In this document: piece by piece, positions 1 through 64,000 of the stretch | Numbering within the stretch: the first letter of the stretch is position 1 | Layout: every line of letters starts with the position of its first letter | DNA from: an uncultured Chloroflexia bacterium | GTDB lineage: Bacteria; Chloroflexota; Anaerolineae; CG2-30-64-16 | DNA length: 64,000 nt | NCBI GenBank assembly: GCA_963810095.1 | Contig: CAWEMM010000006.1 | Location: forward strand, 1,024,001-1,088,000 | Direction: 5' to 3' | Position numbers and translations under genes: made by a program | Notes under the pieces: generated by a model | The model's input: the letters and a program-made list of their open reading frames with translations, nothing else | What the model was told of the DNA's origin: nothing | The model's database searches: none

Positions 1-52
1 GGTTCAGATCACGCGCAAGTAACTGGCAGATCAGTAACGGAGGAATCAAACC

Positions 53-517
53 ATGGCACAGCAGATGACTCAATGGGATCCATTCCGCGAAGCGGTGTCG
101 CTGCGCGAGGCGATGGACCGGCTTTTCGAAGACAGCTTCACGCCGGCCCGCCGCCAGAATAACGGCAGCGAGCGAGTGTTCCGCCTGCCGCTGGATGCGT
201 ACGTGACGGCAGACGAGATCATCGTCCTGGCTAACATGCCGGGGGTGAAGCCAGAAGAGGTTGAGATCACCATCGAAGGCGATACGCTGACGATCCGTGG
301 CGAGCGGCCCCGCCCGCTCGAGAACGTCGACTACGTGATGCAGGAGCGGCCGTTCGGCAAGTTCCAACGGACGCTGAACATCAACATCCCGGTCGACGCG
401 AACCGGGCCGAGGCCCGTTACGATAACGGGCTGCTGACGCTGGTCATTCCCAAGGCAGAGGCTGCCAAGCCGCGGGTCATTCAGGTGGCCACCAAGCAGT
501 CGCAGCCCCAGGGCTAG
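53..517 (+). CDS. Hsp20/alpha-crystallin small heat shock protein
   Basis: WDPFREAVSLREAMDRLF N-terminus; PLDAY..MPGV..ITIEGDTLTIRGER, ERPFGKFQR and A.YDNGLLTL.IPK motifs; GGAGG RBS. Confidence 0.95.
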   Translation: MAQQMTQWDPFREAVSLREAMDRLFEDSFTPARRQNNGSERVFRLPLDAYVTADEIIVLANMPGVKPEEVEITIEGDTLTIRGERPRPLENVDYVMQERPFGKFQRTLNINIPVDANRAEARYDNGLLTLVIPKAEAAKPRVIQVATKQSQPQG

Positions 518-558
518 GCGCGAATCAAGGTTGAGGGATTGCAGGATTGGCGGATTGC

Positions 559-594
559 AGGGCGGGAGCATCTTCGAGGTGCTCCCGCCCTTTT
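559..594 (+). terminator. Intrinsic terminator after hsp20
   Basis: GGGCGGGAGCA...TGCTCCCGCCC hairpin followed by TTTT, between convergent genes. Confidence 0.8.
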
Positions 595-613
595 CGCGTG
601 TGTATCAGGCGAG

Positions 614-1063
614 CTAAACCGGCGCCCCCTGCAGCGCTGCGATCTTCGCGGCGATCTCTGCCGGCACCGGCTGGCTGGTCGCGGTGCCGTAGTCGTACCA
701 CACCTGCGTGCTGCAGCCCTCGGCCAGGAGCCGCCTGGTCCGCTCGTCCTTCATCCGGTACTGGAACACGAAGCTCTTGCGCCCCACCTGCGACACCCAC
801 ACCTCGATCACCGGCCGGTCTTCCAGCGTCACGGGCGAGCGGTACTGGCACTGCACCTCTGCCAGGATGAACTGGAAGTCCACCGGCAGCAGCGTTTGCG
901 AGTCGATCGCCGCATCCGGCCCCATCAACTCGCGGATATACGCCAGGCGGGCATACTCGAAGAAGGTGATGAATACGGCATTGTTCACGTGCCCCAGCGC
1001 GTCGAGATCGCGCCAGCGGATCTGGATGGGGACACGCACAGGAGTTGGAACGGGATCAGGCAT
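614..1063 (-). CDS. Acyl-CoA thioesterase (4HBT/YbgC hot-dog family)
   Basis: RWRDLDALGHVNNAVFITFFEYAR signature; VGRKSF. Confidence 0.92.
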   Translation of the reverse strand: MPDPVPTPVRVPIQIRWRDLDALGHVNNAVFITFFEYARLAYIRELMGPDAAIDSQTLLPVDFQFILAEVQCQYRSPVTLEDRPVIEVWVSQVGRKSFVFQYRMKDERTRRLLAEGCSTQVWYDYGTATSQPVPAEIAAKIAALQGAPV

Positions 1064-1232
1064 GCGAACGTCTCCGCATATAGGTGAAAGGAGAACTTTC
1101 CGCTAATCACGGCGTTCTTAGCACATCTCGTGCCACAGAGCACAAGCCAGCACACTATCGCACGTTCCCCAGCCACTGTCAAAAGAGCCATCCGCGGGTG
1201 CCCGTACACGGGCCCCTGTCTGCGCCGACCTT

Positions 1233-1262
1233 TTGGCAGTTCATCCCCGGGCGTGGTAAAAT
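1233..1262 (+). promoter_or_regulatory. Sigma70-type promoter for the wzz/cpsD operon
   Basis: TTGGCA-N18-TAAAAT with extended -10 TG, about 19 nt before the ATG; AGGAG RBS. Confidence 0.5.
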
Positions 1263-1280
1263 GAGGCAGAAGGAGTCTTC

Positions 1281-2021
1281 ATGGATTTACGCGCGTACCT
1301 CAGCATCCTTAAGCGCCGCGGTTGGATCATCCTCGTCACAGCCCTGCTTGCCATGGTTCTCGCCGGCGCCTTGAGCATCGTCCAGACGAAGACCTATCGA
1401 GCGAGTGCGCGCATCAGCGCGGTGCCCGCGCGGCCAGACTGGGGCTTGGGTTCCAGTGCGAAAGACCTCCTCCGCAGCTTCGTCCTGAACATTAATACGC
1501 ACGACATGGCGAATCAGGTCATCTCGGCCGCCAACCTCGACATGAGCTCCTACGACCTGCTGGCCAAGCTGACCGTCAGCGCCGAGCCGGAAAACTTCGC
1601 GATCCGCATCGACGCGGTGGACGAGGACCCCCAGGTGGCGGCCAAAATCGTGCTGACGATGGCCGAGTTGTATGTCAACCAACGCACGTCCTACTACAAT
1701 ACCCTCGACAAGGATAACCGCATCGAGGTTAAGCTGGTCGACACGGTGATCGACGCGCCGCTCTACCGGCCGAACATCAAGATGAACCTGGTTGCCGGCG
1801 CGGCCCTCGGCGCCCTCATCGGCGCCCTGATCGTGCTCCTGCTCGAGTGGATGGCGGCAGACGTGCTCGCGACCCCCGAACACGTGCAGCGGGTCACCGG
1901 CCTGCCCATCCTCGGTGCGATCCCGATCCAGCGCAAGCATTCAGCGGGAGCAGACGCCCGCACCTCGGCCGCGCCCGCCGCGCGTACCAAAGACGTCGCG
2001 CGTACGAAGGAAAGTGTATGA
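1281..2021 (+). CDS. Wzz/CpsC-type polysaccharide chain-length determinant (BY-kinase activator)
   Basis: MDLRAYLSILKRRGWII..TM..YRASARI; second TM helix; GLPILGAIP tail. Confidence 0.9.
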   Translation: MDLRAYLSILKRRGWIILVTALLAMVLAGALSIVQTKTYRASARISAVPARPDWGLGSSAKDLLRSFVLNINTHDMANQVISAANLDMSSYDLLAKLTVSAEPENFAIRIDAVDEDPQVAAKIVLTMAELYVNQRTSYYNTLDKDNRIEVKLVDTVIDAPLYRPNIKMNLVAGAALGALIGALIVLLLEWMAADVLATPEHVQRVTGLPILGAIPIQRKHSAGADARTSAAPAARTKDVARTKESV

Positions 2022-2677
2022 CGACCCTCAACCTGGCAACCCTGGCCGAACCGAACGCTCCGGTTGCGGAGGCATACCGCCGTCTGCGTGTCAACCTGGT
2101 ATCCGCCGGAAAAGAGCAGGCGCTCCGAACCGTGCTGGTCGCTGCCGCGGGTCCTTCGAAGGACAAGCCCCAGGTGGTGGCCAACCTGGCCGTCGCCTTT
2201 GCCAAAGTGGGCCAGCGTGTCATCATTGTGGATTGCGACCTGCGCCATCCCGGCCAGCATCTCATTTTTGGCATGAATGCCAATACGGGTGTGACGACGG
2301 CAGTGAAAGACGAAAAAGCTCCTCTGCCGTTGCAGGCCACCGAGGTGCCCGGCCTGCAGCTGCTCCCGGCCGGCCCGCGGATCGACGTGCCGTCTGACCT
2401 GTTGGCATCGCCGGCCATGGGGCGCCTGGTGCAGAGACTTGCAAGCGAGGCCGACATTGTGCTTTTCGATGTGCCGCCGGTGACCGTCGCGACGGACGCC
2501 GCGGAGTTAGCCACCCAGGTCGACGGCGTGCTTCTCACCGTAGCAGCCGGCGTGACCAAGCGGGACGAGGCGCAGCGGGCCAAGGAGCTGTTGACGCAGG
2601 TGGGCGCCCGGGTCGTTGGCGTCGCGCTGGTGAACGTGGCGGCGGAAGCGGCAGTGCGCGATTACCTGGCGGGGTAA
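2018..2677 (+). CDS. CpsD/CapB-family BY tyrosine kinase homologue with degenerate Walker A
   Basis: AEAYRRLR.NL, IVDCDLRHP (A'), VLFDVPP (B); ATGA overlap with upstream gene; start corrected from ORF track. Confidence 0.88.
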   Translation: MTTLNLATLAEPNAPVAEAYRRLRVNLVSAGKEQALRTVLVAAAGPSKDKPQVVANLAVAFAKVGQRVIIVDCDLRHPGQHLIFGMNANTGVTTAVKDEKAPLPLQATEVPGLQLLPAGPRIDVPSDLLASPAMGRLVQRLASEADIVLFDVPPVTVATDAAELATQVDGVLLTVAAGVTKRDEAQRAKELLTQVGARVVGVALVNVAAEAAVRDYLAG

Positions 2678-2696
2678 CTGCCTCGCCCCTTGCGCG

Positions 2697-2741
2697 CCCC
2701 CTCTCCCGGTCGGTGGAGAGGAGCAGAGCCAGGGGGAGAGG
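2697..2741. repeat. CCCCTCTCC..GGAGAGG-type intergenic palindrome (REP-like)
   Basis: CCCCCTCTCCC..GGAGAGG..GGGGGAGAGG in intergenic spacer. Confidence 0.45.
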
Positions 2742-2794
2742 TCCGAGGGCGGGTTGATATCAACTCGCCCTTTGCTTTGGGAGAGGTGACGTCG

Positions 2795-3838
2795 ATGAAA
2801 AACATCATGGTGACCGGAGGCGCCGGGTTTATCGGTTCCAATTTTGTCCGCTACATGCTCGGGCAGCATGCGGATTACCGCGTCCTGGTCTATGACAAGA
2901 TGACCTACGCGGGCAACCCCGACAACCTGCTCGACGTGACCGCCCTCAATGGCACCGGCGACCCGCGTTACAGCTTTGTCAAAGGCGACATCTGCGATGC
3001 CGCCGCGGTCACAGATGCGATTGGCGCCTACAACATCGATACCATCGTCAACTTCGCGGCCGAGACTCATGTCGACCGCTCGATCATGGACCCCGACGCC
3101 TTCATCCAGACGGACGTTTACGGGACCTACGTGCTGCTCGAAGCCGCGCGCAAACTCAAGCTGGAGCGTTACCACCAGATTTCGACCGACGAAGTCTACG
3201 GGCATATCCACGGCGACCACCGGTCACTGGAGACCGACGCGGTCGCCCCGCGCAGCCCGTATGCCGCCAGCAAGACCAGCGGCGATCTGCTGGTGATTGC
3301 CTATTACGTCACCTACGGTTTGCCCGTCACGCTGACCCGGGGCGCGAACAATATCGGGCCCTACCAGTACCCCGAGAAGGTCATCCCCCTGTTTGTAACG
3401 AACGCCATTGACAACCTGCCGCTCCCTGTATACGGTGACGGGAAGCAGCGCCGCGATTACCAGTATGTGATGGACCACTGCGAAGGCATCGACGTGGTGC
3501 TCCACAAGGGACAATTGGGCGAAATCTACAACGTGGGCACGGGCGGCGAGATGGAAAACCTCCGCATGGTGGAGATCCTGCTCGATGAGCTGGGCAAACC
3601 GGCGTCGCTCATTCAGCATGTCGAGGATCGCCCCGGTCACGACCGGCGTTACTGCCTCAACGTGGACAAGCTCAAGACGTTGGGCTGGGAGCCCCGTCAC
3701 ACCCACGAAGAAGCCATCCGCAAAACCGTGCGCTGGTACGTGGACAACGAGTGGTGGTGGCGCAAGATCAAGTCCGGAGAGTTCAAGGAGTACTACCGGC
3801 GGCTGTACGGCGACCGGAAGGTCATTAATCCGGCGTAG
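2795..3838 (+). CDS. rfbB: dTDP-glucose 4,6-dehydratase
   Basis: VTGGAGFIGSNF, DKMTYAGN, FAAETHVDRSI, ISTDEVYG, PYAASK, DRPGHDRRY; GAGGTG RBS before ATG 2795. Confidence 0.96.
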   Translation: MKNIMVTGGAGFIGSNFVRYMLGQHADYRVLVYDKMTYAGNPDNLLDVTALNGTGDPRYSFVKGDICDAAAVTDAIGAYNIDTIVNFAAETHVDRSIMDPDAFIQTDVYGTYVLLEAARKLKLERYHQISTDEVYGHIHGDHRSLETDAVAPRSPYAASKTSGDLLVIAYYVTYGLPVTLTRGANNIGPYQYPEKVIPLFVTNAIDNLPLPVYGDGKQRRDYQYVMDHCEGIDVVLHKGQLGEIYNVGTGGEMENLRMVEILLDELGKPASLIQHVEDRPGHDRRYCLNVDKLKTLGWEPRHTHEEAIRKTVRWYVDNEWWWRKIKSGEFKEYYRRLYGDRKVINPA

Positions 3839-3863
3839 GCCAGGGCGGGTCAGGAGGGCGAGC

Positions 3864-4844
3864 ATGTCATTCAAGATGTACGGCGACCTGATGGTGTTCA
3901 GTGGCACGGCCAACCTGAACCTGGCGCGCGAAATCGGTGCGCGGCTGGGCGTCACGCTGGGCGGACGCGAGATAAAGCAGTTTCCGAACAGCAACACGTT
4001 CGTTAAGCTGGAACAAAGCGTGCGGGCCAAAGACGTTTTCGTGATTCAACCCACGTCCGCGCCGGTCAACGACAACCTGATGGAACTGCTCATCTTCATC
4101 GACACCCTGCGCCGCGATTCCGCCGGCCGCATTACCGCGGTCATTCCCTATTACGGCTACGGCAGGACCGACAAGAAGGACCAGCCGCGGGTGCCCATCA
4201 GCGCACGCCTGGTGGCCGATCTGATCGCCACCGCCGGTGCGGACCGCGTGGTCTCGGTCGACCTGCACGCCAAGCAGCTCCAGGGTTTTTTCTCGATCCC
4301 GATCGACGAACTGCCCGCGCTGGGTCTGTTCATCGACCATTTCAAGAAGCATCCCGTGCCCAATGCGGTGGTCGTCTCGCCCGACATCGGCGCGTTGGCC
4401 CGGGCGCGGAACTTCGCCGAGAAAACGGATCTACCGCTCGCCGTCATCGAGAAACGCCGTATCCTCAGCGGGGAGTACACGGAGATCTGGAACCTCATCG
4501 GCGACGTGGACAATAAGAACGTGATCATCGTCGACGATGAGATCGACACGGCAGGCACCCTCGTCAGGGCGGTCAATTTCATCAAGGATCAGGGCGCACT
4601 GGATGTGTGGGCATGCGCGACACACGCCGTTTTCTCCGGCCCGGCCGTCGAGAACATCCGCAACAGCGGGCTGTGCAAAGTGGTCGTCACCGACACAGTC
4701 GCGCTTTCGCCAGATAAGTGCCGGCGCTTGGCTGGGCAGGTCGAAGTGATCCCCGTCGCGCCGTTGATCGCTGATGTCATCTCGCGCATCCACGACGGGC
4801 GCTCGGTCGGCGAGTTGTTCGAAAGCGTAGAAAGACGGACTTAG
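3864..4844 (+). CDS. prs: Ribose-phosphate pyrophosphokinase
   Basis: [47 protein letters not shown]; GGAGG RBS. Confidence 0.96.
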
Positions 4845-4845
4845 T

Positions 4846-7849
<3,004 letters not shown>

Positions 7850-7864
7850 CAAGAGTTTGGGTTA

Positions 7865-7940
7865 CACCACAAAGACACGAAGACTCAACGGTTGGCAGAG
7901 GACGCTTTTGTGATCTTTGTGTCTTCGTGTCTTTGTGGTG
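7865..7940. repeat. REP-like palindrome, family A (CACAAAGA-periodic arms)
   Basis: CACCACAAAGACACGAAGAC...GTCTTCGTGTCTTTGTGGTG perfect 20-bp inverted repeat. Confidence 0.85.
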
Positions 7941-7978
7941 ACGACCGCAATCACGTCATTCACACAGGGTAGGGAGCC

Positions 7979-9355
7979 ATGCCGCCAAAACCGCGCGAAT
8001 GGATTTATCTGCCACGCCAGGCCGACCTGAGGCGTATCTTCGACGCGGCCTGCGGTATGGACTGTCTCTCGGTGGTCGGTGTCAGCAATTTGGGCAAGTC
8101 GGCAACGCTGCGGGCGCTTTGCGATCCGGGCGTGCAGGCGGAATACCTCGATGGAGACGCGCGTGACTACCTGTTCGTCTACATCGACTTCAACCAGATG
8201 CTGGAGATGAGCGACCAGGCCTTTTACGAGCTGGTGCTGCGCGCGTCGATCGAGTCGATCCGGGCGCAGAACATCAACGGCGAGGTGCTCCAGCAAGTCG
8301 AACGGGCCTACTACGGGCTGGTCGCGCCGACCAGCCCGTTCGAGGTACCGCTCAAGTTCAGCCAGGGCATGGCGGCCATCGGCGACCAGTTGGTGCAGAA
8401 AGTAGTGTTCCTGTTTGACGAGGTCGACGGCCCGGTTGCGGGCATCGACGGCCGGGTGTTCCTCAACCTGCGCGCCTTGCACGACCGCCACCCCACCGGG
8501 CTGACCTACGTCACCGCTACCAACCGCCGGCTCGAGCAGATCCGCCAGGACCCTGATGTTGCCGAGTTCGCAGAGCTATTCGAACAAGACACGCTATACC
8601 TCTCCATGCTGAACGAGGTCGAAATCAGGCAGCTCGCGACACGGTATGCGCAGGAAGAAGGCGTGACCTTCAGCGAAGAGGACCTTAAGTTTATCCGGGT
8701 GTGGACCGGGGGACACCCGGCGCTCCTCGAAATGACGTGCCGCATCCTCGGCCTGCTGACCGGCAGGCCGGTGCGCGAACCTTCGCAGGATTCGATCATT
8801 CACCGCCGCGCAACCGAGATGCTCGCCCAGGACCTGAACGTGTTGGGCGAGTGCCGCAAGATCTGGAACGATCTTTCCGAAGGCGAACAAGAAGCCCTGC
8901 TGGCAGTTGCCGCGAGCAGCGAAGGTGTGCGGGGAACCGGCTTCGACAGCGTGCTAGCCAAGCACCTGGTGGTGATGAACGGCGTCGACGCCACGATCTT
9001 CTCGCGCTGTTTCGCCGAGTTCGTCGGCCGGCAGAACGTGTCTCGCCGCACCACCAGCCAGGCCTTGCGGGTCGATCCAGACAGCGGCGAGGTATGGGTG
9101 AGCGGCGTCAAGCTGCCGACGCTCACCAACCTGGAGTACCGCCTGCTGCTGCTGCTATACGGCAAGATCGGCAAGATCGTGGACAAGTACCAGGTGGTCG
9201 AAGCCGTGTGGGGTGAGGACTACATCGACGACGTCGACGACGCCCGCATCGAGAAACTCATCAGCCGGCTCCGGCAAAAGATCGAGAAGGACCCGGCCAA
9301 CCCGAAGTATCTTTTCACCGTGCGCGGGCGGGGGTATAAGCTCGCCGAAGGCTAG
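7979..9355 (+). CDS. STAND-like P-loop NTPase fused to C-terminal OmpR/PhoB-type winged-helix DNA-binding domain (putative transcriptional regulator)
   Basis: Walker A GVSNLGKS, Walker B VVFLFDEVD, GGHP motif; C-terminal LTNLEYRLL..AVWG..ISRLRQKIEKDPANPKYLFTVRGRGYKL. Confidence 0.85.
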   Translation: MPPKPREWIYLPRQADLRRIFDAACGMDCLSVVGVSNLGKSATLRALCDPGVQAEYLDGDARDYLFVYIDFNQMLEMSDQAFYELVLRASIESIRAQNINGEVLQQVERAYYGLVAPTSPFEVPLKFSQGMAAIGDQLVQKVVFLFDEVDGPVAGIDGRVFLNLRALHDRHPTGLTYVTATNRRLEQIRQDPDVAEFAELFEQDTLYLSMLNEVEIRQLATRYAQEEGVTFSEEDLKFIRVWTGGHPALLEMTCRILGLLTGRPVREPSQDSIIHRRATEMLAQDLNVLGECRKIWNDLSEGEQEALLAVAASSEGVRGTGFDSVLAKHLVVMNGVDATIFSRCFAEFVGRQNVSRRTTSQALRVDPDSGEVWVSGVKLPTLTNLEYRLLLLLYGKIGKIVDKYQVVEAVWGEDYIDDVDDARIEKLISRLRQKIEKDPANPKYLFTVRGRGYKLAEG

Positions 9356-9393
9356 TTGCCTTGCCACAAAGCAGGGCTTAAGATGGTACAATG

Positions 9394-9441
9394 CGCCGGC
9401 AGGCCGCGAAAGGGTCGCGAAACCTGCCGGCGTTTGTTTTC
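9394..9441 (+). terminator. Terminator-like hairpin between regulator and pspA
   Basis: CGCCGGCAGG...CCTGCCGGCG followed by TTTGTTTT. Confidence 0.65.
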
Positions 9442-9566
9442 GTACTAGACGCTGATAGATCGCTTGTCAGTTTTCTGTCCGCCGCCGGTCAAGCGCGGGC
9501 AGGCGAACCGGCTTATCATCCCAACCATAGGCTCTAGAGTCCATTTCGATCCCAGGAGGCGTACGC

Positions 9567-10256
9567 ATGGCAACCCTTCTCGACAAGGTACAAACTCTGA
9601 TTTCGGCCAACCTGCATTACCTGGTTGACCAGTCACTTAAGCAAAACTCGATCGCGGTCATCAATCAATATATCCGCGAAGTCGAGAACAACCTGGACGA
9701 CCTGACCGAGGCCACGGCAACCGTGGGCGGCAACGTCAAGACCGTGCGTCGCAAGTACGAGGAACTCCAGGCTAAGTCGGCCGAGCTCGACCGCAATATC
9801 GACCTGTTCCTCCGCGAAGGCCGCGAGGACCTGGCGCGGGCCGCGCAGAGCAAGTACAACTCGACGCAGCGCCTGACTGAGACCTACGCGCAGCAGCTCG
9901 AACAGATGCAGCGCGAGTACCAGAATCTCATCGACGCCCGCCTCAAGCTCGAAGCCAAGCTGACCACCATCAAGCAGGAGCGCGAGGAGCTCGAAGCCCT
10001 GCTCGAGCTGGCGAAGTCGAAGGAAATCACCGCCAAGACGATCAAGTCGCTCGACGACCTGTCGGGCGTGGGCGACGCCGACGTGGCCCGCATTGCAGAC
10101 TCCATCCGCCAGCGCCTGGACCGGGCCTCGGCCGAGAGCGAGATGCGCGCGGCCAGCCTGGATAAGCAGATGGACGACGTGCTCGACAAGGGCGAACTCG
10201 ACGGCCAGTTGGCATCCCGCAAGGCGCGCCTCGGGCTCCAACAGAAGGCCGGCTAA
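9567..10256 (+). CDS. pspA: PspA/IM30 (ESCRT-III-like) family protein, paralogue 1
   Basis: Amphipathic N-terminus MATLLDKVQTLISANL, GREDLARAA motif, long coiled coil, C-terminal LASRKARLG; AGGAGG RBS. Confidence 0.9.
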   Translation: MATLLDKVQTLISANLHYLVDQSLKQNSIAVINQYIREVENNLDDLTEATATVGGNVKTVRRKYEELQAKSAELDRNIDLFLREGREDLARAAQSKYNSTQRLTETYAQQLEQMQREYQNLIDARLKLEAKLTTIKQEREELEALLELAKSKEITAKTIKSLDDLSGVGDADVARIADSIRQRLDRASAESEMRAASLDKQMDDVLDKGELDGQLASRKARLGLQQKAG

Positions 10257-10313
10257 GGAGCGCGCAGACAAACCAGTTTTCTCCGATGAAACCTGGTTTG
10301 TGAAGGAGCAGCT

Positions 10314-10997
10314 ATGGCATCTCTCTTAGAAAAAGTCCGGGTGTTGGTCTCTGCGGACATGAATCGTCTCGTCGACCGCGGGCTCGGTGGGACAAGCCAG
10401 GAGGCTTTGTACCAGCACCATGTTCGCGAGCTGCAAACGCTGCAGGAACAGCTTGCCGGCCAGCTCGTATCGCTGCGGGCCGAGCTTAACCAGATGCAGA
10501 AACGCAGCGCGGAGCAGCAGGCCCTGGTGGCGAAGCAAGACGCGGAGGTCGATCAACTCCTGCAGGCCGGGCTTCAGGATGATGCGCTTGCCGCGCAGGA
10601 CCGGCTGAACCAGAGCCGCACGGCCGCGGCCGATGCCGCGGGCCGGGTGGAGCGGTTGGAAGCCGAGTACAAGGAAATGGCCGACACGAAGGCCCAGCTC
10701 GACCTGCGGATCGACACCCTTGTCCGGAACGAGCCCGAAGTCAGGAGCATGCTCGGGCTCGCCCGCGCCAAGCAGCTCACGGCCGCCGCACGGCAGTCGC
10801 TCGACGACCTGTCGGGCACGGGGGACCCGGACGCGGAACGGGTAGTGGGCGCCATCCGGACCCGCTTGGCCGAGGCCGAGGCCCAGCTGCAGGAACTTGA
10901 GCAGCGCGGGCTGGCCCACGGCGAAACCCCCGACGTGCTGAAACGTAAAGAACTAGAGGCGCAGCTGGAAGCGCGGAAGACGCGGCTGGGCCTGTAA
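10314..10997 (+). CDS. PspA/IM30 family protein, divergent paralogue 2
   Basis: MASLLEKVRVLVSADM, GLQDDALAA; shares SLDDLSG.GD.D..R....IR.RL and terminal RK.RLGL with paralogue 1. Confidence 0.82.
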   Translation: MASLLEKVRVLVSADMNRLVDRGLGGTSQEALYQHHVRELQTLQEQLAGQLVSLRAELNQMQKRSAEQQALVAKQDAEVDQLLQAGLQDDALAAQDRLNQSRTAAADAAGRVERLEAEYKEMADTKAQLDLRIDTLVRNEPEVRSMLGLARAKQLTAAARQSLDDLSGTGDPDAERVVGAIRTRLAEAEAQLQELEQRGLAHGETPDVLKRKELEAQLEARKTRLGL

Positions 10998-11069
10998 CTC
11001 GAGCTTTACCCGGGCCGGCCGCCGCGGCGGCCGGCCCGGGGGTATCGTGGAGGTTGTGAAGGAGACCCT

Positions 11070-12416
11070 ATGTCCCTTGCACCCATTATTGTCGCACTCG
11101 TCCTCGGCGTGGTCGCGCTTGTGGCAGCCATCTATTTCTTTGCCGCAGGCAGCGGCAAGCGCACGCAAGCCGTGTTTTTCCTCGTCGTTGGGCTCGTCCT
11201 GCTGGTCGTCGGCGGCGCGCTCGGCTGGCAGAGCTACAGCCAACAGAATCCGGGCGGCACGGCCGCGCCGTTGATCGCAGCCCCCAAGGGGCCGGTCCAG
11301 GTGCGCGTGCTCTCGGCGCTGCCCGTGGAGCCGTGGGTGCGCGAGGCGGCCAAAGCATTCAACGCGACGAAGCCAACCCAGGATGGTCAGCCGATCGAGG
11401 TCGTGGTGACCGCCCAGGATGGGCTGAGCGCGCTGGGCAAGTTCGACCGCGACGACTTCGGCTCGCTGGGCGACAAGACGCGCGACCAACTGACGCCCGA
11501 CGAGCTCAAGCGCCTGGAGACCACGTTCCCCACCGTCTGGATTCCGGATAGCCGCTACCTGGTGGAGCTGGCAAACGCCTCCTATAAGGAACGCATCGGC
11601 CGCGACGTCTTCCTGACGGATGGCGAGTACCGCGCCCGCCCGACTGCCGTCTCGCTGTTCGTCTGGGGCATCTACCAGAGCCGGGCCAACGTGCTCGAGC
11701 AGAAGTTTGGCGAGATCAACTGGAAGGCGATCCACGACGCGGCCATCGCGAAGGGTGGCTGGCCCGAGCTGGGCGGCGACAAGGGCTGGGGCTTCTTCAA
11801 GCTGGTGGTGCCCAACCCGCGGCGCAATGTGGGCGGTCTCGCCGCCATGATTGCCGCGGCCGGCGAATACTACGGCCGGACAAACATCTCGGTCGACGAT
11901 GTGACCAACCCTGACTTCCAGAAGTGGCTCGGCGAGTTGATGGGCTCGCTGACCGACGTCAGCGGCGCGAGCGCGTACACCGCAGAGGATTTCGCCCTGT
12001 TCGGCTATTCGGCAGGCGACGGCGGGCAGTTGTTGGAGAGCGACCTGCTCAAGAACATGGAGGGCATCCGCACCCGCTGGTCTGACCCGCTGGTGGTGCG
12101 CTACCCCGAATACGTAACGTGGTTCGACTTCCCGTACACGATTTGGGTCGGCCCAGAGACGACCGCGGCCGAGAAGAACGCGGCGCTCCAGTTCCAGCAG
12201 TTCCTGCTGACACCCGAGATGCAGAAGCTGGCGGTGCAGTCGGGTCTGCGGCCGGTGACCAACGACGTAAACGTGACCGAGGGCGACAACCTGTTCACCA
12301 AATGGCAGAGCCAGGGCGTTGCGTCCGTGGTGCCCCGCACCACACGTATGGCCTCGCCGAGCCGTGACGTGCTGCTCGCGCTGCTGCGCTGGTTTGACTT
12401 GAACGTGGGGAAGTGA
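11070..12416 (+). CDS. Membrane-anchored extracellular solute-binding-domain protein (SBP_bac_11-like)
   Basis: Two N-terminal hydrophobic helices; PTVWIPDS, WFDFPY, AALQFQQFLLTPEMQKLAVQSGLRP. Confidence 0.75.
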   Translation: MSLAPIIVALVLGVVALVAAIYFFAAGSGKRTQAVFFLVVGLVLLVVGGALGWQSYSQQNPGGTAAPLIAAPKGPVQVRVLSALPVEPWVREAAKAFNATKPTQDGQPIEVVVTAQDGLSALGKFDRDDFGSLGDKTRDQLTPDELKRLETTFPTVWIPDSRYLVELANASYKERIGRDVFLTDGEYRARPTAVSLFVWGIYQSRANVLEQKFGEINWKAIHDAAIAKGGWPELGGDKGWGFFKLVVPNPRRNVGGLAAMIAAAGEYYGRTNISVDDVTNPDFQKWLGELMGSLTDVSGASAYTAEDFALFGYSAGDGGQLLESDLLKNMEGIRTRWSDPLVVRYPEYVTWFDFPYTIWVGPETTAAEKNAALQFQQFLLTPEMQKLAVQSGLRPVTNDVNVTEGDNLFTKWQSQGVASVVPRTTRMASPSRDVLLALLRWFDLNVGK

Positions 12417-12417
12417 C

Positions 12418-14176
12418 ATGAGCGCGGACAATAACCGCTCGCGATCCAACCGGCGCAGCGGCCAGCCCACCCCGCAGCGCGGCATCGCCGTCGCGGCCGC
12501 GTTGGCCGGCGTCGTGCTCTTGTGCATCTGCGTGTCGATCGTCCTGATACTCTTCCCGACCAAGCGCACGAGCACACCCGGGGCCGAAGCACCCCAGCCG
12601 GATGCCAAGAATCCGACCTTGGTCATCGCACACTCGCCCGAGAAGGCGGCGCTGATCAAGACACTCAGCGACGGGTTCAACGCGCAGCGCCAACGCACGC
12701 CCGATGGCCAGACGATGGCGATCCGCCTGCTCGAAATGACGCCGGAGGAGATGGTCAACCGCACGCTGGCCGGCGAAAGCGGCTTCCAGGCCATCACGCC
12801 CGACTCGTCGCTCTGGCTCGACCAACTAAATCGCCGGTGGGCGCAGAACCAGCCCGCGCCGGCTTCGGGCGGCGCCATTGCTCAAAGCCTGACCGGCGAG
12901 CCCGTGCGCTACGCGATCAGCCCGATCGTGATTGCGGCCTGGGAAGATGTGGCGCGCGGGCTCGGCTGGCCGGACCAACCGGTGAGCTGGAGCACGCTTG
13001 CAGAGCCGGGCGCAGAGCGACCCGAATTTCCGCTGGAGCCACCCGAGCACCGCGTACGCCAGCGGCCTCCTGGCGACCCTCGCCGAGTTCTATGCCGGCG
13101 CAGGGGTCCAGCGGGGCTTGACCGCCGACATGGCACAGGATCAGAAGACCGTCGACTACGTCAGCGCGATCGAGAAGACGGTCAAGTACTATGGCGAGGC
13201 CGAGCTGGCGGTGATGCAGCGGATCAGCCAGGACCGCAAGGCGCTCGACGCGTTCGTCGTCTCCGAGCAGCTCGTAACCGCCTTCAATACGGGCAAGTTC
13301 GGCAACCAGGCCGACAAATTGGTCGCACTCTACCCGGCCGAAGGCACCTTCTGGGCCGACCACCCGCTCGCGCTGCTCGAGACGCCCGCGCTCACCGATA
13401 ACCAGCGGCGGACGTTCCAGGCCTTCCGCGAGTACCTGGCCAGCCCGGAAAGCCAGAAGCAGGTGCTCCAGGCCGGCTACCGGCCGGCAGACCTGGGCCT
13501 CTCGCTTACCGGCGAAGGGTCGCCGCTGACGGCGGCAAACGGCGTCGACCCGAAACAGCCGCAAACGACGCTGCAACTGCCGGCCGCAGACGTCGTCCAG
13601 GTCGTCCAGAATGTGTGGGCCCTGACCAAGCGGAAGACCAACGTATTCCTGGTGGTCGACACGTCCGGATCGATGCAGGGCAGCAAGCTCGACGGCGCAA
13701 AGTCGGCCCTGCGCACCTTCCTGCAGCAGATCCCCAGCGACCAGGAGAAGGTCGGCCTCGTCGAATTCAACACGGGGATTGCCAACATTATCGAGCTGGA
13801 CACACTGGCCAACAACCGCGCGACGCTGAACGGGACGGTGGACGGCCTGCGGGCGAACGGCAACACCGCACTGCTCGATGCGGTCCGCACTGCCTATAAC
13901 CGGCTGCAGCAAACGGGCGATCCGGAGCGTATCAACGCCATCGTCGCCATGACGGACGGCCGCGAGAATGCCTCGATGGTGAGCCTGCGCCAACTCGTCG
14001 ACGAAATCCGCCAGGGCAACCAGAACGTGCCCGTGGTGATCTTCTGCATCGCATACGGCAAGGACGCCGATTACGAGGTGTTGCAGGCGATTGCGAATGC
14101 AAGCGGCGGCCAGGTGCGCGAAGGGAACGAAGAGACCATTCGTGAGCTGTACAAGATCCTTTCGAGCTACTTCTGA
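12418..14176 (+). CDS. Solute-binding domain plus von Willebrand factor A domain protein (apparent frameshift near 12998)
   Basis: N-terminal TM; PDSSLWL, SPIVIA, YPAEGTFWADHP; vWA MIDAS DTSGS, GNTAL, MTDGREN; one extra base at ACGCTTGCAG joins ORFs 12418-13401 and 12998-14176. Confidence 0.85.
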
Positions 14177-15069
14177 TGACTGAATCAGTTCGCGATCGCC
14201 TCGAAAAGGACGTCGGCAAGGCGCTTTTGCGCAACGCGGTCTTCGGCTGGGAGAGCGCAGTGATGGTCGGCGGTACGGTGGCTGCGGCCGCCCTTCTGCC
14301 GAACGTGATTCCGATTATTCCCTGGTTCCTGTGGGTGCTGGTCGGCATCGTCGGCGAGACCGCGGTAATCATCACCCGGCTAACAGACAAGGCCGAGCAG
14401 CAGAAGGCGCTCGAGGGCCTGTTCCGGGAGAAGTACAGCATCTCCGGCATCCGTGACCGCAATCTGCAGGAGAAGCTCAAGGAAGCGGAGCAGTACCGCC
14501 AGCGGATTCAAGCCGTGGTCGACCAGCACAGAGAAGGCGTGCTCCGTGACCGGCTCAAGCGCACCACCGACCAGGTCTACGACTGGATCGCCAACATGGT
14601 CACCCTGGCCCGGCGCCTCGACGTGTACCGCTCGGACCCGATCCTGAGGCGCGACCTGGAGCATGTGCCGCGGGAGGTGGAGCGGCTTAAGGCCCGGCTG
14701 TCAGTGGAGCGTGACCCGCGGGTCCGCGAGCAGCTGAACACGACGCTCGACTCGAACCAGCAGCAGATTCAGTCGCTTAGCGAGCTGCGGGGCCGCATGG
14801 ACCGGGCCGATCTGCAGCTCGATCATTCGCTGGCGGCGCTAGGGACCGTCTACTCGCAGCTGCTCCTGATCGGCACCAACGAGGTCGACTCGGACCGCGC
14901 AGACCAGCTACGGGACGACATTCGTGGCGAAGTCCTCGCCTTGAAGGACATCGTCGACTCGCTGAACGAAGTCTACGACGCGACGTCGGCCGCGTCGCAG
15001 ACGGCGCTGTCGCCGGAACAGACCGAGGCCGCCCGGCGCCTGCAAAAAACGGATCGCGCAGACAGGTAA
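14176..15069 (+). CDS. Hypothetical protein with N-terminal TM hairpin and long coiled coil (PspM/XpaC-like architecture)
   Basis: Hydrophobic residues ~22-66, then charged heptad-rich helices; TGATG coupling to the vWA gene. Confidence 0.7.
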   Translation: MTESVRDRLEKDVGKALLRNAVFGWESAVMVGGTVAAAALLPNVIPIIPWFLWVLVGIVGETAVIITRLTDKAEQQKALEGLFREKYSISGIRDRNLQEKLKEAEQYRQRIQAVVDQHREGVLRDRLKRTTDQVYDWIANMVTLARRLDVYRSDPILRRDLEHVPREVERLKARLSVERDPRVREQLNTTLDSNQQQIQSLSELRGRMDRADLQLDHSLAALGTVYSQLLLIGTNEVDSDRADQLRDDIRGEVLALKDIVDSLNEVYDATSAASQTALSPEQTEAARRLQKTDRADR

Positions 15070-15078
15070 GGACTGAAT

Positions 15079-15134
15079 AACACAAAGCCACAAAGACACG
15101 CAGACAAAGCAGGGTGTCGTTGTGTCTTTGTGTT
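15079..15134. repeat. REP-like palindrome, family A
   Basis: AACACAAAGCCACAAAGACAC...TTGTGTCTTTGTGTT. Confidence 0.75.
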
Positions 15135-15146
15135 GAAGGAGCATCC

Positions 15147-16295
15147 ATGAGGCACACGATTCTCGCTGTTGCTCTGGTAATCATTGCCGTGATCGTCGCG
15201 GCCTGCGGCGGCGGAGGAGCGGCCGCGCCGACAAAGGGCGACGCGACCGTTTACGTCGCCGGCCCGCTGTCGGGATTCCAGGCCAATACCGGCCAGACGG
15301 TCGCCGGCGGCGTCCGCCTGATGGCCGAGCAGTTGAACCGGTCGGGCGGATTGTTGGGTTACAAGGTCAAGGTGGTTGCACTCGACGACGAGGCGGACTC
15401 GGATGTGGCGCTGACCGTTGCGGGCAAAATCAAGGACGCGGTGGACAGCGGCGAAAAGGTCGTCGGGATCATCGGGCATCCGAATTCCGGCCAGACCGAG
15501 GCCGCGATGGGGGTGTACAAGGACCTGAATGTGGTCGTCATCACGCCCACGGCGTCTGAAGTCTCGCTGACGAAGCAAGGGTACCGCAACTTCTTCCGGG
15601 TCAACGCGGCGAACGATCTGCAGGCCAAGACCGGCGCGGAATACCTGGTCAACAAGCTGGGTGCAAAGAAGATCGCAGTGCTCTTCAACGACGACACATA
15701 CGGCAAGGACCTGGGTCAGCGGGTGGCCGACGATCTCAAGGGGCTCGGCGCGGACGTGCCTGTGTCGCTGCAGGTCAAGGTCGAGCAGAACCGCTTTCCC
15801 GACGAGGTCGCCAAGGTCAAGCAGGCGGGCGTCGACGCCATCTATTACGCGGGTTACGAGGTCGAGTGCCCGTACCTGCGCGCCGACCTGCGCGATGCGG
15901 GCCTCAGCAACCTGACGTTTATGGCCTCCGACGGCTGCTTCCTGGCGGCCACCATCGACAACTCGGATGGCGCCGCCGAAGGCATGTACGTGACGGGCTT
16001 CGCGCCCAGCCCGAAGACCTCCGTCGACCAGCAGTGGGTGTCGGCATACCAGGCCGTCGAGTTCCGCAATCCTGACACGTATTCCGTCAATGGCTACAGC
16101 GCCATGCAAGTGCTGGCCGAGGGCATCAAGAAGGCCGGCTCGCTGGACGGCCGCAAGATCGAGGACGCCATTCGCCAACTTGATATCAAGACCCCACTGG
16201 GCGAAGTGCAGTACCAGGACAACGGCGACTTGAAGGCCGCCCAGATTTACATCTTCCAGGTGAAGGACGGGCAGTTCACTCAGGTGGCGCCGTAG
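15147..16295 (+). CDS. Branched-chain amino acid ABC-type substrate-binding lipoprotein (LivJ/LivK family), orphan
   Basis: Lipobox VAAC; VAGPLSG, GGLLG, LDDEAD, IIGHPNSG, FFRVNAAND, DDTYGK; AAGGAG RBS. Confidence 0.9.
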   Translation: MRHTILAVALVIIAVIVAACGGGGAAAPTKGDATVYVAGPLSGFQANTGQTVAGGVRLMAEQLNRSGGLLGYKVKVVALDDEADSDVALTVAGKIKDAVDSGEKVVGIIGHPNSGQTEAAMGVYKDLNVVVITPTASEVSLTKQGYRNFFRVNAANDLQAKTGAEYLVNKLGAKKIAVLFNDDTYGKDLGQRVADDLKGLGADVPVSLQVKVEQNRFPDEVAKVKQAGVDAIYYAGYEVECPYLRADLRDAGLSNLTFMASDGCFLAATIDNSDGAAEGMYVTGFAPSPKTSVDQQWVSAYQAVEFRNPDTYSVNGYSAMQVLAEGIKKAGSLDGRKIEDAIRQLDIKTPLGEVQYQDNGDLKAAQIYIFQVKDGQFTQVAP

Positions 16296-16312
16296 TCAAC
16301 CGCGCTCGAAGC

Positions 16313-16359
16313 GTGTAAAAAGGCAAGCCCACGCAGTGCGTCGGCTTGCCTTTTTACAC
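16313..16359. terminator. Terminator hairpin ending the pspA-livJ transcription unit
   Basis: GTGTAAAAAGGCAAGCC...GGCTTGCCTTTTTACAC perfect inverted repeat with T-tracts on both strands. Confidence 0.85.
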
Positions 16360-16390
16360 TTAGAAAATACTACCTGCTATACTGTCTCGC

Positions 16391-17669
16391 ATGACCGACA
16401 ACAACTACACTCTACTGGCTGTGTTTGCCCACCCCGACGACGAAATCGGCGCGGGATCGACGTTCGCCCACTACAGCGACGCGGGCGTGCGGATTGTGCT
16501 GGCGTGCGCGACGCGCGGGGAAGCGGCGACCATCTTCTGCGAGGACTGCGCCACCCCCGAGACGCTCGCGGACGTCCGCACGATTGAGCTGCAGTGCGCC
16601 TGCGACCACCTGGGCATCCAGGAGCTGCGCTGGCTCGACTGGCCGGACGGCGGGATCAAAGACCTGCCGCGAGCCGAGGCGGTGCGCCAGGTCGTCGAGC
16701 TGATTCGCGACGTGCATCCTACTATCGTCGTGACCCACCCCGCGAACGGCCTCTACCCGCATCCCGATCACCTCGCCGTCTGGGAGATCGTGCGAACGGC
16801 GTTCGACGCAGCGGGCGACGAGCAGCAGTATGGAGATGCGGGCCCCGCCTGGAAGCCGCTGCGGCTTTTCACGCGGGCCATGCCCCAGAGCCTCTTCGAG
16901 CGCGCGCCAGGGCTGCAAGAGTTCAGGGTCGAGTTGAACGGCGAGCTGCTGCCATTCATGGGCACGCCCGACGACGAGATCGACGTCACCATGCACGTGG
17001 GCCCCACGGTCGCCCGGCGCATGGCTGCGTGGGCTTGCCACCGCTCACAGCATAACCCGAAGGGCTTTTCGACGGTCATGCCCGACGGTCTGCGTGAGGA
17101 GATGGCGGCGAACGAGCAGTTCTTGCTGGCGACCGGCGCACCGCTGCCTGCGGGCACCAGCGACGATCTCTTCGCCGGTCTCGAAGAAGGCGACACCTAC
17201 TTGGTCGGCAGCGCCGGCGCAGCCCCCGACGCCGCGCCTGCCGAGCAAACGGAAGAGGCGTCTCCAGTCTCGCCGGCCTACCTCAGGCTGGTCCTCGCGG
17301 AGCTCACGCGGCATATCACGTTGTCCGAGGCGCTCAAGCTCTACCAGCACAACCCCCAGGAAGCCAAGCAGAGCAGCCTGTACCACCAACTGGCCGGCAC
17401 GGAGCAGGAAATCCTCTATCGCCTGGCGCGCACGCTGCGGCGGCTGGACGCGGGCGCGGGCAAGATCGAGCCGGATCCGGCCATCATGCGCGAGGCGCGG
17501 CGGCGCAACCGGCCCGAGCCGCGGCGCGAGTTCCTGCTAAACCGCATGGAGGTGGCGTACGGGCGCCTGCAAGACAACGGACGCAGCGCGACGGTCGCCG
17601 AAGAGCGCGAGGCGTGGGATGAGCTGGCCGCGCTGGCGCGGCGGATCGGTCGAGCTGCTGAAAGAGTAA
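16391..17669 (+). CDS. PIG-L/MshB/BshB-family N-deacetylase with C-terminal helical extension (true stop probably 17669 after a 1-nt indel; ORF track reads to 17743)
   Basis: FAHPDDE, ATRGE, R..EL..A...LG, WPDG, HPDH, CHRSQ motifs; extended -10 TGcTATACT 7 nt before ATG. Confidence 0.85.
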
Positions 17670-17800
17670 GACCGCGTAAAACAAACCCGGCCCTGCATCA
17701 AGGCTTGCCTTGCCTGCAGAACCGGGTTGTCCCGCCTGGGTAAATGACCGGGCTCGCGTCGCCGGGGGAACTGCGGCGCGAGGCCCGGCCCGTGATATCG

Positions 17801-19627
17801 CTAGATGATCTCCAGTTCCTTCAGCTTGCTCTCGGGCACCACGCCGTCGACCCAGCCGCGCTCCGTGTAGTACTCGGCCTTCATCTCGTCCAGCTCACAC
17901 ACCTGGCCCTTCGAACCGCCGAAGGTCGACGGCTCGGTCAGGAAGCGCGCCGGCAGGCTGTCATCCTTCCCGGTGAAGCCGTTCAGGTTATTGTAGTACC
18001 GCTCGAGGTTATACACCCGCTCGCCCACCTGGAAGAGGTAGTCGGCCGTGCAGGGCGCGCCGGTGATGGCCGCAAACTGCGCCGCGAAGCCGTCCATCGA
18101 CTCGGAGAAGGTGGCGAACTTGCAGATGTCCAGGCAGTCGGTAACGGCGTGGACATTCTGGAAGATCATGATCAGCTTGCCCTTGCCCTTGTAGGCCAGC
18201 GGATCGACGACGTCGGTGGGACCGAGCACGTTGCCGGCCACTTCGGCCGCCGGCGTGTAACCGCGCAGGTGACACGCGCCGCGATTCGAGGTGGCATAGC
18301 CGATGCCCATGCCCTTGATGCCGCGCGGGTCATAGGCGGGGATGCCCTGGTCTTTCACCGCCATGGCGAGCTCCGGATGGCCGAGCTTCTTCGCGGCCTT
18401 GCCTGTGCCCTCTGCCAGGATGTCGCCGATCCCTTCGCGGAACGCCACCTTGCGCCCCATCTCGACCATGGCATGTGTGTCGCCCCAGGCGAGCGGCTCC
18501 GCTGCATAGCCGCACTCGGAGTACTCCATGTACATTGCCAGCACGGTGCCGATTTCGATCGCGTCGTAGCCGTAGTCATTCGCCCGGTCGATCATGTACG
18601 CCACCGACGCAATGTCGTCGTTCCCGCAGAACGCGCCCACAGACCAGGCCGGCTCGTACTCCACGCTCTCCATCCGCACCTTGAACGGGCCTTCCGTGAC
18701 CTCGACCTCTTTCTTGCAGGCCACAGGGCAGGCGTGACACGTGGGGTCTTCCACCAGGATCGTCGCCTTCACGTGCTCGCCCGACAGCAGTTCCGCACGG
18801 TCGCCAAACGAAGTGATCTGGCCGTTGCGCGTGGGCAGTCCGCCCATGCTGCTCGTGATGTTCATCAGCACGTTCGTGCCATAAACCGACAGCCCGCCCT
18901 TGCGCGGCGAGGTCAACACTCGCTCGTCAGAGAGCTGCGCCAGGGCCACTTTCTGTGCTTCCCGGAATGCTTCCCGATCTACGGGCCGCGGCCGGTCGGC
19001 ATGCTTGCCCTTGATGACGATGGCCTTCAGGTTCTTGCTGCCGGCCACTGCGCCGGTGCCGCCGCGACCCGACGAGCGGTCGTTCTCGTTCATCCAGCAG
19101 GCGAACTTCACTAGGTTCTCGCCCGCCGGCCCGATGCAGATGATGCTCACGTCCTTCTCGCCGTGCCGCGCCTGCAGCGTCTTGATGGTCTGGTGCACGC
19201 CCATGCCCCACAGGTCTGTCGCGGGCTGGAACGTGATCTCGTTGTTTTCCACGATCGCGTACACCGGTTCGGGCGCCTTGCCCTTGAACACGATGCCATC
19301 CAGCCCGGCCCACTTCAGCCGTGCGCCCGACCACCCGCCGTGATGCGAGTCGGTCACCGTGCCGGTCAGCGGCGACTTGGTCACAAACGCAATGCGGCCG
19401 CTCAGGTTGACATCGGTGCCGCTGAGCGGTCCCGTCATCAGGGCCAGGATGTTCTCCGGAGAGAGCGGATCGACCAGCGGGCCGTTGTCAAACACGTACT
19501 TCACGCCCAAGCCGCGCGCACCCACGTACAGCCGCGCGTCTTCGTCCGCAATGGGCTTGTATTCGACCGCACCGTCGGTCAGGTCGACCCAAGCCACCCG
19601 ATTCTTATAACCACCCAAGTTCATCAT
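17801..19627 (-). CDS. aor: Aldehyde:ferredoxin oxidoreductase (W/Mo-pterin AOR family)
   Basis: KSPLTG..DSH.GG, IGPAGEN, GRGGTGAV.GSKNLKAI, CHACPVAC, EYE, YATSNRGACH; GGAGGTG RBS. Confidence 0.95.
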   Translation of the reverse strand: MMNLGGYKNRVAWVDLTDGAVEYKPIADEDARLYVGARGLGVKYVFDNGPLVDPLSPENILALMTGPLSGTDVNLSGRIAFVTKSPLTGTVTDSHHGGWSGARLKWAGLDGIVFKGKAPEPVYAIVENNEITFQPATDLWGMGVHQTIKTLQARHGEKDVSIICIGPAGENLVKFACWMNENDRSSGRGGTGAVAGSKNLKAIVIKGKHADRPRPVDREAFREAQKVALAQLSDERVLTSPRKGGLSVYGTNVLMNITSSMGGLPTRNGQITSFGDRAELLSGEHVKATILVEDPTCHACPVACKKEVEVTEGPFKVRMESVEYEPAWSVGAFCGNDDIASVAYMIDRANDYGYDAIEIGTVLAMYMEYSECGYAAEPLAWGDTHAMVEMGRKVAFREGIGDILAEGTGKAAKKLGHPELAMAVKDQGIPAYDPRGIKGMGIGYATSNRGACHLRGYTPAAEVAGNVLGPTDVVDPLAYKGKGKLIMIFQNVHAVTDCLDICKFATFSESMDGFAAQFAAITGAPCTADYLFQVGERVYNLERYYNNLNGFTGKDDSLPARFLTEPSTFGGSKGQVCELDEMKAEYYTERGWVDGVVPESKLKELEII

Positions 19628-19654
19628 TCACCTCCATGTGATAGGGTAATAGGC

Positions 19655-19703
19655 AACAAAAAGCCGGGGACCGCTATGCGAGATTCACATAGCGGTCCCC
19701 GGC
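19655..19703 (-). terminator. Intrinsic terminator in the aor 5' leader (putative attenuator)
   Basis: 16-bp perfect stem GCCGGGGACCGCTATG/CATAGCGGTCCCCGGC plus TTTTTGTT, ending ~30 nt before the aor start. Confidence 0.8.
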
Positions 19704-19866
19704 GTGCTCAACGACCTGAGGAGTCTTGCCAACGCGACGGCTGGCGATTCCCCGGCCCGGCGGCTGTTGGCGCGGGAACGGGAGCGGATGTCTCATTCAG
19801 AAATGTTCGGGCGACACCAAAAGACGTAAGGTACCGTGAATAACGTAAAGGGGCTTACAATCTGCA

Positions 19867-19895
19867 ATTATAACGGCCGCATTCTGGTCGCGCAA
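19867..19895 (-). promoter_or_regulatory. Sigma70-type promoter for aor
   Basis: TTGCGC-N17-TATAAT on the minus strand; CGTTAT (ModE-box-like half-site) overlaps the -10. Confidence 0.65.
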
Positions 19896-19940
19896 ATCCG
19901 GAAAGGGGGGCTGCACCTCGGCGATTGGACGGCTAAGAAC

Positions 19941-20300
19941 TCACACCGGCGGAAAGTGGCGGTCGAACTCGCTCTGCAGGGCATCGTCGAGCGCGGCGGC
20001 GAAGGCGTTAAAGCGGGCGATCAAGTCGCGGCCGAAAGCCGTGACGCTGGCCCCGCCGCCATGCGTGCCACCCACGTGACGCTCCACCAGGCGCGCACCG
20101 AGCCCTTCTTCCATTTCGTCCAGCCTCTCCCAGGCGAGACGGTACTGGACGCCGAGGCGCTCCGCGGCCGCGCTGATCGATCCGGTCGCCTCGATGGCTT
20201 CCAAGAGCTGGACCCGCCAGCGGCTCAAGACTACGCGCTGGTTGCGCTCGATCCACAAGTTGGCGTGGGGCGCCAGCGCGGTAACTGGCTCGTCAATCAT
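19941..20300 (-). CDS. ModE N-terminal-type winged-helix regulator lacking molybdate-binding (TOBE) domains
   Basis: LLEAIEATGSISAAAERLGVQYRLAW..L..ME..LG..LVER.VGG..GGGA.VT. Confidence 0.88.
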   Translation of the reverse strand: MIDEPVTALAPHANLWIERNQRVVLSRWRVQLLEAIEATGSISAAAERLGVQYRLAWERLDEMEEGLGARLVERHVGGTHGGGASVTAFGRDLIARFNAFAAALDDALQSEFDRHFPPV

Positions 20301-20359
20301 GCTGCACCTTCATTCTTGCTACAGCTTCATTCATACTGCACTTTCATTTATCCTGCACG

Positions 20360-20388
20360 TTGACCCACTTTTACCGGCATGCTAGAAT
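20360..20388 (+). promoter_or_regulatory. Sigma70-type promoter for the disulfide oxidoreductase gene
   Basis: TTGACC-N17-TAGAAT with extended -10 TG. Confidence 0.65.
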
Positions 20389-20542
20389 TCGCGCAAGTCG
20401 GTGGGGGGTCGCGGAGAGACACGGTAACGCGACCCGTTTCCATAGAGTGTAACCCCGCTGCGAGAACTGAATCTAAACGCAGGCCGGCCGCGCGCGGTGC
20501 GTCGATGCTGCGTGGGCCGTTTCAGAGAGGAGGGTCTCGGAT

Positions 20543-21184
20543 ATGGCATTATTGAACGCGCAGATCCGAAAAGACGTGCAGTCTGCGCTGTCAGACGTGG
20601 AGCAGCCCGTCGTGTTCAAAGTCTTCACGCAGGAACTCGAGTGCCAGTATTGCAAGGAAACGCGCGAGCTGGTCGAGGAAGTCGCCTCGCTGTCCGATAA
20701 GCTGTCGGTCGAGGTCTACGACCTGGTGAAGGATGCGGCCATTGCGGAGAGCCTGGGTGTGGACAAGGCGCCCGCCGTTGCCGTCGTGGGCAAAAAAGAC
20801 TACGGCATCCGCATGTTCGGCATCCCGTCGGGCTACGAGTTCGGCAGCCTGATCGAAAGCATCAAGCTCGTCTCCGAAGGCGAGTCTGGGCTTTCGGCGG
20901 AGACGAAGAAGCAAGTCGCCAAGCTGACCAAGCCGGTCAAAATCCAGGTATTCATCACCCCCACCTGACCGTACTGCCCGCGAGCCGTGCTGCTCGCGTA
21001 CCAGCTGGCGCTGGAAAGCGACCTGATCCAGGCGCACATGGTAGAAGTGATCGAGTTCCCCCACCTGGGCACCCAGTATAATGTGATGGGCGTACCGCGC
21101 ACCGTCATTGACGAGACGATCCACATCGAGGGCGCGGTGCCCGAGCCGATGCTGATGCGCGAGTTCCAGAAGTTGCTACAGTAG
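20543..21184 (+). CDS. Protein disulfide oxidoreductase (two thioredoxin folds, PDO/AhpF-NTD-like); predicted selenoprotein with Sec at TGA 20966-20968
   Basis: CQYC in first fold; FITPT-TGA-PYC gives UPYC in second fold; the frame continues to EFPHL..YNVMGVP..EGAVPE. Confidence 0.88.
20969..21001 (+). promoter_or_regulatory. Putative bacterial SECIS element
   Basis: CGCGAGC-cgtgct-GCTCGCG hairpin whose loop starts 17 nt after the TGA; G at loop position 2; GTAC/GTAC lower stem. Confidence 0.7.
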
Positions 21185-21194
21185 CACACGGCTC

Positions 21195-21240
21195 CCTCCG
21201 AGGTCTGGACCCGTGGGTAAAGCTCGGGCCACCTCGGAGG
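21195..21240. repeat. REP-like palindrome, family C (CCTCCGAGGT/ACCTCGGAGG)
   Basis: Inverted arms shared with 37150-37182. Confidence 0.65.
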
Positions 21241-21276
21241 TGCCGGCTGCGAGTAGGTGTATTGTAAGCGAGCTTT

Positions 21277-21312
21277 TTGACGCGCCGGGTCACCTGTCCT
21301 ATAGTTGTACAA
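21277..21312 (+). promoter_or_regulatory. Sigma70-type promoter for citrate synthase
   Basis: TTGACG-N17-TATAGT followed by a TTGTACAA palindrome at the presumed start site. Confidence 0.65.
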
Positions 21313-21385
21313 TCAATTCGTCTCCCAACAGCGCAAAGTGAAACCTCGAGGCTTTCAGAAGCCCTAATACCAGCAGGAGGGTGCA

Positions 21386-22555
21386 GTGACAACACCAGCA
21401 GAGGCGACGAAGCCGGCAGCCAGCAAGGGCGGCGGCCTGGCGGGCATGGTAGTTGCCGATAGCCGTATCAGCTTTGTGGACGGCACGAACGGCATCTTAG
21501 AGTATCGTGGCTATGACATCCGCGTGCTGGCTGACCACAGCACGTTCGAGGAAGTCGCTTTCCTGCTGTGGAACGATCGCTTGCCCACGGCCCAGGAACT
21601 GGACGAGATGAAGCGACAGTCGCGCGCTTGTCGTTTCATGCCGCCCGAGATCATCGCGGCCCTGCGCAACATGCCGCGTAACGCCGATCCGATGGCCGTC
21701 ATGCGGACGATGGCGTCGATGCTGGCGCACTACGACCCGGAGTCGGAAGACAACACCCCGATGGCGCACCAGCACAAGGCGTGCCGCCTGATGGGCCAGC
21801 TCGCTGGGGTCGTGGCCGCGTACGAGCGCATTCGCCGGGGCGAGGAGCCGGTCAAACCACGCATGGACCTCGACCATGCGGCCAATTTCCTCTGGATGCT
21901 GACGGGCGAAGAGCCCGACCCACAGGCCGCGAAGGCGCTGGACCAGTACCTGCTCCTGCTGGCCGAGCACGAGCTGAACGCCTCTACGTTTACCGCACGC
22001 GTGATTGCCTCGACCGGCTCGGACCTGCACTCGGCGATCACAGGCGCCATGGGCGCACTTAAGGGGCCGGCCCACGGCGCGGCCGTGCAGGAGGCCATGG
22101 AGCAGTTCCTGGAGATCGGGACGCTGGACAACGTGGAATCGTGGTTCCACGGCCTGGAGGGCAGCGGCCGCCGGGTGATGGGCATCGGGCACCGCGTCTA
22201 TAAGGTGCGCGACCCCCGCGCCGAGCCGTTGATGAAGAATGTGATGGCGATGGTGGAGGCGACCGGCGAACGGCAGTGGTTTGATATCGCCCAGAAGCTC
22301 GAAGCGGTCGCGATGCAGGACGAGTATTTCCGCTCGCGCAACCTGAGCGCGAACGTGGACTTCTATTCCGCGCCGCTGCTCTACTCGCTGGGCATTCCGG
22401 TCGACGCCTTTACCTGCATGTTCGCAATGAGCCGCATCGTGGGCTGGACCGCGCACGTCTACGAGCAGCAGGCGAACAACCGCCTCATCCGCCCGCTCTC
22501 TAACTGGATGGGCGAGCACCAGCTCCCGTGGGTCCCGATGGAGCAACGCGGGTAA
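21386..22555 (+). CDS. gltA: Citrate synthase (type I / 2-methylcitrate synthase family)
   Basis: LEYRGY, EHELNASTFTAR, LKGPAHG, MGIGHRVYK.RDPR, NVDFYS, RLIRP; GTG start with AGGAGG. Confidence 0.9.
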   Translation: MTTPAEATKPAASKGGGLAGMVVADSRISFVDGTNGILEYRGYDIRVLADHSTFEEVAFLLWNDRLPTAQELDEMKRQSRACRFMPPEIIAALRNMPRNADPMAVMRTMASMLAHYDPESEDNTPMAHQHKACRLMGQLAGVVAAYERIRRGEEPVKPRMDLDHAANFLWMLTGEEPDPQAAKALDQYLLLLAEHELNASTFTARVIASTGSDLHSAITGAMGALKGPAHGAAVQEAMEQFLEIGTLDNVESWFHGLEGSGRRVMGIGHRVYKVRDPRAEPLMKNVMAMVEATGERQWFDIAQKLEAVAMQDEYFRSRNLSANVDFYSAPLLYSLGIPVDAFTCMFAMSRIVGWTAHVYEQQANNRLIRPLSNWMGEHQLPWVPMEQRG

Positions 22556-22563
22556 CGCCGGCA

Positions 22564-22634
22564 GCTTTAAACACAGAGGCACAAAGACACAAGAGCCATT
22601 CTTCTTCGTGACTTTGTGTCTTTGTGTTTAAAGC
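22564..22634. repeat. REP-like palindrome, family A, between convergent genes
   Basis: GCTTTAAACACAGAGGCACAAAG...CTTTGTGTCTTTGTGTTTAAAGC. Confidence 0.8.
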
Positions 22635-22639
22635 CGTCT

Positions 22640-23935
22640 CTACATCCAGTGCTGCTGCTTGGCGAAGTAGAGCAATTCCTCTCGGAACTGCGGCGCCGCG
22701 ATGTTGGCGAGCGCCTGGACGCGTTCGTGTACGCTGCGGGCAAAGAGGTCGGCCGCGCCGTACTCCGTGACCACGAAACGCACATGATTGCGCGTCGTCA
22801 CCACGCCCGCGCCCTGCTTGAGCATCGGCACGATCCGGCTGATCGTCCCGTCCTTCGCCGTCGCCGGCAGTGCGATGATCGGGACGCCGCCCGGCGAACG
22901 GAGCGCGCCGTACATGAAGTCGAGCTGCCCGCCCGTGCCGCTGAAGAAGGTGGGGCCGATCGAATCGGCGCACACCTGGCCCGTCAGGTCCACCTCCAGC
23001 GCCGAGTTAATGGCGACCTGTTTGCTGTTCTGCGCAATCACGAACGGGTCGTTGACATAGTCTTGCGGGTGGAACTCGAACATGGGGTTGTTGTCCATGT
23101 AGTCGTACAGCCGCTGCGAGCCCAGCGCAAAGCCCGCCACGCACTTCCCCCGGTGGATCGTCTTGGCCGCGTTCGTCAGCACGCCGGCCTCGATCAGCTC
23201 GATGACCCCGTCCGAGAAAAGCTCCGTGTGGACGCCCAGGTCTTTTTTGCCCTTCAGATAAAGGAGGACGGCGTCGGGAATCTCCCCGATGCCCATCTGC
23301 ATGGTCGCGCCGTCGGGGATCAGGTCCGCGATGTTCGACGCGATCTGCTTCTGCAGCTCGCCGGGCGAGCCCATCGGCACCTCGACGATCGGGTAGCTCA
23401 CCGGCACGATGTGCGTGAGCCGGGTGACATGGATGAAACTATCGCCCAGCGCCCGGGGCATCTGATCGTTGACCTCGGCGATGACGATCTCGGCCGACTC
23501 GGCCGCCGGCTTCGTCAGGCCCACCTCGACCCCGAACGTACAATAACCATGTTCGTCGGGCGGCGAGCAGTGGATCATCGCCACCCGGGGCTTGAGCAGG
23601 GCCGGGTCGCGCAGTGCGCGCGGGATCTGGCTGAGGTGGATCGGCGTGAAATCGGCCCGCCCCTCGTTGACTGCCTTGCGCACGTTGTGGCTGATGAAGA
23701 GCGAATTGACCCGCAGATGCCCCTCCATGTCCGGCGCCACGTATTCCGCCGGACCGATGGTCAGCACCTGGACGATCTCCACGTCTTCGAGGTCGGGCGC
23801 CCGGCGCACCAGGGCGGCCAACAACTCGCGCGGCACGGAGCAGTTGCCCGTCATAAAGATGCGGTCGTGTGACTGGATCGCTTCGACGGCCATATCGGCC
23901 GAGCACAGCCGGTTATGATACGAGGCCCCCTTCAT
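22640..23935 (-). CDS. Acetyl-CoA hydrolase/transferase family (4-hydroxybutyrate CoA-transferase-like)
   Basis: QMGIGEIPDAV, LGVHTE, INSALEVDLTGQV, GTGGQLDF, VVTEYG. Confidence 0.92.
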   Translation of the reverse strand: MKGASYHNRLCSADMAVEAIQSHDRIFMTGNCSVPRELLAALVRRAPDLEDVEIVQVLTIGPAEYVAPDMEGHLRVNSLFISHNVRKAVNEGRADFTPIHLSQIPRALRDPALLKPRVAMIHCSPPDEHGYCTFGVEVGLTKPAAESAEIVIAEVNDQMPRALGDSFIHVTRLTHIVPVSYPIVEVPMGSPGELQKQIASNIADLIPDGATMQMGIGEIPDAVLLYLKGKKDLGVHTELFSDGVIELIEAGVLTNAAKTIHRGKCVAGFALGSQRLYDYMDNNPMFEFHPQDYVNDPFVIAQNSKQVAINSALEVDLTGQVCADSIGPTFFSGTGGQLDFMYGALRSPGGVPIIALPATAKDGTISRIVPMLKQGAGVVTTRNHVRFVVTEYGAADLFARSVHERVQALANIAAPQFREELLYFAKQQHWM

Positions 23936-25065
23936 AGGCCACCTCCGATTCCGTTGGTCGAGGCGTAGCTGGGGGGAGGATTGCCCTCGAGCGAACGCGC
24001 GAGGCCTTGGTGAACCACCTTGCCGTCGTACGTGTTCAGGCCATGGCGCAGCGCGCGGTTCGTCGCGAGCGCCGGGGCCAGGCCCTTCTCCGCGATCTCC
24101 ATGATGTAAGGCCAGGCCGCGTTGTTGAACGTGTGCGTCGTCGTGCGCGCGACCACCCCGGTCATGTTGGGCACGCAGTAGTGGGTCACACCCTCTTCGA
24201 TGTAGGTGGGATTCTGGTAGGTCGTCGGGCGACTCGTCTCGACGCAGCCGCCCTGGTCGATGGCGATGTCCATGATGACCGAACGCGGTTTCATGGTGCA
24301 GACCATCTCACGCGTCACCAGGTGCGGCGTGCGTGCGCCGGGCGCAAGGACCGCCCCCACCAGGACGTCGGCCCGCTTGACGGCGCGCGCGATATTGAAG
24401 TCATAAGCGACGATGGTGTCCGCCTTGCACCCGCTGTCCTCCAGCTGCTGAAGGCGTGACACTTCGGAGTCGAGGATCGTGACGTGCGCGCCCATGGCCT
24501 GAAAGATGCGGGCCGCGTTGCTGCCGACCGTGCCCGCGCCCAGGATGACTACGCGCGCAGGCGGGACCCCAGGCACGCCTCCCAACAGGATGCCGTGCCC
24601 GCCCTCGTTGTTCTGCAGCAACTGCGCGGCGATGTGGGGGATCATACGCCCGGCGACCTGGCTGGCCGCGGCGAGCACGGGCAGGTGCCCATGCCCGTCC
24701 TGGATGGTCTCATAGCCGATCGCCGTAATCTTGCGTTCGAGCAGCAGTTCGATCTTACGCGGATGTGCGACGGCCAGGTGCAGGAACCCGCACAGGATCT
24801 GCCCTTCCTGGAGGAGGTCGAAGTCCGTTAGCTGGGGTCGGGAGACCGTGAGCAGCATTTCGGACCGGCCGAACACCTCTTCGGTCGAGTAACAGATCTG
24901 CGCGCCCGCCTCGCGGTAGCGTTCGTCTTCGAAGCCGCTGCCGGTGCCCGCGTCGCGTTCCACGTAGACCCGGTGGCCCATGCGCGTCAGGATTTCGACG
25001 CCCATTGGCGTGAGGCCCGCTCGATAGTCAAACGGTCGTTTTTGCTTGGGGATTCCGATATCCAT
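23932..25065 (-). CDS. ald: Alanine dehydrogenase
   Basis: IGIPK, FLHLA, GYETI, VAGRM, LLGGVPGV, GAGTVG, DIAIDQGGC.ETS.PTT, YCVPNM. Confidence 0.92.
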   Translation of the reverse strand: MDIGIPKQKRPFDYRAGLTPMGVEILTRMGHRVYVERDAGTGSGFEDERYREAGAQICYSTEEVFGRSEMLLTVSRPQLTDFDLLQEGQILCGFLHLAVAHPRKIELLLERKITAIGYETIQDGHGHLPVLAAASQVAGRMIPHIAAQLLQNNEGGHGILLGGVPGVPPARVVILGAGTVGSNAARIFQAMGAHVTILDSEVSRLQQLEDSGCKADTIVAYDFNIARAVKRADVLVGAVLAPGARTPHLVTREMVCTMKPRSVIMDIAIDQGGCVETSRPTTYQNPTYIEEGVTHYCVPNMTGVVARTTTHTFNNAAWPYIMEIAEKGLAPALATNRALRHGLNTYDGKVVHQGLARSLEGNPPPSYASTNGIGGGL

Positions 25066-25122
25066 AATGACCCTCCTCCTCGAGGTGCTGGGGACTGAGT
25101 CGTAGGGCGGTGCTGCTCGGGC

Positions 25123-26457
25123 TCAGCCGTCCAGCCGGCGCTGAATCTCCTGTTTGACGGCCCCTGCGTCGGCCGGCAATTCCACCGGCGGGTTGCGATG
25201 CCGGGCGACGATGTCGGGCAGCGTGCCTTCGTGATAATTGACCTTGAACTCGCTGAACTTCAACCCGTGTGCGGTGGAGATAACCACCACCCGCTCTCCC
25301 GGTTGGATCGTGCCCTGGGTCGCCAGCTTCCGCGCCACCGCCAGGGCCACCCCCGTATGGGGATCGGTGTACAGACCGCGGCGATCGGCCAGCGCACAAG
25401 CCTCTGCCAGTTCGTCCTCGCTTGCCTGCTCGACCACCCCGTCGAAGTCACGGAGCGCAAACACGGCCTTTTCGTAGCTCACTGGGTTGCCGATGCGAAT
25501 GGCCGAGGCGGCGGTGCTGCCCGCGGTGACGGGCTCGAGGCGGTCGAAGCCCCGCCGGTACGCGAGATAGAGCGGATTGGCCCGCTGCGCCTGCGCCGCG
25601 GCCAGCCGCGGCAGCCGGTCGATCAGGCCCAGCCGCTTGGCGAGCGCCAGGCCCTTCGCCAGGGCCGAAATGTTGCCCAGGTTGCCCGACGGCAGGATGA
25701 TCCAGTCGGGCGCGCGCCAGCCGAGCTGCTGGACGATCTCGATGCCGACGGTCTTTTGGCCTTCGACCCGCAGCGAGTTCATCGAATTGGCCAGGTAGAT
25801 CGAATCGTCGCGCGTCACATCCTGGACGATCCGCATGCAGCCGTCAAAGTCGGTATCGAGCGCCAGCACCAGCGCGCCGTGGCTGATCGGTTGGATAAGC
25901 TGTGCCGTCGTGATCTTGCCGCGGGGCAAGAACACGATCGTTGGGATGCCGGCCGCCGCGCCGTACGCCGCCAGGGCGGCGGAGGTATCGCCCGTCGAAG
26001 CGCACGCAACCGCCCGGACTGGACTGTTTCCAGCCACCATCATCTGCCTGACCGCGCTGACCAGCACCGTCATGCCCAGGTCCTTGAACGAGCCGGTGTG
26101 GCTGATGCCGCACTGCTTGACCCACAGATCGTCCAGCCCCAGGTCGCATGCGAGGCCGGGCACGGGCAGCAGCGGCGTCCAGCCCTCGCCCAGGGTGACG
26201 ACATTCTCCGGCGCCAGCTGGGGCAACACCCAGTCGCGCTTGTCCCACACGCCCGACGACGTTCGCTGACCGTCGAACGCGGCCCGCCAGCCCGCGCCAT
26301 CCGCGGCCGCGGCCAGCTGCGTCTCGTCGTGGGCCACCTCGAGTAAACCGTCGCAGTGGGGACAGCGATAGATCACGCTGAAGACATCGTAACGGCCGGG
26401 ACATCCGCGCACGCAGCGATAGGCAGCGGCAAAGGCCGGGGAAGCTCGCTCTAGCAT
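25123..26457 (-). CDS. thrC: Threonine synthase (PLP)
   Basis: [62 protein letters not shown]. Confidence 0.93.
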
Positions 26458-26463
26458 GGGGCC

Positions 26464-26492
26464 AGTTTAGCATCGACTGGCGCTTTGGGCAA
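26464..26492 (-). promoter_or_regulatory. Promoter for probably leaderless thrC
   Basis: TTGCCC-N17-TAAACT with extended TG, 6 nt before ATG, no RBS. Confidence 0.55.
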
Positions 26493-26590
26493 AGACGTGT
26501 TTCGCTTTCAGGTGAACAAAGCCTAGTTGTCCCGCCCCCCGAGTTGGGGTAAACTACCCCCTGTCAATCCTTCCGTCACCTCTTTATGAC

Positions 26591-28270
26591 ATGGATGTGC
26601 GTATGCCAAAGAAGTCATTGCTACTCGTCGTGCTTGGCGTCGTCGCGCTGCTGCTCGTTGCCGGCGTCGCCTATTTTTGGGCCACCGGCGCCATCGATTC
26701 GCTGTATGCATTTCGTTCGCCCCTGGCAAGTGATCCGCCTGCGGCCGGCCCCGCGCTTGGCAATCCCCTGACCCGGCGTGTCGTGTTCGTGCTCGTCGAC
26801 GGCCTGCGTAAGGATACGGCGGACGACGCTTCCGTGATGCCCTTCCTGGCCGAACTGCGGGCCAAGGGCGCATCGGCAACCGTCCACAGTGGAGTTCCCT
26901 CCTTCTCTGCACCCTCGTACACGGTCCTGTTCAGCGGAGCGGCGCCCGACGTGAGCGACGGTCCCGCGGTGAATCTTGCCTACGACGAGTACTGGCCGTG
27001 GACGCAGGATAACCTGTTCTCGGCGGTCAAGCGGGCGGGCGGCAGGACGGCCGTCTCGGGTTACAACTGGTTTGAGAAGCTCATCCCACAGGATACGGTC
27101 GCGGACAGCTTTTACACGCCGGGCGAGGACAAGACGGCGGATCGGGCGGTGGTCGATGCGGCCCTGCCGTGGCTGAAGGACGCCCAGGATAACCTGGTGC
27201 TGATCCATCTCGACCAGGTCGACTATGCGGGACACCATGAGGGCGGCGCCCGGAGCCCGAACTGGACTGCCGCGGCTCGGCGGTCCGACGACCTGTTGCG
27301 TGAGATCGCAGCGACCCTTGACCTCTCCCAGGATACGATCGTCGTCACCAGCGACCACGGGCACCTCGACCAGGGCGGCCACGGCGGGCCCGAGCCGATT
27401 CTGCTGCTCGAACCCCTCGTGATGGCCGGCGCGGGCGTCAAGCCCGGCACGTACGGCGACACAAACCAGGTCGACACTGCGCCGACGTTGGCCGCGCTGC
27501 TGGGCACGAACATACCCGCCTCCGCGCAGGGCCGGGTGCGCACCGAGATGCTGGCCCTCCCGGCCGCGGGTCTGGAGGCAGTGACGGCGGCGGAGACCGC
27601 TCAAAAACGAACGCTGGCCGAGGCCTACGGGGCGGCGATTGGCCGGCCGATCGACGCACAGCTTTCCTCCGCCGAGCAAGCAGCGCAGGCGATGCCGTCG
27701 GCCAAGCTCAACCGGCTCAACACGGAGCGCCTGCCCCGGTTGATCGTTGCGGTCCTCGTCCTCGCAGTGCTTGCGGTCGTCCTGATTCGAGTCCGCGGTC
27801 GCGCGCTCGCCTGGGGCGTGCTCGGTTCGGTGGTCTATCTCGCCCTCTTCAACTTTCGCTACCTCGTGCTCAGCCACCGCACCTACTCGCTCACCACGGT
27901 CACGGGCGCAAATGAGTTGATCATGTACGTACTCGTCACCGTGTTGCTGGCCTTTGTCATTGGCTGGCTGGTCTTCGCTCTGGGGACGCGGTTGTTCGCG
28001 CACGCCCCCATCGAGGCGGCGCGCCTGACGCTCGGGTGGGCTTTGTTGACTTTCGCCATCACCGGCCTGCCCGCGCTGGTCAGCTTCGCCTGGAACGGTC
28101 CGCTCATTGGCTGGACCCTGCCCGAGATGTGGACCTTCTTCGCGGGCTTCCTGGCCACGCTGCAAATCCTGTTCATCGCCGTCTTCGGCATCCTGTTTGC
28201 GGGGGTCGCAGCCCTGGTTGCCCGCCTGCGCCGTCCGGCTGCGAGGTCACTTGAACAGCGCCCCGCTTGA
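26591..28270 (+). CDS. Alkaline-phosphatase-superfamily membrane protein (phosphodiesterase/phosphotransferase with C-terminal TM bundle)
   Basis: N-terminal TM; VLVDGLR, PSFS, DQVDYAGH, TSDHG, GGHGG; about 5 C-terminal TM helices. Confidence 0.8.
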   Translation: MDVRMPKKSLLLVVLGVVALLLVAGVAYFWATGAIDSLYAFRSPLASDPPAAGPALGNPLTRRVVFVLVDGLRKDTADDASVMPFLAELRAKGASATVHSGVPSFSAPSYTVLFSGAAPDVSDGPAVNLAYDEYWPWTQDNLFSAVKRAGGRTAVSGYNWFEKLIPQDTVADSFYTPGEDKTADRAVVDAALPWLKDAQDNLVLIHLDQVDYAGHHEGGARSPNWTAAARRSDDLLREIAATLDLSQDTIVVTSDHGHLDQGGHGGPEPILLLEPLVMAGAGVKPGTYGDTNQVDTAPTLAALLGTNIPASAQGRVRTEMLALPAAGLEAVTAAETAQKRTLAEAYGAAIGRPIDAQLSSAEQAAQAMPSAKLNRLNTERLPRLIVAVLVLAVLAVVLIRVRGRALAWGVLGSVVYLALFNFRYLVLSHRTYSLTTVTGANELIMYVLVTVLLAFVIGWLVFALGTRLFAHAPIEAARLTLGWALLTFAITGLPALVSFAWNGPLIGWTLPEMWTFFAGFLATLQILFIAVFGILFAGVAALVARLRRPAARSLEQRPA

Positions 28271-29477
28271 TGGGACCGCGGCGCGTCTGCCGCGCAGGCG
28301 CCTGATCGTCCTGACTTGCGCCACGATGGCGCAGCACGGCATCGTCCTTCTGCTTGCCGGCGCCTTGCTCCCTGCGATGATGAGGACCTTTGACATCCGG
28401 GAGGCCTCGGCCGGCCTGCTGCTGGGCGCGGGCGCGCTCGGGTTTGTCATCGGCCCGTTCCTCGCCGGCCTGCTCTCCGACCGCGCCGGCGCGCGGACGG
28501 TCTTTCTCGTCGGCCTCGGCGGCGAGGCGGTCATGCTGGCAGCCGTGAGCCTGTCGCCAACCTTTGCCGCGGCGACCGTGACCTTTTTCCTCCTGAACCT
28601 GGCAGCGGGCTTCATCGAGACCCCGGTCAACATCGTGCCGACAGTGGTCGGCAACGGCAAGAGCGGCTCGTTGATGAACATCGTGCACATGTTCTTCAGC
28701 ATCGGCGCGTTCATCTGCCCATTCCTCGCCGGCCTTCTGCTGAGCATGACGGGAAGCTGGCGGCCGGTGTGGCTGCTGGCCATCGTGCCCACAGTCATCC
28801 TGTTCGTCGCGTTCCTGCTCACGCCCTTCTCGACCCGGCTGGCCACGGCCAAGAGCAGCGCGCCCCGGCCGAAGATGCTCCAGGTGCTCAAAGAGCGCGC
28901 GATCCTCTTCGGCGCCATCGCGATGTTCCTATACGTCGCCGCAGAATTTGGCGCGTCGAGCTGGACGACCCTGTACCTCGAAAAGAGCCTTGGCTTCGCA
29001 ACGCTCGCCGCCACCTCCGGCCTATCCGTTCTGTGGTTGGGCCTGCTCATCGGCCGCTTTGCAAACAGCCGGCTTGCACTGGTGCGGGCGAGCGGCGAGT
29101 TGGTGTTGTGGAGCGGCCTGGCGGGGCTGGCGGCCGGCTTGCTGCTGCTGACCGCGCAAACGGTGGTCATGGCCTACCTGTGGCTCTTCGCCCTCGGCCT
29201 GTGCATGTCGGGCATTTATCCGAACATCATGGCCGAGCTGAACGGCCGCAACCCCGCCCGGATGGGGCTCATCACCGGCTTCCTGGCGCAGGCCGCCGCC
29301 TTCGGCACCCTCGCGGCCCAGCCCACCCTCGGGATCGTCGCGCAGACGGTGAGCCTGCCCGTTGCCCTGGCAATCCCCGCTATCCTGATGGGCCTGGTGG
29401 CGCTGACTACGTTCCTGGGGGCAGGCAGCATGGCGGCGCTGCGGGAACAGCCGGCAGACGCCGAGGCAGGGGCATGA
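28251..29477 (+). CDS. MFS transporter
   Basis: About 12 hydrophobic segments, GLLSDRAGAR motif A; TTG start with GAGGT RBS inferred. Confidence 0.88.
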   Translation: MNSAPLDGTAARLPRRRLIVLTCATMAQHGIVLLLAGALLPAMMRTFDIREASAGLLLGAGALGFVIGPFLAGLLSDRAGARTVFLVGLGGEAVMLAAVSLSPTFAAATVTFFLLNLAAGFIETPVNIVPTVVGNGKSGSLMNIVHMFFSIGAFICPFLAGLLLSMTGSWRPVWLLAIVPTVILFVAFLLTPFSTRLATAKSSAPRPKMLQVLKERAILFGAIAMFLYVAAEFGASSWTTLYLEKSLGFATLAATSGLSVLWLGLLIGRFANSRLALVRASGELVLWSGLAGLAAGLLLLTAQTVVMAYLWLFALGLCMSGIYPNIMAELNGRNPARMGLITGFLAQAAAFGTLAAQPTLGIVAQTVSLPVALAIPAILMGLVALTTFLGAGSMAALREQPADAEAGA

Positions 29478-29950
29478 AACCGCCATTCGGGCCCGGCGAT
29501 CTGGGGCAGTTCATCCTCGAGCAGGGCATTGACGCAGCCATCGTGCCCATGACTATGGAGACGCCCACCGTGCCCGCAGCGGCCGAGGCGCTCGGCGTGA
29601 CGCCTGCCCAAATCATCAAGACGCTTGTCTTCCTGGTCAGGGAGACGCCGCTCATTGTCATTGCGAGCGGGGATATCCTCGTCGACCGGCGGCCCCTGGC
29701 CGGCCGCTTCGGGGTGGGCAAGAAACAGGTGCGGCTCGCCGATCCTGCGACCGCACTCGCCGTCACCGGCTACGAGGTGGGCGGGGTTCCGCCTTTCGGG
29801 CACGTGACGGCCGTTGCCGTGCTCCTGGACGAACGGATTCGGGCGTGGGAAGTCATTTATGGCGGCGGCGGCGATGACCGCACGTTGCTTCGGGTAACGC
29901 CGGACGAACTGGCACGCGTCACCCGGGGCCAGTGGGTGATGCTGTCCTAG
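29474..29950 (+). CDS. YbaK/EbsC aminoacyl-tRNA deacylase family protein
   Basis: AAEALGV...IIKTLVF, TGYEVGGVPPFG, GGG; ATGA overlap. Confidence 0.9.
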   Translation: MKPPFGPGDLGQFILEQGIDAAIVPMTMETPTVPAAAEALGVTPAQIIKTLVFLVRETPLIVIASGDILVDRRPLAGRFGVGKKQVRLADPATALAVTGYEVGGVPPFGHVTAVAVLLDERIRAWEVIYGGGGDDRTLLRVTPDELARVTRGQWVMLS

Positions 29951-31126
29951 AACTGCCCCTGCATCGAGCCAGCGTAACCGGTCAGCTCGACGTACCCGTT
30001 CCCGCTCACCGGTTGGCCGCCTGCGTTCCCGGCAACCCGTACGGCCCCCTCCCAGTAGACATAGGACACCTGCATCTCCTGGTCGGCGACGTAAGGCGTG
30101 ACGTCGAGGCTCAAGTCCAACTTCGGAATCGTCAAGCGCCACCCGGCCGGATATTCGCCGCCGCTGCGTGGGCTGCGCCAGCGCCCCGTTGGCTCGAGCT
30201 TGAAGTCCTCCGGGCCAAGACGAGTGGTTGAGCCATCCGCGGCGACGAACGTTCCGCTCGAGAAGGCGTCCACGCTGCCGTCGGCCCTGCGCAGTTGAAA
30301 GACCATCAACTCGGTGTCGTTGTCAAGCTGGATGCTGAACCAGTCCCAACCCTTTTGCTCCGGGCCTAGCGCACTCGTGCTGTACTCGTGGTCCATCCAG
30401 CTCAGCCCAGACACGGCATACTGCTTGCCGTCCACCGTCACAGTCCCGGACGTCGGCATCCGGGTCAAGCTGTAGTAGTACGAGGCATTCCCCGCTTCCG
30501 GCCCCTTCTGCGAGTACCCGCGGTCGCCTTGCAGGACCGGGCCCTTCGCGTCTTCCAGCCGCATGTCGAGCGCGACCCCGCCCGCCTCCGCCTTAAGGGT
30601 CGAAGGCGGCTGCCGGTACACGGTGCCATCGGGCGCGCGCTCCGTAGCCGTCACCGACCAGTCTTCGAGCCACACCCGAAAGGGGTCGGCCTGCGCGCCG
30701 GCCACGCCGCCGGCCCCCCGGCTCAGCTTCTCGAATGACTGGTGACGGTTGCCGGCCACGTCCGTCAGCGCAAAGTGCGCCATGTACACCTGGTCGGCCG
30801 CCCAGTCGGATACGCGGGCGGTGCGCTGATCGGGCGAGGTGAGCGCCCGGCGGAAGAAGGTCAATTGATACCCGAAGTGCTCGCCGGTTTCGCTCTGCAG
30901 GTTGCCCGTGTAGTACCACCACTCGGTCTGATAGTCGTCATGCGGGCCTTCGTCACGCGGGAAGACCAGCGGCTGCCCGGGCGCGGCGCGGGCAAAGCCT
31001 GCGGGGTCCGCCGGCGCTGCCTGGGCCACCAGGCTGGCCCCCACTTGGCCCTTGCCGCGCGGCCACACGCGCCCATGCGGCTGCTGCCACGACCAGTATC
31101 ACTGCCAAGATCAAAAGTCGCTTCAT
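29947..31126 (-). CDS. Secreted lipocalin-like / CrtC-AttH-family protein (apparent frameshift near 31070)
   Basis: Signal peptide [13 protein letters not shown]; FPRDEGPH..YQTEWWYYTGNL, SYYYS, WMDHE, GWDWFS, YWEG, GYVELTGY. Confidence 0.85.
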
Positions 31127-33692
31127 TCGCTCCTCAACGCCTCCGCCGCGGCCATGCGGCCCAAGCGGATCGCGGGGTACACGCCCGCCAGCAGCGCCGC
31201 GACGACCGCCAAGGCCAACGCCTGAAGAAACACCAGCGGGTCGGGGAACAACTGCATTGTCCAGCCGAACGAGCGCCGGTTGATGATGAAGATCAGCACG
31301 ATGGCGAGCGCGAGCCCGGTGGGCATTGCGAGGATGCCGGCCACGCCGCCCATCAGCCCGGTTTCCAGGAAAACCAGCCCTCGCAACTGCTGCACCGTGA
31401 GCCCGACCGCTCGCATCAGGCCCATCTCCCGCGCCCGTTCAAGCTGCAGCGAGAGCAGCGCGGACAGGACACCGATAAACGCCACGATGGCGGCGAGCAA
31501 CTGGAGGGCGCCGGTGATGGCAAACGCCCGGTCGAAGACGGCCATGGCATCGCTCCGCAGCACGGCGTTGGGGCGAACGATGACGCCCTGGATCCCTGCC
31601 AATGCGCTCCGCAGGTCGCGCACGGTCTGGTCGACGCTGCCCCCCGGCTTAAGCACCAGCAGCCCGGCCGTCACGGTCTGGTCATTCCAGTTCTGCCGGT
31701 ACAGGTCCAGTCCCATCATGACCGTGCCGCCGCTGTTCGAATAGTCCCGGTAAATGCCCGCTACCGGAAAAGTCTTGACCCCGTGGTCGGTGAACAGCGT
31801 GACCGTTGCGCCCTTCGCGGGCAAGTTCAGCCGGTTTGCGAGGGGCTCGCTCGCCAACACGGCCCCCTTCGCGACCGCCACGCGAACCTGCTCGCGACTC
31901 CCATCGGTGGAGACGAAGATGCGCGGCGCGGTGAAATCTTCGTCCGACACCGCCGTGACCGCGATCGGGCCGGTGGGCGACTGAACATCCGTCGAGCGAA
32001 GGATATCCCACCGCTGCGCGCCCGGCCACGTCTCCAGCACCTGCACCACACGCGGATCGAGCGGCTGGGCGCTGCGATTGGCCGCCAGCGCGGGCGCCGA
32101 GACATAGACGTCGCCCCACAGGGTCTGCCCCAGCCAACTGACGACCGTGGAGCGGAAGCTCCCGACCATGAGCCCTACACCGATCACGACGGAGACGGCT
32201 ACCATGAGCGCGGCAATAGCGACCGCGGTGCGGCTAAGCGCCCCGGTGACGCTGCGGGGTGCAAGGCGGCCGGGCGGCCCAAAAAGCGCATTCGCCGGAC
32301 GCAGTACCAAGCGGCTGATCACGACGGTGGTCAGCGGCGCCAGCAGGGCGAAACCGATGGTCAGGAGGAACAGGCCGGCAAAGCTGATTTCCAACGACCG
32401 GGTGGGCGCAAGCAGCAAGCCGGTGCCCCCGGCAATCGCGACGAAGCCCCCGAGCGACAGCAGCGGCAGCAGGCGCCGGGCCCGGTCTTCGAGCCCCGAC
32501 CGGGTGAGGGCCAGCCGGGGCGGCACGGTAGAGGCCTCCCACGCGGGCAGCGCGGCAGACGCCAGGGTGGCAGCCAGCCCCGCCAGCCCGCCCTTCACGA
32601 GGCTCTCGGGCGGGATGACGATGCCGCGCACCGTCACGACGAAGTACAGGTCGTTGATCGTCTGCGTAACCAGCCGCACTGCGCCCTGTCCCAGCAGGAT
32701 ACCGAGCCCGATGCCCAGCAGCGACCCGAGAAGGCCGATCACGGCTGCCTCACCCAAGACGAGCCGGGCAATTTCGCCGCGGGTGACGCCGAGCGAGCGC
32801 AAGGTGCCAAACAGCGGGCGGCGCTGTACGACGGAGAAGGTCATGCTGTTGTAGATGAGGAACATGCCGACGACGAGGGCCAGCAGACTCAGCGCGGTGA
32901 GGTTCGTGCGAAAAGCGGTCGTCATTTGCTCCACCGCACCCATGCGGGCAGAGACGGTTTGCAGACGGGCATCCGCGGGCAGCAGGTTGCCGATCGATTG
33001 CAGAAGTTGCCGGTCGCCCGCCGGTACGATCAAATCGACGTGGCTGAGCTTCCCGGCCTGCCCCAGGGCCTCCTGAGCCGTCGCAATATCGGCGAGGATG
33101 ACGCCGTCGAGCGCACGCTGCGCAAGGCGATCGTTCGGCCTAAGCAAGCCCGCGACGAAAGCAGCCGACGTGCGGCCAGACGCGTCAGCTCGACGCGGTC
33201 GCCCAGTCGCAACCCATAATCCGCCGCCAGCCCTTCGGAAATGAGGATTGCGCCGGGGCGGGTGAGAAAGACCACCAACTGGCTCACGTCTACGGGGTTC
33301 GCAATAGAACCGGCTTGCTCGGCGACCAGGTACGAGCGGAAAGGCGCCTCGACGAACGGATCGACGCCGAGCAGCTGTATGGGCCGGCCGCCCAGCTGGG
33401 GCGAAGTGATGTAGTCGGCGACGACGGGCGCGCTGGGCACGGGCAGACCGGACAGGCGCAGCCGGGTGTAGACGCTCTCGTCCAGCCCGGCCGGTCCGCC
33501 GACAATCTGGTGCGTGGCTTTGCCGGCGATCGAGGCGGTGCTGAGATCGAAGGCACGGCTGGCCGCGTTGTTCGCCAGGTCAATCGCCACCATGACGCTG
33601 ACACCCAGCATGATGCCGACGATCATCAGTACGGTTTGCCATGGGTGAAGCACGAGGTAGCGCCACCCGACGTTGAACAGGGTCCTGCTCAT
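31123..33692 (-). CDS. FtsX/MacB-like ABC transporter permease, duplicated architecture (apparent frameshift near 33185)
   Basis: Two MacB_PCD+FtsX halves; GTLRSLGVT and GLMRAVGLT motifs; ORFs 33030-33824 and 31123-33147 join with one base. Confidence 0.88.
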
Positions 33693-34501
33693 CCTGGCAG
33701 GCTCACGTGCGGCTGCGGTTGGGCCGGCGTGGTAGGCCCGGCAGAGGCAGTGGTGAGGCCCGGCTGAAATGACGCGTCGTACTGCAGCTTGCCGTCGTGG
33801 AGTTGGAAGACCCGGTCGGCCCACCCGGCCGACTCGGCGCTGTGCGTCACCATGATCAGGTTCTTGCCGGCCTGCCGGGTCAGCCGGTCCAACAACGCCA
33901 GCACGGACTCGCCCGTGTTTTCGTCCAGGTTGCCGGTCGGCTCGTCTGCGAGCACCAGCCGCGGGTCGTGCACGAGGGCGCGGGCGATCGCGATGCGCTG
34001 CTGCTCCCCGCCCGACAGCTTGTCGGGGTATGTTCCCGCCCGGTCGAGCAGTCCGACCGCGTCGAGCAGCGGTTCCGCGGCTCGCCGGGCGCCTTTCGTC
34101 GTCGCGCCGTTCAATTCGACCGGCAGCGTCACGTTTTCGAGCACGGTCAGAGTCGGGATCAGGTTGAAGAACTGAAAGACGAACCCGATGTGCTTCCGTC
34201 GGAACAGCGTGCGGTCGCGCTCGCTCATTGTGGTCAGTTCTTGGCCGGCGATCCAGACCTCTCCGCCGTCGGGCCGGTCAATGCCGCTGATCACGTTCAA
34301 TAATGTGCTCTTTCCGCTGCCGCTCCGGCCGAGGAGCGCGACGAACTCACCCTGCCGGAACGACGCCGACGCCTCGTGCAGCACAATCCGCCGCCGGTCG
34401 CCTTCCTGATACGTCTTCGACAGGTTTACGAGCCGGATCGATGGCGCTTCCCCGGCGGACGGTTGCCCAAGCGGCTGGCGCTTCGCCCCAAACAAGCCCA
34501 T
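33689..34501 (-). CDS. ABC transporter ATP-binding protein (LolD/MacB-like)
   Basis: [30 protein letters not shown]. Confidence 0.95.
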
Positions 34502-34617
34502 ACTCATTCCCTCGATACAAAACGATTCGCCCGTGACGGCGGTTCTCTTTGTGGTAAGTATAACGGATAGGTGGAACCGAGGCGGTAAGGATAACACCGA
34601 TTAGACAAAGGGTAGAC

Positions 34618-34657
34618 AAAAAAGCAGGCACCTGGTTCCGGGCGGAACCAGATGCCT
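34618..34657 (-). terminator. Terminator after iorB
   Basis: AGGCA.CTGGTTCC/GGAACCAG.TGCCT hairpin followed by a T-tract on the minus strand. Confidence 0.7.
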
Positions 34658-34677
34658 TAGTTATCGCTCGCTATGGG

Positions 34678-35298
34678 CTAGCGAACTCGCTGGCGCACGG
34701 CTTCCCGGCCGGCCGTAAACGCCTGGCGGTTAAGCTCGAGATACTTTGCCGGCACGCGCTGAGCAATCTCGGCGAGCCACGCATCGCTCGCCAGCCCGGG
34801 CGCGAGGCCCTCTTGTTCGACAAGCGCCGAGAGTGCGCCGAGCAGGACCACGTTGGCCGCCTTGGCATTACCCAGCGCACCCGCAATCCGCTCGCCGTCG
34901 ATGTACACGGCTTTGGACGTCACCTGCTCAACCGCTTTGCGCAGGTGATCGTCGTCCGGGTAGCTCTGGCCGCCCGAGGTCACCGTGACCGGCTCGATCG
35001 CCTGCATGTTGACGACGGTCAGCGCATCGCGGCGCAGCTGCCCGAGATTGCGCAGCGTCTCGGCCTTCTCGAACGACAGATAGACGTCTACCTCGCCCGC
35101 GCCCACCAGCGGCGAGAAGACTACCTTGCCCCAGCGGACGAAGCTCGTCACGCTGCCGCCCCGCTGCGACATTCCATGCACCTCAGCCTGCTTCGCCTGG
35201 TAGCCCGCTCGCACGCCCACATTCACCAGCACGTCGCTCGCCAGGATCGTGCCCTGGCCGCCCACGCCTGCCAGGAGGAAGTTGATGGTCTCTTTCAT
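34678..35298 (-). CDS. iorB: Indolepyruvate:ferredoxin oxidoreductase beta subunit
   Basis: AGVGGQGTILAS, EVHGMSQRGGSV, NVVLLGAL, LNRQAF; AGGAGG RBS. Confidence 0.93.
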   Translation of the reverse strand: MKETINFLLAGVGGQGTILASDVLVNVGVRAGYQAKQAEVHGMSQRGGSVTSFVRWGKVVFSPLVGAGEVDVYLSFEKAETLRNLGQLRRDALTVVNMQAIEPVTVTSGGQSYPDDDHLRKAVEQVTSKAVYIDGERIAGALGNAKAANVVLLGALSALVEQEGLAPGLASDAWLAEIAQRVPAKYLELNRQAFTAGREAVRQRVR

Positions 35299-35309
35299 CG
35301 TGGCCCTCC

Positions 35310-37099
35310 TTAATTCATGGACGCGCGGAACTTGATCGCGTCGCGGGGGCAAACTTGCGCGCAGACCTCGCAGCCGGTGCACAGGCTTGCGTCGATCAGC
35401 GCCTTGGGCCGCTGAGTCTTCTCGTCCAGCTCGTCGCTCTTCAGGATGGCCGGGCAGCCGATGCGGAAGCACAAGGTGCAGCCGTTGCACGCGTCGTCTA
35501 TCACCTCCAGCGGCACCCAGCGCTTGCGTGCCGCGGGCAGCAGTGCGCACTCCTCACGGGTGATGAGCACGGCCGGCTCATCCAGCTTCAGGTACGCCTT
35601 CAGCGTCTTCTCGATCTCGTCGATCTCGAAGGCGGGCACGGTCTTCACGTGCTGGATGCCGCATGCACGCACCAGCGGCTCGATCTCGATGACGGGCGCA
35701 TCCTGGCCCTGCAGTGTGTGGCCCGTGCCCGGGTTTTCCTGGTGCCCCGTCATGCCGGTCACCCGGTTGTCCATGATGATCGTCACGATGGGCGAGCGGT
35801 TGTACGCCGCATTGATGAGCGCAGGGATGCCGGTATGGAAAAAGGTCGAGTCGCCCAGCACTGCAACGTGGTGCTCGGGGCTGCCGGCCTTCGCCGCACC
35901 GTGGGCCTGGCCAATGCTCGAGCCCATGGCACCGCACGAGTGAATCGCACTGAGCGGCGGGATCATGCCGAGGGTATAGCAGCCGATATCGCCGTTAACC
36001 GGCACTTTCAGCTTGTTAAGCACGTAGAACGCGCCGCGGTGCGGGCAGCCGGGGCAGAGCACAGGCGGACGTGCCGGCAGGGGCCCGGTGTCGACGCTGA
36101 CCAGCGGCACCCGCGCCGACTCGGGCAGCAAACCGGCCGCGATGGCCGCTTCCCGCACCACTTTCGGGTCGAACTCGCCTATGAGGGGGAAGATGCTCTT
36201 CCCCTCGCACTCGACGCCAAGCAGCCGGATTGCATTTTCGATGAACGGATCGAGCTCTTCGATTACGATCAACCGGTCGACGGACGCGGCGAAGTCGCGG
36301 ATCATCTGCTCGGGCAGCGGCCAGGACATGCCGAGCTTGAGCACCGACGCGGTCGGAAAAATCTCTTTTGCGTACTGGTAGGAAACGCCGGCAGTGACGA
36401 TTCCGAGGGCTGAGTCGCCGGCTTCGATGCGGTTGAAAGGGTACGTCTCTGCGAAACGCGCCGATCTCGCGGATACGCCGCTCGATCACCGGATGCCGCG
36501 CCCGGGCGTTCCCGGGCACCATGACGTACTTGGCGGGGTTGCGCGGGAACTTCTCGACTTTCGCCGGGCGTTCCTGGCGCTCGCCCAGCTCCACGGCACT
36601 GGTAGAGTGGCAAATGCGGGTGGTCATGCGGAGCAGGACGGGGGTATCGAAACGCTCGCTCAACTCGAAGGCCGCCACCGTCATGTCCTTCGCTTCCTGG
36701 CTGTCGCTCGGCTCCAGGCAAGGGATGCGGGCGAAAGCGGCAAAGGTGCGATTGTCCTGCTCGTTCTGGCTCGAATGCATCGCGGGATCGTCGGCCGAGA
36801 CGATCAGGAGCCCGGCCTCCGCGCCCGTCATCGAGGCATACATGAACGCGTCGGCCGCGACGTTGAGCCCTACGTGCTTCATGGTCGCCAGTGCGCGCCG
36901 GCCGACGTAGGCCGCGCCGATTGCCACGTCAAGCGCAACCTTCTCGTTGGTGGCCCACTCGGCATAGACGTTGGGAAAACGCGCCAATTCTTCGAGAATT
37001 TCCGTGCTTGGCGTGCCAGGGTAGGCGGAGGCGACGGCCACGCCCGCCTCCCATGCGCCGCGCGCTGACGGCTTCGTCGCCGGAGAGCAATCGGATCAC
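35310..37099 (-). CDS. iorA: Indolepyruvate:ferredoxin oxidoreductase alpha subunit (apparent frameshifts near 37067 and 36455)
   Basis: LSGDEA, YPGTPSTE, NEKVA, MKHVGLNVAAD, RPPVLCPGCPHR, GDIGCY, GDSTFFH, two C-terminal 4Fe-4S motifs. Confidence 0.93.
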
Positions 37100-37149
37100 T
37101 TTCTAAACCTCCATCAGAAGTCGAGCTGACAGTCGCGGCAGAGCAATCA

Positions 37150-37182
37150 AGACCTCCGAGCTGCCTGAGACCTCGGAGGTCT
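37150..37182. repeat. REP-like palindrome, family C
   Basis: AGACCTCCGAG...CTCGGAGGTCT. Confidence 0.7.
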
Positions 37183-37187
37183 CCAAG

Positions 37188-38075
37188 TCAATGTACCGCT
37201 TCCTCCCGGTACGGGCCATGACGTGCGTCAGCCTCGCGGAGGAAGTCGAGCACGACCTGGTTGTAGAAGGCCGGGTTGCCGACGTGCATGGCGTGCGAGG
37301 CGCCGGGTATGATCACCGGGCCCTGAGCGTTGGGCAAGCACTTGGCCAGGTCGTCGGTGATGAGGCGGAATACGGGCGGGCTCAGTTCGCCCTTGCACAG
37401 CAGCACCGGCCGGCGAAGGGCTTGCGCGTCGTTGCACGTAAACGCGGGAAAGTACGCTTCGCCCGCCCGCGTTTCGGCCTCCATTTCGGCCGCGTTGTCC
37501 ATGATTGACTGGCGCCCGCGCTGGCCCAGGTGCTCGAACGTGGGCCGCCCCATCACGGCATCCAGGAAGAGGCGCACGCCGTCTTCCGGCCGGTCCGCTC
37601 GAAACGCCTGTTGCGCCGGATACCACGCCTCGTCCAGGAACTTCTGCCAGTACACCTTGCCGCCGGGAATGTAGACGAGCCACGGGAGAAGCGGCGGCTC
37701 GCCCAGCACGAGGCTGCGGACCCACTCAGGACGCTGCGCGGCCATGCAGAGCCCGACGTTGCCGCCCCACGAGGAGGTGACCAGGTGGACCGGTCCGCCG
37801 GCCACTTCTCGGACGAACGCCGCGAGGTCCGCGGCATGCAGTTCGGCGGCATACTCCAGGTTGGCCGGGTCCCAGGCGTTGGGATAGTGATAGCGCCGGC
37901 TCAGCGCGAGGACGCGATAGCGCCGGCTGAAGGGCTCGAGCTGAAAGCGCCACGAACGATAGTCGTCGAGGCTGCCGTGCACGAAGACGACGGTCTCCGG
38001 TCCGCTACCGGCCTCGACATAACTCAGGCTCGCGCCGTTAACCCTCGCGCTCCGGACCTCGTGCGGGCTGCTCAC
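37188..38075 (-). CDS. Alpha/beta fold hydrolase
   Basis: VVFVHG, nucleophile elbow TSSWGG, IPGASH. Confidence 0.88.
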   Translation of the reverse strand: MSSPHEVRSARVNGASLSYVEAGSGPETVVFVHGSLDDYRSWRFQLEPFSRRYRVLALSRRYHYPNAWDPANLEYAAELHAADLAAFVREVAGGPVHLVTSSWGGNVGLCMAAQRPEWVRSLVLGEPPLLPWLVYIPGGKVYWQKFLDEAWYPAQQAFRADRPEDGVRLFLDAVMGRPTFEHLGQRGRQSIMDNAAEMEAETRAGEAYFPAFTCNDAQALRRPVLLCKGELSPPVFRLITDDLAKCLPNAQGPVIIPGASHAMHVGNPAFYNQVVLDFLREADARHGPYREEAVH

Positions 38076-39506
38076 GAGTGGGGCTCACCATTCGGCGGCT
38101 CGACATGGATGACGACCCGGCCCAGGTTGCCCACCTGGTTGCGCAAGAGACTCTCGACCCGCTCGGTCATCGTGTGCGCCTCCGTGATCGGCAGGCTCGA
38201 GTCGACGGTGCAGTGGAAGGTCACCTGCAGCTCGCCCCCCACCCGGCGCACGGTCACGTCGTGCGGTTTGCAGCCCAGCCCGTTCTCGCGCTCGAGGTTC
38301 AGCAAGACGTCGCGCACGTGCTCTTCGTCGGCGGCGGTAGCCTGCTTTGCGCACCAGCACGTCGCTTGTCGGCTCCAGATGGGTCACGACCTGGTCGATC
38401 GAAGGCAGCGTTTTACGCAATGCTTCCTCGAAGGCGCTCGCCCGCTCGTGGGCCTGCTCCACCGTCAGCCCGTCGCTGACCTCCAGGTGCAGCTCGAGCA
38501 GGTGCCCGCCGCTTTGCAGATCGTAAATGCGAACGCCGTGCGCCCCCATGCCCCCCTCCGCCGCCAGCATGCGAACAGTGGTCAGCACCCCCTCGTGGTC
38601 CGACTTGACCGGGTCCACCTGGACGACGACGTCTGCGCCTGGCAGGACCTGGCGCACGGCCGATTCGGCGGCGACGGCGATCTCGTGCGTCTTCTCGAGC
38701 GGCGTGTCCCGCGCCACGGTCAGGCGGACGTCGGCGAAGCTCTCCGGGCCCGACCGCCGCACGCGCACGCGCCGCACCTCCAGGACGCCGGGCACGCGCA
38801 CTGCGCGGACGACGTCGTCGCGCACGGACGCCGGCACGCCGTCAAGCAGCGCGGCAATCGTGCGGCCGCCCAGTTGCATGCTCACGTAGACGACAATCCC
38901 CGCGACGATCAGCGCCGCGATGGCGTCGGCCTTGGCAAGCGCAGGAATCCCGAGCCGCTCGGAGAGCCAAACCAGGCCCAGGCCGACGATGACCACGGCG
39001 GACGACCAGATGTCGGTGGAAAAGTGCAGTGCGTCCGCTTCGAGCGCCTGGCTGTCATACTTCTTGGCAGTGCGATAAAGCATCCGGGACCGCGTGAAGT
39101 CGATGACGATCGCCACGCCCATCACGATGAAGGCCCAAATGTTCACCTCAACCTGAACTTCCTCGAAGAACAACCGTCGGATGGCCTCGTAAATGATCCA
39201 GGCACACGTGACGAGCAGCAGCACCGTTTCGAACAGCGCCGAGAGGTTCTCGACCTTGCCGTGTCCATAAGTGTGCTCTTTGTCGGCGGGCCGGCCGGAG
39301 ACGCGCACGGCAAACAGGGTCACGGCGGCCGCCACCAAGTCAAGCCCGCTGTGAGCGACCTCGGCGAGGATGCCCAAGCTGCCGGTGCTCAGGCCGACCA
39401 CGAGCTTGAACAAGGTCAAGAAAATCGCCGCGATGACTGAACTCAGCGCCGCCGAGTGCTTCTCGTGCGCTGCAACGGCGTCGTTGCTGTGAGGCATCAC
39501 CGTCAT
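38072..39506 (-). CDS. Cation diffusion facilitator transporter with three C-terminal ZT_dimer domains (apparent frameshift near 38340)
   Basis: HSGLD, HTYGHGKVE, ALEADALHFSTD; three repeats of L....AH.....E.....VV.H/Q.EP/DP. Confidence 0.9.
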
Positions 39507-39539
39507 TCCTGCTCTTCTCCTCTGCCACGCCCGGCGTGG

Positions 39540-41510
39540 TCAGGTCAGTTCGATGATCCTGACTTGCGCGGGCCCCAATTCGAGTTCGTGGGCCCTCTGG
39601 GGCGCAGCGTCCCGGCCATTGACCAGGGTCTCCCGGGGAACCCGCTCGGTCTCTTCGATTACGAATCGGACGCTGTGGGGGTTGCTCATGTCGCTGTTGC
39701 AGACGACCAGCACCCGCCGGCTCCCCGGGCGGCCGCGCAGGAAAGCGATCACATGCGGGTCGCTCGTCTCTACCCGGCAAATCGACTCGGGCGACGGGTC
39801 CTCGACCGTGTCGCTGTACTGCCCGCGGCGCGCCATGACTGCCTTCAACTCGGCCACCAGGTTGGGTTCCCGCGTCCAGTCATAAAACGCCGCGCTGAAC
39901 AGCGGCAGCACGGCGGCCGGCAGTTGCGCCAGTCGATCTTGCGAGAAGTCGAACCCCGTGTTGACCGGCAGGGTCTCGGCCAGCTCGAGCCCGCCGTGAA
40001 TGTAGGGCACGGACGGCAGCAGCGCGCCGATCGTCATTGCGTAGATCGCGTAGTCAAGGCCGCCGGGCCACGTCACGGCCCGGGGCGTATTGTGGTTCTC
40101 CGGCGTCGCCATAAACGGCACCGGGATACCGGTCACGTGCAGGATATCCAGCCACCGACCGAAGGCGAGCGGATCTCGGACGGTTTGCATGAACGGCCCA
40201 AGGCAGACGTTGTACCCCTCCGCCCGGCTGCTAGCCCGCAGGTCAAAGTCCTCGGCCCACAGCGCGAAGTCCTCGTTCAACTCTCGCGCTCGGGCCACGA
40301 GCCTCTGTTTTAGTGCGACCGGCAGCGCGTGCCCCATGTCGATCATAACGCCGTCGATGTCGAACGCGCGCTGGTAATGGGGGATCACCTCGACGATCTT
40401 GTCCCACAGCCCGAAGACCGCGTTCTCCGGCCGTGCCAACCGGCCGTCATAAATCCGCACCGTGTTGTACGCCATGTAGTTGAAATCTGGATCGTCGTAC
40501 AACCGCAGGTAGGTCACGTCGCTCCAGGGCGGCTGGTCCGAATCGGGGGTCCAGTCGGAGAAGGCGCCGGGAATGCGGGCCGCGGTCCTCTCGCCCGTCT
40601 CGGGATCACGGACCCGGCCCACCCAGCCGCCGTCGACCAACTGCACATCCTCCGGCGCGGGAGGCGGCAGAAACATGCGCCGGTAGAGGGGATGCGGCGC
40701 CAGGAGGTCGACGTACTCGCCCGCGCCCACTTGCCGGTAGATCTGCGCCAGTTCGGGCGACGAAAAGAGCGGCGCACCGAAGGCGCCTTCGTCAAGGTTT
40801 CCCGCCTCCCGGTCGGGGACATCAGCGCGAATCCAGTAGAACCACTCGGGATGCTCGCTGGCCCACACCGCATCTTTGGCCGCGGTCCGGAATACGAATT
40901 CGAGGACCACCCGCAGTCCCAGGTGATGCGCGGCCTCGACAAAGCCCGAAAACTCCGCTTCCGCACCGAGGCCCAGGGCGCGCTCACTCAGATTCTCGTC
41001 GAGGGCGTAGGGGTCGCGAATCGCATAGGGACTGCCCAGGTTCCCTTTGTGGCCGTCGCGGCCGATTGCAGTGATGGGGAGGAGATGGACGGTGTTACAC
41101 CCCAGCGACCGGATGAACGGCAGCAAGGTGATCGCCTTCAGGAAGGTACCCGTTTCGCGCCAGCCATCACGGTTCACGCCCGGCCGAAGACGGATATCGC
41201 CCTCGGCCGTATGCGGCCATGCAGCCCCGGCACGAACAAAGAGGTTGTATGCAACGGCGTGCTTGCCCCAGTCACCGGGGCCATCGGCGCCGGTCACGCG
41301 CTCCTGCGCGGGCCTGTCGAGGATGCTCTGCAGCCGGTCTCTGAAGAACGAGTCCGGTACGACGGCCCGTGCACTGGTCGGGCCGTCCGGGTCGACCCAT
41401 AGACCCGGTACCATGTACGGACTGTCGGCTGCAAACCGGCCGTCTTCTTGCCCGTCCGCAATGCGGTCGTTAAGCCGGTTCAGGATGCGCGAAAGAGCGG
41501 GATACTGCAT
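39540..41510 (-). CDS. GH13 alpha-amylase family, maltodextrin glycosyltransferase-like
   Basis: HLLPIT, GSPYAIRD, WSDVTYL, DGVMIDMGHALP, WAEDF, ENHNTPR. Confidence 0.82.
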   Translation of the reverse strand: MQYPALSRILNRLNDRIADGQEDGRFAADSPYMVPGLWVDPDGPTSARAVVPDSFFRDRLQSILDRPAQERVTGADGPGDWGKHAVAYNLFVRAGAAWPHTAEGDIRLRPGVNRDGWRETGTFLKAITLLPFIRSLGCNTVHLLPITAIGRDGHKGNLGSPYAIRDPYALDENLSERALGLGAEAEFSGFVEAAHHLGLRVVLEFVFRTAAKDAVWASEHPEWFYWIRADVPDREAGNLDEGAFGAPLFSSPELAQIYRQVGAGEYVDLLAPHPLYRRMFLPPPAPEDVQLVDGGWVGRVRDPETGERTAARIPGAFSDWTPDSDQPPWSDVTYLRLYDDPDFNYMAYNTVRIYDGRLARPENAVFGLWDKIVEVIPHYQRAFDIDGVMIDMGHALPVALKQRLVARARELNEDFALWAEDFDLRASSRAEGYNVCLGPFMQTVRDPLAFGRWLDILHVTGIPVPFMATPENHNTPRAVTWPGGLDYAIYAMTIGALLPSVPYIHGGLELAETLPVNTGFDFSQDRLAQLPAAVLPLFSAAFYDWTREPNLVAELKAVMARRGQYSDTVEDPSPESICRVETSDPHVIAFLRGRPGSRRVLVVCNSDMSNPHSVRFVIEETERVPRETLVNGRDAAPQRAHELELGPAQVRIIELT

Positions 41511-41547
41511 GGAAACTCGAAACTAGCCGGTCGGACCAGCGCCCGCC

Positions 41548-42270
41548 CTATTGCGGTTGGAGCTTGTCCGCCACGAGGCTCGCCAGGAACATCCGCTCCG
41601 TCCCGTCCCTGAACCGGACGCTGATGCTCATGTCCTTACCGTCCGGCCGGATTTGGGTGATCTCGCCCGCACCGAACTTCTGGTGATACACTTCCATACC
41701 CTCCCGAAAGGCTGGCGGCGGCCCGCTGCGCCGGGCCTCAGGCGCCTGCGAGGCGAGGTTGGCCTGCCTGTCGTACCACATTTCCGCGTAGACGCCGAGC
41801 CTTTCGGGAACGGTCAGCTTGGTCGTGAACTCGCCGGTGCGGCGGCGCGCCTGGCTGAGCAGCGGCATGAGAGCCTGCTTGCGGGCGTGCGGCACCTTGC
41901 CGTTCTGTGCGAGTTGGCCCGCCGCCCGCGACAACCCGCTCTCCAGCCGGCGCAGGGCGTTCCGGGGTTCGTCGTCCGGATCGATGCTGACGAGGATCAC
42001 GCCGTGCTCCCGGCACACGGCTTCACGCGCATCCTCCCGCTCCTGCTCGGACAGGACTTCCTCATCGCTCTTGCGCCGCTTCTGACCCGGGCCCTCGAGG
42101 CCCACGAAGCGAATTGCCAGGTTGATGTCACGATACAGGTAGTCGAGCTTGAGCCGCCGGTTGGTCTCGGGATTGATCAGCCACTCGGGCGATAGGTTGA
42201 GCTCGGCATCGAAGCCTTCGAAGACGCGTGCGAGCACCTCGCGCCAGCCATTGACCAGGTTGGGTTGCAT
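41548..42270 (-). CDS. Hypothetical protein: degenerate Vsr/DUF559-like nuclease fold plus C-terminal PcrA/UvrD-type Tudor domain
   Basis: PEWLINPET.RRLKLD..Y....LAIRF and RE...REAVCREHGVILVSI; C-terminal FREGMEVYHQKFGAGEI...ISVRF..GTER.F. Confidence 0.65.
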   Translation of the reverse strand: MQPNLVNGWREVLARVFEGFDAELNLSPEWLINPETNRRLKLDYLYRDINLAIRFVGLEGPGQKRRKSDEEVLSEQEREDAREAVCREHGVILVSIDPDDEPRNALRRLESGLSRAAGQLAQNGKVPHARKQALMPLLSQARRRTGEFTTKLTVPERLGVYAEMWYDRQANLASQAPEARRSGPPPAFREGMEVYHQKFGAGEITQIRPDGKDMSISVRFRDGTERMFLASLVADKLQPQ

Positions 42271-42415
42271 GTTGTCTCACCGGAACGTAATGAACGTGCG
42301 CCACCCGTCGGCATGCGCACGTCTGCAACGCATCATAGCACGGCTGAGAGGCAGTGTCAAAGCGAATTCGGTGCAGCACCTTTGTTGGGCGCAGGGTAGC
42401 CGTACGAGTCCGGTT

Positions 42416-42441
42416 CCTCGAGTCCTTGTGTCTTTGTGGTG
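42416..42441. repeat. Half copy of REP-like family A
   Basis: CCTTGTGTCTTTGTGGTG right arm only. Confidence 0.5.
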
Positions 42442-42463
42442 AACCTCCTATAATCACGCTAGC

Positions 42464-43621
42464 TTGTATCCGCGGAGGCGTGCTCTGGACCTGGAAAAAC
42501 TCTACTCGAACGTGCCGGAGCCCCGGCACGTGTGGGTCACGGACCGGCAGAGCGTCGCTCCGGGGCAGCATATCGAGGCCGACGACGCATGGGATGCGTT
42601 TCTGGCCGCATCGCCCCACGGTCACCTCCTGCAGAGCGCGCGTTGGGCCCGCTTCAAGTCGGGCCCCAGTTGGTCCGCTTTGCGCGTTGTGCTGCGCACT
42701 ATCCCCAGCCCGACCGCACCGCTGCTGGGCGGCGCCAGCATCCTCTTTCGCACGCTCCCCTTCCGGCAGTCGCTCGCCTACGTGCCAAAGGGACCCGCAG
42801 TAAACTGGTCCGAGCCCGATCAGGTGCGGGCGGTCTTGACGATGGCTCGCAGCGCGGCCGCCAAAGCGGGCGCTGCCTTGCTCAAGATCGAGCCCGACCT
42901 CCCGCTGACCCCGGCCCTATCGACCGCTTTGCAACAGCACGGCTTTCTGTCGAGCCCGCAGCGCGTGCAGCCCCTCACGACGATCGTCGTCGATCTGGGG
43001 GGCAGCGAAGAAGAGATCCTGGGCCGCATGAAGCAGAAATGGCGCTACAATATCCGCCTGAGCGAGCGCAAGGGCGTGACTGTGCGCGAAGGCGGGCTGG
43101 ACGACTTAGCCGCAATCCAGGGCTTGATGGACGCGACGGGCAAGCGCGACGGTTTCAGCGTGCATGATATGGCATACCACCGCCGCGCCACCGAGCTTTT
43201 CGCGCCGGCCGGCATGATGGTGTGGCTGCTCGCCGAGCACGAAGGCCAGCTCCTGGCCGCCATTGCGGTCTTTGCACTGGGTCACGCGGCCTACTACCTG
43301 TGGGGCGCCTCGGCCGACGACGGCCGGAACGTGATGCCCAACCACGCCGTCCAATGGGCGGCCATGCGTTGGGCGCGCGCCCGGGGCTGCACCGTCTATG
43401 ACCTGTGGGGCGTGCCCGACGAGGTGGGTGACGATCCCCAGGCTTACGCTGAGCCCGAAAGCTGGGGCCACGGAGGCCTATGGGGCGTGTACCGGTTCAA
43501 GCAGGGCTTCGGCGGCCGGGTCGTGCGGTTCGCAGGGGCCTGGGATCTGCCGCTCTCGAAGCCCCGGTACGCGCTGTACAAGTTGGCGCTGCGCGTCAGG
43601 AAGTCGCAGGTAAGTGGATGA
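42464..43621 (+). CDS. FemABX-family aminoacyl-tRNA-dependent peptidyltransferase 1
   Basis: HLLQS..W..FK, YVPKGP, KIEPD, MKQKWRYNIR, YLWGAS, YDLWG, GVYRFKQGFGG; start uncertain. Confidence 0.9.
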   Translation: MYPRRRALDLEKLYSNVPEPRHVWVTDRQSVAPGQHIEADDAWDAFLAASPHGHLLQSARWARFKSGPSWSALRVVLRTIPSPTAPLLGGASILFRTLPFRQSLAYVPKGPAVNWSEPDQVRAVLTMARSAAAKAGAALLKIEPDLPLTPALSTALQQHGFLSSPQRVQPLTTIVVDLGGSEEEILGRMKQKWRYNIRLSERKGVTVREGGLDDLAAIQGLMDATGKRDGFSVHDMAYHRRATELFAPAGMMVWLLAEHEGQLLAAIAVFALGHAAYYLWGASADDGRNVMPNHAVQWAAMRWARARGCTVYDLWGVPDEVGDDPQAYAEPESWGHGGLWGVYRFKQGFGGRVVRFAGAWDLPLSKPRYALYKLALRVRKSQVSG

Positions 43622-44736
43622 GCGAAGGCGCGATCACCGTCCAGGAGACAACCGATCCCAAGACATGGGACCAGAGCGTGCTGGCCATGCCCGAGCCGCA
43701 CATTCTCCAGAGCTGGGCCTGGGGCGCGGGCAAGGCGCAGACCGGGTGGCGCGCAAAGCGGCTGATATGGGGCGAGGATGTCGCGGTCCCGGGAGCAGGC
43801 AACCGCTTTGCGCCGTGGGCCTGCGCAAACCTCCTCGTGCGCCGGCTCAACCCGCGCCTGCCGCTCGCCGTCGCCTACGTGCCGAAGGGCCCGCTGTTGG
43901 ATTGGTCGGACGAAGAGCTGGTCGTGCGCGTGCTGCGTGATCTCGAGCAGACGGCCCGGAAAGAGCGGGCCCTGTTCGTCAAAATTGATCCCGACGTGGC
44001 TGCCGGGTCGCCCGAGGGAGACGCGCTCGTCGCGTTGCTCGAGCGCCGGCGGTGGACCCTCTCCGCCGAGCAGATCCAATACCGCAACACGGTCGTCAGC
44101 GACTTGGCCCCAACCGAGGAAGCGCTGCTGGCGGGCATGAAGCCGAAGTGGCGCTACAACATCCGGCTGGCGGAACGGAACGGCGTTTGCGTGCGGGCCG
44201 GCGGGCCGGCCGACTTGCCCTCGTTCTACGCTATGTACGCCGAAACAGGCCAACGAGACGGGTTCCTGGTCCGGCCGTTTTCGTACTACCAGCAGATCTG
44301 GGAACCCTTCATTGCCCAAGGGCTCGCACACCTGCTCCTGGCGGTGGCCGGCGACGAAGCCATTGCAGGACTCATTTTGTTCCGCTTCGGGCCCACGGCC
44401 TGGTACTTTTACGGCGCGTCGACCGCGCAACACCGCGACCTGATGCCCAACCATGCGCTGCAGTGGGCCGCCCTCCGCTGGGCCAAGGCGCACGGCTGCA
44501 CGCGCTATGACTGGTGGGGCGCGCCCGACGTGCTGGACGAAAGCGACGCCATGTGGGGCGTGTATCGCTTCAAGCAGGGCTTCGGTGGGCAGTTCGTGCC
44601 CCACGTTGGCGCCTGGGATTTCCCGGTCAACCAGGGCCTGTATTGGGCCTACACGAAGGCGATGCCGAAGGTGCTGGACACGATGCGCCGGCGCCGCAAG
44701 GACGAGCGGACGAACGACGGTCAGGCGGCGGCATAG
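43618..44736 (+). CDS. FemABX-family aminoacyl-tRNA-dependent peptidyltransferase 2
   Basis: HILQSWAWG..K, YVPKGP, KIDPD, MKPKWRYNIR, YFYGAS, YDWWG, GVYRFKQGFGG; ATGA overlap. Confidence 0.9.
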   Translation: MSEGAITVQETTDPKTWDQSVLAMPEPHILQSWAWGAGKAQTGWRAKRLIWGEDVAVPGAGNRFAPWACANLLVRRLNPRLPLAVAYVPKGPLLDWSDEELVVRVLRDLEQTARKERALFVKIDPDVAAGSPEGDALVALLERRRWTLSAEQIQYRNTVVSDLAPTEEALLAGMKPKWRYNIRLAERNGVCVRAGGPADLPSFYAMYAETGQRDGFLVRPFSYYQQIWEPFIAQGLAHLLLAVAGDEAIAGLILFRFGPTAWYFYGASTAQHRDLMPNHALQWAALRWAKAHGCTRYDWWGAPDVLDESDAMWGVYRFKQGFGGQFVPHVGAWDFPVNQGLYWAYTKAMPKVLDTMRRRRKDERTNDGQAAA

Positions 44737-45035
44737 ACCCTCACCCCGCGCTGCCGGACAACGCGGGATGAAATGGGACACTGATTGAACGGATTGGACT
44801 GATTGTCACGATCTTTCCCGAAGGACAGTGCAGATCAGTTCGATCAGTTGCATCGGTGTCCCATATTCGGACTCGGCCGTTCATGCGCGCAGATGATGAC
44901 TAACTGGACCCTCACCTCTCACTCCCGGACAACCCGGGATTAAATAGGACACTGATCGAACGAATTGGACTGATTGTCACGATCTATCCCGAAGGACAGT
45001 GCGTATCAGTTCAATCAGTTGCATCAGTGTCCCAT
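44736..45035. repeat. Tandem duplication (period 171 nt) of a palindromic REP-like element, family B
   Basis: GACCCTCACC at 44736 and 44907; each copy has GGACACTGAT..GGACTGAT...ATCAGTT..ATCAGTTGCATC.GTGTCCCA inverted arms. Confidence 0.85.
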
Positions 45036-45073
45036 TCCCGCCCATCATGACCTTTCCCATCAGGTCATAATTG

Positions 45074-46123
45074 TCAGCGCGGTTGTTCGCGCCCCAGTTC
45101 CAGCATCTGCTTCCGCGAAGCCGCGCCTGTCGCCCCCACCTGCCGAATCGTGACCCCCGCCGCCAGGCAGCCCACTTCCGCTGCTTCCGGGACTGACGCG
45201 CCCGCGCACAGCGCGCACGCGATGCCCGCCATCGCAGCGTCGCCCGCGCCCACCGTGTCGATCGGGCCGCGGCTGGCGACCGCGGGCGCCAGGGTTTGCC
45301 CCTCGGCGTGCAGCGCCAGGATGCCGTGGGAGCCCAGGGTGAGGAAAACCGGCTGGCCGTTCCTGCGATGCAGCCGCTCGCCCGCCGACTCAATCAGGGC
45401 GCGGTCAAGTTCCCAGTCCGGTTCCCCATCCCCTGCCCACCTCGCTTCGCGGTCCACCGCTCGCACCGCTTCCCGCGCGTTCGGCTTGATCAGCACGTTC
45501 GCAAACTGCCCGATACGCTCACGAGAGTCGGCGATGAAAGCAACCTCGCTGTAGGTCTGCGCCAGCACGCTTAGCTCGTCGCGGACCCGCTCGGTCACCA
45601 CCCCGAAGTTCTCCTCCGGCACCTGGTCGGCAATGATCACAGCGTGAACGCGCGGCAGGAGCCCCCGTAGCGTCTTGATCAGCTGGTCCTCGGCTGCGCG
45701 CGGCACCGGCGCCCGGTTCTTGATGTCCAGCCGGTTCAGTTCGCGCAGCGCGCCGCCACGCATCCGCAGCAGCGGCTTGATGTAAGTAGGCGTAAAGCGA
45801 TCGGCGCGGATCACCAGCCCCTCCACGTCGACCCCCGTCCCGTCCAGCGCGCGGAGCAACTCGAACCCTTCCCCATCATCGCCCACCACGCCGACCGCGA
45901 GCACGTTCGCGCCCATCGCCCGCAGGTTATTAGTCACCGTGCCGGCCGCGCCGGGGCTCGCGCGCACCTCGACGACCTGGTGCGCCTCGAGCCCGGTCTC
46001 CAGCGACGTCTCCGCCAGCGCCTGGTCGATGACCAGGTACTTATCGAGGAAGAAGTCGCCGACCACCAGGATCGTCTTCTGGCTGAACTGCGCCAGGAGC
46101 ATGTCGAGTCGTTCGAGGTTCAT
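45074..46123 (-). CDS. PfkB-family sugar kinase (RfaE/HldE domain I-like)
   Basis: LVVGDFFLDKY, PGAAGTV, GVVGDDGEG, IKPN, DTVGAGD. Confidence 0.88.
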   Translation of the reverse strand: MNLERLDMLLAQFSQKTILVVGDFFLDKYLVIDQALAETSLETGLEAHQVVEVRASPGAAGTVTNNLRAMGANVLAVGVVGDDGEGFELLRALDGTGVDVEGLVIRADRFTPTYIKPLLRMRGGALRELNRLDIKNRAPVPRAAEDQLIKTLRGLLPRVHAVIIADQVPEENFGVVTERVRDELSVLAQTYSEVAFIADSRERIGQFANVLIKPNAREAVRAVDREARWAGDGEPDWELDRALIESAGERLHRRNGQPVFLTLGSHGILALHAEGQTLAPAVASRGPIDTVGAGDAAMAGIACALCAGASVPEAAEVGCLAAGVTIRQVGATGAASRKQMLELGREQPR

Positions 46124-46145
46124 GCGGACTCCAATGAATGGGCTA

Positions 46146-46217
46146 ACCACAAAGGCACCAAGACACGACGTCTCACAAAGCGCTTGGTGATTCCTTGTGT
46201 CTTCGAGTCTTTGTGGT
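46146..46217. repeat. REP-like palindrome, family A
   Basis: ACCACAAAGGCACCAAGACAC...GTGTCTTCGAGTCTTTGTGGT. Confidence 0.8.
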
Positions 46218-47185
46218 CAAAACGCCTGCTCCCGGGCGAGCAGGCGGTGCAAGGCGGGCAGCGTGCCGCGATGCGGGCCGCGGATATAGTAGCTCTCGCC
46301 CCCGTCCTGCACCGTCCGGACGAGAATCGTCTTGAAGGGGCGATAATAGTAACGGGCGTCGGACTTCGGCGCTTCGTGTTCGAGGTCCGCGCCCAGGTCC
46401 AGCAAGTCAAACACGGCAGTCGTAAACCGGTTGATCTTCCGTCCTTCCTGGTGTGCGACGTTGCGTGCCATCGCCAGGGCCTTCAGGTACACTTCCGGCC
46501 CCATGACCGCCGTACCGTAGTTGAGCAGGACTCCCCCCTCCAGGCCCGTCACGGACTGCGCAAAGACCAGGAAGTCCCGGTAGGAGGCCTCGCCAAGCGC
46601 GCCGCCGTCGCAGTTCGGGTGCTCATGGATGATGTCCTGGCCGATGCTGGCATGCACCGTAACCGGCACCCGCAGCCGGTAGCCGGCCGCGAGGATGCTC
46701 ACGTCCTTGTGCGGATAGTTCCCCTCCGCGATTTCCCGTCCGAGCGCCTCGCCGTAGCCCAACCCGTCTCGCAGGCCGGCCGCCACGATGTCGTTGATGC
46801 GCCCGGTCTCGCGCCACAAGCCGAACTGCCCCTCCGCGATGTAGCGGGCCACGCTCTCCGTCGTCGCACCTATCAGTGCGAGTTCGTAATCATGGATGGG
46901 CCCCGCCCCGTTCATGCCCACGTGCGTGATCAGGCCACGGGCCATCAGGTCGATCACGAAGCGTGAGAGACCGCTCTTGATCACGTGCGCGCCCATCAGC
47001 AGGATCACGGCTGCGCCGTCTCGCCGGGCGGCCAGGATCCGCTCTGCGACGACGGGCAGGTTAGGGTGTGCAAACCGGTCGCCGGGTGTGTCCAGCGGCA
47101 GCACCTCGCCCAGCTGCATGTCATGCACGCGCTCAGCGAGCGGTTTTACAACCAGGCGACTCCGGTCGAATTGCGCATACGGCAC
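46217..47185 (-). CDS. Conserved hypothetical protein, deoxyhypusine-synthase-like fold (recalled as GSU2086-like)
   Basis: MGAHVIKSGL, NGAGPIHDYE, VTVH..IGQDIIHEHP, GTAVMGPEVYLKAL. Confidence 0.65.
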   Translation of the reverse strand: MPYAQFDRSRLVVKPLAERVHDMQLGEVLPLDTPGDRFAHPNLPVVAERILAARRDGAAVILLMGAHVIKSGLSRFVIDLMARGLITHVGMNGAGPIHDYELALIGATTESVARYIAEGQFGLWRETGRINDIVAAGLRDGLGYGEALGREIAEGNYPHKDVSILAAGYRLRVPVTVHASIGQDIIHEHPNCDGGALGEASYRDFLVFAQSVTGLEGGVLLNYGTAVMGPEVYLKALAMARNVAHQEGRKINRFTTAVFDLLDLGADLEHEAPKSDARYYYRPFKTILVRTVQDGGESYYIRGPHRGTLPALHRLLAREQAF

Positions 47186-47186
47186 G

Positions 47187-48002
47187 TTACGCCCCCCAGA
47201 GATATGCGAGGAGGGTTTCCTGTTCGCGAAAGTCCGGCACGATCAGGTCCGCGCCCGCCTCGATCAAGCGGTTCCGCTTCCACTCGTCGATGCCGCTGCG
47301 CCGCGCCTCGTCCGACGCAACCCCGACGGCAATGCCGCCAACGCGCTTAGTGTCTTCGATCTCGACAAAACCGTCCCCGAACGCCACGAATTCCGGGCCG
47401 GACAGCTCGTGCTCTGCGATAATCCGGTCGATCAGCATCTGCTTCGAAAAAGACCGTAATCGTCTTTCGCCCCGTAAATGCCGTCGAAGCAGGCTGCAAT
47501 GCCGAGGGCGGCGGCCTCCTCGAGCACAAAGGGCTCGTCGGTGCCCGACGCAAGATAACACGCGACGCCCCGGCTGCGCAACGCGCTCGAGCATGGCCCG
47601 GCTCCCAGGCACCATCAGACTATCGGGCTCGATCTGCCCCAGCTTCAAGCCGTCGATGCGGCCCGCAATCCGCTCGCTCAGCCGGTCAAGGTACATGCGC
47701 TTGTACGCCAGGGGCTCGAGCGGCCGGCCGCCCCGATTCCGGATTTCGTCGGCCAACTGAATCATCTGGTAGATGGTTTGCTTCCCGGTCAACCGCGTAA
47801 CATAATCCCTCACCACGGCTTCGACTGTGGCTTCGTCCTCGTGTTCCGGCGTCTCGAGCAGCAGATCGACCATCATGGGAACCATCACGTCCTGCCAGCC
47901 CTCGCGGATGAGCGACAGGGTGCCGTCGAAGTCAAACAAGGCGTAGCGGATGCGACCGCGGGCCAAGTCGGGGTTGAGAATCTCGATCAAGCGCTTATCC
48001 AT
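47187..48002 (-). CDS. HAD-superfamily hydrolase (two compensating indels around 47580 and 47450)
   Basis: Motif I FDFDGTLS, motif IV GDGFVE; the middle segment reads LASGTDE in an alternative frame. Confidence 0.85.
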   Translation of the reverse strand: MDKRLIEILNPDLARGRIRYALFDFDGTLSLIREGWQDVMVPMMVDLLLETPEHEDEATVEAVVRDYVTRLTGKQTIYQMIQLADEIRNRGGRPLEPLAYKRMYLDRLSERIAGRIDGLKLGQIEPDSLMVPGSRAMLERVAQPGRRVLSCVGHRRALCARGGRRPRHCSLLRRHLRGERRLRSFSKQMLIDRIIAEHELSGPEFVAFGDGFVEIEDTKRVGGIAVGVASDEARRSGIDEWKRNRLIEAGADLIVPDFREQETLLAYLWGA

Positions 48003-48038
48003 CCCGGCCAGGGGCTCTGTTTGAGGGTCGGAAAATGC

Positions 48039-48999
48039 CTAACCAAGCGCGCTTTCCGCCAGCGCAGCCGCGCCCCACAGCGGCGCGTCGTCCGCCATGC
48101 CCGCCGGCACGATGGCGACCCGTGCCTGTGGCAGCGTTTCGGTCCGCGGCAGTTTCTCGAACCCGTTCCCACCACTGTTCGCCGGCCTTGGTCACGCCGC
48201 CACCCAGCACCACCCGCTCGGGATTAAGCAGGTTGATGGCCGCGGCAATTCCCGAGCCGAGCGCGGCCGCAGCGTCCAGCAGCACCTCAAGCGCCAATGC
48301 GTCGCCGGCCTGAGCCGCACGCGCGACCAACTCGCCCGTGATGTTTTCCGGACGCCCCTTTGCCAGCTGCAACAGCAGCGATCCCCGATCCCCGCCCTCG
48401 ACAAGCCGCGCAACCGCTTTGCGAGCCATGGCGGGGCCGCACGCTTCTGCCTCGACACACCCACGTCGCCCGCACGAACACGGCAGGCCGCCGGGGCGAA
48501 CGATGGTGTGTCCGATCTCGCCTGCCATCCCGTCTGCGCCGCCCCAGATGCGCCCACCCAGCACCCAGCCCCCGCCAACACCGGTGCTGACCGTCACGTA
48601 GAGCAGGCTGCCGGCGCCCTGGCCCGCCCCGAAGCGCCACTCGCCCAGCGCAGCGGCATTCGCGTCGTTGTCGACCACGGCAGGCACGCCGAACTCGCGG
48701 CCCAACTCCTCCGCCAGCGGCACATTCTCCCAACCGGGCACGTGGTGCGAGAGTCGCACGACCCCCGCCCCGGCGTCCACCGGCCCGCCAAAGCTGACGC
48801 CGACCGCCGCAAGCCGGCCGCGCACCTGCGTCATCAGCTCGCGCGCCATGCGCAAAACGGTCGTTTGGTCGTAAGCCGCATTTGCCCCTGCCGGCGACAG
48901 GACGCGGGCGTGCGCGGCCCAACGCCGCTCGCCCCGCCGCAGAATTGCCGCCGAGTGCTTCGTGCCTCCATAATCCAGCGCAAGAAGAAGCTCGTCCAT
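48039..48999 (-). CDS. ROK-family sugar kinase (apparent frameshift near 48145)
   Basis: DYGGTK, DNDANAAALGE, STGVGGG, GEIGH, CSCGRRGCVE; shifted frame ends DDAPLWGAAALA..stop 48039. Confidence 0.9.
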
Positions 49000-49004
49000 A
49001 GAGC

Positions 49005-49096
49005 GTTGATGGAACGCAAATTCAAGGGATGGAACTGATCCTCCGGATCTTGCAGGAGATCCGGAGGATCAGTTCCATCAGTCAAATCAGCGTCCT
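49005..49096. repeat. REP-like palindrome, family B-related
   Basis: GATGGAACTGATCCTCCGGATCT...AGATCCGGAGGATCAGTTCCATC 23-bp perfect inverted repeat. Confidence 0.75.
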
Positions 49097-49097
49097 A

Positions 49098-49643
49098 TTA
49101 CTCCTCCATCAATCTCAGGAACACCGCATGGAGGATGACCAGGTGCGCATCCTCGATGACCTGCATGGATTCGTCGGGCACGACCACCGCGATGTCGCAC
49201 AGCGGCGTCAACTTGCCGCCATCACGGCCCGTGAGCCCGATGCGCGTGAGGCCCATCGCCGCGGCCGTCTCCATGGCCTTGATCACGTTCGGCGAGTTGC
49301 CGCTGCCGCTCAAAGCGATCACCACGTCGCCCGGTTCGGCAAATGCCTCGAGCTGCTTCGCGAGAGCGATGTCGTAGCTCTCATCGTTCGAGTAGGCCGT
49401 GAGGGTGGGCGTGTTGTCGGTGAGGCACATCGCGCGGAAGCGCGGCCGCGCCGGGTGCAGCGCGCTCTTGACCAGGTCGTTGACGATGTGTGACGCGTTG
49501 GCCGACGAGCCCCCGTTGCCGATCATGAAGATCGTGCGCTGGTGCACCTGTGCGTCGATCATGACCTCGACGATCCGCTCGACCGGTTCGGGCGGGATGC
49601 GGGGCAGCACCCCGGCCACCCGGCGGAAATACTCAGTAACCAT
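49098..49643 (-). CDS. SIS-domain protein, phosphoheptose isomerase (GmhA)-like
   Basis: GNGGSSANASH, TAYSND, SGSGNSPN, TGRDGG, IEDAH. Confidence 0.88.
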   Translation of the reverse strand: MVTEYFRRVAGVLPRIPPEPVERIVEVMIDAQVHQRTIFMIGNGGSSANASHIVNDLVKSALHPARPRFRAMCLTDNTPTLTAYSNDESYDIALAKQLEAFAEPGDVVIALSGSGNSPNVIKAMETAAAMGLTRIGLTGRDGGKLTPLCDIAVVVPDESMQVIEDAHLVILHAVFLRLMEE

Positions 49644-49751
49644 GCAGTGATTCGTCCCTGACACAAGGATCGGCGCTCACGAACTTGTGAGCGCCGATGC
49701 CATTCTACCAGACAGGCTGCGGTTAGGCCAGCGCGCCGGGCCCAGCGGCGG

Positions 49752-50816
49752 TTAGTGTTTCTGCAGCGAGCCGTCCGCGTTGTAGACGCCGTACTTGTGT
49801 GCCGCTTCGATCAACGCATGAATGTTGGCTGAGGGTGTGTCGGACCCGAGCGCACACCCCGGACCCAGGATCAGGCCCCCCCGGGGCCCCAGGATTTCCA
49901 CCGCTTCGCGTACGGCCGCGTCCACCTCGGCCGGCGACTGAGCCCCCCAGATCAGCTCCGGGTTGATCGGGCCCAGGAACGTCGCCCGACCCTGCATCAG
50001 TTCCTTGGCCTGCGGCATCTTCGTCTTGTAGTCCAGTTCGAGAATCGGCGCGCCGGTCGCGAGCATTTCGGGCAGGATCATCGTCGAGTCGCCGCAGATG
50101 TGGAGCGCCATGGGGAAGTCGGGCGCGGAGACGGCCCCGATCGTTTTGCAATCGTACGGATGCGCCCACTTCCTGTGCAGCCGCGGGCCGATGATGTCCA
50201 CCCCAAGCTCGCCCATCGACGTCCCGTGCGCGCCGGCCTCCTTCATAGCCAGTGCAAAGCGCGTTTGGACCTTCACGCAGTAGTCAAGCACCTTGTGGAT
50301 CAGTTCGGGCTGCTCGTTCAGCGTCATGTCCAGGATGAACTGCTCGTAACCCCGCAGGGCCGCGCCGAGCGCCACTGGACCCTGGTCGGCCCGGCCCATG
50401 ATGAACACATCGTTGCCGAGCGTCTTGCGCAGAATGCGGACTGCCTCGATGCAGTGGGAGAGGGGCGGCGTCGTGAAGGGATCGGGAACCTCGAGCTCGT
50501 CGATTTTCTCCAGCCCCTGGCCCAGAACGTGCCCCGCCACCCGCGGCGGCCGGTCGTCAAAGAACTCGACCGTGCAGCCACATGCGCCCGCCTCCCCCAC
50601 CACACCGTTCTCCACCAGCAGCATGTCGTGGCCGAAGTCGCGCCAGAACTTTAGCTGGGCCTCGGCCAGCATTTCGCCGCTTTGCAGCGCCTGCGCCATG
50701 GGCAGGCCGGCGTAGGCGATTGTGGTGAGGAAATTGTGCAGGTCGACGGGCACCCGGTCGGGGATACCGTGGTTGACCACGGTCATTACCCGCTCGTAGG
50801 AGGTCATCTCGTGCAT
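49752..50816 (-). CDS. URO-D/MtaA-CmuA-family (methylcobalamin-dependent methyltransferase-like) protein
   Basis: MTSYERV...PDRVP, LHICG and GC Zn-ligand motifs, GGLIL.PGC, NI.A. Confidence 0.8.
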   Translation of the reverse strand: MHEMTSYERVMTVVNHGIPDRVPVDLHNFLTTIAYAGLPMAQALQSGEMLAEAQLKFWRDFGHDMLLVENGVVGEAGACGCTVEFFDDRPPRVAGHVLGQGLEKIDELEVPDPFTTPPLSHCIEAVRILRKTLGNDVFIMGRADQGPVALGAALRGYEQFILDMTLNEQPELIHKVLDYCVKVQTRFALAMKEAGAHGTSMGELGVDIIGPRLHRKWAHPYDCKTIGAVSAPDFPMALHICGDSTMILPEMLATGAPILELDYKTKMPQAKELMQGRATFLGPINPELIWGAQSPAEVDAAVREAVEILGPRGGLILGPGCALGSDTPSANIHALIEAAHKYGVYNADGSLQKH

Positions 50817-50817
50817 G

Positions 50818-51999
50818 TCAGTACTTCAGCTCGATCCGGCGGCCGCTGCGCGACGAGCGCACGATGGCGTCCATGACGACCTGGCAGCGATAACCGTCCT
50901 CAAACGTCGCGCCATGCGGCGCCACCGGCTTGTTCTCCGCCACGCAGTCGACGAAGTGGTGCAGCGCATGGACGTGACCGTACTCCCAGCCCGCATTGTG
51001 GCCCACGGGGAGATAGACCGTCGAGAGCGGGTGGCCGGGATCGGTCACCGAGACGTTCGCGAAACCGCGGACCTTCTGGGGCGGCTGCCCGTCGATGAAG
51101 ACCTGCAAGTGGTTCGGATCTTCGAGGTCCCAGGCCACGCTCCCCTTCGATCCGTTAATTTCCCAGGTGTGCTGGTTACGGTGGCCGGTCGCCACCCCCG
51201 ACGACTCGATGGTGCCGGTTGCGCCGCCGGCGAACTCCACCAGCGCCAGGTTGCCCTCATCCGCAGTCACCGTCTCGACCTGCCCGCCTCGGGCCGTCCG
51301 CACGGGGTTGTAGGTGCGCACCAGGCCGCTGAGCGCGACGATGTCGCCCAGGAGAAAGCGTGCCATGTCGACAATGTGTGACCCTATGCCGAGCAAGATG
51401 CCCGAACGGGTGCCCGAAGCGTACCAGGCGTCTTCCAGGGGCGCGTCGGGGTTATGGCCCGGCTCCTGCAAATAGCGGCCGCGGAAGTGATAGATTTTGC
51501 CCAGCGCCCCGGTTTCGATCAGTTCCTTCGCGAGCCGGACTGCGGGGAAGAAGCGGTAGTTGAAGCAGCACATGTGCTTCACGCCCGCCTTTTCCACGGC
51601 CTCCAGCATCGCGGCCGCATCTCGCACCGTCATCGCCAGCGGCTTCTCGCAGATGACGTGCTTGCCGGCCTGGGCCGCAGCAATGGACGGCGCCCGGTGG
51701 CGGTCGTCGGGCGTGACGTTGTCGACGACGTCGATGGCCGGGTCTTTGAGCATCAGCTTCCAGTCGGTGTAGTACCCGCCGTAGTGCATCCGGGCGGCCA
51801 TGTTCGCCACCTTCGCCTCGTCCCGGCCGCAAATTGCCACCAGCTGCGGATAGGCGGCAGGCGCGTTGAAGCTGTACGGGATCTTGAGAAAGGCGTTCGA
51901 GTGGACCTTGCCCATGAAGCCGTAGCCGAGCATGCCGATGCCGACGCGGCGCTCGCTCAAGACCGCGGCGTCGACCGGCGTGAATCCTTTTGCTGCCAC
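50818..51999 (-). CDS. Gfo/Idh/MocA-family oxidoreductase
   Basis: GYGFMGKVHS, GKHVICEKP, FNYRF.PA, GSH..D, EINGSKG. Confidence 0.92.
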   Translation of the reverse strand: MAAKGFTPVDAAVLSERRVGIGMLGYGFMGKVHSNAFLKIPYSFNAPAAYPQLVAICGRDEAKVANMAARMHYGGYYTDWKLMLKDPAIDVVDNVTPDDRHRAPSIAAAQAGKHVICEKPLAMTVRDAAAMLEAVEKAGVKHMCCFNYRFFPAVRLAKELIETGALGKIYHFRGRYLQEPGHNPDAPLEDAWYASGTRSGILLGIGSHIVDMARFLLGDIVALSGLVRTYNPVRTARGGQVETVTADEGNLALVEFAGGATGTIESSGVATGHRNQHTWEINGSKGSVAWDLEDPNHLQVFIDGQPPQKVRGFANVSVTDPGHPLSTVYLPVGHNAGWEYGHVHALHHFVDCVAENKPVAPHGATFEDGYRCQVVMDAIVRSSRSGRRIELKY

Positions 52000-52014
52000 G
52001 GGTCCCTCCTCACA

Positions 52015-52872
52015 TCACCGGCGTTCGGCCTGGAGGCGCTGCAGGTACTGGATGCTCTGCTCCACCGCAACATCCTCGTCTGTGACCTCGGGGTGCGCGT
52101 AGTCCAACTCGACGGCAAACAGTCCCTGGTAGCCCGTGCCCAGCAGCGCATCGACCAGCGCAGGCATGTCGATCACCCCCTGGCCGACGGGGACGCAGGC
52201 GAAGAAGTACCACTCCTTCGGGCTGACGCCGTACACCGGCTTGACGTCCTTCGTGTGGGTCGCGAAGACGTGCTTGCCGAGCAGTCGGGCCGACTCGACC
52301 GGGTCGTCGCCGATCCGCAGCGAGTTCCCCGTATCAAAGCACATGCCAAAGTGGGGGGAGTCCACCCGCTCGATGAGGTCCACAAACTCGTCCGTCGTGA
52401 AGTCAAAGTGGTTCTCCACTGCCAGCTTCACGCCTTCGCCCTCGGCCACCGCCGCGGCTTCCTTAAAGATGCCTGTGAGCGCCTGAAGCTGCGGCTCGTG
52501 CGGGTCGTTGCGATAGTCGAGGCTGGAGCCGACCACGCGCATCACGTTCGCGCCCAAGACGTGACAGACCTGGAACATCCGCCGCAGTTCGGCCATGGCC
52601 TGCGGCGCCTTGCCGCCCTCGAAGCCCTTCGGGTGTCCCCAGGCAACCACCGGCTCCATCCCGGCGCCGTCGATGATCTCTTTCAGGCCCTGCAGGTAGG
52701 CGTCCTCATAACTCTCGAAAAAACAGGTTTCCAGCGAGACGCCGTCGACCTTAAGCTCGGCCGCTCGCCGGAGAAAGTCGACGTAGGTCATCCGCCGGTT
52801 TGGCTCGCCCAGCGGGCCGTAGACTTCGCCAAAAAAGCGATGATAGCAGTAGCTGTCGATACCGACCTTCAT
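52015..52872 (-). CDS. Sugar phosphate isomerase/epimerase (xylose isomerase-like TIM barrel)
   Basis: LAVENH, FDTGN, THTKD, GQGVID, AVE. Confidence 0.88.
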   Translation of the reverse strand: MKVGIDSYCYHRFFGEVYGPLGEPNRRMTYVDFLRRAAELKVDGVSLETCFFESYEDAYLQGLKEIIDGAGMEPVVAWGHPKGFEGGKAPQAMAELRRMFQVCHVLGANVMRVVGSSLDYRNDPHEPQLQALTGIFKEAAAVAEGEGVKLAVENHFDFTTDEFVDLIERVDSPHFGMCFDTGNSLRIGDDPVESARLLGKHVFATHTKDVKPVYGVSPKEWYFFACVPVGQGVIDMPALVDALLGTGYQGLFAVELDYAHPEVTDEDVAVEQSIQYLQRLQAERR

Positions 52873-52973
52873 GGTTCTCTCCTTGTCTGTTCTTTCGACC
52901 TCGCCGGCGCTCCCCGTGGGTGGGGAGCGCCGGGTCAAAACTCGTACCGGCAAGGCTGGGCGTGGTGGGGCGG

Positions 52974-54053
52974 CTAATGGCCCCGCGCCGCCCACTGCGA
53001 CACCCGCTTCAGGATGCTGTGTTCCTCTTCTTCGTCGTCCGAAGCCATGGTCAGCAGAATGCCCTTCGGCTCGACGGCTGCGACAAAGTCCTCGAGTTCG
53101 CCGTGCGTCAGGTCGACCATGACCGACTTGCCTGCCGCCTGGATGCGCTTGATCAGTGGAACCCACTGCATGATTGGCAGGTCGTCGCCCATCCCCTGCA
53201 CCCATTGGATCGCGTGCAGGTTGGGCAGTTCCAGAATGCGATCGAGGTGCCGGGCCACTCCTTTGCCGTCGACATGATAGACGTTATGGGTCATGTGCAC
53301 CATTTCGCGGCGATTCAGCTCCCACTGGTATTTCATGAACTGCCGGGTGGAGATCATGAACGCGAAATCGCAGCTCGGAATGTGCATCTTGCCAAACGAA
53401 GGAATGCCCATCCACGTCACCGACGGCTGCCCCTTCTCCTTCAGCATGGCATCGAAGTGGTCGAAGACCTGGAGAAACTCGCCCGCGATCTGGTCGAGCA
53501 TGGGGAGCGGCGCCTCGGGGTCGTCGGCCAGGTCCCACAGCAGGGCGTCGGTGCCCCGCAGCGCCGCCAGGCAGTCCAGTCCGCCGTGCAGGTCTGCGTA
53601 GCCCACCAGGAACTTGCCCTCGCACTGTTCGAGGGCGCAGCGGGTCATGCTCTCCAGGCACTTCATGACTGGGCTGTTCCAGTCGAGCACGAGCGGCCGG
53701 CTGTAGTCGGTCACAATGGGGCGCGACCAGCTCGTGACGTCGGCAAACTCGAGTGGACAGCCGTAGAACGCTGCCGACACCGCAGGGCCGAGGTTGGGCC
53801 AGAAGACCGGGAAAGTCTCGCCGTTGTAGTGTTTGCCCCGCACCTGCGTCATGAACTTCTCGAGCTGGTACTCCTCGTCGAACCATTTGTCTTTCAGCTC
53901 GCGCCACTCGGGCTTCCAGATGTTGTCGGCCGCCTCGAACTCCGCGTTGTGCCGCGTGAAGCGAACGGGTGGCCGGTCGATTATCTCCTGCTCGTACCAC
54001 GCATAGATGCGCTCCATGGCCTGGTTGAAGTCCGGCTTTGACTCCAGCTCCAT
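52974..54053 (-). CDS. URO-D-like TIM-barrel protein (second, divergent family member)
   Basis: DRPPV, PNLGP, DLHGGLD.LAALRG, SCDF...IS, YHVDG, IQWV.G. Confidence 0.65.
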   Translation of the reverse strand: MELESKPDFNQAMERIYAWYEQEIIDRPPVRFTRHNAEFEAADNIWKPEWRELKDKWFDEEYQLEKFMTQVRGKHYNGETFPVFWPNLGPAVSAAFYGCPLEFADVTSWSRPIVTDYSRPLVLDWNSPVMKCLESMTRCALEQCEGKFLVGYADLHGGLDCLAALRGTDALLWDLADDPEAPLPMLDQIAGEFLQVFDHFDAMLKEKGQPSVTWMGIPSFGKMHIPSCDFAFMISTRQFMKYQWELNRREMVHMTHNVYHVDGKGVARHLDRILELPNLHAIQWVQGMGDDLPIMQWVPLIKRIQAAGKSVMVDLTHGELEDFVAAVEPKGILLTMASDDEEEEHSILKRVSQWAARGH

Positions 54054-54090
54054 CTTGCACCCCACTGCCCCGATTTGGGTCTTGCTTCGG

Positions 54091-55771
54091 CTACGCTCGG
54101 ACTTCGGCCTTCAGCGCCTTAAGGCGTTTCATCACGTCGTTGCTCCCCCGCCCGAAGTAGTCGTGCAGGGTGACGTATTCGGCAAACAGCCTGTCGTAGA
54201 TCGCGGTCGCCTGCGGGTTCGGCGTATAACAGTCGTCACGCAGGGTCGCCATTCGCTCGGTCGCCTCGAAGATCGTGTCGTAGCCGCCGGCGCCCTTGCC
54301 TGCCGCGACTGCACCGTGCATTGCCGAGCCGAGGGCGCCGCCCTGGTGCGTGCCCGCCACTCGGATCGGCCGGCCGGTAACGTCCGCGTAGATCTGCATG
54401 AGCAGCTTGTTACGGTCTGGCAGGCCACCCGTTGCGACGATCTCGTGCACCGGCACATCGTGGTTCTGAAACGCCTCGATGATCACACGGGTGCCGTAGG
54501 CTGTCGCTTCGATCAACGCGCGATAAATCTCCTCGGGCTTGGTGAGCAACGTCATGCCCAGCATCATGCCAGTCAGGTCCACGTCGACCAGCACGCTGCG
54601 GTTGCCGTTCCACCAATCGAGCGCCAGTAGCCCGCTTTCGCCCGGCTTCAACTGGCCGGCCTTTTCCTCCAGCAGGTCGTGAACGCTCACCCCGCGTCCC
54701 TGTGCCTCCCGCTCGTAGGCGGCCGGCACGCACGTTCTCGGTGAACCACGCGAAGTGGTCGCCCACGCACGACTGGCCCGCCTCGTAACCGTAGAAGCCC
54801 GGGATGATGCCGTCCTGGACGTACCCGCACATCCCCGGCACAATCCGCTCTTCGGTGCCCAGCAGCATGTGGCAGTTCGACGTCCCCATGATGATCACCA
54901 TGCGCCCGGCCTCGCGCACCGTCGCGGCCGGCACTGCGGCGTGCGCATCGACGTTGGCCACGGCTACCGCCGTGCCCGGGCGCAGGCCGGTCCAGGCCGC
55001 GGCCTCCTCGGTCAGCCCGCCGGCGTTCTGGCCGAGCTCGGAGATCTCGCGCGCGAGCTTCTCGTCGACGAAGTGCTCCAGCCGCGGGTCGAGCGCCTTG
55101 AAGAAGGCGTTGGGGGGAAAGCCGTGCTCGCTTCGACCAGATGCCCTTATATCCCGCCGTCGTCAGGTTGCGGGTCTCGCGGCCGGTGAGCTGCCAAACG
55201 ACCCAGTCCGCCGCCTCGATCATCCGGTCGGCCGCCGCGTAGATGTCGGGCGCCTCGTCGAGGATTTGCCAGGCCTTTGGCACGAACCACTCGGAGGAGA
55301 TTTTGCCGCCGTAGCGCTGCAGGAAGTCGTAGCCCTCGCGCTCGGCGATCTCATTGAGCTTGTTCGCCTCCGGCTGGGCCGCGTGGTGCTTCCACAGCTT
55401 GACCCAGGCGTGCGGGCGGTTGCGGAATTCGGGCAGGAAGCACAGCGGCGTGCCGTCGGCCTTCACCGGCAGCATGGTGCACGCCGTGAAGTCGATGCCC
55501 AGCCCGATCACATCGTCCGGGCTGACCCCGCTTTCCTTCAGGACGGCGGGAATCTGCGTGCTTGAAGACTTCCAGGTAATCGTTGGGGTCTTGCAGCGCC
55601 CAATCGGGTTCGAGCCGGGCGCCGCCGGCCGATTGCGGGCAGCCGTTCGTCGATGACGCCATTCGCGTAGGGGTGGACGTGCGTAGCGACTTCGCGGCCG
55701 TCCGCAACGTCGACCAGGAGCGCTCGGCCCGACTCCGTGCCGAAATCAACGCCGATAGTGTATTTGCTCAT
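54091..55771 (-). CDS. araB: Ribulokinase (FGGY family), about 4 apparent frameshifts
   Basis: [63 protein letters not shown] across frames. Confidence 0.88.
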
Positions 55772-55811
55772 GCGATGAACCTCGGTGTGACAGAGTAATG
55801 TGCATCGATAA

Positions 55812-56374
55812 TCACCAAACCCGCTCGAGGCGGGCCACCATTGCCTCAGGCGCAATTTGCCCGTTCCAGGCGTCCCGAATCATACCCTTCACGGTCGATG
55901 ATAAAGCTGGTGGGCAGCGGCCGGACGCCGAAAAGCTGCGTTGTAACGTGCCCGTCGCGGTCGAGGAGGATCGGGAAGGCCAAGCCGGTTTGCTCCACGA
56001 ATGCCTTGACCGTCTCTGGGTCTTCCTCCACGTTCACGCCCAGCACGACGAAATCCTTGTCCGCGCCATACTGTCGATGCAGCGCGTCCAGGTCGGGCAT
56101 CTCGGCCTTGCACGGGGGGCACCAGGTGGCCCAGAAATTCAGGAGCACGACCTTGCCGCGCAGGTCGGACAGGCTGACCGTCTTCCCGTCGACGCGTCTT
56201 CAGCGCGAAATCGGGCGCCCGCGACTGCGACACGCCGGCCAACGCGGGCTTCGACTGCTCGGCCACCCGTGCGGCCGCATCGTGGCGCGCCGACAGCCAC
56301 CACCACAGCCCGATCGCGACCGTGACGGTGGTCAGCGCAACCAGGAGCCAGAAGAATGGGCGCTTCGACATCAT
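55812..56374 (-). CDS. TlpA/ResA-family thiol:disulfide redoxin, membrane-anchored (2 apparent frameshifts)
   Basis: N-terminal [33 protein letters not shown]. Confidence 0.88.
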
Positions 56375-56467
56375 GGCGCCCAAGGCCGCCGCGCAATCAT
56401 GGGCAGCTCACGCGGTGCGGCCGGTAGGCGCTTGCGGCAAATCCTGTAACCCCATCCCGTCCGCGTC

Positions 56468-56906
56468 CTATTCTGCACCTGCGGTGCTGAACGCTTCCAC
56501 CCGGCAGCTGCGGGTGACCTCGGCCACGCCCCGCACCGTCGCAATCGCGCCGCAGTAGGTCGTCTCGGACAGTTCGGCGGCCCGCTCGAGCGCCTTTAGC
56601 TCGACGTCGCCGTACGCCACATACTCCAGGTGAATGCGCGTGTATTTCTTCGGATGTTCGGGCGACCGTTCGAACGTGGCGAATAATCTTGAAGTCCTGA
56701 GGCTCCTGCCGCTTCTTCCGGAGGATGCTCAGGACGTCCATCGCCGTGCAGCTCATGACGCCCATCAGCAGCACTTCCATCGGGCCGGGCGGCCGAGTCC
56801 GTACCCGCCGCTGTCCGTCCCGGCATCGACGACAACCGTGTGCCCGGACGCGCCGGCGCCCTCGAACTTCATCCCGCCTTTCCACGATCAGCTCTGCTGT
56901 GCCCAT
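56468..56906 (-). CDS. OsmC-family protein (several apparent frameshifts)
   Basis: PMEVLL....SCTAMDV.SIL.KKRQ; HPKKYTRIHLEY; SETTYC across frames. Confidence 0.78.
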
Positions 56907-56974
56907 CGGTCTACCTTTCTCTATGTCCCGCACTCCACATCCGTCTTGGCACCAATGCTCATCCCGACTCCAGC

Positions 56975-58282
56975 TATCGATCAGCGCGAGCGCCTCGTCG
57001 ACGATCTGCGGTCGATGCATCGGGCCGCGCCATCGCCTTTGCCTGGCAGCCCATCATTTCAAGCGTGGGGTTGCCCGGCCGGAGCAGCTCGCTCGACCAC
57101 CGCCGCAATCCCTTCGATCTCATGCTCGTAGATGCCCGCGCCGTTCTTGACGACCCACGACACGTTGCCGATTTCCTGGCCGGGTACGAAGTCGGTGATG
57201 ACGACCGGAACGCCCAGGCAAGCGGCTTCGGCCAACATCCCCGGCCCGGCCTTCGTCAGCAGCACGTCGCACGCGGCCATCCACTGCGCCATGTTATCGA
57301 CAAAACCCAGCACCTGCACGGGCACGGGCCATTTTTGCCGCTTGAGCCGCCGGTAAAGTTCCTTGTTGCGGCCGGCGATGATGGCGATCTGGACGTCCCG
57401 CTCTTGTTGGGCCAGCAGCTTAGCCAGCGCCCGCGCCATTGGCACGATCCGCCCGATCCCCGCGCCGCCGCCCGACACCAGGATAAGCGGCTTCTTCGGC
57501 GCCAGGCCCAGGCGCGCCCGCATGTCCTGCTTGTCATGCCCCTGCATCTTGCCAAAGGCCAGGCGGATCGGCAGCCCGATGAGCTTGAGGCGTGTCGGAT
57601 CAAAGCCGCACGAGAGCCCGGTTTGGTACGCCGGCTCAGTCGCGACGACACAAAGGTCGACGTCGGGACAGAACCACGCCAGCGGCGCCGTCACGGGATC
57701 GGTGACCACGGTCATGAACGGCACCCGCTGTCCGATCTCGGCCATGTACCAGAGGGGCATCTCGATCTGCAGGGGATGGACGCTGATAAACAGGTCGGCG
57801 TCCTCGGGCCGGATCACGGTGGAAACATACTTCTTTAGCAGGGGGTACATTGCCTTCTGGGTTGCCACCACCCGCTCGCGCGACTCGCCGAAACGATACA
57901 CCATGCGGTAGAGCCACGGGGTGTAGTTGACCCAAGGGGCGTATGTGGGACCCAGCGTGTTCAACGGAAAGGGCGCGTGCTCGTCGATCATGCTGACCTG
58001 CGACACGAGCGCCTTGCCCTCCAGCGCTTCGGAGAGACTGCGGGAGGCCGCCCGGTGCCCGCCCCCCACGTTTGCGGTGAGGATCGTGATGCGGGGCAGC
58101 GCGCCTGTGTTGACCCGTGGCCCCCTCGTCTCCAGCCCACGCGAACGGGACAGCCCGCGAATCCGCCTCTCGAAGGGCCGGCGAACAACCACTTCGCCCG
58201 CCATCGCACTAGGAGACGCTTCGGGTCCCGACTCGTAGCCGGTCGCAAGGTATTTCATTGCCAGCCTTTGCGCCATTGACAT
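56975..58282 (-). CDS. MGDG synthase/UgtP-family diacylglycerol glycosyltransferase (GT28); both ends uncertain, frameshifts near C-terminus
   Basis: GGGHRAAS, ISVHP, VVTD, GLPIR, GGGAG, LGFVDNM, TKAGPG..AEA, PGQE.GN. Confidence 0.85.
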
Positions 58283-58312
58283 GACGTAACACCCTCATGC
58301 CCTGCGTCCTTG

Positions 58313-59560
58313 TTATGCAGGACGCAGGAACTCCATGGCAAGCTGCGCGTAGCCGCGTGCGGCGAGCGCAATGTCGTCGACCCGCACATGCTCATCCGCG
58401 GTGTGTGCGTGGCGTTCGTCGCCGGGGCCGAACCCGATCGTGGGGATGCCTCGATCCCCCATCGTGTACGCCCCGTCCGTCGAAAACGGCCAGAAACCCG
58501 TGCGCGGCTTCGCGCCCAGAGCCCGCTCGACCGCGCGCATGGCCCTGCGCGCGACCGGATCCTCTTCCGGTAGCAGCCACGGCGGAAAGTACTTGCGGCC
58601 AGACGCGGCGTAGCCCGTGTAAGTCGTCATTTCGTAGGTCAGCGTCGATACGTCCGCTCGGATCCGCTCGCGGTTGACGATGCTCTGCAGCTCCGCGATT
58701 GCCCGGGCTTCAGTTTCGCCCAGCGTCAGCCGCCGGTCGACGATCAGCTCGCACAGGTCGGGGATCGAGTTAAGGCTGCCCGCGTTCGAGCCGATGTGAG
58801 TGACGGCAACGGTCCCCGCACCCAATTGCCCGGAGCCGCCCGCGCCTGCGGGCTGCAGCTGCATTCCCAGCAGCTCGATGCCGAAGATCAGCCGGGCTGC
58901 GGCAGAGATCGCGTTGACGCCGGCCTGCGGCAGTGCCGCGTGCCCGGCCTTGCCGTGCGTCTCCACTCTCAGTTCGACGCGCCCACGCTGCCCCAGGTAG
59001 ACGCCCAGATTCGTGGGCTCGCCCAGCACCACTACATCCGCACGGACCCCCTCCTCTTCGAGCAGGTGGCGGACGGCTACCCCCTCGCAGGGCTCCTCCT
59101 GGACGACGCAAGCGACGACGATGTCGCCGTTCAAGGCCGGCAAACGGCCTGCCGTCTCCTCGTCTGCCAGCCACTTCACGCCATGCAGCATGGCGGCAAG
59201 CGCGCTCTTCATGTCGGCAGTGCCACGGCCGTACATCAGCCGGCCCTCCGCCGTCATCTCAATGTCGGCGCCGAACGGATCGTGCTGCCACGCATGCCGG
59301 TCCCCGATGTCCACGGTGTCCATGTGGCCATCAAAGAGCAGGGTGAAAGGCGGCGGACCGCCGTAGCCGCGCGTGCCGCGCCCGTGGTAGCACCCGATCA
59401 CGTTGCCCGCCCGATCGGTCCAGACCTCGTGGAAGCCGCACCGCTTCATCTCGCCGCTGAGCAAAGCAGCAACACGCCCCTCTTCCCCCGGCAGACTGGG
59501 CGTCCGAACTAACTCGCGCGCCAGCGCCACCACCGGCGCCTCGTCCGCCGTTCGTTCCAC
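58313..59560 (-). CDS. M20 metallo-hydrolase, YgeY-like
   Basis: FDGHMDTV, GRGTADMK, VQEE.CEG, EPT.L....GQRGR, WPFSTDG, GFGPG.E..AH..DE. Confidence 0.85.
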   Translation of the reverse strand: MERTADEAPVVALARELVRTPSLPGEEGRVAALLSGEMKRCGFHEVWTDRAGNVIGCYHGRGTRGYGGPPPFTLLFDGHMDTVDIGDRHAWQHDPFGADIEMTAEGRLMYGRGTADMKSALAAMLHGVKWLADEETAGRLPALNGDIVVACVVQEEPCEGVAVRHLLEEEGVRADVVVLGEPTNLGVYLGQRGRVELRVETHGKAGHAALPQAGVNAISAAARLIFGIELLGMQLQPAGAGGSGQLGAGTVAVTHIGSNAGSLNSIPDLCELIVDRRLTLGETEARAIAELQSIVNRERIRADVSTLTYEMTTYTGYAASGRKYFPPWLLPEEDPVARRAMRAVERALGAKPRTGFWPFSTDGAYTMGDRGIPTIGFGPGDERHAHTADEHVRVDDIALAARGYAQLAMEFLRPA

Positions 59561-59657
59561 TTCCGCGCCATAGCCCGCTGTCCCGGTCCGCGCCTCAGGC
59601 GGCGCGCCACGGCCCGCGCATCCTCAACATGACTCGTTGCAGCCATCTGGTCGTCTC

Positions 59658-61269
59658 CTAGTAAGCGCCGTCACCGAAGATAAACTGGGGCACGGTGCGG
59701 AGGATGATGCGCAAGTCCATGCCGAGTGACCAGTTCTCCGCGTAGTAAATATCCAACATCACCATTTCGTCGAAGGTCAGCTCGCTGCGCCCGCTCACCT
59801 GCCACAAGCCGGTAATTCCCGGGAGCACGGCCAATCGCTTACGGTGCCAGTCCTGGTATTGCGCCACCTCGCTGGCCAAACCCGGCCGCGGGCCCACCAT
59901 GCTCATGTCTCCCGAAAGGACATTGATAAACTGCGGGAGCTCGTCCAGGCTGGTGCGGCGGATGAAACGCCCAACGCGGGTCCTGCGGGGGTCGTCTCGA
60001 ATCTTAAACAGCGGACCAGCAGCTTCGTTGCGCTCACGCAGCTTTTCAAGCTGTTCCTCCGCATCGACATGCATGGAACGGAACTTGAAAAGCGTGAAAG
60101 GCCGTCCGTACAACCCCACCCGTTCCTGGCGGAACAGGATCGGACCCGGCGAATCGAGGCGGATGGCGAGTGCGATCAGGGCCCAAAGCGGGGAAATGAG
60201 CACGAGCGCCGTGCCCGCGACGAGCAGATCGACCCCCCGCTTCAGGGTCTTGTTGAAGCCCGTCAGGGCGCTGCCCTTCACGCTGATCAGCGGAATCCCG
60301 TTGATGGCTTCTACGTCGACCCCGCCCAGGCTGAGTTGAAACAGGTCGGGCACCACCCGGGCACGGATGCCGAACTGCTCGGCTTCCGTCACGAGGCGGA
60401 TGACCTTCCGGTGGTACTGCCAGGGCAGGGTGATGATGACCTGTGCGATGTCGTTCTGGGCGATCGCGTCGGGCAGTGCGTCGAGCGTGCCCAGCGCTCG
60501 AATGGGGCCAATGTCCGCGCCGCTCTTGGCTGGGTCATCGTCGAGGAATCCGACGACCCGGTATCCAAGCTCGGGCTGTGCAATCAGGTTCCGCATGACC
60601 GTGCGGCCCACTTCGCCCGCGCCGATAATCAGCACGCGGTCGACGCCTTTACCCGAGGCGCGCAGGCGGGCCAGCATCATGTTGCGCACCACGCCGCGCC
60701 AGGCCCAGCAGGAAGATGATCAGGATGCCCGCATAGATGAAGATGAACCGGGAATAGAACAGGCGGCGGTAGAAGAAGACTACGACCACCATGATCATGA
60801 TGGCGGTGGTCGTCGCATTGAGCAGGCCGTACAGATCGTCGAACAGCGGCCGGCCCTTCCGCACATCATACGCGCCTTCACGCCGGTTCGTCAGCACCAG
60901 CAGCACGGTGAGGATGGCAACCATGGGCAGGTAGACCGTGTAGGGGACGTTGTTGGCCGGGTCGACGGAGCGGAACAGCTGGAGATCGTAACGCAGCCAG
61001 TACGCGATCAGGAACGCGACGTTGATCAGCACGACGTCGGTGACCAGGGTCACCCAAGGCAGCCAGGCGCGCACGTCGCTGGCCGGAACGCCCGCCGGGG
61101 CCTGAACGGCGTTCCCCGCCCCTGGCACACGAGCATCCTGCCAGTTCGAGCGCGCCGGCTGACTCACACCCGCCGGCAGTGGGACCGGCGGAATGGCGTC
61201 AGGAACCCGAACACCGGAGCCGGTTTCAGCGGGCGTAGCGGCATCGGGCGCCAGGTCGTCGCGGGTCAT
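59658..61269 (-). CDS. Undecaprenyl-phosphate glycosyl-1-phosphate transferase (WcaJ/CpsE-like; apparent frameshift near 60694)
   Basis: N-terminal TMs; LIIGAG; KR..D, FKFRSM, DPR.T.VG.FIR.TSLDELPQ..NV..GDMS.VGPRP, PGITGLWQVSGR. Confidence 0.93.
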
Positions 61270-62445
61270 CGCGCTTGTCCCCCGAGTACCTCGCGGTAGA
61301 CGGCGGCGGTTTCACCGGCCGTACGCGACCAGGGGAATTGGCTCGCCTGGCGCGGGCCGGCTTCTGAGAGCGCCGCCGCGCAGATCGGGTTCGCAAAGCA
61401 CCCGCTCCATCGCGCTTACCAGGCTTTCCTTATCATACGGGTCGACCAATATGGCAGCATCGCCGGCGACCTCCGGGAGAGAAGATACGTTCGAAGTAAT
61501 GGTGGGCGTCCCACACGCCATGGCCTCGAGCACGGGCAGCCCGAATCCCTCGAAGAGCGAGGGAAAGACGAACAATGTCGCCGCCCGGTACCACCAGGGT
61601 AATTCGTCGTTGGGCACGTACCCCGTGAAGAGCACTTCGTCGATCAAGCCAAGCTGTGTCACCCGGGTAAAGAGGCTCTCATAGAACCAACCCTTGCCCC
61701 CGGCGATGATGAGCTTGGGAACGGCGCTGCCGGCTCCTCCGGCAATCCCGCGCTCCCTCAGTTGAGCGTACGCCTCGATAAGCTGCCCGATATTCTTCCG
61801 CGGCTCGAGCGTGCCCAGGAACAGGATGAATCGCTCGGGCAGGCCCTTGCGCCGCCGAAAGGCGTCGATCGACGCGGCCGCCGCGGGAGTGAACGCGTCG
61901 CTCACGCCGTAGGGCACGATGACCACACGTTCGGGCGGGGCGTCGCAGAGCTCGATCACGTCGCGGCGGGTGCTCTCTGCCCCAACGATGACCCGTGCGG
62001 CCCGTTTGACCGACAGCCGGGTGAACGTGCTGAGGTAGAGCCGGTTGGTCGGGCGAAACGCGTCCGGGAAGCGCAGGAAGCTCAGGTCATGGACGGTGAC
62101 GACCGTCGGACAGGCCGCAGCCAGCGGGACCGCGAAGGCCGTGGCATGCAGCAGGTCCAGCTTGCGGCTCGCGCGCGCCAGCACGGTCTGCTCCCACAGA
62201 ATCCTGCGCCATGGGTTCGTCGTATCCCAGCGGCTCCGCTCTACCCGCAAATCGCGCGGGGCGCGAAATGCCGGATCGTGGAGGTACGCGACGAACTCCA
62301 ACGCCGGTGCGGTATGCGCAAGCGCCGGCAAGCCGTTGAGCAGCTCGAAGATATAACCGTTGATTCCGGCGGCGCGATACGTCTGCGTTAGCGAGAGCAA
62401 GTGCGCGTCCAACCCTACGCGCCACGCCCTACTGTGACCCGTCAC
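61266..62445 (-). CDS. Glycosyltransferase family 4 (apparent frameshift near 61375; GTG start inferred)
   Basis: VVTVHDL, GTLEPRKN, PSLFEGFGLPVLEAMACG; corrected frame ends overlapping the next ATG. Confidence 0.9.
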
Positions 62446-62501
62446 GTCCGGCATTATAGCACCACCCCGCTAACCACCCAACTGCCTAGTGCGCCCGGTC
62501 C

Positions 62502-63632
62502 CTAGCGTGTCAGCGTTTCGTAGACCCTCGCCGTGGCCTGGGCCACCTGCGCCTGGGTGAAGCGGGCCAGCACCCGGGCCCGCCCGCGAGCCGCAAGCCC
62601 CGCCCGGTGGGTGTCATCGTCGATCAGGCCCTGCAGGACCTGGCTCAGTGCCGCAACATCGCCCTCGGGAAACAGCACGCCGGCGTCGCCAATGACCCAC
62701 GGGATTTCGCCACTAAGCGATCCGACCACTGCGACGCCGCACGCCATCGCTTCGATCAGCACGCGGCCGAACTGTTCGACCCAGTTCGGGCGGCTAAGCG
62801 AAGGCAAAACTAGAACGTCGAGCTGCCGGTAGTATTGCGGCGCCTCCGTCGAGGGAACGCGGCCCAGGAACTCGACCTGTTGGGCAATGCCGAGCTCGGC
62901 CGCCTGGGCCTCAAGCGCGGCGCGCTCGGGACCGTCGCCCAGCACCCGGAGCATCCACGCCCCGGGCTGCAGCCGCGCGCAGGCCGCCAGCAGCACGTCG
63001 ACGCCTTTTTCCGGCACCAGCCGCCCCGCGTATCCAATCACCGTTTTGTGTCGTTTATCTGTCAGGTCGCGGGGGCCCGGTGAGAAAAGCGCGGGATCGA
63101 CGCCAAACTGCGGAATGACTTCGACCGGCCCCGCGTAGCCCTTGGCGCGCAGCACGTCCACCGCGGTCGGATTACCGGCAATCGCGAAGCGCGCACGGTC
63201 ATAGTTGGCCAGCTCGAAACGCCGGAAGGGCCACGGGTACTGACGCTCGAGGTTTTGCCAGGTGAAGAAGAGGGCCGGAATCCCGAGCCGGTCGGCCGCT
63301 CGCAAGGCCAACCAGGTTGCCAGGTTGTACGGTTCCTCGTCCATGTGCAGCACGTCGGGCCGCCTTTCGGACAGGAGACGCGGGAGGCTTGGGTAATAGT
63401 GGAGGTGAAACTGGCCGTTGAGTCGCAGGGGTGCGGCGACCAGGTCATAGCCCGAGGTGTGGGCCCGCTCCAGGCGCGTCGTCGGCCCAAACAAGCCGTC
63501 GCGCCAGCCCTCGGGCACCACCGCCGTAAGCTCGATGCCGGGCTGCCGCGCGAGTTCCTCCAGCTTCCGCTGATAAGCGCCGACCACGAGCGCCTTGGAC
63601 ACCAGGAGAACTCTCAACTTGCTGCGCCTCAC
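62502..63632 (-). CDS. Glycosyltransferase family 4
   Basis: GYAGRLVPEKG, LPS....W.EQFGRVLIEAMACG. Confidence 0.92.
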   Translation of the reverse strand: MRRSKLRVLLVSKALVVGAYQRKLEELARQPGIELTAVVPEGWRDGLFGPTTRLERAHTSGYDLVAAPLRLNGQFHLHYYPSLPRLLSERRPDVLHMDEEPYNLATWLALRAADRLGIPALFFTWQNLERQYPWPFRRFELANYDRARFAIAGNPTAVDVLRAKGYAGPVEVIPQFGVDPALFSPGPRDLTDKRHKTVIGYAGRLVPEKGVDVLLAACARLQPGAWMLRVLGDGPERAALEAQAAELGIAQQVEFLGRVPSTEAPQYYRQLDVLVLPSLSRPNWVEQFGRVLIEAMACGVAVVGSLSGEIPWVIGDAGVLFPEGDVAALSQVLQGLIDDDTHRAGLAARGRARVLARFTQAQVAQATARVYETLTR

Positions 63633-63698
63633 CTAGACGGATTGCCGATAAGAAACGCCAACGGCTGGGAAAATAGGCCACAGGGATTGCAACGGCGC

Positions 63699-63727
63699 TT
63701 GATTTTCGAGACAGCATCGTGTATTAT
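63699..63727 (+). promoter_or_regulatory. Sigma70-type promoter for spoVS
   Basis: TTGATT-N17-TATTAT. Confidence 0.55.
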
Positions 63728-63813
63728 GGTGCAAGGGTGTTAATGCAGCGGAGCAACCGGCGGCATCCGCCACGGAGCCGGCAGGTCGTCTCATTGCCCG
63801 GAGGGAGCCTAAC

Positions 63814-64000
63814 ATGGACGTCATCAAAGTTTCGGCCCACTCTCGATCTACGGCCGTCGCGGGCGCCATCGCTGGTGTCATGCGAGATTTCAACCATGCG
63901 GAGGTTCAGGCCATCGGCGCCAGCGCCGTCAACCAGGCAATCAAGGCGATTGCGATTGCGCGCAACTACCTGCTGCTCGACGGCATCGACATCGTCTGTT
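63814..64000 (+). CDS. spoVS: Stage V sporulation protein S family (truncated by window end; absent from ORF track)
   Basis: Manual translation MDVIKVSAHSRSTAVAGAIAG...EVQAIGASAVNQAIKAIAIAR; GGAGG RBS. Confidence 0.93.
   Translation, partial: MDVIKVSAHSRSTAVAGAIAGVMRDFNHAEVQAIGASAVNQAIKAIAIARNYLLLDGIDIVC

What the first reader, a model, noticed from the sequence alone, without database searches (positions are those of the whole stretch)
7979..16295. Candidate undescribed PspA/ESCRT-III envelope-stress system: STAND-wHTH regulator, 2x PspA, SBP, SBP-vWA, TM coiled-coil protein and orphan lipoprotein
Seen: seven co-oriented genes, tightly spaced or coupled from the first SBP to the TM coiled-coil gene and closed by a strong terminator at 16313. 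There are three solute-binding proteins but no ABC permease or ATPase. Known: PspA/Vipp1/LiaH are ESCRT-III-like membrane remodelers whose characterised partners are PspBC/PspF, LiaI/LiaFSR or ClgR/PspM, none of which is recognisable here. Inference: the extracytoplasmic SBP and SBP-vWA proteins sense a ligand or damage, the 2-TM coiled-coil protein recruits PspA polymers to the membrane, and the NTPase-wHTH controls expression. I recall SBP+vWA proteins next to TelA/XpaC stress genes, so this could be a variant with PspA in place of TelA; that recollection is unverified.
Basis: partly seen in the sequence, partly recalled or inferred. Interest (0 to 1): 0.82.

Follow-up and report, generated by a model that had tools for sequence, protein, structure and literature searches.

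The report
PspA operon with surface sensor proteins
A gene cluster kept across many Chloroflexota joins the membrane-repair protein PspA to membrane-anchored binding proteins that face outwards and to its own regulator, a partner set not described for PspA so far.

Summary
Seven co-oriented genes lie at 7979-16295 and end at a 17-bp hairpin at 16313-16359. The SBP-vWA gene carries a 1-nt frameshift near 12996-12998. This is probably an assembly error, because SecA in the same window is split too.

The order PspA-SBP1-SBPvWA-(2-TM helical protein)-LivJ-type lipoprotein is kept in the 80 best Chloroflexota loci: PspA1 69/72, SBPvWA 67/67, 2-TM protein 62/62, LivJ 50/51 evaluable. No ABC permease or ATPase is nearby. 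PspA2 is a duplication specific to this family.

The regulator has a P-loop NTPase domain and an OmpR-type wHTH, and it has its own terminator. Upstream of pspA1 are three GTC repeats spaced 11 bp apart. This site occurs once in the genome. It is present in 24/35 loci with the regulator and 0/23 without.

Most likely this is a PspA envelope-stress operon with an extracytoplasmic sensor or anchor module. The mechanism is inferred.

The main texts of two PSP surveys and one review do not mention it. Earlier unchecked notes of this scan describe TelA versions on other DNA.

Verdict: new variant of a known kind.

The parts
7979..9355 (+). REG: P-loop NTPase (STAND/AAA_16-like, residues ~1-350) fused to a C-terminal OmpR/PhoB-type winged helix (residues ~355-455). 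It has no receiver domain.
   Evidence: Trans_reg_C at 68.3 bits and nSTAND2 at 20.6 bits, below the cut-off of 24. Only the C-terminus matches solved structures (RegX3 1e-15, VicR, PhoB). Homologues carry precomputed PF00486 and sometimes PF13191, PF20703 or PF20702. Walker A GVSNLGKS and Walker B VFLFDEVD were read from the translation.
9394..9441 (+). Intrinsic terminator-like hairpin after REG, which separates REG from the pspA operon.
   Evidence: Arms 9394-9403 and 9423-9432 are 100% complementary. They are followed by TTTGTTTTC. The fold is -33.3 kcal/mol.
9465..9493 (+). Putative REG operator: three direct GTC repeats with 11-bp spacing (TGTCAG-N6-GTCCG-N6-GTCAAG).
   Evidence: Conserved in 13 of 14 REG-pspA1 spacers. 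It is the single occurrence in the 6.13-Mb genome. It is present in 24 of 35 evaluable loci with REG and 0 of 23 without.
9514..9519 (+). -10-like hexamer TATCAT, 20 nt downstream of the third repeat.
   Evidence: TATCAT, TATGAT, TATAAT, TAGAAT, TAGTAT or TATACT stands at the same offset in relatives. The sigma-70 consensus scan reported no promoter here.
9567..10256 (+). PspA1, PspA/IM30 (ESCRT-III-like) effector.
   Evidence: PF04012 at E 1.9e-21, 77.1 bits. Found in 69 of 72 evaluable loci. This locus holds the only PF04012 genes of the genome.
10314..10997 (+). PspA2, a divergent tandem paralogue of PspA1.
   Evidence: 33-38% identical to PspA1 over the full length. They share the N-terminal helix and the C-terminal motif ELxxQLEARKxRLGL. 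PF04012 scores only 21.5 bits. Found in 21 of 72 loci, all of them the closest relatives (L044-L066).
11070..12416 (+). SBP1: membrane-anchored extracytoplasmic protein with a type-II periplasmic-binding-protein fold.
   Evidence: Hydrophobic N-terminus at residues 1-56. AF2 model has pLDDT 91.7. Best Foldseek matches are the sulfate-binding protein 1sbp (E 4.8e-11), then ferric-, polyamine- and sugar-binding proteins, at 10-16% identity. No solved relative was found by sequence. Mean column identity is 72% among 9 orthologues.
12418..14176 (+). SBP-vWA: single-TM anchor, a binding-protein domain paralogous to SBP1, and a C-terminal vWA domain with an intact MIDAS. Here it is broken by a 1-nt frameshift near 12996-12998.
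   Evidence: VWA at E 2.4e-18 and SBP_bac_11 at 26.6 bits. The two halves abut in the alignment with 8 intact orthologues. DxSxS, T and D of the MIDAS are nearly invariant. The SBP1 and SBPvWA profiles hit each other's proteins.
14176..15069 (+). XpaC-like protein: two TM helices followed by a cytoplasmic bundle of long helices. Its start overlaps the SBP-vWA stop by 1 nt.
   Evidence: PF10112 at 21.6 bits, below the cut-off of 29.8. 5 of 14 orthologues match PF10112 at E<=0.01. AF2 model has pLDDT 87.5 and is all helical. Found in 62 of 62 evaluable loci.
15114..16295 (+). LivJ/LivK-type (type-I binding-protein) lipoprotein with no transporter nearby. The likely start is the ATG at 15147, and the lipobox is VAAC.
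   Evidence: Peripla_BP_6 at E 1.1e-54. Best solved relatives are amino-acid binding proteins 3ipc/3ip5 (3e-39) and LivK/LivJ. Found in 50 of 51 evaluable loci. The N-terminus was read.
16313..16359 (+). Terminator hairpin that closes the operon.
   Evidence: 17-bp perfect stem GTGTAAAAAGGCAAGCC / GGCTTGCCTTTTTACAC. The fold is -34.8 kcal/mol.

Best explanation
This is a PspA-centred envelope-stress operon of Chloroflexota with a partner set that differs from PspBC/PspF, LiaIFSR and ClgR/PspM.

**Shown**
- One transcription-unit-like block (pspA1, pspA2, SBP1, SBP-vWA, 2-TM helical protein, LivJ-type lipoprotein) is kept as a block across the class and in some other classes.
- It holds the only PspA genes of the genome.
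- The three binding proteins are predicted to be extracytoplasmic and lack any transporter partner nearby.
- The adjacent NTPase-wHTH gene co-occurs with a unique site of three direct repeats in front of pspA1.

**Inferred**
1. SBP1 and its vWA-fused paralogue, perhaps with the LivJ-type lipoprotein, form a surface module. It binds a small ligand and/or, through the MIDAS site, an envelope protein.
2. Their state is passed through the membrane to the 2-TM protein. Its cytoplasmic helical bundle serves as the membrane docking site for PspA polymers, the role proposed for XpaC beside TelA.
3. REG oligomerises on the three 11-bp-spaced repeats, which replace a -35 box as in PhoB-type promoters, and switches the operon on in an ATP-dependent way. 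It may be held in check by free PspA, as PspF is.

The triad SBP1/SBP-vWA/2-TM protein is a portable module. It stands alone in some classes and pairs with TelA elsewhere, including a second locus of this genome.
For: **Conservation**
- The order is kept in 15 same-family loci and 5 loci of other families. In those 5 loci no SecA or PIG-L flank was found.
- In the 80 best of 366 species-level loci, all with Chloroflexota titles: PspA1 69/72, SBPvWA 67/67, 2-TM protein 62/62, LivJ 50/51. Flank genes are less constant: SecA 24/40, PIG-L 13/43.
- The full cluster is also in 4 loci of other classes, L204-L207.

**Phyletic coupling among 41 relatives**
- 30 genomes have both PspA and the 2-TM protein.
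- 9 have neither.
- 2 have only a PspA, one with a much higher PF04012 score (E 3e-48 and 5e-47, against about 1e-13 to 1e-23 for the cluster type).
- 0 have only the 2-TM protein.

**Sensor-like character**
- SBP1 has a binding-protein fold.
- Its family has 881 representative clusters at E<=1e-3.
- Of 10 long members sampled, 2 are Ser/Thr-kinase fusions, 1 a trypsin-like protease fusion and 1 a HEAT fusion.
- The MIDAS motif is intact.

**No transporter**.

**Regulator and operator**: wHTH; operator; separate terminator.

**TelA counterpart**
- L173 holds a SARP-type regulator, a TM+coiled-coil protein, TelA and 3 SBP-vWA genes.
- The SBP-vWA proteins of the two loci are 30% identical over the full length, E 2e-56.
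- L222 has TelA directly followed by an SBP-vWA-like gene.
Against: - No experiment or expression data bear on it.
- The triad occurs without PspA or TelA next to it in at least 6 loci of other classes (L209, L211, L212, L213, L215, L223), with unrelated neighbours in the 4 loci whose neighbours were scanned (L209, L211, L212, L223). A direct triad-PspA link is therefore not obligatory.
- REG is missing within 10 kb in 23 of 52 evaluable loci. Eleven loci with REG lack the strict operator.
- The XpaC assignment is below Pfam's threshold.
- The TM+coiled-coil protein of the TelA locus shows no sequence similarity to the 2-TM protein here.
- The helical bundle has no specific structural match. 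The best VIA Z of 11.2 is to an F-BAR domain, under the level of about 13 that helical models reach by chance.
- The SBP-vWA gene is frameshifted in this assembly. If that is real, the system is defective in this organism.
- The counts come from related genomes, which are not independent.
Confidence: 0.55

Rival explanations
1. The triad (SBP1, SBP-vWA, 2-TM protein) is an autonomous surface module, for example an envelope tether, adhesion unit or signalling unit. PspA is only a co-regulated neighbour that protects the membrane where this module is inserted, and the two do not interact directly.
For: The triad stands alone in loci of other classes, next to a racemase, HAD hydrolase, histidine kinase or sugar-nucleotide enzymes. 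The vWA-MIDAS domain is a typical protein-binding adhesion domain, and its solved relatives are ITIH, alpha2delta, integrin I domains and TRAP.
Against: Within the class, PspA of this type and the 2-TM protein co-occur strictly (30 both, 9 neither, 0 with the 2-TM protein alone). They are always adjacent in one orientation. The same kind of SBP-vWA gene pairs with TelA, another cytoplasmic membrane-stress protein.
Confidence: 0.25
2. The binding proteins are ordinary orphan substrate-binding proteins that deliver solutes (amino acids; an oxyanion or metal) to ABC importers encoded elsewhere. Their position beside pspA has no functional meaning.
For: The lipoprotein is a close relative of LivJ/LivK and of Agrobacterium amino-acid binding proteins (E 3e-39 to 1e-35). 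The genome has many BPD_transp_2 permeases (55 matches). SBP1's best structural matches are transport proteins.
Against: No permease or ATPase lies in the cluster in any locus examined. The other 4 strong Peripla_BP_6 genes of this genome sit within about 5 kb of permeases, and this one does not. SBP1 and SBP-vWA are anchored by TM helices, and relatives are fused to kinases. The lipoprotein is kept next to the 2-TM gene in 50 of 51 loci.
Confidence: 0.12
3. The locus is decaying in this organism. The frameshift in SBP-vWA is real and the system is non-functional here.
For: The gene reads in two frames. No public contig bridges the site to contradict it.
Against: SecA, an essential gene, is also split into two frames in this window, while relatives have one ORF of 987-1003 aa. 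TelA and several permease genes are split elsewhere in the genome. The closest relative, G001, shows many such breaks. Apart from the single extra base, the sequence on both sides stays 84% identical to the L025 orthologue.
Confidence: 0.08

Closest known systems
xpaC-telA (xpaC-yaaN) membrane-stress gene pair of Bacillota
   Same: A small protein with two TM helices and a cytoplasmic helical part is encoded beside a soluble helical membrane-stress protein. The 2-TM protein here gives weak PF10112 (XpaC) matches. xpaC-telA is reported as upregulated in daptomycin-resistant Enterococcus faecium (abstract of PMC6811118, seen in the listing).
   Different: The effector here is PspA, not TelA. TelA (PF05816) is not in this locus. 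The pair is extended by two TM-anchored binding proteins, a vWA domain, a LivJ-type lipoprotein and a dedicated regulator.
TelA + SBP + SBP-vWA + small membrane protein operons
   Same: The same kind of TM-anchored SBP-vWA protein (30% identity, E 2e-56) lies beside a cytoplasmic membrane-stress protein, a TM+coiled-coil protein and a wHTH-type regulator.
   Different: PspA stands in place of TelA. The regulator is NTPase+C-terminal wHTH, whereas the regulator at L173 matches Pfam BTAD (its N-terminal wHTH was read by eye). The TM+coiled-coil proteins are not detectably homologous. The PspA form is ancestral in the class, whereas TelA was found above cut-off in only 2 of 41 relatives.
PspA / TM-anchored Snf7 + AAA+ ATPase + ABC ATPase/permease + PBPB-OmpA operons (Ravi et al. 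2024, PMC11237479; passages read)
   Same: PspA is linked in an operon with an extracytoplasmic solute-binding-fold protein.
   Different: There is no AAA+ ATPase, ABC ATPase, permease or OmpA domain here. The binding proteins are SBP_bac_11-like and Peripla_BP_6, not PBPB, and one is fused to vWA.
Classical Psp (PspF-PspABC) and Lia (LiaIH-LiaFSR) systems
   Same: The PspA/IM30 effector sits with a dedicated transcription regulator next to it. The idea that an NTPase-type activator is controlled by PspA is borrowed from PspF (recalled knowledge).
   Different: The regulator is not a sigma-54 enhancer-binding protein or a two-component response regulator. No PspB/PspC or LiaI/LiaF family hit was found in the cluster. 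The nearest PspC-domain gene is about 12 kb upstream of REG.

Membership tests
PspA/IM30 (PF04012) | Match to the family profile above the curated cut-off | tested here: met
   PspA1 scores 77.1 bits against a cut-off of 33.9. PspA2 scores only 21.5 bits but aligns full length with PspA1 at 33-38% identity.
Classical Psp system (PspF-PspABC) | PspB/PspC membrane partners and a sigma-54 AAA+ activator beside pspA | tested here: not met
   None of the seven proteins matches these families. PspC-domain genes lie at C6:1019781 (about 12 kb upstream of REG) and on C10. PspF was not searched genome-wide.
Lia-type system (LiaIH-LiaFSR) | LiaI/LiaF-type membrane proteins and a two-component system beside the PspA homologue | tested here: not met
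   No such Pfam or NCBIfam hit was found in the cluster. LiaH scores only 31.3 bits against an equivalog cut-off of 380. REG lacks a receiver domain.
XpaC (PF10112, Halogen_Hydrol) | Match to the family profile above the curated cut-off; 2 TM helices followed by a cytoplasmic helical region | tested here: inconclusive
   21.6 bits against a cut-off of 29.8, covering profile positions 4-103 of 191. 5 of 14 orthologues match at E<=0.01, best 2.9e-6. 11 of the 120 listed homologues carry a precomputed PF10112. The topology fits.
TelA/XpaC module | A TelA (PF05816) gene adjacent to the 2-TM protein | tested here: not met
   The only TelA match in the genome is at C6:1883728-1884366, 0.84 Mb away.
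STAND NTPase | P-loop NTPase core with Walker A/B plus the family-specific helical domain; match to a STAND profile | tested here: inconclusive
   nSTAND2 scores 20.6 bits against a cut-off of 24. Some homologues carry precomputed nSTAND1, nSTAND2 or AAA_16. Walker A/B and a GGHP motif were read by eye; reading GGHP as the STAND 'GxP' motif is recalled knowledge. The N-terminal 350 residues have no solved relative by sequence. The protein was not folded.
OmpR/PhoB-type response regulator | Receiver domain plus C-terminal winged helix | tested here: not met
   The winged helix is present (68.3 bits; RegX3 1e-15). No Response_reg match was found. All NCBIfam response-regulator hits cover only the C-terminal ~100 residues and lie far below their cut-offs.
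ABC-importer substrate-binding protein (as a transporter component) | Binding-protein fold and a cognate permease/ATPase in the same operon | tested here: not met
   The fold is present. No permease or ATPase is in the cluster here or in relatives.
vWA domain with MIDAS | DxSxS...T...D metal-ion-dependent adhesion site | tested here: met
   VWA at E 2.4e-18. D404, S406, S408, T473 and D503 (numbering of L025) are nearly invariant.

The most novel reading that the evidence does not exclude
The triad SBP1/SBP-vWA/2-TM helical protein is a general extracytoplasmic sensor-adaptor. It recruits interchangeable cytoplasmic membrane-repair proteins: PspA in Anaerolineae, TelA elsewhere. This would make the enigmatic TelA a functional counterpart of the ESCRT-III-like PspA. 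It would also give PspA its first outward-facing ligand sensor. In this picture a minimal STAND-type ATP switch with an OmpR-type DNA-binding domain acts as a new kind of Psp regulator.
Probability: 0.25. Interest if true: 0.8.

Novelty: new variant of a known kind. Interest (0 to 1): 0.62.

Why it matters
PspA/Vipp1 proteins are ancient ESCRT-III relatives. How they are told where and when to act is known only for a few model systems.

Here the only PspA genes of a large, environmentally abundant group are wired to three outward-facing binding proteins, a vWA adhesion domain, a 2-TM adaptor and a dedicated regulator with a recognisable operator. The group includes filamentous wastewater bacteria such as Candidatus Amarolinea (record title).

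This yields concrete, testable parts: the operator, the regulator, ligand-binding pockets and a candidate docking protein. It also links PspA to TelA, whose function is still unclear.

Tried and rejected
- **Complex prediction.** The cytoplasmic part of the 2-TM protein (residues 66-275) was run with PspA1. The result was no answer, score 0.00, and the controls were not run. This is neither for nor against binding.
- **Fold of the 2-TM protein.** Foldseek gave no match at E<=0.001. VIA-align gave a best Z of 11.2 to an F-BAR domain plus several BAR-type rows, all below the level that helical models reach by chance. No ESCRT-III, PspA or TelA structure was listed, which excludes nothing.
- **Sequence searches against solved structures.** The 2-TM protein and SBP1 gave nothing.
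- **Anti-phage defence library.** Only coiled-coil noise turned up for the PspAs.
- **RNA evidence.** No RNA holder is listed.
- **Checking the frameshift in public contigs.** No contig bridges 12987-13013.
- **Bona fide XpaC for a profile comparison.** PF10112 was not found in 5 TelA-bearing Chloroflexota genomes.
- **TelA neighbourhoods in other classes.** In 19 loci (L154-L172), only one weak SBP-like neighbour turned up (L156).
- **Paralogue of the C-terminal half of the 2-TM protein** (L043:8350-9696). Its neighbours are unrelated: UbiD, LigT, GHMP kinase.
- **Consensus promoter/terminator scan.** It found no promoter and missed both hairpins.
- **Anantharaman et al. 2012 Ter/TelA paper.** It is not held, so whether it describes SBP-vWA beside TelA could not be checked.
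- **Literature searches** for PspA or TelA with vWA and substrate-binding proteins returned nothing pertinent.

Full report
**1. What is in the sequence**

Seven + strand ORFs fill 7979-16295. Pfam and NCBIfam give the following.
- REG, 7979-9355: a C-terminal OmpR/PhoB-type winged helix (Trans_reg_C, 68.3 bits) behind a P-loop region. The only profile match to the P-loop region is sub-threshold (nSTAND2, 20.6 bits against a cut-off of 24).
- PspA1, 9567-10256: PF04012 at 77.1 bits.
- PspA2, 10314-10997: PF04012 at 21.5 bits. It aligns full length with PspA1 at 33-38% identity.
- SBP1, 11070-12416: weak SBP_bac_8/11 matches.
- SBP-vWA, 12418-14176: SBP_bac_11 at 26.6 bits and VWA at E 2.4e-18.
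- A 297-aa protein, 14176-15069: weak match to PF10112, the XpaC family (21.6 bits against a cut-off of 29.8).
- A Peripla_BP_6 protein, 15114-16295: E 1.1e-54, LivJ/LivK-like.

Gaps between genes are 211, 57, 72, 1, -1 and 44 nt.

Hydrophobic N-terminal segments place SBP1 (residues 1-56), SBP-vWA (19-52) and the lipoprotein (lipobox VAAC) outside the membrane. The 297-aa protein has two TM helices and a long cytoplasmic helical part. These topologies are inferred from sequence.

A 17-bp perfect hairpin at 16313-16359 (-34.8 kcal/mol) closes the block. A second hairpin with a T tract (9394-9441, -33.3 kcal/mol) follows REG, so REG is probably a separate transcript.

**2. The frameshift**

The SBP-vWA gene reads in frame 1 up to about 12996 and in frame 2 from 12998. 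Eight relatives have a single ORF of 564-602 aa. The two window halves abut exactly in the alignment...PVSWST | LQSRAQSD.... The break is therefore one extra base.

SecA in the same window is also split, 4846-5937 in frame 1 and 5954-7849 in frame 2. In relatives SecA is one ORF of 987-1003 aa. TelA and several permease genes are split elsewhere in the genome. The closest relative, G001, shows many such breaks. I read this as indel errors of the assembly. Public contigs do not bridge the site, so this is not proven.

**3. Conservation**

The 2-TM protein was found in 24 of 24 same-family genomes (in G005 only a weaker paralogue-type match). It was also found in 6 of 16 genomes of other families of the class.

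In 20 fetched loci:
- The 15 same-family loci keep REG-PspA1-PspA2-SBP1-SBPvWA-2TM-LivJ, as far as each contig reaches.
- The 5 loci from other families keep PspA1-SBP1-SBPvWA-2TM-LivJ. No PspA2, SecA or PIG-L flank was found in them.

A scan of one genome per species found 366 loci that encode an SBP1 relative. The best 80 all carry Chloroflexota titles: Anaerolineae, Anaerolineales, Caldilineales, Caldilinea, Litorilinea, Candidatus Amarolinea aalborgensis. Some of these are the same genomes as the G handles.

Among those 80 loci, counting only loci with enough flanking DNA:

| Gene | Present / evaluable |
|---|---|
| PspA1 | 69 / 72 |
| SBP-vWA | 67 / 67 |
| 2-TM protein | 62 / 62 |
| LivJ-type | 50 / 51 |
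| PspA2 | 21 / 72 (closest relatives only, L044-L066) |
| REG | 29 / 52 |
| SecA | 24 / 40 |
| PIG-L | 13 / 43 |

Four loci from other classes of the phylum (L204-L207) also carry PspA-SBP1-SBPvWA-2TM-LivJ.

Among 41 relatives, PspA and the 2-TM protein co-occur as follows:
- both in 30 genomes;
- neither in 9;
- PspA alone in 2, with a much stronger PF04012 score (E about 1e-47), which suggests another PspA type;
- the 2-TM protein alone in 0.

The genome has no other PF04012 gene. Related genomes are not independent, so these counts describe a pattern and give no probability.

**4. The binding proteins are not transporter parts here**

No permease or ATPase homologue appears in any locus examined.

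In this genome the four other strong Peripla_BP_6 genes lie within about 5 kb of BPD_transp_2 permeases. For the one in the cluster, the nearest such match is 187 kb away. The nearest ABC_tran match is 17.6 kb downstream on the other strand; 150 of 285 candidates were scored.

SBP1 has no solved relative by sequence. Its AlphaFold model (pLDDT 91.7, pTM 0.81) is a type-II binding-protein fold. The best Foldseek match is the sulfate-binding protein 1sbp (E 4.8e-11, TM 0.66 on the target). Ferric-, polyamine- and sugar-binding proteins follow at 10-16% identity.

A profile of SBP1 finds 881 representative clusters at E<=1e-3. Of 10 long members sampled, 2 are Ser/Thr kinase-SBP fusions, 1 an SBP-trypsin-like protease fusion and 1 a HEAT-SBP fusion. 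This suits a sensor domain.

SBP1 and the SBP part of SBP-vWA are paralogues, since each profile hits the other's proteins. The vWA domain keeps the MIDAS residues. Its solved relatives are extracellular adhesion domains.

The lipoprotein's closest solved relatives bind amino acids: 3ipc/3ip5 at 3e-39, LivK and LivJ at 1e-37 to 1e-35.

**5. Regulator and operator**

Only the last ~100 residues of REG match solved structures, and all matches are OmpR/PhoB winged helices. There is no receiver domain.

The N-terminus has Walker A (GVSNLGKS) and Walker B (VFLFDEVD) motifs. Some homologues carry AAA_16, nSTAND1 or nSTAND2 annotations. 'STAND-like' is therefore plausible but not established.

In the REG-pspA1 spacers of 13 of 14 loci I found TGTCAG-N6-GTC(C/G)G-N6-GTCA(A/T)G. 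This is three direct GTC repeats spaced 11 bp apart. A -10-like hexamer follows 20-24 nt later, but there is no -35.

In this genome the pattern occurs once, at window 9465. Among the 80 loci it precedes pspA1 in 24 of 35 evaluable loci with REG and in 0 of 23 without. The 11 REG loci that lack it have the most divergent REGs.

Direct repeats one helical turn apart that replace the -35 box are the known arrangement of PhoB-type activators (recalled knowledge). I infer that REG activates the pspA operon.

Loci without REG have varied upstream genes: RecQ, a GAF-PAS histidine kinase in three loci, DUF711 and others.

**6. Relation to TelA**

Earlier unchecked notes of this scan describe operons on other DNA with TelA, a small membrane protein and two binding-fold proteins, one fused to vWA. 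I tested the lead here.

TelA (PF05816) matches this genome once, 0.84 Mb away. That locus, L173, holds:
- a SARP-type regulator (BTAD);
- a 265-aa protein with a hydrophobic N-terminus and coiled coil;
- TelA, which is frameshifted;
- three SBP-vWA paralogues, with multi-TM ORFs between them.

An SBP-vWA of the PspA cluster type and one of the TelA locus are 30% identical over the full length, E 2e-56. The two TM+coiled-coil proteins show no sequence similarity.

TelA above cut-off was found in only 2 of 41 relatives. It was found in 33 of 301 genomes sampled across the phylum; this tally includes three genomes flagged unpublished.

Of 19 TelA loci in other classes, none had the module next to it apart from one weak hit. 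A separate locus, L222, has TelA directly followed by an SBP-vWA-like gene.

SBP-vWA relatives occur in 54 of 301 sampled genomes; this tally includes two unpublished genomes. In at least six loci of other classes, SBP1-SBPvWA (in three of them with a weakly matching 2-TM protein) lies without PspA or TelA beside it; where I scanned the neighbours (four loci) they were unrelated.

So the triad is a portable module. PspA plus the LivJ-type protein, or TelA, are alternative additions to it.

**7. How it most likely works**

Shown:
- gene content, order and conservation;
- predicted topology;
- absence of transporter genes;
- co-occurrence of the operator with REG.

Inferred:
- The outward-facing proteins report a ligand or an envelope contact.
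- The 2-TM protein couples this to the cytoplasmic face and docks PspA.
- REG switches the operon on.

The 2-TM protein's model is a helical bundle without a specific structural match. The complex prediction gave no answer. No RNA data are available.

**8. Comparison with what is in print**

The PSP survey of Ravi et al. 2024 (passages read) has no mention of vWA, XpaC or TelA in its main text. [quoted passage not shown]

Popp et al. 2022 (term search of the main text) and a 2025 review of ESCRT-III-like systems (term search) have no mention of Chloroflexi, vWA, solute- or substrate-binding proteins or TelA.

Supplementary tables and the web app of these papers could not be read and may list the context. 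The 2012 Ter/TelA comparative paper is not held.

Literature searches for the combination found nothing pertinent.

**9. Verdict**

The cluster is a new variant of PspA-type envelope-stress systems. It is conserved in hundreds of Chloroflexota species and has a modular counterpart built on TelA. The mechanism remains untested.

Noticed in passing
window 4846-7849: SecA is split into two ORFs in different frames (363 aa and 631 aa). Relatives have one ORF of 987-1003 aa. This is probably an indel error of the assembly.
   Followed up: partly
window 7865-7940: A 24-nt-arm palindrome (-46.3 kcal/mol) lies between SecA and REG. Its 16-nt core CACAAAGACACGAAGA occurs 35 times in the genome, so it is a dispersed REP- or MITE-like repeat.
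   Followed up: partly
L173 (G000:C6:1874000-1893900), about 7400-19200: A second envelope locus of the same genome. It holds a SARP-type BTAD regulator, a TM+coiled-coil protein, a frameshifted TelA and three SBP-vWA paralogues, with multi-TM ORFs between them. TelA was found above cut-off in only 2 of 41 relatives.
   Followed up: partly
L043:8350-9696 (G000:C6:~1823350-1824700): A 448-aa coiled-coil protein whose C-terminal part resembles residues 99-280 of the 2-TM protein (34% identity). It is present in many relatives. Its neighbours are unrelated: UbiD, LigT, GHMP kinase.
   Followed up: partly
G000:C6:1019781-1019957 (4.2 kb before the window start): A small PspC-domain ORF (94.9 bits) lies about 12 kb upstream of REG, and a second one lies on C10. 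Whether its position is conserved was not checked.
   Followed up: no
L037 (G033:C3), 3097-4206, 8374-9615, 11230-12827: One relative has extra genes inserted in the cluster. A hybrid receiver-histidine kinase lies between REG and pspA1. A TPR protein lies between SBP-vWA and the 2-TM gene. An NfeD protein plus a 324-aa ORF lie before the LivJ-type gene.
   Followed up: no
L032 (G018:C267), REG-pspA1 spacer: The spacer holds a run of about 11 GGTGACA(T/C) 8-mers before the operator, and CCCAATA repeats after the -10-like box.
   Followed up: no
proteins P0180, P0230, P0132, P0194: The SBP1-type domain occurs fused behind Ser/Thr protein kinases, before a trypsin-like protease and behind HEAT repeats in other organisms.
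   Followed up: partly
L208 4119-6605 and L214 11374-13800: In one family of another class, the gene before SBP-vWA encodes an 808-828-aa protein with a C-terminal SBP1-like domain. Its N-terminal part was not identified.
   Followed up: no
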